A stretch of DNA of 32,315 nt from a virus (taxonomy: Duplodnaviria > Caudoviricetes). The position numbers and the translations under genes are program-made. The notes beneath the pieces are model-generated. The model saw only the letters and a list, made by a program, of their open reading frames with translations, made no database searches and was not told where the DNA came from. The stretch is from IMG/VR virus record IMGVR_UViG_3300032290_000098, positions 1-32,315 of that record. The stretch is one strand, 5' to 3'. Shown piece by piece: positions 1-32,315 of this stretch. Each line of letters opens with the position of its first letter. The first letter of the stretch is position 1.

Positions 1-133
1 CGACGTAGTGCGACGGCATCTGGCGCACGTCAGCGTCAAGCCGGTCAATGGCTTGGTAGATGCGGTTGAGTGTCCAACCCCCGAAGAACCCAGCGACGGC
101 GACGGCGATGTTGAAGAAGATTTGGTAGTCCAT
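1..133 (-). CDS. Partial small membrane protein (N-terminus only), probably first gene of the lysis region
   Basis: Not in the ORF track. ATG at 133, 2 nt after the stop of the preceding gene. Reads MDYQIFFNIAVAVAGFFGGWTLNRIYQAIDRLDADVRQMPSHYV: one hydrophobic helix then an amphipathic segment. Runs off the window. Confidence 0.7.
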   Translation of the reverse strand, partial: MDYQIFFNIAVAVAGFFGGWTLNRIYQAIDRLDADVRQMPSHYV

Positions 134-135
134 GA

Positions 136-2412
136 TCAAGGTGCAAGAGCGTTAGTGGGGACAGGCTCGGCTCGACGCGACAACTCGTTGCCAAACTGCG
201 CGGCAGCGCGGCCATAAAACTCGGGCATCTGGTTTATCTCGCGCCCGCGACGCAACGCCATAGCCGCTTCAACCATATCTGCGGCTTTTGCTGGGCTGGT
301 CATTTCGCGCGCGATTTCCATTGCAATTTTGTCGTCCATTCTAAGAGCTAGTCTCTTAAACACGTTGTTAAAAATCGTAATCGTGTTATTCAAGAAGCTA
401 GGTAGCGGCAAGCCTATTTCGCGGCCCGTCTCAGTACCCAGCCCGCGCACCCTAATGTTGGATTTCGCGCCCGCTTCAACAAGACGTTGGTAAGCGCCCT
501 CGCGCAACAGATCGTCACGAACCGCATTTACATATGCGAGCTGTTGGGGCGACAGGCCTTTGGTCAACTCAGTAATGCGCTTTTCAACCGCCAGCGCGTT
601 TGATCCTGGCGGCAATGGTGGCCCCAGTTTGTTCTGGCTTGCCATCGCAAGCGATTCAATCCTTGCCAACCGCGCCGCATCCTTAGCCACTGCGTCCAAT
701 CGAGGGCTAAGGCTCATGCCCGCTTCGTCAAGAATGCGAATTGGGTCAGCGTATTTCTTTAAAAATTTGGCGTGCGCTTCCGGCGTTACACGACCGGCAG
801 CGTCGGTGACTTCTCTGCGGTACAGGTCTTCAATGCCTGCCCGCGCCGTGCGAACCGCATCGGCATTTTTGCCGAACATCGTTACAAACTGCTGAGCTTC
901 CCGCTCACCTCTTGGTTGGAAATACGTCTTGATCACGTCGTCAGGGTTAAGCCGGGGCTCGTTAAGCGCTGTCTGTTTAAACAGGTTTGCGTTGACGCCG
1001 GTTTTAAACCGGGGCGCGTATTGCGTGCGGTATGTGTTAAGCGCTTGTGTGTACAGCGCCTTAGCTTCCGCAGGCAGCGTAGAACTGCCGTCAACAGCAG
1101 CGTCGATTGCGCGGTGCAGTTTGCCCAAGTTGCGAAGCGTCGTCGCCGCCGACGGGTCGCTAGACCTTGCCGCCGACGCAATGTCTGCGTTGATGGCCTT
1201 GCGAACGTCGTCAAGTTGCGCCAGCGTCACTTCAGGCGCAGCCGCAGGAGGCGTCGGCGCTTTCAATTTGCTGGTAATTTTTCCAACACCCAAAGGTGCA
1301 GCAGCAGGCGCTGCGGGCTGCAAAGACAGCAGTTTAGTGACCGTAGAAGGCGCAGTGCTGGGGTCAAACGTAGACAACTTACGGCCTAGAATAGACTCAG
1401 CCTCATCGATCACGTTGCCAACATTGATCTTGGCGTCGCCTGCCGCCGCAAACGCTCGGGTGTACGCGGGCTCAGTGACGGTAACTTTTGCCGCTTGCTG
1501 CTCGGCCTTGGCCGCGTCCAGCAGCGTCTGCCCAGCTTCGCGCTGGCTAACATTTGTCAGGCCAGTGTCAATTTTTTGCTTAACCTTATCCGCAGACGCC
1601 CGAAACTTTGCGTCGGCTCGGGCTTGTTGGGCCAGCCTTGCTTGGTTGGTCTGCGCGGCCATATCCGCGTAAGTGTCGGTCATCGCCGGAACTTCCAGCG
1701 CTCTAGCTTGTAGCGTAGAAAACCCAGTGCTGCCCGCTGGCGCCGCAACCTCACCTGCGGTAGGCGCTGCGCCAGGGACGGCTGAAGGGCGCCCGCGCAA
1801 AGCGTTTACGATGTCGTCGCCTTTGTTGCCAATGGCTTTGAGGTAGGTATCCAGTTTGATGTTTTTCAGTTTGCTGGCGTACTCCATGCCTTTGCCAATT
1901 ATTGGCGCAACGATGTATCTACCGGTCGCCTCCATCGCGGCGCCCTCAACAGCGGTTTTGGCTTGTCTTGCGGCAGCTTGAGGCAATGTTTCAGGCGCTG
2001 CGTCCCCTCCTGCCATCCGCATAAGTTCTTTGGCTCCTGCGTAACCTGCGCCAGCACCGGCCATCATGGCCGCCGGGCCTGCGGGCGTACCAAGCGCCGC
2101 GCCGCCGACAGTGCCCAAGGCTTCAACTGTAGGCGCCATAAATTGCGCGATTGCTTGTCTGCGGGTTGGGATAGCGTCTTGCTGAGTCTGGGCCGCAGGC
2201 ACTGGCCGGCCGTAACCGGGTATTTGGTCTACCGCAGAACTAGGCCGCGCCTGAGCAACGCCAAACTTAACGCGAATGGCGTCTTGCGTGGCGGGGTTTG
2301 CGTTTGCAAAATTTGCGTCTTGCGCGGCGTACTTGTCAAAAATTGCCTGCTTGGTGGCAGGGTTGGCGCTGACGTAATTGGGGTCGGTAAGAATTGAGGC
2401 CAGAGTTGCCAT
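136..2412 (-). CDS. Large DNA ejection / internal virion protein (P22 gp16 position)
   Basis: 758 aa, Ala-rich and helical, with a glycine-rich hydrophobic segment (GTVGGAALGTPAGPAAMMAGAGAGYAGA). Third of three consecutive genes after the tail genes. SD-like AAGGA upstream. Confidence 0.7.
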   Translation of the reverse strand: MATLASILTDPNYVSANPATKQAIFDKYAAQDANFANANPATQDAIRVKFGVAQARPSSAVDQIPGYGRPVPAAQTQQDAIPTRRQAIAQFMAPTVEALGTVGGAALGTPAGPAAMMAGAGAGYAGAKELMRMAGGDAAPETLPQAAARQAKTAVEGAAMEATGRYIVAPIIGKGMEYASKLKNIKLDTYLKAIGNKGDDIVNALRGRPSAVPGAAPTAGEVAAPAGSTGFSTLQARALEVPAMTDTYADMAAQTNQARLAQQARADAKFRASADKVKQKIDTGLTNVSQREAGQTLLDAAKAEQQAAKVTVTEPAYTRAFAAAGDAKINVGNVIDEAESILGRKLSTFDPSTAPSTVTKLLSLQPAAPAAAPLGVGKITSKLKAPTPPAAAPEVTLAQLDDVRKAINADIASAARSSDPSAATTLRNLGKLHRAIDAAVDGSSTLPAEAKALYTQALNTYRTQYAPRFKTGVNANLFKQTALNEPRLNPDDVIKTYFQPRGEREAQQFVTMFGKNADAVRTARAGIEDLYRREVTDAAGRVTPEAHAKFLKKYADPIRILDEAGMSLSPRLDAVAKDAARLARIESLAMASQNKLGPPLPPGSNALAVEKRITELTKGLSPQQLAYVNAVRDDLLREGAYQRLVEAGAKSNIRVRGLGTETGREIGLPLPSFLNNTITIFNNVFKRLALRMDDKIAMEIAREMTSPAKAADMVEAAMALRRGREINQMPEFYGRAAAQFGNELSRRAEPVPTNALAP

Positions 2413-2421
2413 GTTTATTCC

Positions 2422-3999
2422 TTACCGAAGAAGCGGGTTGCTGGTGTCCACGCCGCTGCCAGTTGGCGCCGCGCGGCGACTAGCGGGTGTTGCGGGCTTA
2501 AACGATGACTGCGGTGCTGGCAAGTCAGAAAATTGCGGAAACCGCTCAAAGTCTTCACCAAACTGCCGCCCATACGCGTCGCGAATGCGGGCCATCGCGC
2601 CTTGCGCCTGCAACTCTACCAACTCCAACTGTTTTAAGAGCGGCCCCGTGCCTTTGACAGGATCAATAGCCGCAATTTGGTCAGAAAGAATTTTCCACTC
2701 TTGATTGGCAATTGAGCCAATAGCACCAGTAGACGCCGCAGCGGCCTTACCCAACGCCGTAATTTTTCCTTTTAGGTTGGCAAGCCGCGTTTCGGCCGAC
2801 GCGGCCGCGCCCTCAGAGAATGACGGCAGCATGCCCGTATAGCCTGTCGCGCGGGACAAGCCTGGCTCAGCTCTCACAAACGAAATGGAGTCAAGAACAT
2901 CTTGAGTAGTCTGAAGCGCCGCAGTCGCAGATTTAAATTCTTTGCCAAGTGTGTCTCGACGCTTAACTTCTTGCGCGGGCGTCAGCGGTTTGGGTTCTGC
3001 GCCCCGCGCCGCCGGTCCACCAGGGATAGGCTCCAAATCGCCAGTAGGCGTAAAACGATAGCCTGCGGGCGCTTTCTGACCCGCCGCTGCCGTTTCGCGC
3101 TGCGGCCCTAAGCCAAGCACTTGCACGGCTGCGGGCGTGAATGGTACTCGGCCAACAGCTTGTGCGCGGGTAACAAGCGTTGGCTTACCATCAGGGCCGA
3201 TAACCGCAACCGGCGCGCCTTCCTGAGCCTCTTTCATTTGAGCTCTGCGGAATGATTCATACCCCGCCGGCGTAAGCGGATACCCCAACGACTGCATAGT
3301 GCGAAGCTCAGATGGGTCCGGCTTGAGCGCCGCCTCAATCTGTTTGAGGATTACTGGCGCGTCAGGCGAGCCAGCCCTAACCGCTAGGCTGTACCGCCTC
3401 GCCAATGCGTTTACATCTTGCGCGGGCGCGGCAGGCTGCGCAGCGGTCATTGCGTTAGTGGATGCGGGCGCAGCAGCGGGTGCAAGAGCATTAGCGCCTC
3501 GTGTTAGCGGCATCTCTGCGCCCGCTGCGCCGTCCGGCGCAATCTCGCGCATGGTACCCATTGGCGGCGTAATCGGCGCGGCGACAAGCTCGCCTTCGGG
3601 CGCAGCAACAGGCGCAGGCGCAGTGATTGCTCCAGCAGCAGATGTCGGCGTAGTTGCGCCCGCGCCGTCGCCGTATCGGCGCTCGTAATCCTCAAGGCGC
3701 TGCTGTTTTTGCAACGCTTGATAGATGTTGTACCCCTGCTCGCTGGTTCTAGGGTTTTGCATCATCAGCAGAGATGCACTTTTAAGATCAGGGCCACCTT
3801 TAGCCGAGATAGCGGCTGCGATCTGACCAAGAACGCCGCGTTCACGGCGCAGGTCTTCTAGCTGCATGTCGGCCATTTCAGCCTGGCGCTGCCCGCCCAC
3901 AAGCTGCTGAATCTGCGCCGCCTCGGCCAAGGCGTTGCGCGGCTGGTACTCAACCGTGGGCCGGTACGACATCGCGATGTTGGGATTGACAAGTGCCAT
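2422..3999 (-). CDS. DNA ejection / internal virion protein (P22 gp20 position)
   Basis: 525 aa, Ala/Pro/Gln-rich, with APAGYRFTPTGDLEPIPGGPA and GAIGSIANQE motifs typical of podovirus ejection proteins. Synteny. Confidence 0.7.
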   Translation of the reverse strand: MALVNPNIAMSYRPTVEYQPRNALAEAAQIQQLVGGQRQAEMADMQLEDLRRERGVLGQIAAAISAKGGPDLKSASLLMMQNPRTSEQGYNIYQALQKQQRLEDYERRYGDGAGATTPTSAAGAITAPAPVAAPEGELVAAPITPPMGTMREIAPDGAAGAEMPLTRGANALAPAAAPASTNAMTAAQPAAPAQDVNALARRYSLAVRAGSPDAPVILKQIEAALKPDPSELRTMQSLGYPLTPAGYESFRRAQMKEAQEGAPVAVIGPDGKPTLVTRAQAVGRVPFTPAAVQVLGLGPQRETAAAGQKAPAGYRFTPTGDLEPIPGGPAARGAEPKPLTPAQEVKRRDTLGKEFKSATAALQTTQDVLDSISFVRAEPGLSRATGYTGMLPSFSEGAAASAETRLANLKGKITALGKAAAASTGAIGSIANQEWKILSDQIAAIDPVKGTGPLLKQLELVELQAQGAMARIRDAYGRQFGEDFERFPQFSDLPAPQSSFKPATPASRRAAPTGSGVDTSNPLLR

Positions 4000-4001
4000 G
4001 A

Positions 4002-4730
4002 TTAGTACCCCATACCGTAGCCAGGCACATCACCAGTGTAGCCTGCGCCGTAACCACCTGTGCCTGTGTAGCCTTGGTTTCGCCCAAGCGCCTGCTGCAA
4101 CAGCGAATTCTGCGCTTGATTCTGGCTGTAATTCATGTATTGGTTTAAGCCACCGCCGATAGCGTTGGCTGCGCCCATGTAGCCAGATGCGCGAGCCTGC
4201 GCGCCGGCGCCTAGCACATCGGCCATGTTGGAGCCGAATTGTCCGGCCTGTGCGCCCAGCGTGTTGGCCGCAGTCTGACCAACGCCGGCCAGCGATTGCA
4301 GCGGGTTAAGTCGCGCCTGACGCTCGGCTTGGTAGCGGTTAAAGGCGTTCTGGTACTCTTGCGAACCCATCTCTTGGCCGAAGCGCGTCAATGCTTTGCC
4401 GGTCGCGCCTGACATCAAACCACCACGAGCCGCAGCCGAACGCTCCAGCGCCTTCTGGCCCTCCGACAGCCTGAACGCATACCCAGGGTCGGCTTGGAAC
4501 TGTTGCGTCCCAAACGGCGTGTACTCGGTCGCTAGCGGGATCAGCCTGTTAAGCGCTTGCTCACCAGCCTCACGGTAGGGTCTGCCCAGTTCAACCTGCC
4601 GCTCAAAAATCTCGCGCTGCACGTCACCAGCTTCACGGGCAGCTTGCGCTTGCGTATTGGCCGCGCTGCGAGATGAGCTGGCGCCAAGTAACGAACTTCC
4701 AATAATTGCTGCTGGTATCATCCAAGGCAT
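4002..4730 (-). CDS. DNA ejection protein, P22 gp7-like
   Basis: 242 aa. N-terminal AAIIGSSLLGA, central DPGYAFRLSEGQKALERSAAARGGLMSGATGKAL motif characteristic of gp7-like DNA transfer proteins, GY-rich tail. Confidence 0.8.
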   Translation of the reverse strand: MPWMIPAAIIGSSLLGASSSRSAANTQAQAAREAGDVQREIFERQVELGRPYREAGEQALNRLIPLATEYTPFGTQQFQADPGYAFRLSEGQKALERSAAARGGLMSGATGKALTRFGQEMGSQEYQNAFNRYQAERQARLNPLQSLAGVGQTAANTLGAQAGQFGSNMADVLGAGAQARASGYMGAANAIGGGLNQYMNYSQNQAQNSLLQQALGRNQGYTGTGGYGAGYTGDVPGYGMGY

Positions 4731-4731
4731 A

Positions 4732-5094
4732 TCAAACTCCTTCGCTCAAGCATTGAGCAATTTTACGCACCTGATCAGAATCCGTCGAGGCAATAATCGC
4801 CTCATCGACTTCATCCTCATCAGTGCAGTCCGTCGCGTGTATACAGTACCAAACCACGTTTGTCAAAGAGCGCACGCCGTGGTGTTTGCCGGCCTCAAGC
4901 GTTAGACAGGCCGGAGCGTGGACGATAGACTTCTGACCGTCAACGATCAACTCAATTGAGCCTTGCGCCAGCACCGACAGATGGTCGAACTTGTGCGTAT
5001 GCTGCACAAGCCACTTATCGGCGGGGATAAACGCCTCTTTGGCGTAGACACCGCCGCCAAAGTGATGCCGCACTTCAGGCTCAATAAACTTCAT
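4732..5094 (-). CDS. Cupin-fold protein
   Basis: 120 aa with HHFGGGVYAKE...QHTHKFDHLSVLAQG...GKHHGV, a cupin-like His pattern. TGATG coupling to the upstream gene. Confidence 0.75.
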   Translation of the reverse strand: MKFIEPEVRHHFGGGVYAKEAFIPADKWLVQHTHKFDHLSVLAQGSIELIVDGQKSIVHAPACLTLEAGKHHGVRSLTNVVWYCIHATDCTDEDEVDEAIIASTDSDQVRKIAQCLSEGV

Positions 5095-5429
5095 CAGGTC
5101 ACCTCACGCCCGCTGACGCGCATGTTGATGGCGCTGGCCGTGCCGGCAATCGTCGAGATGAAGTCGCCGATGCCAAGCACTTGGCCCACCAGTTCGGGGA
5201 AGGTGTACACCTCGGACGCCTGCAAGGTCTTGGTCTTGGTGATCAAGTTCTGATTGCCCGCCGAGCCAGCCGCCGTGACGAGGTTGACGCTGATCGTCGC
5301 AGCGCTGGCGCTGTAGTTCGTCGCGGTGAACTTGTCGATGATGGCCGTCACGCCAGTTGCGGTGTACTGGGTGGTTTGGCTGTTCTCGACCGTCTTGGCG
5401 GGGACGAGGACTTTGACTGAAACGGTCAT
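5094..5429 (-). CDS. Small beta-rich virion protein (fibre/needle partner)
   Basis: 111 aa, alternating beta pattern, Thr-rich. Directly follows the fibre gene, with GGAG SD. Confidence 0.6.
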   Translation of the reverse strand: MTVSVKVLVPAKTVENSQTTQYTATGVTAIIDKFTATNYSASAATISVNLVTAAGSAGNQNLITKTKTLQASEVYTFPELVGQVLGIGDFISTIAGTASAINMRVSGREVT

Positions 5430-5432
5430 GGT

Positions 5433-7088
5433 TTACTCCAATTGCAAAGAGTTGTTAGACGAGTATTGCGTCATTATCCAACTTGTTCCATCGGAAACCA
5501 AGGTGGCGTTTGCCCCAGCTACGGCCTCCAAGATCGCCGTGGTGGCTGCACCACCAGCCAAAGGCACCACGTTGCTTGACGCCGACACCAGCGTCTGAGC
5601 TTGGTAGTTCTGAAAGTACAGCACTCGACCAGAGTTGCTAGACGCTGTCGGGAGCGTCACCACGCAAGACGATCCAGACTTGTTGTTGATTGTCCAGACA
5701 TCCGTAGCGCCCACAGAGAAGTTGGCTGTCTGCGTGACTGGCGCTGCGGTGGGGTTGTATGGTAACGCGGGCACATCGGCAGCCACAATCGCACGAAATG
5801 TCGGCGCGCCGGCTGACCCGTTGGGTGCGGCCAAGAAAGTATTGGCCGTCTTGCTGGCATACGGATTTTGGGTGTCCCCGTAACCTGAAGCTAGGCTGAT
5901 CGCCGGAGTTGTGCCGCCGCTGGAAACAACCGGCGATGTGCCGCTGACCGATGTAACATAGGACAGGGTTGGGATGTCAGCCGCAACAAGGGAGCGAAAG
6001 CTCGGGGCTGCTGCGCCGCCCGATGTCGGCCCAGCGAAAACAGTATTGGCCGTGGCTGTAGCCACACCTGTACCACCTCGGCCAACGGCAAGCTGACCCG
6101 TCCAGCCAACAGTAATTGACGTGGCCGCGAGCAAAGCTGTCGTGGGCGAGCCGCCCAGCGTCAGCGTGACGTTGGTGTCGTCAACCTCAGTCAAAGCCGC
6201 AGCGGTAACACCAATCGTAGGCGTTAGACCGCCTGACGAAGTGATGGGCGCGGTGGCCCCGACTGAACTGACGTAGGACAACGCCGGAATGTCGGACGCG
6301 ACGATTGCCCGGAACGACGGTGTTCCGGCGCTTGCGTTAGGCGCGGCAAAGAAGTACTTGGCCGTCTGGCTTGCCCAAGCGCCCGTCAACGTGCCGCTGG
6401 TCGTTACCGGCGAGTTGGTGACGGTAAATTCAGTAGGTAGGGCCAGCCCTACGCTAGTTACCGAGCCGCCCGATCCGGTAGCCGCCAGTGTGCCGCCGAC
6501 AAAACTGACACCCGAGCCAATCGTGACGTTGCTGAACCCACCGCTGCCGTTGCCGTACAGGATCGACGTTCCGCTGGTGGCGGGTGCTTTGCCGTTAAAC
6601 GTGTTCCAGTCCGTCGAGGTCAAATATCCATTCGTGGACGTATTGGCCGCAGGCATACTGATGTCGGGCGTGGTGCCACCGCTGGACACAACAGGCGAAG
6701 TGGCCGTGACTGCCGTAACCGTCCCCTGCATAGGCGGCGGCAACAGGTTGACCGCATCAATTTGCTTTTGCAACTCGGCAACCTGCGACACCAAGGCCGA
6801 GCAGCAGTCTGCCAACGTCGCTGCGTCAATCAACTTGACCAACTCATCGCTCAAGTCAAGTGCGGGCGGCAGCGTCTGCAACTCTTGGTTGACTGCCTGA
6901 AGCGCAGCGTCAACAGACGCAATCGTCGACTCGGCGCTGAACGTAACGCCCGAGTCGTCAATGATCGCCGTGGTCGCGTTGTTGAGCGACAGGAAAAACA
7001 AGTACCAAGCCCGGCTGATCAGCCCCGTGCGAGGGTCAACCAGCGGCACCCGTGGGGGCGTAATGATTGGCGTGGTTGGGCTAAGCAT
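5433..7088 (-). CDS. Tail needle / fibre protein with internal repeats
   Basis: 551 aa. N-terminal PRVPLVDPRTGLISRAWYLFF tail-hub-binding-type motif, then coiled coil, then Gly/Ser/Thr-rich shaft with three P(S/T)FRxxVAxD(I/V)P repeats. Occupies the gp26 position after the gp10-like gene. Confidence 0.7.
   Translation of the reverse strand: MLSPTTPIITPPRVPLVDPRTGLISRAWYLFFLSLNNATTAIIDDSGVTFSAESTIASVDAALQAVNQELQTLPPALDLSDELVKLIDAATLADCCSALVSQVAELQKQIDAVNLLPPPMQGTVTAVTATSPVVSSGGTTPDISMPAANTSTNGYLTSTDWNTFNGKAPATSGTSILYGNGSGGFSNVTIGSGVSFVGGTLAATGSGGSVTSVGLALPTEFTVTNSPVTTSGTLTGAWASQTAKYFFAAPNASAGTPSFRAIVASDIPALSYVSSVGATAPITSSGGLTPTIGVTAAALTEVDDTNVTLTLGGSPTTALLAATSITVGWTGQLAVGRGGTGVATATANTVFAGPTSGGAAAPSFRSLVAADIPTLSYVTSVSGTSPVVSSGGTTPAISLASGYGDTQNPYASKTANTFLAAPNGSAGAPTFRAIVAADVPALPYNPTAAPVTQTANFSVGATDVWTINNKSGSSCVVTLPTASSNSGRVLYFQNYQAQTLVSASSNVVPLAGGAATTAILEAVAGANATLVSDGTSWIMTQYSSNNSLQLE
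5758..6370 (-). repeat. Three imperfect ~30-55 aa repeats in the fibre shaft
   Basis: TAKYFFAAPNASAGTPSFRAIVASDIPALSY / TANTVFAGPTSGGAAAPSFRSLVAADIPTLSY / TANTFLAAPNGSAGAPTFRAIVAADVPALPY. A second unit (SPVVSSGGTTPxIS-like) also occurs three times in the protein. Boundaries approximate. Confidence 0.85.
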
Positions 7089-8724
7089 TCGTTGGACTCA
7101 GAATCAACTCTGCGCCCATGATGCTGATCTTCACGGGGTCGGTGCCCGATAGCTCATAAACGCGGTCGCGCAGCTTCAGGGTCATGCCCAAGCGCCGCCA
7201 GAACACCCGGCGGTAGTATTCGCCGATCTTGCCGATCTGCGCCCAGTGCTCGTTAGACCAAGTGTGACCACCATCGTCCGACCAGCGCAGCATAACCTCG
7301 GGGCTGTAGCCGGGTGCAGCAGGGTAACCAGTGGTTGACAACATCATGGGCGGCACAAACGGCACGGGGTAGGCGGCTGCATCAACCAGCGGCTCAAAAC
7401 CATCACCTGCCTCGGTAGTCAGCACTTCGCCCGTTTCGGCAGTGATTTCGTTTTGCACGTACTCGGCAATCAAGATGTCGCCGTTTTCAGCCGTTAACTC
7501 TTCCGCATCGTAGGCGGGATACAAGTTCAAGCCAACGCCCGACTCAATGTCGAGTTGCAGGCTGTGCTGCGCGGTGCGCTTTAAGTTGTTTTGGCCGGTG
7601 GGCAGCGCCCGCCACGACCGCAGCCACTTCTGGATGCTGCCGTTGTCCGAGTAGTCTTCCAGATCAAAGGCGTAGATGTTGCCGTTCTCGTAGTCGCCGA
7701 CGACCACCTTGTTGTTGAACGCCATCTGGCAATTGCTGCGGTGCCGGGTGAACTCGCCGTTGTTCCAGCCCGCCCGCTCGTGCCAGGCTTGGGTGGCGGC
7801 GTCGTAGACCCAGGTCGTGTTGGCGCTCGGAAAGATCAGCACATAGAAGCTGTGACCGTCTTGCTGGTAGGTGTACGCAACTGCGTCCGTTAAGTCGCTG
7901 TACTGCTGGATCTGCCACTCGACAGCGTGGGTGCTGATGCGCTGGCCGGCGTAGCCGTTGGCCCGGTAAATGATGCCTTGACCACGTCGGTCACGCCCGA
8001 GCCAGAACAGGCTGTTGTCCATCTTGGCAATCGAGTAGGGCGCAGCGCAGCCCAACTCGTTGAACGCGCCGGGGATGCGCTGGAGCGGAAAGTCCGTTGC
8101 GCCCGTGTCAGACCAGACCTCAATCGAGTTGGTGCCAAAGGCCCACACCTCGCGGAAGTTGGCAACAACGGCCACCAAGCCGTCGGGCGAGCCTTCGGTG
8201 CTGGCGAACTCCAGCGGGTCAATCGAGGTGCCGTCAAGCAGCGCCGTAATCCACAGCCTCTGACTGTTCGGCTCGTTAAAGACGAAGTAGCCGTCTAAGT
8301 AACTTACGGTCACTGCGCCGGGAAAGTCCGGGTCGGTGATCTGCCCAAAGGCATTGGTCGTGTTGTTGTAGATGTAGCTCGGGCCGTTGGCCGCGATGAA
8401 GAGCTGGGTGCCGTTATCGGCCATGCTGACCGGGCCGGTGCCGGCCACGGTGCCGATAAGCGCCGGCGTGTAGCTGTTGTTAATCTTGTAGAGCTGGGTG
8501 CCCGACACCACAAAGCCGGTGCCGTCCTGCGGCGAGAAGGCCCACAGGCCACGGATCGGGCCGGTGCCAATCGAGTTGAGCAGGTTTAGCCCCGGAGCGC
8601 GGTTCAGGAACGCCGGCTCCTTGCCGCCCTCGGGCACGATCTCGGGAAACAAGTTGACCATGCGGGCATCCGCAGCGTTGACGCTGCGAGCCACATAGGT
8701 GCTGCCCAAAATCGGCGTCTTCAT
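7081..8724 (-). CDS. Tail hub / DNA stabilisation protein, P22 gp10-like
   Basis: 547 aa beta-propeller-like sequence with YLDGYFVF, FASTEGSPDGLV, YQQDGHSFYVL, TWVYDAATQAWHER and MLRWSDDGGHTWS motifs. Confidence 0.88.
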   Translation of the reverse strand: MKTPILGSTYVARSVNAADARMVNLFPEIVPEGGKEPAFLNRAPGLNLLNSIGTGPIRGLWAFSPQDGTGFVVSGTQLYKINNSYTPALIGTVAGTGPVSMADNGTQLFIAANGPSYIYNNTTNAFGQITDPDFPGAVTVSYLDGYFVFNEPNSQRLWITALLDGTSIDPLEFASTEGSPDGLVAVVANFREVWAFGTNSIEVWSDTGATDFPLQRIPGAFNELGCAAPYSIAKMDNSLFWLGRDRRGQGIIYRANGYAGQRISTHAVEWQIQQYSDLTDAVAYTYQQDGHSFYVLIFPSANTTWVYDAATQAWHERAGWNNGEFTRHRSNCQMAFNNKVVVGDYENGNIYAFDLEDYSDNGSIQKWLRSWRALPTGQNNLKRTAQHSLQLDIESGVGLNLYPAYDAEELTAENGDILIAEYVQNEITAETGEVLTTEAGDGFEPLVDAAAYPVPFVPPMMLSTTGYPAAPGYSPEVMLRWSDDGGHTWSNEHWAQIGKIGEYYRRVFWRRLGMTLKLRDRVYELSGTDPVKISIMGAELILSPTNA

Positions 8725-9323
8725 TACGTTGCCACGCCTTTGATGACGGCAAAGTTGAAAACAGGCTGCTCGGTTGTCGTGCCACCCGTGGTGCGGAATG
8801 TGATGTTAAAACTTCCAGCACCTACTGCTGTGACCATCAAGTCATAAAGGTCTGTGCCTGATTTCTGGTTCAGGATGATGACATCGGTTGCCGCAACGGT
8901 GCTGTTGGTCACGGTAAAGGTCGTCGCGACTGTTGTGCCTGCTGCGCTGAACAGGGTTATCGCCCCAGAGGTTTTATTTAGTGTCACGCCTGTGGTACGG
9001 CTTGTTGCTTGGGTGACAGCACCGCCCGCACCTGCGGCGTAGCCTACGCCAGCCGTGCCCGATGAAGTGACTGCATCAGTTACTGCTAGGCTTGTGCCCG
9101 TGGCCGCACCAATGACAGGAGCGACCATAACCATGCCGGTGCTTGTGCAGGCGCTGATGTTGCCGCTGGTCACTGTACCCAGCACAGGCGTCACCAAAGT
9201 CGGACTGGTAAACAACAGCGTCTTGGTAAGTTGCTTAGTGATGCCGCTTTGCACAATGGGCATAACGTCTGCTGCGTTGATGACTGTCGCAACGGGCAGT
9301 GCTGAAATGGCGATGGTGGTCAT
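8724..9323 (-). CDS. Short fibre / decoration protein with ISALP-type N-terminal anchor
   Basis: 199 aa. N-terminus resembles that of 15349..15882 and C-terminal domain is paralogous to 10293..10778. GGAG SD. Confidence 0.65.
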   Translation of the reverse strand: MTTIAISALPVATVINAADVMPIVQSGITKQLTKTLLFTSPTLVTPVLGTVTSGNISACTSTGMVMVAPVIGAATGTSLAVTDAVTSSGTAGVGYAAGAGGAVTQATSRTTGVTLNKTSGAITLFSAAGTTVATTFTVTNSTVAATDVIILNQKSGTDLYDLMVTAVGAGSFNITFRTTGGTTTEQPVFNFAVIKGVAT

Positions 9324-9331
9324 AATGGCTC

Positions 9332-10063
9332 CTAGAAATTGCCTGCGTAGACGTTGAACCGCTGCCGCGTGGCGATCAGCGAGTACGGCATCGACATCAC
9401 ATCGTCTGGATTGTTGATGCGCTTTAAGTTGCGCTTGCTGTACATCGCAATGCGCTGCACCTGGGGGCTGGGCTCAACGCCAAACTCAGGCGCGATCTCG
9501 CAGGCCAAGTTGTAGGTGAACGCCCGCAAGTAGCCTGGCGGAAACAGGATGTCCGTGGACAGGTTCGCAGGCTGCGTCAGCTCCTGGACGCTGATAAAGT
9601 GAAACTCCAGCAGCCGCGTCGGGCGCGGGTAGATGTAAATGTCAAAGTCCGGGTAGGTGTTGTTGACGAACATCACCTGCGGGTACGTCGAGGTCACGGT
9701 CTTGACCGCGATGCCGTCGTACTGCTGCTGGTTGATCAGCTTGATGCCATACGACACGCCAGTGCCGGGGTCTTTGAAGTAGGTGGCGTCGTCCACCAGA
9801 ATTGGCCGCACGGCAGTGCCGTTGAGCCGCACCAGCGAGCCGCTGGGGCCAAGAGTCTCGTTGATCGAGCCGGTCGGCCAGTTGACGATCTGGTCAATGG
9901 TGGCAAAGACAGCCAGCCGCTCGGTGTTCCACGAGTCGATCATCTGATTGAGCGCCATCAGGGAGTCCTGAGACACTGAGGCCGATGGCGTTTCGCCCTC
10001 GGCTAGGACGCCTAGCAGCCGCAACGCTCGGTTAATCTGTTCGCCTGCGGTGTAGGTCGCCAT
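9332..10063 (-). CDS. Head-to-tail adaptor, P22 gp4-like
   Basis: 243 aa. TAGEQINRALRLLGVLAEGETPS...ALNQMIDSW and AFTYNLACEIAPEFG motifs. Position between coat and gp10-like genes. Confidence 0.8.
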   Translation of the reverse strand: MATYTAGEQINRALRLLGVLAEGETPSASVSQDSLMALNQMIDSWNTERLAVFATIDQIVNWPTGSINETLGPSGSLVRLNGTAVRPILVDDATYFKDPGTGVSYGIKLINQQQYDGIAVKTVTSTYPQVMFVNNTYPDFDIYIYPRPTRLLEFHFISVQELTQPANLSTDILFPPGYLRAFTYNLACEIAPEFGVEPSPQVQRIAMYSKRNLKRINNPDDVMSMPYSLIATRQRFNVYAGNF

Positions 10064-10064
10064 C

Positions 10065-10265
10065 TTATTCTCCTTCGTCGGGTGTCTCGGCTTTGTTGCG
10101 CCGGCCGCGCCGTGCTACAGGCTCGGGGCTGGCTTCTTCAGCCACTTCTTCAACGGTCTCGAAATTGTACCGCGACCAGCCGTTTTGAACATCCAAATCG
10201 GCTTCCATGTCCATTGTCGCAACCTTAGCGCCGTGGACGGGGTGTGTGAGGTAAATTATTGCCAT
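10065..10265 (-). CDS. Hypothetical protein
   Basis: 66 aa filling the gap in the operon, acidic then basic (RRGRRNK) tail. Confidence 0.7.
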   Translation of the reverse strand: MAIIYLTHPVHGAKVATMDMEADLDVQNGWSRYNFETVEEVAEEASPEPVARRGRRNKAETPDEGE

Positions 10266-10266
10266 A

Positions 10267-10288
10267 AGTGGGGACCGGAGTCCCCACT
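10267..10288 (-). promoter_or_regulatory. 9-bp hairpin (UCCG loop) between the SD and the ATG of the 66-aa gene
   Basis: Minus strand reads TGA AAGG-AGTGGGGAC-TCCG-GTCCCCACT-T-ATG. No U-tract. Confidence 0.7.
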
Positions 10289-10292
10289 CCTT

Positions 10293-10778
10293 TCAGCTTG
10301 CGCAGTGAACAATTGCGAAGTTGATGACAACAGCCTCGGACAGCGACCCGCCCGAAATGTTGCGTAAGGTAATGCTGACTTGACCAGCAGACAAAGCATT
10401 GGCAAATACGTTGTATGAGCCAGGAGTAGCTTGCCCACCAGAAATGGTCAAAATCACCGCGTCGTTGGCGCTAATGGTGCTGTTGTTCAAAACGAACGTC
10501 GCATTGGTAGCGGTTGCCAACGATGCGTTGTTCATTGTGATGCGGCCAGCAGACTTGTCCAGCGTAACCGCCGTAGATTTGCTGGTTGCCTGCGTCACAG
10601 TACCTTGTGCGGCGGCGGTGTAGCCGATTTCGGTTGTAGCGTAAACAGTAGTGCCGACCACGGTTGATGGCGTTGTTGCACCGATTGCGCTGCCGTCAAT
10701 TACTGCACCACTTACAGTGGTGCCAGAAGTCAATTCAGGGTCGCTAAACGCGACGCCTACAGGCTTGGTATTAGGCAT
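10293..10778 (-). CDS. Capsid decoration / short fibre protein
   Basis: 161 aa, Thr/Ala/Ser-rich. C-terminal domain paralogous to 8724..9323. AAGGA SD. Confidence 0.65.
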   Translation of the reverse strand: MPNTKPVGVAFSDPELTSGTTVSGAVIDGSAIGATTPSTVVGTTVYATTEIGYTAAAQGTVTQATSKSTAVTLDKSAGRITMNNASLATATNATFVLNNSTISANDAVILTISGGQATPGSYNVFANALSAGQVSITLRNISGGSLSEAVVINFAIVHCAS

Positions 10779-10790
10779 GTTCTATCCTTT

Positions 10791-10815
10791 AAAAATGGGG
10801 GCCGAAGCCCCCATT
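10791..10815 (-). terminator. Rho-independent terminator (UUCG tetraloop)
   Basis: Minus strand AATGGGGGC-TTCG-GCCCCCATT-TTT. Confidence 0.75.
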
Positions 10816-10819
10816 AGGT

Positions 10820-11230
10820 TTAGGCCACTTTGTACACAGTGTACGCAGCGTCGCCGGTTTTGCGGAACCGGAACAGTGCGCTAGATGTAACAGCCACGAC
10901 GGTGAAGGCGTTGCCGCCGTCAGTGATGCCAGTAGCGGTTGCCAACGTTGCGGTGCCCGAGCTGGTGCCGATGTTAACCAGCGACAGATCAAACGTGCTG
11001 CCAACGGTAGCGTTGGGCACGGCTGCGTCGATCAACGCAGCGGTGGGCAAAGTGTAGGTAGCAGCAGCACCAGAACCGGGGTTTGCAACCAGCATCTGAC
11101 TGACCACTTGAGCGGCGGTCAGAGTTGCGGTTGTAGTTGCGGTCTGCGGTGCAGCCATTGCACTCATGAGGGTTTCTTGACGGTTACCAGCACCGACTTG
11201 ATAACCACCTGCGCCATTAGGGAGAGCCAT
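10820..11230 (-). CDS. Probable capsid decoration/cement protein
   Basis: 136 aa, Ala/Thr-rich beta protein immediately after the coat gene, strong AAAGGA SD. Confidence 0.65.
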   Translation of the reverse strand: MALPNGAGGYQVGAGNRQETLMSAMAAPQTATTTATLTAAQVVSQMLVANPGSGAAATYTLPTAALIDAAVPNATVGSTFDLSLVNIGTSSGTATLATATGITDGGNAFTVVAVTSSALFRFRKTGDAAYTVYKVA

Positions 11231-11257
11231 GATGAAATCCTTTCAAAATAAATGTGT

Positions 11258-11280
11258 AGAAGGGGGCCGAAGCCCCCATT
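11258..11280 (-). terminator. Hairpin after the coat gene (weak terminator or mRNA stabiliser)
   Basis: Minus strand GGGGGC-TTCG-GCCCCC-TTCT. 19 nt identical to 10797-10815. Confidence 0.6.
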
Positions 11281-11283
11281 CAA

Positions 11284-12492
11284 TCAGCCCCAGAGGCGAA
11301 CGCCCATCTGAGGACGAATCACGCTGTAGCCGTACAGCACGTCAATACGGCAGGGCATACGGTCGTTGTTGATGTCGTACTGACGGACAACGCGCAGGCT
11401 GATGCCATTGTGAACGGCGCGAGCGGCCATGTCCACGCCTTGGGGCAGGAGCAGGTCGGCGGTAGCGAAGGTGATCGCATCCTTGTGGTACACCAAGTTC
11501 TGGGCGTACTGGCTGGAAGCAGCACCAACGAACACCACGGCTTTGCTGTTTTGCGGCAGCACGTCCACGGTAGCCAAAGCGTGGTTGGCAGAGTACATCG
11601 GGGTCACGGTGATGTTGCCAGCGCCAGAGCCGTTCAGGGTCACGTCAGCGGCTGCGACGAACTGGAACAGCGAACCAGTGGATTCACGGGTTTGCGGGTT
11701 CACAGCGTAGCAGTCAGCAACGGTAAACACATCGCCGGTCCGAACAGTAGCGCTTGCGCCAGCGCCGGTGATGGCGATGGTGGTTGCGCCTTCAGCAGTC
11801 ACAGCAGCGGACAAGGTGCCGCCAGTAGCGGTACGCGAGCCGGTGGTGAACTGCTTGATCGACTGAGACATGTTGATCTCGTCAAAGCCCAACACGCCCA
11901 TGCCCATCATGCCGTTCTTGAACTGCTTGCTGATGGTGTCGGTGGGGTTGAACAGACCTTTCATGCCTTCGACCAAACCAGCGTTAGCAGCCGGGTTGAC
12001 GGTGGCGTAGCGAGGCGACATCACAGCAGCGTTCTCGTTGAGCTTCTGCTGAGCTTGCAGCAGAACCAGCGAGGTGGCGGGAGTGGTGCCAGGGGTGCCA
12101 ACGGTGTTGCCGATGTACTTGTAGCTGTTTGCCACGTCAGCGTCGATGCTGGAGGCCAACTGGCTGATACGAGGCTTCAGAACACGCTCTGCGAAGTCGT
12201 CCAACTGCATGGTCAGTTCGGCAGACGTGAAGTTCACGCCGATGTGCTTCTGCGAAGACACAGTCAGGGTGGTGAACTGCTCGTTGTCGTCCTGCACTTG
12301 CAGGGCAGCACCGTCGGTGACCAGAGCGCGGTCAGGCAGACGGATACGCAGGGTCGAACCAATCTTGGCACCTTCAACAGCAAAGCTGTCGTCGTACTGA
12401 CGGTTCACGTTACGGGTGAGCACCAGGTTGTTCTCAAGGATTTCGAGAGCCTTCCGGGTGATCATGTCAATGGTAAGAATGCTATTAGCCAT
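11284..12492 (-). CDS. Major capsid protein, P22 gp5 family
   Basis: 402 aa. MANSILTIDMITRKALEILENNL, KIGSTLRIRLP, NLVYHKDAITFATADL and CRIDVLYG motifs. Highly biased codon usage. AAAGGA SD. Confidence 0.92.
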   Translation of the reverse strand: MANSILTIDMITRKALEILENNLVLTRNVNRQYDDSFAVEGAKIGSTLRIRLPDRALVTDGAALQVQDDNEQFTTLTVSSQKHIGVNFTSAELTMQLDDFAERVLKPRISQLASSIDADVANSYKYIGNTVGTPGTTPATSLVLLQAQQKLNENAAVMSPRYATVNPAANAGLVEGMKGLFNPTDTISKQFKNGMMGMGVLGFDEINMSQSIKQFTTGSRTATGGTLSAAVTAEGATTIAITGAGASATVRTGDVFTVADCYAVNPQTRESTGSLFQFVAAADVTLNGSGAGNITVTPMYSANHALATVDVLPQNSKAVVFVGAASSQYAQNLVYHKDAITFATADLLLPQGVDMAARAVHNGISLRVVRQYDINNDRMPCRIDVLYGYSVIRPQMGVRLWG

Positions 12493-12513
12493 TTCGGCGG
12501 TCCTTTCAAAGTT

Positions 12514-13305
12514 TTAGCGGTTCATTTGTGCTTGCAGCTTCTTCATCTGCCGGGCACGTTCAGCTTCAATCCACTGCGAATCAGTCATGGTCTTCGTCGA
12601 GCGAGGATCAGTCGTGTCGTAGGACGGGCTTCCACTGGTGCGTGCGGTAACAGGCGAAATAGGCGCAGGCGCAGACGTAGTCGGTTTCACAAGAGGATTG
12701 GAGCCAAGTTTGGCCTCAATCTTCCCAATCTCTCGGGCCTGCAAAAGAGGTGCCAAGCGGGAAATGCGATCAGCTTCCTTCGGGTTGGTTCCCAGCCAGT
12801 AGGCTAGGTCCGGCCCCATGTCGGACGCCTTGATTGTCTCGGCCATCACGTCAGTGACTCGAAGCTGCGGGTTGTAGGCGACTTGTTCAAAGTCGTCGTA
12901 CTTGGCCCTAGCCTCTTCCTCACGGTCGTGGTAAGCGTCGTTAATCTCAGCCTGCTGCCGTTGGAAATCTCGCTGCGCGATCAGTTCTTCAGCCTTTCTG
13001 ACAGCCAGCGCTTCCGCGTAGGCATCAGGGGACTCAAACTGGTCGATAGGCGGGACTTCTCTTGGCGCTTGCGGTTGGGCAAGTTTGGCCTGCTGCTCAC
13101 GCTCCCATTTGCGCTGCTCTCGGGCAAGGCGCTTGCTAATCATCGCGTCGATCTCGGCCTGGGAAAACTTTTTCTCCTCGGGCGTTTGCTCGTTGCTTTG
13201 TTCAGCTACTTCCGGCGCGTTTTGTGCAGTGTCCGTGGTGGCCGTCACCTCGGCTGCTGGCGCGGATTCAACTTCCGCTAAGGCTTGTTGGACTTCTTCA
13301 GTCAT
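12514..13305 (-). CDS. Scaffolding protein
   Basis: Acidic, helical, precedes the coat gene. FSQAEID, MGPDLAYWLGTNPKEADRI, APAPISPV and a C-terminal helix. Start may be 13305 or 13317. Confidence 0.8.
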   Translation of the reverse strand: MTEEVQQALAEVESAPAAEVTATTDTAQNAPEVAEQSNEQTPEEKKFSQAEIDAMISKRLAREQRKWEREQQAKLAQPQAPREVPPIDQFESPDAYAEALAVRKAEELIAQRDFQRQQAEINDAYHDREEEARAKYDDFEQVAYNPQLRVTDVMAETIKASDMGPDLAYWLGTNPKEADRISRLAPLLQAREIGKIEAKLGSNPLVKPTTSAPAPISPVTARTSGSPSYDTTDPRSTKTMTDSQWIEAERARQMKKLQAQMNR

Positions 13306-13358
13306 TTCTTGTTCCATTGGAACCCTGGTCTACCGGGCCAGTACAGGTTGTGCCGCTA

Positions 13359-13736
13359 TTATGCGGCAGATTCTGGGGCGGGCGCAACTGTCACCCAAGG
13401 CAGCATTGGCGATACGGCACGTTGTGCCAGTTGCAACTCAACTTTTGCAGAAACAAACGCTTCAACGTCAGTTTTTAAGTTCTTGGTGATTGTCTCAATA
13501 ACAGCGCCTTTTTCATCTTTAAGTTCTGTTACTTGCGGAGTGAAACACCAGCCGAGTACTTGCTCTTCGGTCAACTGGTTGAACGCAATAATTGTGTCGC
13601 TGGGTTGCAAAACCCTAGTCGTTTGATGAGTCTCAGACGCTCCATCTTTGACTGCTGTGCAACTCAAGAATACTGTCTGAATTAGATTGTTATCGCCAAC
13701 TGTGTTGACTTTATCAACTGTCCATTTGAAGTTCAT
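13359..13736 (-). CDS. Small fibre/spike-associated protein
   Basis: 125 aa. FKWTV...IAFNQLTEEQVLGW...LPW pattern of small proteins that follow fibre genes. AAGGA SD. Confidence 0.6.
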   Translation of the reverse strand: MNFKWTVDKVNTVGDNNLIQTVFLSCTAVKDGASETHQTTRVLQPSDTIIAFNQLTEEQVLGWCFTPQVTELKDEKGAVIETITKNLKTDVEAFVSAKVELQLAQRAVSPMLPWVTVAPAPESAA

Positions 13737-13754
13737 TTCAGTGTTCCTTTGAAT

Positions 13755-15338
13755 TTAAGCGAGTGATCGGTTGCCGACGAATGTCATGCCAACAGCGACT
13801 TGGTTTCCAGATGTATCCGTGAAGCGCAAAACTCCACTAGACGGAACAGTGATTGTGAACGCAGCGCCGCCGCCAGAACCATCTTGAGACGCGACGCTGG
13901 TGATGCTTGCGGTCGTACCGTAGCAGAACACGGTGTAAATTTGTCTGCGTGATTGTGTTGGCGCATTGACACGGGTTGACGACACATACAAGTGACCAAC
14001 AAACCCAGAACCATTACCCAAGTAATCTCCGAGATTTAGCGTCAAGTCCAGTGTTCCGGCTGCATTAACAAGTTGGTTTACTGTTGCGTTAATCCCGCAG
14101 TAAGACGCAGCTTGCGATGGGTTAGCATCGCCCGTCAACTGAATGCCCGATGAGTTTATGTTTGGTGCTGGAAGAATGCCCACGTTGCCAGTAAACTGAT
14201 TGTTTCCAGCAATGATAAAGCCTGTGGATTGATAGGCGCCTTTGACTGTTTCTCCGGTTATAGAGTTGGATTCTGGAGTAAACCCGCCACCAGATGCCAA
14301 CCGCACAGCAACGCCAGGGTTTGTACGCGCATCGTCAATCAAGTGCGAGTTTCCGCTGATCGTGCAACCAGAGACTGGAATGGTGTTGCACTCCAGTCGA
14401 ATGTCGTCCCAAAAGTTATCTGCTGCGTTGTTCTTCCAGAAGTTGTTTCCTGTGATTGACCACGATGTTGCGTCTTTTGCCCAGATGCCGTGGTAGTCGC
14501 AACCCCAGAACGTGTTGTCTGCAATCACAACAGCAATTGCTTGCTCTAAGCAAAGAACACCATAGCCAGTGTCAAGCAATGGGTTGCCATCAAACTCGTT
14601 TCCGATGATTCGGATTTGATTTAAAGACGCGCCGTCCAACCAAATACCGCCCTCGTACTTTGAGCAAATAATGCCGACCACATTTTCAATTGCAATTGCG
14701 CCAGAAGATCCACCATCTAATCTGAGGCGAATTGCAAATTGGCGAGTGTGGCCCCACACAAAACCACCATTGACAACGGAGTCTGTGATGTTGCGGAAAT
14801 ACACTGAGTTGTTCTGAATGAAGCAATCATCAAGTCGGTTGCAAAACGCCGAGGCGGTTGAGCTTGGTGGGCGATCCAACCAAACTCCGCCCACGTTGGT
14901 GTTTGAATATTGATTGTCATTGTGACCAGACTTAACGCGAACGCGGGTCAAGTTGCAAAAACTTGGGTTTTGCAAATGGATGTCGTATTTGGTGGTCGCA
15001 GTGCTTACGGTTTTATTGATGAAAAAATCAATAAACCTAGCGCCAAAAATAGCGGTGCTAATTGTGGTGGTTGCGCTGTTAATGACCTCAATGTCAGTGT
15101 TGACTAAAAGCTGAGACGAGTCACCCTCACCTTGGATGATGATGTTGTCTTTGGTCACGATGGGCGCAGTAATTAAATACGTGCCCTTGGGAATAAACAC
15201 CACGCCGCTGGTAATGCTGTCAATTGCGGCTTGAATGTTTGACTGGCTGGCTGCTACACCAGTCGGGTCGGCTCCGAAGTCAAGGATGTTGACCACGGCG
15301 CCCGTGATCATTGAGTAGGATGCTTTGGTGAGTGCCAT
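13755..15338 (-). CDS. Tailspike with right-handed beta-helix (pectate-lyase-like), probable polysaccharide-binding/depolymerase
   Basis: 527 aa. VNILDFGADPTG...IQAAID...VFIPKGTY start of the beta-helix, repeated I-x-G/D-N-x-F rungs, AT-richer than the core genes. Confidence 0.85.
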   Translation of the reverse strand: MALTKASYSMITGAVVNILDFGADPTGVAASQSNIQAAIDSITSGVVFIPKGTYLITAPIVTKDNIIIQGEGDSSQLLVNTDIEVINSATTTISTAIFGARFIDFFINKTVSTATTKYDIHLQNPSFCNLTRVRVKSGHNDNQYSNTNVGGVWLDRPPSSTASAFCNRLDDCFIQNNSVYFRNITDSVVNGGFVWGHTRQFAIRLRLDGGSSGAIAIENVVGIICSKYEGGIWLDGASLNQIRIIGNEFDGNPLLDTGYGVLCLEQAIAVVIADNTFWGCDYHGIWAKDATSWSITGNNFWKNNAADNFWDDIRLECNTIPVSGCTISGNSHLIDDARTNPGVAVRLASGGGFTPESNSITGETVKGAYQSTGFIIAGNNQFTGNVGILPAPNINSSGIQLTGDANPSQAASYCGINATVNQLVNAAGTLDLTLNLGDYLGNGSGFVGHLYVSSTRVNAPTQSRRQIYTVFCYGTTASITSVASQDGSGGGAAFTITVPSSGVLRFTDTSGNQVAVGMTFVGNRSLA

Positions 15339-15348
15339 TGGTCAATCC

Positions 15349-15882
15349 TTAACCAGCGGAACGTGAACCGCTAAAAGTAATGTAAACAGATTTTGTGGAA
15401 CCATCGCCGGATGTGTCGGTATAGCGAACCGTACCAGCGGAAGGCATGGTCAGCGTAAATGCTGGGCCACCGCCTGAACCATCCTGAATATGCAATTGCG
15501 TTGTGGTTAAGGTTGAACCATAAGCGGCAGCACCATAAACTACCCTTCTAGACTGCGGCGTAAAATTGTCACGTGTGTAACTTAGGCTTAGTATGCCGAC
15601 AAAACCATTGGCATCAATCGCCAAATCCAAAGTTCCACCAGCGGCGACGGTTGCGCTTGTCTGCAAAAACAAACCACCGCTGCTTGATACACCCTTGTTG
15701 GCTGTGCTGATTGTCAAATCGCCCGTGGATGCGGTCAGACTTGATGCACTGATTGCACGACCAGCAGTCAAGTTGGCAACGCTGACCTTGACCGTTGCGC
15801 CGCCTTGAACGATTGGCAAAACCTCGGTGCCAGCAAGCGGCGTTGTTGACGCGGGGAGTGCTGAGATTTTGGTATCGGCCAT
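15349..15882 (-). CDS. Short fibre protein: ISALP-type anchor plus domain paralogous to the tailspike C-terminus
   Basis: 177 aa. MADTKISALPASTTPLAGTEVLPIVQGGATVKV, then a C-terminal domain that aligns by eye with the last ~105 aa of 13755..15338. Confidence 0.7.
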   Translation of the reverse strand: MADTKISALPASTTPLAGTEVLPIVQGGATVKVSVANLTAGRAISASSLTASTGDLTISTANKGVSSSGGLFLQTSATVAAGGTLDLAIDANGFVGILSLSYTRDNFTPQSRRVVYGAAAYGSTLTTTQLHIQDGSGGGPAFTLTMPSAGTVRYTDTSGDGSTKSVYITFSGSRSAG

Positions 15883-15891
15883 GATTGTTTC

Positions 15892-16395
15892 TTAGACGTA
15901 GTTGACTTCGATTGAAGAAGTAACTGGAGGTGCTTCTGAGAATGTAAGCACAGCGCCCGCAATGCTGTACGTGTTCTTTTGCTGGTACACGCCGTTGATG
16001 TACACGTTGGTGGCGTTCTCGCCTGCGGGAGCGCTCGCCAACGTAAACGCAACAGTGGAGCCGTTACCCGTAAAGTTGGCAATGATTGCAGTAGCATTAA
16101 AGCTGCTGCCCACATTGTCATACGTTGCGATTGTGACTTCGGCACTCGTCTTTAGCACAAACTTGTAAAGCCGCAACTGATTCCAAATCTCGCCGCCGCT
16201 AGGCACTCGGCCAGCAGCGTCCAACACAATGGGGTTTGTGTGGGCCGTAGCGCCCGTGCTTGAAGTGTACGTAGCCAGCGGGGTGGTTGTCCCCGCCTCG
16301 TAGCTGTAGATTTTACCGCCCGTCAGGACATTGCCGCTGTTGTCAAAAAACTGGGCGCCAACACCGCCAAATGTTGAAAGCGATACTGCGGGCAT
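15892..16395 (-). CDS. Spike adaptor: virion-binding N-domain plus small beta-sandwich docking domain
   Basis: 167 aa. QFFDNSGNVLTGGKIYSYEAGTTTPLATY...NPIVLDAAGR (tailspike head-binding-type N-terminus), then FTGNGSTVAFTL...VYINGVYQ...LTFSEAPP. Confidence 0.7.
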   Translation of the reverse strand: MPAVSLSTFGGVGAQFFDNSGNVLTGGKIYSYEAGTTTPLATYTSSTGATAHTNPIVLDAAGRVPSGGEIWNQLRLYKFVLKTSAEVTIATYDNVGSSFNATAIIANFTGNGSTVAFTLASAPAGENATNVYINGVYQQKNTYSIAGAVLTFSEAPPVTSSIEVNYV

Positions 16396-16404
16396 GGTGT
16401 GTCC

Positions 16405-16893
16405 TTACGCGCTGAGCGCGGCAACTTTGTCCTGGAAGGCTTTGACGCGAGCCTCAAGTGCGGCGGTCTGGTCTGCCAACGCGGCTTGTTGTTGGGCCAG
16501 TTGTTCTTGGTCTTTGGTTAGCGCAGCTTCAGCCGTTGCAACTTGTTTTTCACGCGCTGCCACTGCTTTTTCCCGTGCGATTGCATCGTTTGATGCCGCC
16601 GAGGCGGCGTCGTTCAGTTTGCTGGCGTTTGCTTGAGCTTCGGCCAGCGCCTGTGTAGCCGCATCACGGTCAGCTTTTGCGTCAACTTTGATGCTTGCAG
16701 CTTCTGCCTTAGCGGCTTCTAGCTCGCGCCTGGCCGCATCGCGGTCTTTGATTGCGTCTTGAGCAGCCGACAAGGCGCCTTGGCGCACGGCTAGTTCGTC
16801 ACGCAACGCGGCCATCGTAGCTAGGTCAATAGGCAACTGCTTGGTGAAGTACTCAACGTAGTTCAGCGCCGGGGTGTCATTGGAAATTTGCAT
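16405..16893 (-). CDS. Coiled-coil protein of unknown function
   Basis: Start re-called at 16893 (GAGG SD, MQISNDTP...). Ala/Gln/Lys-rich heptads throughout. Confidence 0.7.
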   Translation of the reverse strand: MQISNDTPALNYVEYFTKQLPIDLATMAALRDELAVRQGALSAAQDAIKDRDAARRELEAAKAEAASIKVDAKADRDAATQALAEAQANASKLNDAASAASNDAIAREKAVAAREKQVATAEAALTKDQEQLAQQQAALADQTAALEARVKAFQDKVAALSA

Positions 16894-16903
16894 GATGACC
16901 TCG

Positions 16904-17209
16904 TCAAGAGTAATAGGTAATGTTGAGCTTGGCCCCAGCAGTTTGCTCAATGAACTGAATCTGAGACAGGTCACCATCGTACTGCAAAGTGACGCCAGCG
17001 GCCAGCGGCATTCCAACCGAAGCCGTGGGGGCTACATTGTCATCGCGCCAGCGCACATTTTGCGTTTCAGGGGTGATGATAGCAATGCGGGGCGTGCCTA
17101 CCAGGCCGTTTAAGTCACGTTGAGGGACTGTCAGTCGAGTCGCCGAGCTAAGACTTGTTATCTGCTGGTAGCCCATCACTGACGTGATTGCTTTGAGGTT
17201 GATCGCCAT
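16904..17209 (-). CDS. Small beta-rich virion protein
   Basis: 101 aa, GYQQITSLSSA...VRWRDDNVAPTASVGMPL. AGGAG SD and TAATG coupling. Confidence 0.7.
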   Translation of the reverse strand: MAINLKAITSVMGYQQITSLSSATRLTVPQRDLNGLVGTPRIAIITPETQNVRWRDDNVAPTASVGMPLAAGVTLQYDGDLSQIQFIEQTAGAKLNITYYS

Positions 17210-17328
17210 TAAAATCTCCTACGTTCAGTGAATGACCGCAACTTGATCAAAAGTTGCTCAGTTGCTTGCACAATGCCGGCAAAGAAGCCGCCGGCAAAAA
17301 AATTCCCGCCAAAAAAGGGGCCGCTCAT
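17209..17328 (-). CDS. 39-aa Phe/Gly-rich peptide
   Basis: Not in the ORF track. MSGPFFGGNFFAGGFFAGIVQATEQLLIKLRSFTERRRF. Stop overlaps the next start (TAATG). Confidence 0.6.
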   Translation of the reverse strand: MSGPFFGGNFFAGGFFAGIVQATEQLLIKLRSFTERRRF

Positions 17329-17393
17329 ATGTCAATTTTCGCCGGTTTTTGGCGTATTTTCAACCCAAATTTTAGCGCTTGTGCTTTGACCAT
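17325..17393 (-). CDS. Possible 22-aa coupling peptide
   Basis: MVKAQALKFGLKIRQKPAKIDI. TGATG overlap upstream and ATGA overlap downstream. Confidence 0.35.
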   Translation of the reverse strand: MVKAQALKFGLKIRQKPAKIDI

Positions 17394-17656
17394 CAGCAGT
17401 CTTCTGCATTCTCAAAACCAGCTTGCAGCTTCAGATCAGCGTACAGGCCGTCCATCAAGTTGCCCTGCGGGGTAGCGCAGTAGAAGGCATGTGCCGCCAC
17501 TTCCTGCGCGTTTGCTTGTCGGGCATCTGCATTGGCGCTGACACTGACTTGGTACTGCACCTGATCTTTGTTGCCAAAAATGTTGGTGATACGGGCGTAA
17601 GCCTCCGTAAACGGTACGCCTACGTTACTGTTTTGGATGGAGATTTTCAGAGCCAT
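17393..17656 (-). CDS. Small fibre-associated protein (chaperone or tip partner)
   Basis: 87 aa ending LYADLKLQAGFENAEDC. TAATG-coupled to the fibre gene. Confidence 0.65.
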   Translation of the reverse strand: MALKISIQNSNVGVPFTEAYARITNIFGNKDQVQYQVSVSANADARQANAQEVAAHAFYCATPQGNLMDGLYADLKLQAGFENAEDC

Positions 17657-18795
17657 TAGAAGGTCACCTCAGTAGTGTCAATTTTTGCTACCCAGCGGAT
17701 TGTGGTCGCCGCTGCGCCGGTGACAGTCACAGCAATACCGCCGTTTGTTGTGTCAGCAGTAATTGCCAAAACCCAAGTAGCAGCGGCAACATCTTGGGCA
17801 ATAACAGTTGGCGTAACTGCGGCCACAAGAGCAGTCGACGCAGCGTTAGCGCCGCGCTTAATTACGCCTTCAAACTTCCAGCCTGATGTAGTGCCGCCAC
17901 CAGTTACGTTGGCGATGCAAGTTCCTTGGAATGTGTAGGCACTGTTGTTAGGCAGAATTACTTGATTTGTTGTTCCTGCGGCAGATGAGTTGCTTGCGAG
18001 TCTTGTTGCCGTTGCATCCGTAGTTTCTCGACCAAGTAACAATGTTGCAAGTTGATGTCTACCACCTGATGACGAAATAGGGCCATTACTTGCAGGCGTA
18101 ACAAAATTTCCAATAATAGACCTTGCTGTGCCGCCAGCGCCGCCAATGACAATGCTGTTTGTGCTATCTGCTGTGTTGCTTGAACCACCAACAACAGCAG
18201 AACTTGAACCGCTTGAAGTTCCGTTGCCAATACATACAGCACCACTTCCAGATGCAATAGCGTTCTGCCCTCCCAAACACACTGAATTAGCACCGGATGC
18301 AGTTGCAACTGCTCCACCAGCAATAGCATGGTTCCCGGTAGCATTAGAACTTGAAAAAGCCACTGCTCGGTAGGCGGGTGATGATACGGGCGTTTCAGTT
18401 AGAGAAAGCCATCCAGTTTCGGCATTACCACCAGCCCCCGTTGAAATTGCATTTTTACAATATACAAGCTCTAAATTTTTACCGGGAGTGCCGTAATAAA
18501 TACCCGATGCAGATTGTGCGGCTGTTCCGTCTCTTGCATCACTGGAATAAATGTTTATGCCTTGGGTGTTGCTTCCGTATCTGGCAACAATAAACCTGAT
18601 AACTTTGCCTTCAGGTGGGGATGTTGGCAAGTAAACTCGTATAGTGTTGGTTCCTGCTCCCGTTCTAAAATACTGAATTGGAGCACAATCATCTGTTAGT
18701 GAAATAGTTCTATCGGCAGAAGTAGATGCTTGTGCAGTAAAAAAATCCCACACCTGTATTGCAGGTGTGTTCTCGGATGCAAAGCCCGTAAACAT
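17656..18795 (-). CDS. Fibre / adhesin-like protein with YadA-head-like repeats
   Basis: 379 aa. Central ASGANSVCLGG / ASGSGAVCIG / SSGSSSAVVGG / ADSTNSIVIGG repeats and a C-terminal beta domain. AT-richer in the 5' two-thirds. Confidence 0.7.
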   Translation of the reverse strand: MFTGFASENTPAIQVWDFFTAQASTSADRTISLTDDCAPIQYFRTGAGTNTIRVYLPTSPPEGKVIRFIVARYGSNTQGINIYSSDARDGTAAQSASGIYYGTPGKNLELVYCKNAISTGAGGNAETGWLSLTETPVSSPAYRAVAFSSSNATGNHAIAGGAVATASGANSVCLGGQNAIASGSGAVCIGNGTSSGSSSAVVGGSSNTADSTNSIVIGGAGGTARSIIGNFVTPASNGPISSSGGRHQLATLLLGRETTDATATRLASNSSAAGTTNQVILPNNSAYTFQGTCIANVTGGGTTSGWKFEGVIKRGANAASTALVAAVTPTVIAQDVAAATWVLAITADTTNGGIAVTVTGAAATTIRWVAKIDTTEVTF

Positions 18796-19238
18796 CAGTA
18801 ATCCCCACCGATAGCAGTCAGGTGAAAGCCTGCCGCCACTGCTGTACCAAACGTAGCGTACACACGGTAACCTGCTGCCAAGCTGATGTTTAAAGGCAAG
18901 ATGATGTCGGGCTGTTCTGCTGTCTGTGATACCGTAGTTGCAGACAGTGTTCTTTCAAGATACAGCGTGTTGTTGGCCGCAGTCGTTGTCACTGAGCCGT
19001 TGTTGATCCAGATGCGGATAACGGTTGCCACGTTAGTGCCAAGCGACCTGACTTTGATGAAGTCAAGCCGTGAGCCTTCTACAGCACCCGCTGTTTCAAT
19101 CGGCCCGTAGATCGTGCCAGCAGTTAGGTCTGTGGTCGTGTTAGCTGTTAGGCCAGGAGTACCTGCTGTTGCGGCTGTTCCACTAACCCAAGAGTTAACA
19201 GGGATTAGCGGAAAAATAGGGTTTGTGTTCTGTGCCAT
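18795..19238 (-). CDS. Beta-sandwich fibre adaptor protein
   Basis: 147 aa, MAQNTNPIF...GGDY. TGATG-coupled to the fibre gene. Confidence 0.65.
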   Translation of the reverse strand: MAQNTNPIFPLIPVNSWVSGTAATAGTPGLTANTTTDLTAGTIYGPIETAGAVEGSRLDFIKVRSLGTNVATVIRIWINNGSVTTTAANNTLYLERTLSATTVSQTAEQPDIILPLNISLAAGYRVYATFGTAVAAGFHLTAIGGDY

Positions 19239-19502
19239 TTACATTGCTCCAATAGACCAAGATTGTAGTTTAGGGATGGGCGAAGAGCCACCGCCACCAC
19301 CAGAAGCGTTGATGGTCTGGTTTGGGAAAGAGCCTGTAATGGTCACATTGGTGCCGGCTACCAATGACGGTGTTGCCGTTCCTGTGCCGCCGTTTGCCAC
19401 GGCCACAATGCCCGTTAAAGCGTGGTCTGCGTTCCACGCAGCAGCGCCTGCGGCACTGAACGTGCCGTCTGCCGGTGTGGTGTGGGTAACAACAATAGTC
19501 AT
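19239..19502 (-). CDS. Short fibre-anchor-like protein
   Basis: 87 aa with AWNADHAL, VAVANGGTG and LVAGTNVTITG fibre-shaft motifs and a poly-Gly linker. ATGA overlap. Confidence 0.65.
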   Translation of the reverse strand: MTIVVTHTTPADGTFSAAGAAAWNADHALTGIVAVANGGTGTATPSLVAGTNVTITGSFPNQTINASGGGGGSSPIPKLQSWSIGAM

Positions 19503-19864
19503 GCCAGAAACTTGAGTTTGTACAGAGTGGTCAGGTACAACTCGACAATGTTGTCAATCAACTGCTGCAACGAGGTGTCTTCTTTTTTCGCCACCTTGTA
19601 GCGCATCTCCTCAACCTCGGCCAGTGATGCCTCAAGGAACTCGGTGATGTTGGTCGTCTTTTTGGCCGAGTGTAGGGTAATGGGGCCAATCAGCCCGTGA
19701 CGCCCTTGGTACGCCTCGGCAAACGCATCAGCGTGGTCGATGATGGTGTCGTAAAAGGTGTTGAGCGCCACATGCTTGGAGTAGCTGCGCGTGTTCAGAT
19801 GCACCGAATGGGCTACGTCGCGGGCCAAGAACAAGAGGCCCATGAAGTCTGCTGCGGTGCTCAT
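19499..19864 (-). CDS. Ferritin/Dps-like four-helix protein (DUF5856-like)
   Basis: 121 aa. AHSVHLNTRSYSKHVALNTFYDTIIDHADAFAEAYQG with terminal TLYKL. ATGA overlap with the portal gene. Confidence 0.7.
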   Translation of the reverse strand: MSTAADFMGLLFLARDVAHSVHLNTRSYSKHVALNTFYDTIIDHADAFAEAYQGRHGLIGPITLHSAKKTTNITEFLEASLAEVEEMRYKVAKKEDTSLQQLIDNIVELYLTTLYKLKFLA

Positions 19865-22020
19865 TGCATGGCTCCTTCAGGTGGCATCGGGGGCTGTTCC
19901 ATCATCTCCGGCATCTGCGAGTTCAAGTTGTTGCTCTCCATCGCAGCCGCCACGACACCCATAGCGATGTCCTGAATCTGCTGCTCGGTCATGCCGGCCT
20001 GCACCGCGCTGATGCGCTGCGTCTCAGCCTGGTACGCCTTGATCTCGGCCTCGAACTCTTTGATCGACAGGTCACGGGCTTCCATCGACTTCTGCACGTT
20101 CTGGAGCATCCCAGACATCTGCTGCATCTCTTGGTTCATGGCCTCCATCTGCTGCTTGGCCGCAGCCAGCGCCGGATTGTCCTCATCGTCACCGATGATC
20201 GCCGGGTCAATGACCTTGGCAAACCGCTGAGACATCTCCTGAGCGCCCGGCCAGTCCATGTTTTTAACGAACAGGTCGCCAGCCACGCGCCAGAGGTCTG
20301 GGTTGCCTTGCAGCAGTTGGGCCATCGCCTCCAGCGACTCCTGACGCTTGGTGGCAAAGCCGGGCCCGGTAATGACCATCACGTCGTACTTGCCGACGCC
20401 GGGGTTGTAGATTTTGTCCACCACGATGCCCTGCTCGTCCCTGATCTTCTTGACCGGCTCGGGCTGCATCGGGTTGATCTTGATCATCTTGGACTCGCCG
20501 TCCTCGCCGACGATCCGGGCGATGCGCTGCGTGTCGTAGATTTTCGGGATCAGGTCAATCAACTGCCGCCCAATGTAGCGAATAAACCGGGCGTAGTTGT
20601 CAACGTAGTGGTAGGTGCCGGTGTCCGACTCTTTTTGCCGGGCCAAAATGGCCTTGCCGCTGCGCTCGTTCGATGTTTGGCCCAGCGATGCGTTGTACTG
20701 ACCTGTGGTGTTCTTGATGTCGTCAGAAGCGCCCATTTTGGCCTGTATGAGGCCGGTCTGGGGTAGCGGTGGGGCTGCACGCTGGGGCAGCGGCAAAACG
20801 GCGCCTTGGCCGTCTGTAACGTCTGGGTTGACTTCAAGGTACGGCCAGTTCTGGGTGTTTGCAGTTTTCCACTGCATCTCGTACCCTTCGAACTGACCGC
20901 CGTAGCCGATGAACGGCGCCTTGGGGGCCAGCGCCAACATCTCGGCCTCTTGGCTGGTCCAGTAGTTGTACATGCGCTGCGCGTCCTTGGCATTACGCAC
21001 GAGGCCGCTGACGTAGAGCCGCCCCTCAACCTCAAACTCGTTGCCCACGCAGCGGATCACCGGGATGTGCGAGCCGGCCCAGTCGGAACGCTCCAGCACC
21101 TCGTAGCCGTTAATCTTGAGCCACTTGACCTTCTTGCGGTCAGACGGGCGTGAGCGCAGGGGCTTGCCAAACTGCGCCCGCATCATCTTGTCCTCGGGCG
21201 TGCCGCTAAACGCTGTAGCGTTGCCGGGGTACAGGTTGAGCGTTTCTTTGGTGTTCTCGATGTAGAAATACTCGGCGATACGCACCGTGTTTTCGTTCAT
21301 CCACTGGCTAAAGCCTTGGTCGCCCACGCCCAGCGTTTGCAGCGTGGTAATGGGCGCAGCGTCCGGGTACTGGCGCTCGTACTCGTCCTTGGGGATGTCC
21401 TCGGTGATGAAACACCAGCGGGCGTCTGAGCCGCACGGGTCTTGGATCAGCGGGTCCATGTAGACGCTGAAACTGTTGCGAATGCGCCCGATCTTGATGT
21501 CCTGATCGAACGTGTCGTCGTCGCAGTACTCAGTCAGGATGCGAGCATAGCCCTCGCCGTAGGACACTTGGTTCTCGCAGGCCGTGTCGTAGGCCACGTC
21601 GGCGTCCGAGATGTACTCGATGTGCCGAATCATGCCGTTGAAAATCTCGGCCACCTCAACGTCAGCGCCGTCGTCTGCCGGAATGACCTTGGGCTGCGGC
21701 CGGTTCTGCCGCTGCTCGTTGGTCACCTGATGGACGTGCTGAGGCAGCTTGTTGATCGTCAGGCACGGCCTGGCGTTGATGGTCTGGCCCTGCACCGCGC
21801 CACGGGTTGCCAGCACGTCAGCCGGCCACTGCCAGTGGTTGTCGGGCGAGCCGGCGTAGAACCGCAGGTCGTCAAGCTCGTCCTCACGCGACTCAGACAA
21901 CGCAGAAATCGCCATGTCGAGGCGGGATCTGGCCGTCGAGAGCACCTCAGAGTCGCTCTTGTCCTTGGCCGAGCCGCCCTCGCTGACCGCTCCAGCAGCG
22001 GCAATTCCTGTGTAGTCCAT
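19861..22020 (-). CDS. Portal protein, P22-like
   Basis: 719 aa. RPCLTINKL, IPVIRCVGNE, GLVRNAKDAQRMYNYW, SGKAILARQ, GKYDV...GPGFATKRQE motifs and a Gln/Met-rich barrel coiled coil. Confidence 0.92.
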   Translation of the reverse strand: MDYTGIAAAGAVSEGGSAKDKSDSEVLSTARSRLDMAISALSESREDELDDLRFYAGSPDNHWQWPADVLATRGAVQGQTINARPCLTINKLPQHVHQVTNEQRQNRPQPKVIPADDGADVEVAEIFNGMIRHIEYISDADVAYDTACENQVSYGEGYARILTEYCDDDTFDQDIKIGRIRNSFSVYMDPLIQDPCGSDARWCFITEDIPKDEYERQYPDAAPITTLQTLGVGDQGFSQWMNENTVRIAEYFYIENTKETLNLYPGNATAFSGTPEDKMMRAQFGKPLRSRPSDRKKVKWLKINGYEVLERSDWAGSHIPVIRCVGNEFEVEGRLYVSGLVRNAKDAQRMYNYWTSQEAEMLALAPKAPFIGYGGQFEGYEMQWKTANTQNWPYLEVNPDVTDGQGAVLPLPQRAAPPLPQTGLIQAKMGASDDIKNTTGQYNASLGQTSNERSGKAILARQKESDTGTYHYVDNYARFIRYIGRQLIDLIPKIYDTQRIARIVGEDGESKMIKINPMQPEPVKKIRDEQGIVVDKIYNPGVGKYDVMVITGPGFATKRQESLEAMAQLLQGNPDLWRVAGDLFVKNMDWPGAQEMSQRFAKVIDPAIIGDDEDNPALAAAKQQMEAMNQEMQQMSGMLQNVQKSMEARDLSIKEFEAEIKAYQAETQRISAVQAGMTEQQIQDIAMGVVAAAMESNNLNSQMPEMMEQPPMPPEGAMQ

Positions 22021-22022
22021 GA

Positions 22023-22202
22023 TTACTTGATCTTGCTCAGAACCTTAGCAACCGTGGCCTTGACGTTGACGCTGCCGTCGTTCTTGCCGCTGCAATACGC
22101 CATGTGAGCGTTGGTCGGCGTGTTGCGGGCAGGCATACCGCCGCCAACAATCTTTGGCTCACGGCTGTTGAGTTTGCCGATGGGTGCGAGGATTTTGCTC
22201 AT
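22023..22202 (-). CDS. 59-aa basic hypothetical protein
   Basis: Not in the ORF track. MSKILAPIGKLNSREPKIVGGGMPARNTPTNAHMAYCSGKNDGSVNVKATVAKVLSKIK. ATGA overlap, phage-like codon usage. Confidence 0.7.
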   Translation of the reverse strand: MSKILAPIGKLNSREPKIVGGGMPARNTPTNAHMAYCSGKNDGSVNVKATVAKVLSKIK

Positions 22203-22357
22203 TTTTTGCCTTTCTTGGCCGTCTTGGCCGACTGCACAAAGTCTTTTTTGGTAGGCGCGCCGGGCGAGCCGGGCTTCCTCATCTTTTCGCCAGAGCCTTC
22301 TTTGATGCGCTCGCGTTTGGCGTGAATATTTGCGTAGAGTCCGGGTTTTGTAGCCAT
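22199..22357 (-). CDS. 52-aa Lys-rich protein
   Basis: Not in the ORF track. MATKPGLYANIHAKRERIKEGSGEKMRKPGSPGAPTKKDFVQSAKTAKKGKK, a GLYANIHAKR-type small phage protein. Confidence 0.8.
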   Translation of the reverse strand: MATKPGLYANIHAKRERIKEGSGEKMRKPGSPGAPTKKDFVQSAKTAKKGKK

Positions 22358-22359
22358 GA

Positions 22360-22620
22360 TCAGCACTTCCATCGTTTGAGCGATGCCTTAGCCCGCTCGG
22401 CGTCGCCCTTGGCGTTTTTGACGACGCCCTCCATGCGGGCGCAAAAGCTCGCCTTACGGCCTTGGTCGGCCTTAGTCTTGGGGCTTGGAGCAGGAGGCTT
22501 GAGGTTGGAGCCGGTGGCTGCGTTGTACTTCTCGCGGCCCTTGGCTGTCAGGCCCGCGCCCTTGCTGACGGGCAGCTTCTCGCCCCGTCCAACGCTTAGA
22601 GACACGCCTTTTTTAGCCAT
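22360..22620 (-). CDS. 86-aa basic protein (DUF6321-like)
   Basis: GLTAKGREKYN...RKASFCARM...LKRWKC pattern. Confidence 0.75.
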   Translation of the reverse strand: MAKKGVSLSVGRGEKLPVSKGAGLTAKGREKYNAATGSNLKPPAPSPKTKADQGRKASFCARMEGVVKNAKGDAERAKASLKRWKC

Positions 22621-24153
22621 TCAAGCACCCATCCAACTGGTTACAGCCCCGCCACTATACCCGCTTGCGGTGCGGATGTGTGACTTTGGCTCACGATACT
22701 CTCGGCTGGCGACAGGATACGCAAACGTCAGCGCTATGGCGTCTGCTGCGTCCGGTGAGGCCAGACCACGGGCTTTCATGTCCTTTTTGGACTCTAGAAA
22801 TATAGTACCACGCGAATCGGGCTTCATCTTAGGCGAAATCAAGTCACTTTTCAAGAACCTGTCGTTGGGCACACTGGCTGTTTTCAACCAATCGCGCATA
22901 TCGCCCCACATTTCAGCCCGTTTGTTGCCGTACATAATAGGATTTTTGGCCTTGTTGCCGAAGTTCACGCCCCTGACCTTGAACCGCTGCTCCTTGAGCC
23001 GGTCCACAACGCCCGCTCCCAGCCCGCCCTCGTCGATGTTGACTAGCGAGGGCTTAAATTCCTCAATCGCGTCGATGACGTGCCCGACCACCGTCATGGT
23101 GTCGTCGCCCCGGTGCCGGATCAGCTTGACGATGTCCCGCCCCTGCCGCACGGCGATGACCGTTGCGTCTGCCCCAAACCGCGCCGGGTCTACGCCGATC
23201 ACAATCGGCGCTGACTGGTCCATATGCTTGGCCCGTTTCATCGCCTCATCGACCACGCCGATGCTGATGAACTGATCGTCGCCCTCGTTCGGGAACTGAC
23301 CATACACCTCGACGTGCGCTTGTGAGGAGTCCGGCCCATACTCAGCAATGATCTGCTCGTACACCTGTTTGTCAGTGCCCTCGACCGTCCTGGCGTCCAC
23401 AATCTTTGATGCCCAGAACTCCCGCTTGCTGTTAAACGCCTCGTAGAAATACCCGGTGTTGCGGCGCGGGTTGGAAAACGCCAGCCAGAAACGGTTTGGC
23501 GTGTTCTCGGTAAAGAATCCGCTGGTCACCGCCCAGATGGCGTCGTCAATACCCGACGCTTCGTCGAATATCACCATCACGCCGTCGAAGTTGTGTACGC
23601 CAGCGTAAGCGTCTGGGTTCTCAGCCGACCACAGCCGCCCCTCAACGCCCCAGTACCTAGTGCCTTTTTTTAGATCGCGCTCGACCAGCTCCGTTAGCCA
23701 CTTGGCCGGCATCAGTCTGGTAGCGCTTACTTCAAACCAATGGCTGTTGATCGACATCGCCAGCCATTTTGTCAGCTCGGCCCAGGTGATACTGCGTAAC
23801 TGTGATTCTGAGTTGGCCGAGATAATGGTCGTCGAGCCGATGCGCGTGGACAGCATCCAGTCCGTAATCCAACTGACCAGCGCCGACTTGCCGATACCCC
23901 GGCCAGAACTGACCGCCAGGCGCAGCACGTCGAAGTCCAGCTTGCCGCCGTTCTTCTTGATGTGCTCGGCCATAGTCGCGAGCACCTCGCGCTGCCACTT
24001 GCGCGGGCCAGTGAAGTGCTCCAGTGGCGTGCCCTTGACGCCCCACGGATACGCAAACATCACAAACGCCAGCGGGTTGTCCTTGATGGCCGGGCTCCAT
24101 AGCCGAGCCATCAGTTCTGTTTCATCAGCCGCGCTGTAACGTGTGGTCTGCAT
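22621..24153 (-). CDS. terL: Terminase large subunit
   Basis: 510 aa. Walker A SSGRGIGKS, Walker B VIFDEASG, coupling motif SNP, nuclease IGVDPARFGAD and SPDAADA. Confidence 0.95.
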   Translation of the reverse strand: MQTTRYSAADETELMARLWSPAIKDNPLAFVMFAYPWGVKGTPLEHFTGPRKWQREVLATMAEHIKKNGGKLDFDVLRLAVSSGRGIGKSALVSWITDWMLSTRIGSTTIISANSESQLRSITWAELTKWLAMSINSHWFEVSATRLMPAKWLTELVERDLKKGTRYWGVEGRLWSAENPDAYAGVHNFDGVMVIFDEASGIDDAIWAVTSGFFTENTPNRFWLAFSNPRRNTGYFYEAFNSKREFWASKIVDARTVEGTDKQVYEQIIAEYGPDSSQAHVEVYGQFPNEGDDQFISIGVVDEAMKRAKHMDQSAPIVIGVDPARFGADATVIAVRQGRDIVKLIRHRGDDTMTVVGHVIDAIEEFKPSLVNIDEGGLGAGVVDRLKEQRFKVRGVNFGNKAKNPIMYGNKRAEMWGDMRDWLKTASVPNDRFLKSDLISPKMKPDSRGTIFLESKKDMKARGLASPDAADAIALTFAYPVASREYREPKSHIRTASGYSGGAVTSWMGA

Positions 24154-24583
24154 GTGCGTTAGTTGTTAGGTGCGGGCTAGGATCGTTTTCAATCACTTGC
24201 GCCATGTCAATGACGCGTCGCTCGGCCTCTTGTAGCGCCGCTGTGATGCTGATCGACTGGTTCACATCTACTGTAATGGCCTGCTTGGCTACCCAGCCGT
24301 GGACGTTCTGGAGGATCGCCAGCGCCGCCTTGGCGTCGCCCTGCGCTGCGGCGTCGTGCAGCAGGTGACTCATCTCCATCTCGCCCTCTGCGCGGCCCTT
24401 GAGTTCAGCGTATTCCGCGATCTCGTCAAACTGTTTAAGCCTGGCGTACTCCTTGGGCAACATGCCTGCGGCCAGCGCCAGGTTGTCACCTTTGAGGCCA
24501 AGTTTGGCAGCCTTATAGATGCGTGCCAAGCGATCTTCAGTCGCTTGCAGTTGACGCGGCTCGTATGGCAGGGTTTCGAACAT
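24125..24583 (-). CDS. terS: Terminase small subunit
   Basis: Helical protein overlapping the terL start, with an HTH-like N-part. Start re-called at ATG 24583 (MFETLPYEPR). Confidence 0.7.
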   Translation of the reverse strand: MFETLPYEPRQLQATEDRLARIYKAAKLGLKGDNLALAAGMLPKEYARLKQFDEIAEYAELKGRAEGEMEMSHLLHDAAAQGDAKAALAILQNVHGWVAKQAITVDVNQSISITAALQEAERRVIDMAQVIENDPSPHLTTNAHADHTLQRG

Positions 24584-24589
24584 GGGCCG

Positions 24590-24598
24590 AATATAGCA
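24590..24598 (-). promoter_or_regulatory. Extended -10 promoter for terS (leaderless)
   Basis: Minus strand TGcTATATT, then 6 nt, then ATG. A/T tracts upstream (24599-24622). No SD. Confidence 0.5.
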
Positions 24599-24711
24599 CT
24601 TTTGCAAAAAATAAAAAAGTTTGTGCAGCCCCTCCGTTGCTGTGACCGCCCGGCCGTCGGCCCTCCCCCTCCCCCCTGGTTAGCGGGCACTCACTCACAA
24701 GCCTAGCCGGC

Positions 24712-25092
24712 TGTGGTCCATGTGGTCCATGTGGACAACGGGTTTGCAGTCGCACGGCTGAAAGCTAGCGCACCTGGGCTGTGGGTCATGTGGGCAACCC
24801 TTTAGCCATTGCCCACATGGCCCACAAAGCTACTGGCGTGGGCGCGGCATGGGTTTTGTGGTCCATGTGGTCATGTGGACCATCGATTTCAAGTCGCTCG
24901 ACCCCCTTTGGGCGCGGCTGTCGACGTCGGTGTAGTCGAGGCTGTACACCAAACTGTATACAATACATATATCTCCTTTTAGACTATACAACCCACTAAC
25001 CACATTAACCACAAAGCCCGTTTTCATTGGGCGCGAACGTGGACCATGCGCGCCTTTTTCCCATGTCCACGCATAGTCCAACGCTATCCACA
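24712..25092. repeat. Cluster of ~15 oriented 9-mer repeats (TGTGGnCCA-like) around an AT-rich core; probable replication origin
   Basis: Forward: 24712-24738 (x3), 24780-24797 (x2), 24857-24882 (x3), 25038-25046. Reverse: 24809-24826 (x2), 24990-25013 (x2-3), 25063-25092 (x2-3). AT-rich stretch ~24951-24990. Confidence 0.75.
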
Positions 25093-25113
25093 ACCCTACT
25101 ATTTGTAGGGGTG

Positions 25114-25142
25114 TTGCATTGTGTAAGAGAATCCTTTATGAT
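25114..25142 (+). promoter_or_regulatory. Sigma70-type promoter of the early operon
   Basis: TTGCAT-17 nt-TATGAT, followed by a CATGGC/GCCATG hairpin (25149-25166) at the predicted transcript 5' end. Confidence 0.75.
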
Positions 25143-25187
25143 CTCGCACATGGCAACGTCGCCATGCTAGTAAAGTACAGGCAAACC

Positions 25188-25385
25188 ATGAAATTCGCGT
25201 TTATCCCCAAAGCCGCCTACAAAATCGGCCAAGTCATTCAAGTGCATGGCAAGCCTATGCGCGTTGAAAGCTACACGCACACAGGCAAAAACGTGACCGT
25301 GCACTCACTTGAGGGTGCGCCTAAGTTTGAGCGCATTGTGTGCGTGTGCACTGATAGCCCCGCCATTGAGGGCGTGACCGTCTAA
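25188..25385 (+). CDS. Hypothetical early protein
   Basis: 65 aa from ATG 25188. The longer ORF-track start lies inside the promoter. Confidence 0.65.
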   Translation: MKFAFIPKAAYKIGQVIQVHGKPMRVESYTHTGKNVTVHSLEGAPKFERIVCVCTDSPAIEGVTV

Positions 25386-25434
25386 TCAACCCTCGCGCGG
25401 CCAGAGTGCCGCGCTTAATCAAGGACAGACAATC

Positions 25435-25764
25435 ATGTACGAAACAATCAAGACAGAAGACACACAAGGCTTTCAAATCGTTTTCAGCGTCAGGCCTGAA
25501 GACACGCATCCTCGCGAATCGTTTGACACCGACGACATAGACGATATCTGCCGCAAGATTGACAGCGGCGCCTATGTCTGGTTCGCCGCCCGCGTCGACG
25601 CCTATCGGCATGGCGTCCTGTTGGCGTCCGACTATCTTGGTGGTTGTCTGTATGACAGCTACGCCGACTTTTTGGCCGAAGGCGGTTACTACGAAGATAT
25701 GGTGCATAACGTAGTCACCGCCGCCAAGCAAACCCTCTCGCGCCTCGGGCGCCAACCAGCGTAA
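25435..25764 (+). CDS. Hypothetical early protein (acidic)
   Basis: 109 aa, AAGGA SD, LASDYLGGCLYDSYADF motif. Confidence 0.8.
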   Translation: MYETIKTEDTQGFQIVFSVRPEDTHPRESFDTDDIDDICRKIDSGAYVWFAARVDAYRHGVLLASDYLGGCLYDSYADFLAEGGYYEDMVHNVVTAAKQTLSRLGRQPA

Positions 25765-25776
25765 GGAGCCTAAACC

Positions 25777-26058
25777 ATGATTACCCTTAGCGATTTCACC
25801 CGCATCCGTAACGACGTCAACGGCAACCCGCGTTATGTTTGCCACTTTTTGCACCTGGACGTCTACGCCTGGCAGTCCAACATCGGACTGTCTGACCGCT
25901 ACGCTATTGCCTGCAAGCTCGCCAACAGCATCGGCGGCAAGAAGCACCACACCAAAGCCTATGGCGGCGGGATTGTTTTCCAAGAATATGACGGTTGCCT
26001 GCAATCCTTGTGCGACCGTATCAACCAGTTAACCCAGCGCGAGGAGGTGGCAGCATGA
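25777..26058 (+). CDS. Hypothetical early protein
   Basis: 93 aa, TAAGGAG SD, NDVNGNPRYVCHFL...YGGGIVFQ motif. Confidence 0.8.
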   Translation: MITLSDFTRIRNDVNGNPRYVCHFLHLDVYAWQSNIGLSDRYAIACKLANSIGGKKHHTKAYGGGIVFQEYDGCLQSLCDRINQLTQREEVAA

Positions 26059-26327
26059 AAACCCTCGAATGGTCCGACTTGTGGGCAGCTATGGACGCGC
26101 AGCCCGACCAATGGATTCCGACGACAGAGGCCATGTATTGGCACATGCTGGAGGTCTTGCCCCCGCGCAAGATGGTGGGCGATAACTTCATGGTGGGTGA
26201 GCCCCTGCGCCACAACAGCAAAGGCGAGGCGGTGCACTCATGCTTCACCAAGTTTGGCGGCACCTACAAAGCCCGAAATTTAACCCTGGCCGAATTCATG
26301 GCCGAACATGGATACATCAAAGCATGA
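26055..26327 (+). CDS. Hypothetical early protein (DUF1419-like)
   Basis: Start at 26055 (GAGGAGG SD, ATGA overlap). EAMYWHMLEVLPP...FMVGEP motif. Confidence 0.75.
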   Translation: MKTLEWSDLWAAMDAQPDQWIPTTEAMYWHMLEVLPPRKMVGDNFMVGEPLRHNSKGEAVHSCFTKFGGTYKARNLTLAEFMAEHGYIKA

Positions 26328-26452
26328 GACAGCACTACACCCCAGACCGCGAGCACCGCGCCAGCGCCGCGCTCGACTTCCTCGCCGCACTCGTCGTCGG
26401 CCTTGCCTTGGCCGCGCTCGGTCTGGCTTACTTTGACATTCTTTGGAGCTAA
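26324..26452 (+). CDS. 42-aa membrane peptide
   Basis: ATGA overlap. MRQHYTPDREHRASAALDFLAALVVGLALAALGLAYFDILWS. Confidence 0.65.
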   Translation: MRQHYTPDREHRASAALDFLAALVVGLALAALGLAYFDILWS

Positions 26453-26456
26453 CAAC

Positions 26457-26786
26457 ATGACCGACAAAATGACCGACGCCTACATTGAGGCAATCTATTT
26501 CACCGAAACCGGCGATGAGGGCCAACCTTCGCCTGATGAGCCGCTAAGCCCTGACACCAAGCGCGAGGCGTTTATAGCTTGCCATCGCCTGCGTTTAGCG
26601 TGCTCAGGCGAGATTGATTTGAGCCAGTTTGACCCGGCGCAGGTGGGCCATGATTTATGGTTTACCCGTAACGGCCACGGCGTGGGCTTTTGGGCCCGGC
26701 CTGAAATATATGGCAAGGAAAACGCCCGCATTCTTACGCTCATGGCTCACGCAATGGGTGAACATAACGCCGAATTTGGAGAGTAA
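26457..26786 (+). CDS. Hypothetical early protein
   Basis: GGAG SD, GHDLWFTRNGHGVGFWAR motif recurrent in phage early regions. Confidence 0.8.
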   Translation: MTDKMTDAYIEAIYFTETGDEGQPSPDEPLSPDTKREAFIACHRLRLACSGEIDLSQFDPAQVGHDLWFTRNGHGVGFWARPEIYGKENARILTLMAHAMGEHNAEFGE

Positions 26787-26789
26787 AGC

Positions 26790-26975
26790 ATGACCATCAC
26801 CGAACAGGAGCGCGCCGCGTACATGGCCGGCGACACCAAGACGGCCGACCTACTGGCGCGCATTGACGCGCTGCAGCGGGCCTTAGGCAAAGCCACAGCG
26901 CGGATCGAAGAGTTGGAAGATGAGCTATACGCTGCCCGGCATGAGCGGGCCTATGGGGAGAATGACCCATGCTGA
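26790..26975 (+). CDS. Small coiled-coil protein
   Basis: 61 aa, GGAG SD, heptad pattern. Confidence 0.7.
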   Translation: MTITEQERAAYMAGDTKTADLLARIDALQRALGKATARIEELEDELYAARHERAYGENDPC

Positions 26976-27187
26976 CCACTATCACGCACCTATACCGGTA
27001 CGGCGAGATCGAGATCGACTGTGAGTTGGACTATGAGCCGGGCTATCGGGAGACCGACATTGACCCGGCATGGCCGGCGCAAGCCTTTTTGATAAGCGCC
27101 ACGGTCGATGGGGCCGACGTTCTCCCCTTGCTGCGCGACACCATAATTGCCGACATAGAGGAGGCGGCAGCATGGGCGCAATCCTAA
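26969..27187 (+). CDS. Small acidic hypothetical protein
   Basis: 72 aa, GGGGAG SD, overlaps the upstream stop. Confidence 0.7.
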   Translation: MLTTITHLYRYGEIEIDCELDYEPGYRETDIDPAWPAQAFLISATVDGADVLPLLRDTIIADIEEAAAWAQS

Positions 27188-27234
27188 TCTGCGGCATAAT
27201 CGCTGCACTGCTGGCGGTCTTCTTCGATCTCTAG
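27172..27234 (+). CDS. 20-aa hydrophobic peptide
   Basis: Not in the ORF track. GAGGAGG SD then MGAILICGIIAALLAVFFDL. Ends just before the terminator. Confidence 0.6.
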   Translation: MGAILICGIIAALLAVFFDL

Positions 27235-27248
27235 GCAGTTGCCCACTC

Positions 27249-27275
27249 GGCCCGCGCAATGCGGGCCTTTTTTTT
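27249..27275 (+). terminator. Rho-independent terminator of the early operon
   Basis: GGCCCGC-GCAAT-GCGGGCC-TTTTTTTT. Confidence 0.9.
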
Positions 27276-27302
27276 CTGTAGACGCCGAAGGCGGATGCAG
27301 TT

Positions 27303-29612
27303 TTATTTGACCCGCACCATGAGCGGCGAGGCGGTTTCTTCCACCAGATCGCGCAATTCGGACTTACTGTGCTGCAACATATCGGGCGCGCAGAAAACGT
27401 GCTTGCGCCCGTCATTGGCGCGCGACTTGAGCCGGCCACAGTCGATCCAGCCGGCCTCCTTAAGCGCGTGCAGGAGCGCCGCTTGCGGTACTTTCACGCC
27501 GCCGGGCGCAGAGGCCGCTACGCGGTCACAGAGGGCGTGGAAGGGGCTACCGACGGCGCCTCGGGCGAACTCGCCACGCCGGGCGCGCATCATCTCGACC
27601 AAGTAGCTTTCGGCAATGCTCATGCCATGCTCGACAAGGTTTGCCTTGAACTCGGTCCAAGCCGGCGCAGCGGAGGGGTTGAACGCTGACACGTCACGGG
27701 CCTTCAACCAGGCGGCGATCGCCTCATAGCCGCCGGCCTTGTACCAACCCCAAAGCCGGGCGGCGGCGTCCGGGGCCATGCGAGGCGCCGAGGACCAGAC
27801 GCAGAACCAGCGGCGGTCCTGCGAATCGATTGTGATCGGCACTGGGTCATTCGAAAACGCCAAGACGAACATGCGGTTGAGCGAATCGTACGGGTGCAGG
27901 CCCTTGCGGTTGATCGTGAGCATGTCGGGCGGCGCTGCAATGACCGGCTTGAGCTTGTTAGCCAGGGCGCGGCGCTCACGGGCTTCTGGCTCCTTCAATT
28001 CGTTCAGGATGAGAATCTCGGACTCAAGGGCGTAGCCCCATTGATTGCTCAGAGTGTCGTTGTCCAGCAGGCCCCGGTTCTTGAGTTGCGGCCCACAGAC
28101 GGCCCAGATGAACGGCGCCCAAAGCGTATCCTTGCCGCAGCCTTGGTCCCCACCATGCAACACCGCGTGATTGATCTTGATCTCTGGGTGCTGGACCTTG
28201 TAGGCCATCACGTCCCAGATATGCTCGCGCTCGCTGGCCTCGGGCACCAGCGCCTCGCAGTGGTCCAGCCAAGGCGCAACGTCGGCGCCAGCGTCGGCCT
28301 CGATGGCCGGGCGGGCGTCGCGCCAGCGGTTGCCGTACACGTCGCCGTCACGGGCCACCAGCACGCCCTCGCCGGCGGCGTAGGTGATGCCGACCAGGGC
28401 GCGGGCGCCCATCTCTTGGCGGTTCTCATCGAAGCAATACGACGCCTCGATCTTGGGGCGCTTGCCAAACAGGGACCGGCATTCGATGTGCCTGAACAGC
28501 GCATTGAAGGTCGAGCGGCTGATCTCGCGGCGGTCTTGCAGGTCAAAGTAATGATCGCCCTCTTGGACGTAGCAAAAGCGCTGGTACCACTCGGCGCGTG
28601 TGGTACGGCCCAGCTCTTTGCGCTCGACTTCGGCGATCACGCGCTTGGCCTCGTCGGGGAACGCCTCGGTGGGGTGCAACTTGCCTAGCGCGTCGGTCAT
28701 CATCGAGGCCAACAGTTCATCGCGCAGGCCCGGGGCGTGGGACGGGCCACCGTTCTCGGCCACCCACGACAAGAACGCGCCCGAGTCCAGATCGGTGCAG
28801 TGGCCGTGATAGCAGCAGAACGCCCGCATAGCGGGGTTGTAGCGGCCCTCAGGAGAGCCGTCGGTATGCTGCGCCTCGTTGGGGCAGATGATGCCAGCCC
28901 AGCCCTCAGCGTTGGGCTTACGCAGCACCAGCCCTTGGCCGGACAGCCAGGCCAGCACGTCATCGGCGCCGTCGTCCGACACGCGGATCGGGCGAAAGGC
29001 GGTCACTTCTTCGTGCGGGGTGACGCCCAGGGCCTCGCAGATCTGGGGCAGGGTGAACTGGCGCTCGGGGTGGAACTCGACAAGGCGCGAGGCGAAGCCG
29101 TCGCGGCCAGGCTTGATGTTGACGCTGCCAGGCAGTCGGAAGTTACGCACCGGGTTGATCGCGCCGGCGTCGGTGTAGCCGGCCTCGGCAATAGCCGTTA
29201 TGGCCGCGCTGTACTCGGCTTTGGTCGGTTGTTCTTCGGTGAAGGCGTAGCCCCACTGGTAGCTGCCCTCGCTCGTCTCCATGATCCACGTCGGGGCCAG
29301 CGGCGGCGTCTTGGGGGCCTTGACGGGATCGCCCACGTCGTCCAGCACCATACAGAGGACGTACTCGCAGTTGGCAGCGCTTGCGCGGGCGTAGCCGTCG
29401 GTGAATCGGTCGAGGATGAACGAGGCGGTGTTGCCGTACCACGATTGACCGGCGGCCATCTTCTTGTTGGGCAGGAACGCGGGCCAAGTCGCCTTGACGC
29501 CGCCGTCGGGGTGCAGTTGCACCTCACCGTCTTTAAGTTGTGGTTTTTGCCTGACAACTAAAAAAGTCTCGCCCTCTGGCGCGAGCGATACCATATAATC
29601 CAGAAAATCCAT
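27303..29612 (-). CDS. Primase-helicase (RepB-like AEP primase domain, Cys/His zinc motif, DUF5906/SF3-type NTPase)
   Basis: 769 aa. VLDDVG...PTWIMETSEGSYQWGY, CPNEAQHTDG...FCCYHGHC, Walker A GGDQGCGKDT, Walker B-like ILILNE, AFSN, DRRWF. AAAGGAG SD. Confidence 0.88.
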   Translation of the reverse strand: MDFLDYMVSLAPEGETFLVVRQKPQLKDGEVQLHPDGGVKATWPAFLPNKKMAAGQSWYGNTASFILDRFTDGYARASAANCEYVLCMVLDDVGDPVKAPKTPPLAPTWIMETSEGSYQWGYAFTEEQPTKAEYSAAITAIAEAGYTDAGAINPVRNFRLPGSVNIKPGRDGFASRLVEFHPERQFTLPQICEALGVTPHEEVTAFRPIRVSDDGADDVLAWLSGQGLVLRKPNAEGWAGIICPNEAQHTDGSPEGRYNPAMRAFCCYHGHCTDLDSGAFLSWVAENGGPSHAPGLRDELLASMMTDALGKLHPTEAFPDEAKRVIAEVERKELGRTTRAEWYQRFCYVQEGDHYFDLQDRREISRSTFNALFRHIECRSLFGKRPKIEASYCFDENRQEMGARALVGITYAAGEGVLVARDGDVYGNRWRDARPAIEADAGADVAPWLDHCEALVPEASEREHIWDVMAYKVQHPEIKINHAVLHGGDQGCGKDTLWAPFIWAVCGPQLKNRGLLDNDTLSNQWGYALESEILILNELKEPEARERRALANKLKPVIAAPPDMLTINRKGLHPYDSLNRMFVLAFSNDPVPITIDSQDRRWFCVWSSAPRMAPDAAARLWGWYKAGGYEAIAAWLKARDVSAFNPSAAPAWTEFKANLVEHGMSIAESYLVEMMRARRGEFARGAVGSPFHALCDRVAASAPGGVKVPQAALLHALKEAGWIDCGRLKSRANDGRKHVFCAPDMLQHSKSELRDLVEETASPLMVRVK

Positions 29613-29630
29613 CGAATAGCTCCTTTGGTG

Positions 29631-29656
29631 AAAACGCCCGGCTGCAACCGGGCGTT
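29631..29656 (-). terminator. Hairpin / weak terminator between polymerase and primase genes
   Basis: Minus strand AACGCCCGG-TTGCAG-CCGGGCGTT-TT. Confidence 0.6.
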
Positions 29657-29663
29657 GTTGTTT

Positions 29664-31577
29664 CTACTTACCGTAGCGCGTCATTGTTTGGACCTCAGCG
29701 GCTAAAGGCAGACCCTCGGCCCATGCGGGCGGGGTGCTCATGATACGCTCAAGGTCGATAGGTTGATCGGTCTCGATCACGATTTCATCATGCACATGCA
29801 GCACCACGTCGTCAAGCTGACGCAGCGCGTGGCGCAAGATGTCATTGGCTGCGGCTTGGGTGATGTTCTCGCAGGCCAGGCCCTTCCAGAGACGGGCGCG
29901 GGGCCACTCTGTTGCGTCGGCTGCGGGCTTCCACGATGCTTTGGCGTAAGTCACGCCGTCGCTTTCCAGCCGAGCGTAGGGGTAGCATAGCACGCGCCCT
30001 GATGGCAGCGCATACCACAGGTGCTGACCGTCGAAGAGGTACGCCACACGCCCTGCGCTGAACTCATGGCCGGGGTTACGCATGGCGCGGGTGTATGCCT
30101 CTTCCAAGTCTTGCCAGAACGGCACGGCCCACGGGTTAGCGCGGCGCCACGCCTCAACGATACGCCTGGCCTGCGCCTCCTCGAAATGCACGCCGTAGGC
30201 CCGGCCCATCGCAGCAAACGCCCCCACACCGCCGGCAAAGCCGAGGGCCAGCTCCTGCACCTTGCCAACTTGGCGCTGCTCGCCGGTGACCTCCTCATAC
30301 GCCACGCTGTAGGTCGCTGCGGCGTTGACTTTGTAGGGGTCGAGCTTGCGCCTGAACACGTCCAGCTTGGCCTCGCCTGTGGGGCTGGACGCAAGCCACG
30401 GGTTGACGCGGCCCTCGATGGCCGACCAGTCGGCGACGACGAAGTGCTTGCCCTTGGCGGGTATCAGTGCGGGCCGGAGCATTCCCCGTAGAACATCTGT
30501 GACTCGTTTTCCGTATGCAGGGACAATGTTGTGCCCTCTAACCATAGACTGTCGTACTGCATCAGGTTCCTTAGCGCACTTGCGAGTGAAGTTATGCACT
30601 TGGAGTCCATAGCTCGATGCACGACCAGTGGCGGCACCCCCAGCGAAGACAAAAGCGCCACGGACTCGGCAATCCTCGTCGTCTGCCAGGTCTGCCATGC
30701 GGCTGAACTTCGCAACTGACGACGCCCATAGGTCGTCGGCGCACTGTATAACCTCGGCAACAGCGGGCGGTATCTCATCGGGGTCTCCCATGGCGAGCAA
30801 GTTCGCTCGCACTGTTTTGTCTATCGAATACTTGTCCTTGACCAGCATCAGCTTCTTGGCCTGCTCACCGACACGCGCCAGCACCCACTCGCGCATCTTG
30901 GGCGAGCGCACTGATGTGATCTCGCCCTCGGTCAGCTCGGCCACGCGCTCCTCGATCTCGACCAGCTCGTCATGAGCGTAGCGCATCGCAGCCTTGGCAA
31001 GCGGCACGTCCACCAGCACGCCACGGTCGTTGATGCGCTCGTTGACGTGGTAGTCCATTAATTCTGACTCAGTGAGGGGCCGCATGGCCTTAGAAACAGC
31101 ACGCATCGCACGGACGTCAGTCTCACAATACTGGATCATCTCAGCCATCAGCGCAGCGTCCTCGCGGAAGGTGCCATCAGCCTGCGGGATCGACAGCAGC
31201 CGGATCAGTTGAGCGCCACGGTGATCCTTCTTCATGCTGACGCTGGCGAAGCGACCGACATCCTCCAGCCCACCAGGCGCGCAGTTGGCCCTAGCTTGCG
31301 TGGCGGTGCAGTAGAACTGCTCTAGCTTGAAATTCTGTTGCAAGACGTACCAAAAGATCAGCCGCTCGAAAGCGGCGTTGTGGGCGTAGATGGGGCCGGT
31401 GTGCCCAGCCACCTCTGGCGGGAACGGCTGGTCGGGCGTCCAAGTGACGACTTCGCCGTCGTCGAAGGCGTAGGACATACACAGCACGTCGGTGCTCATG
31501 TCCTGCGCGTAGTTGTAAACGCCTTTGCTACCGAGGTCCACCCGGCTGCGCGTCTCGAAGTCGATCCAAAGGATCAT
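29664..31577 (-). CDS. polA: Family A DNA polymerase with 3'-5' exonuclease
   Basis: 637 aa. Exo motifs DFETRS, AHNAAFE, YCETDV. Pol motif A ADWSAIE, motif B RQVGKVQELALGF, motif C VHDE. Confidence 0.95.
   Translation of the reverse strand: MILWIDFETRSRVDLGSKGVYNYAQDMSTDVLCMSYAFDDGEVVTWTPDQPFPPEVAGHTGPIYAHNAAFERLIFWYVLQQNFKLEQFYCTATQARANCAPGGLEDVGRFASVSMKKDHRGAQLIRLLSIPQADGTFREDAALMAEMIQYCETDVRAMRAVSKAMRPLTESELMDYHVNERINDRGVLVDVPLAKAAMRYAHDELVEIEERVAELTEGEITSVRSPKMREWVLARVGEQAKKLMLVKDKYSIDKTVRANLLAMGDPDEIPPAVAEVIQCADDLWASSVAKFSRMADLADDEDCRVRGAFVFAGGAATGRASSYGLQVHNFTRKCAKEPDAVRQSMVRGHNIVPAYGKRVTDVLRGMLRPALIPAKGKHFVVADWSAIEGRVNPWLASSPTGEAKLDVFRRKLDPYKVNAAATYSVAYEEVTGEQRQVGKVQELALGFAGGVGAFAAMGRAYGVHFEEAQARRIVEAWRRANPWAVPFWQDLEEAYTRAMRNPGHEFSAGRVAYLFDGQHLWYALPSGRVLCYPYARLESDGVTYAKASWKPAADATEWPRARLWKGLACENITQAAANDILRHALRQLDDVVLHVHDEIVIETDQPIDLERIMSTPPAWAEGLPLAAEVQTMTRYGK
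30464..30778 (-). CDS. Candidate 104-aa gene overprinted in the +1 frame of the polymerase
   Basis: GGGAG SD 6 nt before ATG. Host-gene third positions shift to A/T over the overlap. Protein-like composition. Confidence 0.5.
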   Translation of the reverse strand: MRYRPLLPRLYSAPTTYGRRQLRSSAAWQTWQTTRIAESVALLSSLGVPPLVVHRAMDSKCITSLASALRNLMQYDSLWLEGTTLSLHTENESQMFYGECSGPH

Positions 31578-31603
31578 AAAAAAGCAGGGGCCGGAGCCCC
31601 CGC
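31578..31603 (-). terminator. Terminator-like hairpin abutting the polymerase start codon
   Basis: Minus strand GCGGGGGC-TCCG-GCCCCTGC-TTTTTT-ATG. Confidence 0.75.
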
Positions 31604-31609
31604 TCTCAA

Positions 31610-32245
31610 TCAGGCCGCACGACGACGACGGCCAGCAGCAGGCGCTGCCTCAGCTTCAGGCGCGGCTTCAGCCTCGCCGTCCATGCTGACCCACTCCACC
31701 ACTTCGAACACGGGCGTATAGATGCGCCCGTAGCTCTTGTGGGTGTAGTGGTCCTTGCCGAGCTTCACGACAGGCACGGGCTTGGACTGGTCCTTTTCCA
31801 CTTGCGCGGCGATGGCGACAGCCAGAGCCTGCACAGCCTTGCGGCCACCGACCGAGGTCGTGGTGAACCGCGCTTCCATGCCGGCGTCTTCACCGCTGAT
31901 GCACTTCAGGCTAAGGCCCGTCTGCGGCTCCCAGCCCTTCTTCGCGCCAGGAGGCGCTGCTTCCAACTCAGGCAGGGGCTCGGTGACAGACACCAGCTTC
32001 TCAGCCAACACCTCGCCGTCGCCCCAGGCGATAAAGCCGTGGACAAACGAGAAAGGGTTGACGGCCCAGGTCGAGTCAGACTCGGCCTCGGTCTGGTCAG
32101 CGCCAAAGACCCAGTGGCCGGTCCGGTCCATCTTGATGATGGACGTAGACACGGCACTGACATCAGTAGCGATGGAACGCAGCGCGGTCGAGAGGGAAGT
32201 GACGGAAGGCAGGTTAGCGCCAGAGAACTTTACAAGATTTGACAT
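31610..32245 (-). CDS. Putative single-stranded DNA-binding protein
   Basis: 211 aa, strongly biased codons, YTHKSYGRIYTPVFEVVEW motif, flexible acidic C-tail. Lies between nuclease-like and polymerase genes. Confidence 0.6.
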   Translation of the reverse strand: MSNLVKFSGANLPSVTSLSTALRSIATDVSAVSTSIIKMDRTGHWVFGADQTEAESDSTWAVNPFSFVHGFIAWGDGEVLAEKLVSVTEPLPELEAAPPGAKKGWEPQTGLSLKCISGEDAGMEARFTTTSVGGRKAVQALAVAIAAQVEKDQSKPVPVVKLGKDHYTHKSYGRIYTPVFEVVEWVSMDGEAEAAPEAEAAPAAGRRRRAA

Positions 32246-32254
32246 GATTTTCTT

Positions 32255-32315
32255 TCAGAGTTTAGAAAGGGCCTTTGACAGCCCGATAAACGACTGCACC
32301 GCTGGCCGGGGGTCA
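32255..32315 (-). CDS. C-terminal end of upstream gene, probably DUF2800/Cas4-like PD-(D/E)XK nuclease
   Basis: Reads ...DPRPAVQSFIGLSKALSKL-stop. The DPRPA tail and the position before SSB-polA suggest this family. Confidence 0.5.
   Translation of the reverse strand, partial: DPRPAVQSFIGLSKALSKL

Follow-up and report, generated by a model that had tools for sequence, protein, structure and literature searches.

A candidate gene overprinted on the DNA polymerase gene in a group of tailed phages

Does the middle of a phage DNA polymerase gene, where codon usage departs from that of the rest of the gene, also encode a second protein in another frame? The question is raised by the window (the whole stretch of DNA analysed here, a virus record of 32,315 bases, estimated to be 87% complete), which carries P22-like coat and portal genes, a terminase, a primase, and a family A DNA polymerase, as judged by Pfam and PHROG matches. 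The initial annotation had proposed that the polymerase gene, polA, contains a dual-coding region from which a small protein is expressed. The features concerned are the following.

29664..31577, minus strand: family A DNA polymerase gene polA, 637 aa, the host frame (Pfam PF00476, E 2e-13; phrog_17, E 5e-90; PolI match from residue 374)
30464..30778, minus strand: putative overprinted ORF, 104 aa, in the +1 frame of polA codons 267-371 (from an ORF scan and relatives)
30785..30789, minus strand: Shine-Dalgarno (SD) sequence GGGAG, with a 6-nt spacer to the internal ATG (anti-SD pairing -7.3 kcal/mol)
30464..30466, minus strand: TGA stop of the +1 ORF (polA CTG ATA), the commonest end (47/91 ORFs)
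30560..30667, minus strand: core common to all start and stop variants, polA codons 304-339 or product residues 38-73 (latest start 304, earliest common stop 340)
30793..30810, minus strand: small hairpin just upstream of the SD, which may be due to chance (z -2.3 for 30760-30830, one of five windows folded)

The nested frame in the window

polA lies between a replication-type gene and the primase gene and is not disrupted by the overlap, whose end lies shortly before the region of the motif A aspartate (codon 383). The overlapped codons specify ordinary conserved PolA residues, and residues invariant in 54 relatives span the overlap. The internal ATG falls on polA codon 267 (GAT GA). The layout agrees with the initial annotation: a 104-codon +1-frame ORF on the same strand as polA (30778-30464), with GGGAG (30789-30785) 6 nt before its ATG. 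Its count of 49 A/T-ending codons among the 105 polA codons of the overlap was reproduced, versus 114 of the 532 polA codons outside it (Fisher p 3e-7), and the adjacent stretch 29951-30394, for which about 29 of 147 had been claimed, gave 28 of 147 on recounting. The claimed switch to rare codons holds as an excess of A/T-ending codons but not for ACA, which is no marker of the region (once inside, five times outside); each of the remaining codons named as rare (ATA, CTA, CGA, AGA, GGA, GTA) occurs one to three times. The shift had been placed about 40 nt upstream of the ATG, and there close relatives show little or no constraint, with 3.47 third-position changes per codon in codons 245-259 versus 3.89 in codons 1-244. 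The +1 product is protein-like, as had been claimed, its R/P/S/A fraction being 0.35 versus 0.61 downstream and 0.49 upstream in the same frame, and its L/I/V/M/F fraction 0.25 versus 0.09 and 0.15, respectively.

The open frame by itself is within chance. The expected number of stops in the window is no more than 1.5, which makes the ORF weak evidence when taken alone, and it is the relatives that decide. Directly after the ORF, polA codons 372-541 are likewise free of +1 stops, over a stretch longer than the ORF. Among 16 window genes scanned, no other same-strand nested ORF with SD and ATG was found, and no sigma-70-like promoter was seen ahead of the nested ORF.

Several other features of the window were observed in passing. 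An SD motif is seldom found at the start of polA itself (15 of 113 polA starts examined). In the window (31603-31575, minus strand), the polA ATG is without an SD and lies directly 3' of a GC-rich hairpin and T run that resemble an intrinsic terminator; a hairpin ahead of the polA start is common in relatives, with TTTT within 14 nt of the start in only 6 of 113. A nine-pair inverted repeat (29633-29656) separates the polA stop from the primase start and is overlapped by a weak Rfam match (E 0.05, under the threshold of the family). The 379-aa gene at 17656-18795, with neither a Pfam nor a PHROG match, has 67% A/T-ending codons, far from the usual bias of the genome, and was possibly acquired. 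Further local A/T-ending bumps occur in structural and terminase genes (7554-7314, 11847-11637, and 22953-22623), none of which coincides with an open alternative frame on the same strand of the window.

Conservation of the frame and migration of its start

The phage group is abundant, with an estimated 830 or so stored stretches. Its closest annotated genome is MW202483.1, from an uncultured podovirus of a spring, at 62% PolA identity to the window; the remaining GenBank phages are below 60%. A host search gave 12 matches, all to contigs that are short and belong to MAGs from unrelated phyla; no host can therefore be assigned. In RNA runs, every share was 0.10 or less and came as contigs only, from which neither habitat nor expression can be read; in these contigs, the longer pieces over the ORF are mostly 3-6% divergent, and most of those from the flanks 10-14%.

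Five viral-contig scans, together with MW202483.1, gave 375 loci; 34 of these, either partial or exceeding 720 codons, were left out. Adding the window brought the set to 342 loci, 254 of them unique, and 128 representatives below 90% nucleotide identity, which are related to each other, so that pooled counts overstate independence. Among the closest loci, 74 of 80 have no +1 stop in the part of codons 267-370 that they cover (three span only 11-59 codons). In the 128 representatives, the same codons hold 100 +1 stops versus 307 expected from the codon usage of each gene. The other four frames (+2 and three antisense) are not depleted of stops there (observed/expected 1.08-1.63), and outside codons 267-370 the ratio for the +1 frame is 0.74-1.16.

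When the representatives are split by start signal only, the 84 genes with both SD and ATG hold a single +1 stop in codons 273-339 versus 82.1 expected. The corresponding numbers are 19 versus 23.7 for the 18 genes with the ATG without an SD motif, and 26 versus 34.6 for the 26 genes with no ATG. The conservation of SD, ATG and open +1 frame in related polA genes, to which the initial annotation had looked for a decision, is thus found. In clades defined by the tree, codons 273-370 contain no stops in the window's clade, clade B, or clade C (19.5, 42.5, and 51 expected, respectively). A clade-by-site test is partly circular, its class having been prefiltered on openness, and does not serve as main evidence. 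A TTGACA element at codons 252-254, present in 42 of the 84 SD+ATG genes and 7 of the 26 no-ATG genes, carries no weight because the window itself has TAGACA.

The start signal is conserved as well. Asp267 is encoded by GAT, the codon that creates the ATG, in 78 of 105 genes versus 39 expected. Pairing with the anti-SD motif averages -6.0 kcal/mol at used starts versus -1.0 at 1611 other +1 ATGs. A start was scored when ATG, GTG or TTG in codons 262-306 had pairing of -4.5 or better and at least 60 open codons, and by this rule, whose start windows and SD thresholds were chosen post hoc, after the data were seen, 100 of the 128 representatives qualify. The starts lie at codon 267 in 62, 272 in 18, 299 in 8, 266 in 5, 271 in 4, and 304 in 3. 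Control windows without overlap with those starts give 0-20 qualifying genes in the +1 frame, and all +2 windows 0-4. In each of the 11 late-start genes, the +1 frame is closed at 294 and/or 297, shortly ahead of the new start, which is itself preceded by a strong SD. Mutual compensation between ATG267 and ATG272 is not significant (p 0.13). The same starts recur in database proteins matched by profile, 53 of 80 beginning at profile position 1, 6, or 33, although these proteins come without genomic context. The distribution of starts indicates that the start signal is under selection and migrating, each new start having its own SD. At the other end, the TGA site is no commoner than codon usage predicts (68 observed, 69 expected).

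Constraint, a long form, origin and loss

In the window's clade (25 genes), four-fold sites have changed 1.64 times per site over the ORF versus 4.43 and 5.00 in the flanks (ratio 0.35, p 9e-10). Divergence that is silent in polA and changes the ORF product is 0.24 versus 0.48, whereas doubly silent sites are not reduced (0.96 versus 0.65, for only about 1.7 such sites). Exchanges in the product are more conservative than expected (+0.74 versus +0.03 BLOSUM). The amino acid change of polA is also low over the region in this clade. These comparisons establish that, at the level of sequence divergence, the product is constrained in the window's clade. The suppression of synonymous variation that had been anticipated is therefore found in that clade but is mild in two others (0.79, 0.74), and in five more it is absent or fails to reach significance (0.83-1.13). 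The excess of conservative exchanges is absent in two of five clades, and dNN/dNS gave no signal in any clade.

Clade B presents a different form. Its frame is extended to 222-230 aa, with no stop in codons 372-490 versus 49 expected, and it shows no silent-site suppression. The tail has more T-ending codons (0.43 versus 0.21), and a hydropathy peak of at least 1.8 is reached by 16 of 17 clade B tails versus 1 of 31 others matched for A/T. The clade B peaks range from 1.7 to 2.6, and AlphaFold predicts two helices, flanked by basic residues. Judging from the matched comparison, this predicted C-terminal hydrophobic hairpin is under selection. The long form is seen in L009:1740-2429, in 16 other clade B representatives, and in proteins P0007, P0016 and P0082, of which P0007 joins a window-like N-terminus to a long tail and hints at a long form outside clade B. 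A hydrophobic +1 stretch is also present at polA codons 440-492 of L302 (T-ending codons 0.40 versus 0.22), where the main hidden ORF stops at 340; it may be a relic or a segment of its own.

Codon bias goes with the presence of the ORF. GC-rich carriers (n=47) have an A/T-ending fraction of 0.43 in the region versus 0.24 outside, and in GC-rich non-carriers (n=13) the bump is gone, at 0.17 versus 0.21. The difference has the same direction in 16 of 20 sister pairs (p 0.012). Codons 304-323, within the core, encode a net charge of about -1.9 in carriers versus about +2.8 in non-carriers, and the carrier stretch is helix-prone. In a tree made from the flanks only, the ORF is absent from the three deepest genes and present in most other clades; non-carriers occur scattered over the tree, including lineages with PolA 70-79% identical to that of the window. 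We read this as one early origin near the base of the phage group, followed by repeated loss. Gene content, compared in 7 non-carrier and 10 carrier genomes, some of them incomplete, revealed no convincing replacement or partner among 47 families. Two families of small ORFs (L485:7568-7729 and L486:11705-11887), with neither Pfam nor PHROG matches, occur only in carriers (6/10 and 4/10, versus 0/7 in non-carriers), probably by chance among the 47.

Possible roles of the product and competing explanations

The dual-coding reading is supported by the conserved start signal and open frame, by the reduced synonymous change in the window's clade, and by the lack of a lower-GC donor described below. 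We consider it very likely that 30778-30464 is a real overprinted gene that is translated. The gene would be an overprint on the polA frame, the older of the two, and would date from near the base of the phage group. Ribosomes would start internally at the nested ATG on the mRNA of the replication operon, as suggested by the better SD of the internal start compared to that of polA. The functional element would be the acidic helical core (residues ~38-73), and the small, predicted helical product would act on a host target during the replication phase. Of the two roles proposed initially, replication and host interaction, the latter is favoured because of the repeated loss and the fast turnover between clades. 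That the product is a dispensable, host-directed accessory factor has, on such sequence comparisons, about an even chance of being right. Its place would probably be at or near the inner membrane, since many lineages have lost the ORF, turnover is fast, and one clade has a hydrophobic hairpin.

A broader reading, which we hold tentatively and at somewhat short of even chances, is that of a de novo gene on codons of the polymerase catalytic domain, with its whole life history visible and its product representing a new host-takeover family. As part of the same tentative reading, that history would comprise birth near the base, re-invention of the SD at four positions, repeated loss with reversion of the codon bias, and, in two different clades, the emergence of a constrained helical protein and of a membrane hairpin, respectively. 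Carriers and non-carriers would then form a natural series, from gain of a start through compositional drift, purifying selection and domain extension to loss. polA is widely used as a phage marker, and the codons beneath the nested gene, which most members of this abundant group carry, are conserved; such a hidden gene can distort estimates of polA synonymous rates and codon usage.

Homology gives little guidance to function. polA matches 1668 phage records, and the ORF product none in the same collection. Neither the short nor the long form has a usable match in Pfam, PHROGs, PDB sequences, GenBank phages or the ESM Atlas, and word-index searches returned only 2 and 3 near-identical family members. 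The 26 inspected among the 80 profile matches look like the same frame or chimeras, bar two low-complexity or repeat proteins. AlphaFold places helices at residues 23-45, 50-57, and 65-92 of the window product, in models that are weak (mean pLDDT 62 for the short and 51 for the long form; pTM 0.33 and 0.16, respectively). A viral fold search gave no match at E<=0.001. Across the PDB, the best Z scores obtained from the pLDDT-62 model were 5.9 (a sigma factor; rmsd 3.9, 84 aligned) and 5.5 (USP5; rmsd 2.8, 53 aligned). The likeness to a UBA/CUE-like three-helix bundle or a sigma domain is within the range of common helical arrangements. A homing endonuclease was rejected: at Pfam E<=0.1 there was no nuclease match save in 1 of 62 members (an RNase III model, E 0.076), and there was no PHROG match.

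If the gene is real, its product could instead regulate the phage's own replication machinery by binding PolA, the primase-helicase, or DNA. The position within polA, between a replication-type gene and the primase, the basic N-terminal part of the product, and the sequence constraint in the window's clade are all in keeping with such a role. We nevertheless regard it as unlikely, as the scattered lineages with PolA at 70-79% identity do without the ORF, the four-fold sites of the region are saturated between clades (0.5-0.7), and the 11 late-start lineages can dispense with the basic N-terminus.

Translation itself might matter rather than its product, with ribosomes at the internal SD protecting or pacing a weakly translated polA mRNA. 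The rarity of SD motifs at the start of polA would fit, as would the several clades that are open without silent-site suppression and the varying starts and ends. The proposal is improbable, however, since it fails to predict the amino acid constraint in the window's clade, the acidic helix-prone core, or the selected hydrophobic hairpin.

We find it highly improbable that the product is a lysis or membrane-permeabilising protein comparable to the single-gene lysis (sgl) proteins of RNA-phage replicase genes. The architecture is that of the +1 sgl genes embedded in rep (PMC7693330), and the two hydrophobic helices of clade B are flanked by basic residues. However, the ORF sits in the replication module, and the window form is without a clear membrane segment (peak 1.44, by hydropathy only). 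The carrier genome G014 has its own GH108 endolysin and 3TM holin, by which the nested ORF was rejected as the lysis gene of the genome; in the window, 87% complete, neither endolysin nor holin was found. An o-spanin of the Rz1 type has an N-terminal lipoprotein signal with a lipobox Cys and is nested in an i-spanin gene. This candidate was rejected by sequence inspection, the N-terminus here being basic, the first Cys at residue 61, and the host gene polA.

That there is no second gene, the frame lying open by chance in an A/T-rich patch, recombined or recently swept, or in a non-coding element, deserves very little credence. The few stops expected in the window alone and the low amino acid change of polA in the window's clade are compatible with it, and the region and flank trees disagree on the sister group of that clade, which makes an old recombination or exchange at the region possible. 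Against it, a recombined patch from a lower-GC relative, the alternative raised by the initial annotation, has no donor among the 127 other representatives, the nearest gene outside the clade differing at 0.44 of four-fold sites. The patches of different clades are mutually saturated at these sites, yet open; doubly silent sites vary freely, and start and SD move together. The RNA fold over the ORF is ordinary (z 0.39 for 30560-30830; 1 of 80 consensus pairs with two-sided change), and Rfam has nothing over the ORF. As a control, the +1 ORF of the portal gene (21035-20559, minus strand, 158 codons), which has a similar A/T bump, was rejected as a hidden gene because stops lie inside it in most of 48 related genes. 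The failure of this ORF indicates that the method does not pass any such ORF. Elsewhere in the portal gene, at codons ~571-610 (window ~20310-20190), +1 stops are scarce in 49 representatives (4 versus 34 expected).

A programmed +1 frameshift, by which the PolA exonuclease domain would acquire an alternative tail, is the least credible explanation: a CCC codon preceded at 3 nt by an SD-like motif resembles sites of the prfB type, and the database protein P0005 is such a fusion, but the ATG persists although the proline codon at 266 varies (CCC, CCT, CCA) or gives way to another, leaving no conserved slippery codon at the entry, the migrating starts are Met or Val start codons at initiation spacing, and P0005 is a single record, the further fusions P0048 and P0072 being joined at different places, as indel errors would be.

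By analogy, the nested ORF would work as other overprinted viral genes do. Annotation pipelines drop fully nested genes. A literature search, covering few subscription journals, found no description of this polA-nested gene. The closest analogues are the leviviral +1 sgl genes in rep (PMC7693330) and geminivirus C4 in Rep (PMC8160170). Leviviral sgl genes, too, are small, bring their own SD and occupy the +1 frame of a polymerase gene; they turn over quickly and are lost among relatives, and some forms have membrane segments (PMC7693330). The present ORF, in contrast, is carried by tailed phages with dsDNA genomes, at least one of which has lysis genes of its own elsewhere; no sequence similarity of its product to sgl was found, and it covers a conserved part of polA, whereas most sgl genes are described as mapping to less conserved parts of rep (PMC7693330).

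Geminivirus C4/AC4 resembles the ORF in being wholly overprinted on a replication gene (C1/AC1), in varying in length by C-terminal extension, and in diverging while the host frame is under purifying selection (PMC8160170). Unlike the ORF of a tailed phage, C4/AC4 are genes of plant ssDNA viruses. The extensions of C4 are reported there to be neutral and C4 proteins to be disordered (PMC8160170), whereas the extension of the polA ORF shows selection for a hydrophobic hairpin and its core is predicted to be helical. The E and K genes of phiX174 are likewise described as de novo overlapping genes with their own start inside an older gene (PMC8227390), and overlaps in dsDNA viruses as mostly a few bases long (PMC8903798). 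The host genes of E and K are not DNA polymerases, and the polA ORF differs further in the absence of a lipoprotein signal and in its several alternative SD and start sites along one frame. The same differences separate it from Rz1 of λ, which is nested inside Rz.

The ShiLan-type HNH gene is also an out-of-frame ORF in a phage gene of DNA metabolism whose main frame stays open, but such genes are insertions of mobile nucleases (PMC11855218). Nothing is inserted in polA here: the region aligns without insertion in carriers and non-carriers, and with no match to a nuclease family a hidden HNH insertion of this type was rejected. An insertion of another kind occurs farther along polA in two relatives, L034 and L036, which have an in-frame insertion of about 300 aa with intein-like ends (C...HN/C) at codon 444; L374 is also over-long. 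The middle of the L034/L036 insertion is shadow-like, possibly hiding an out-of-frame gene.
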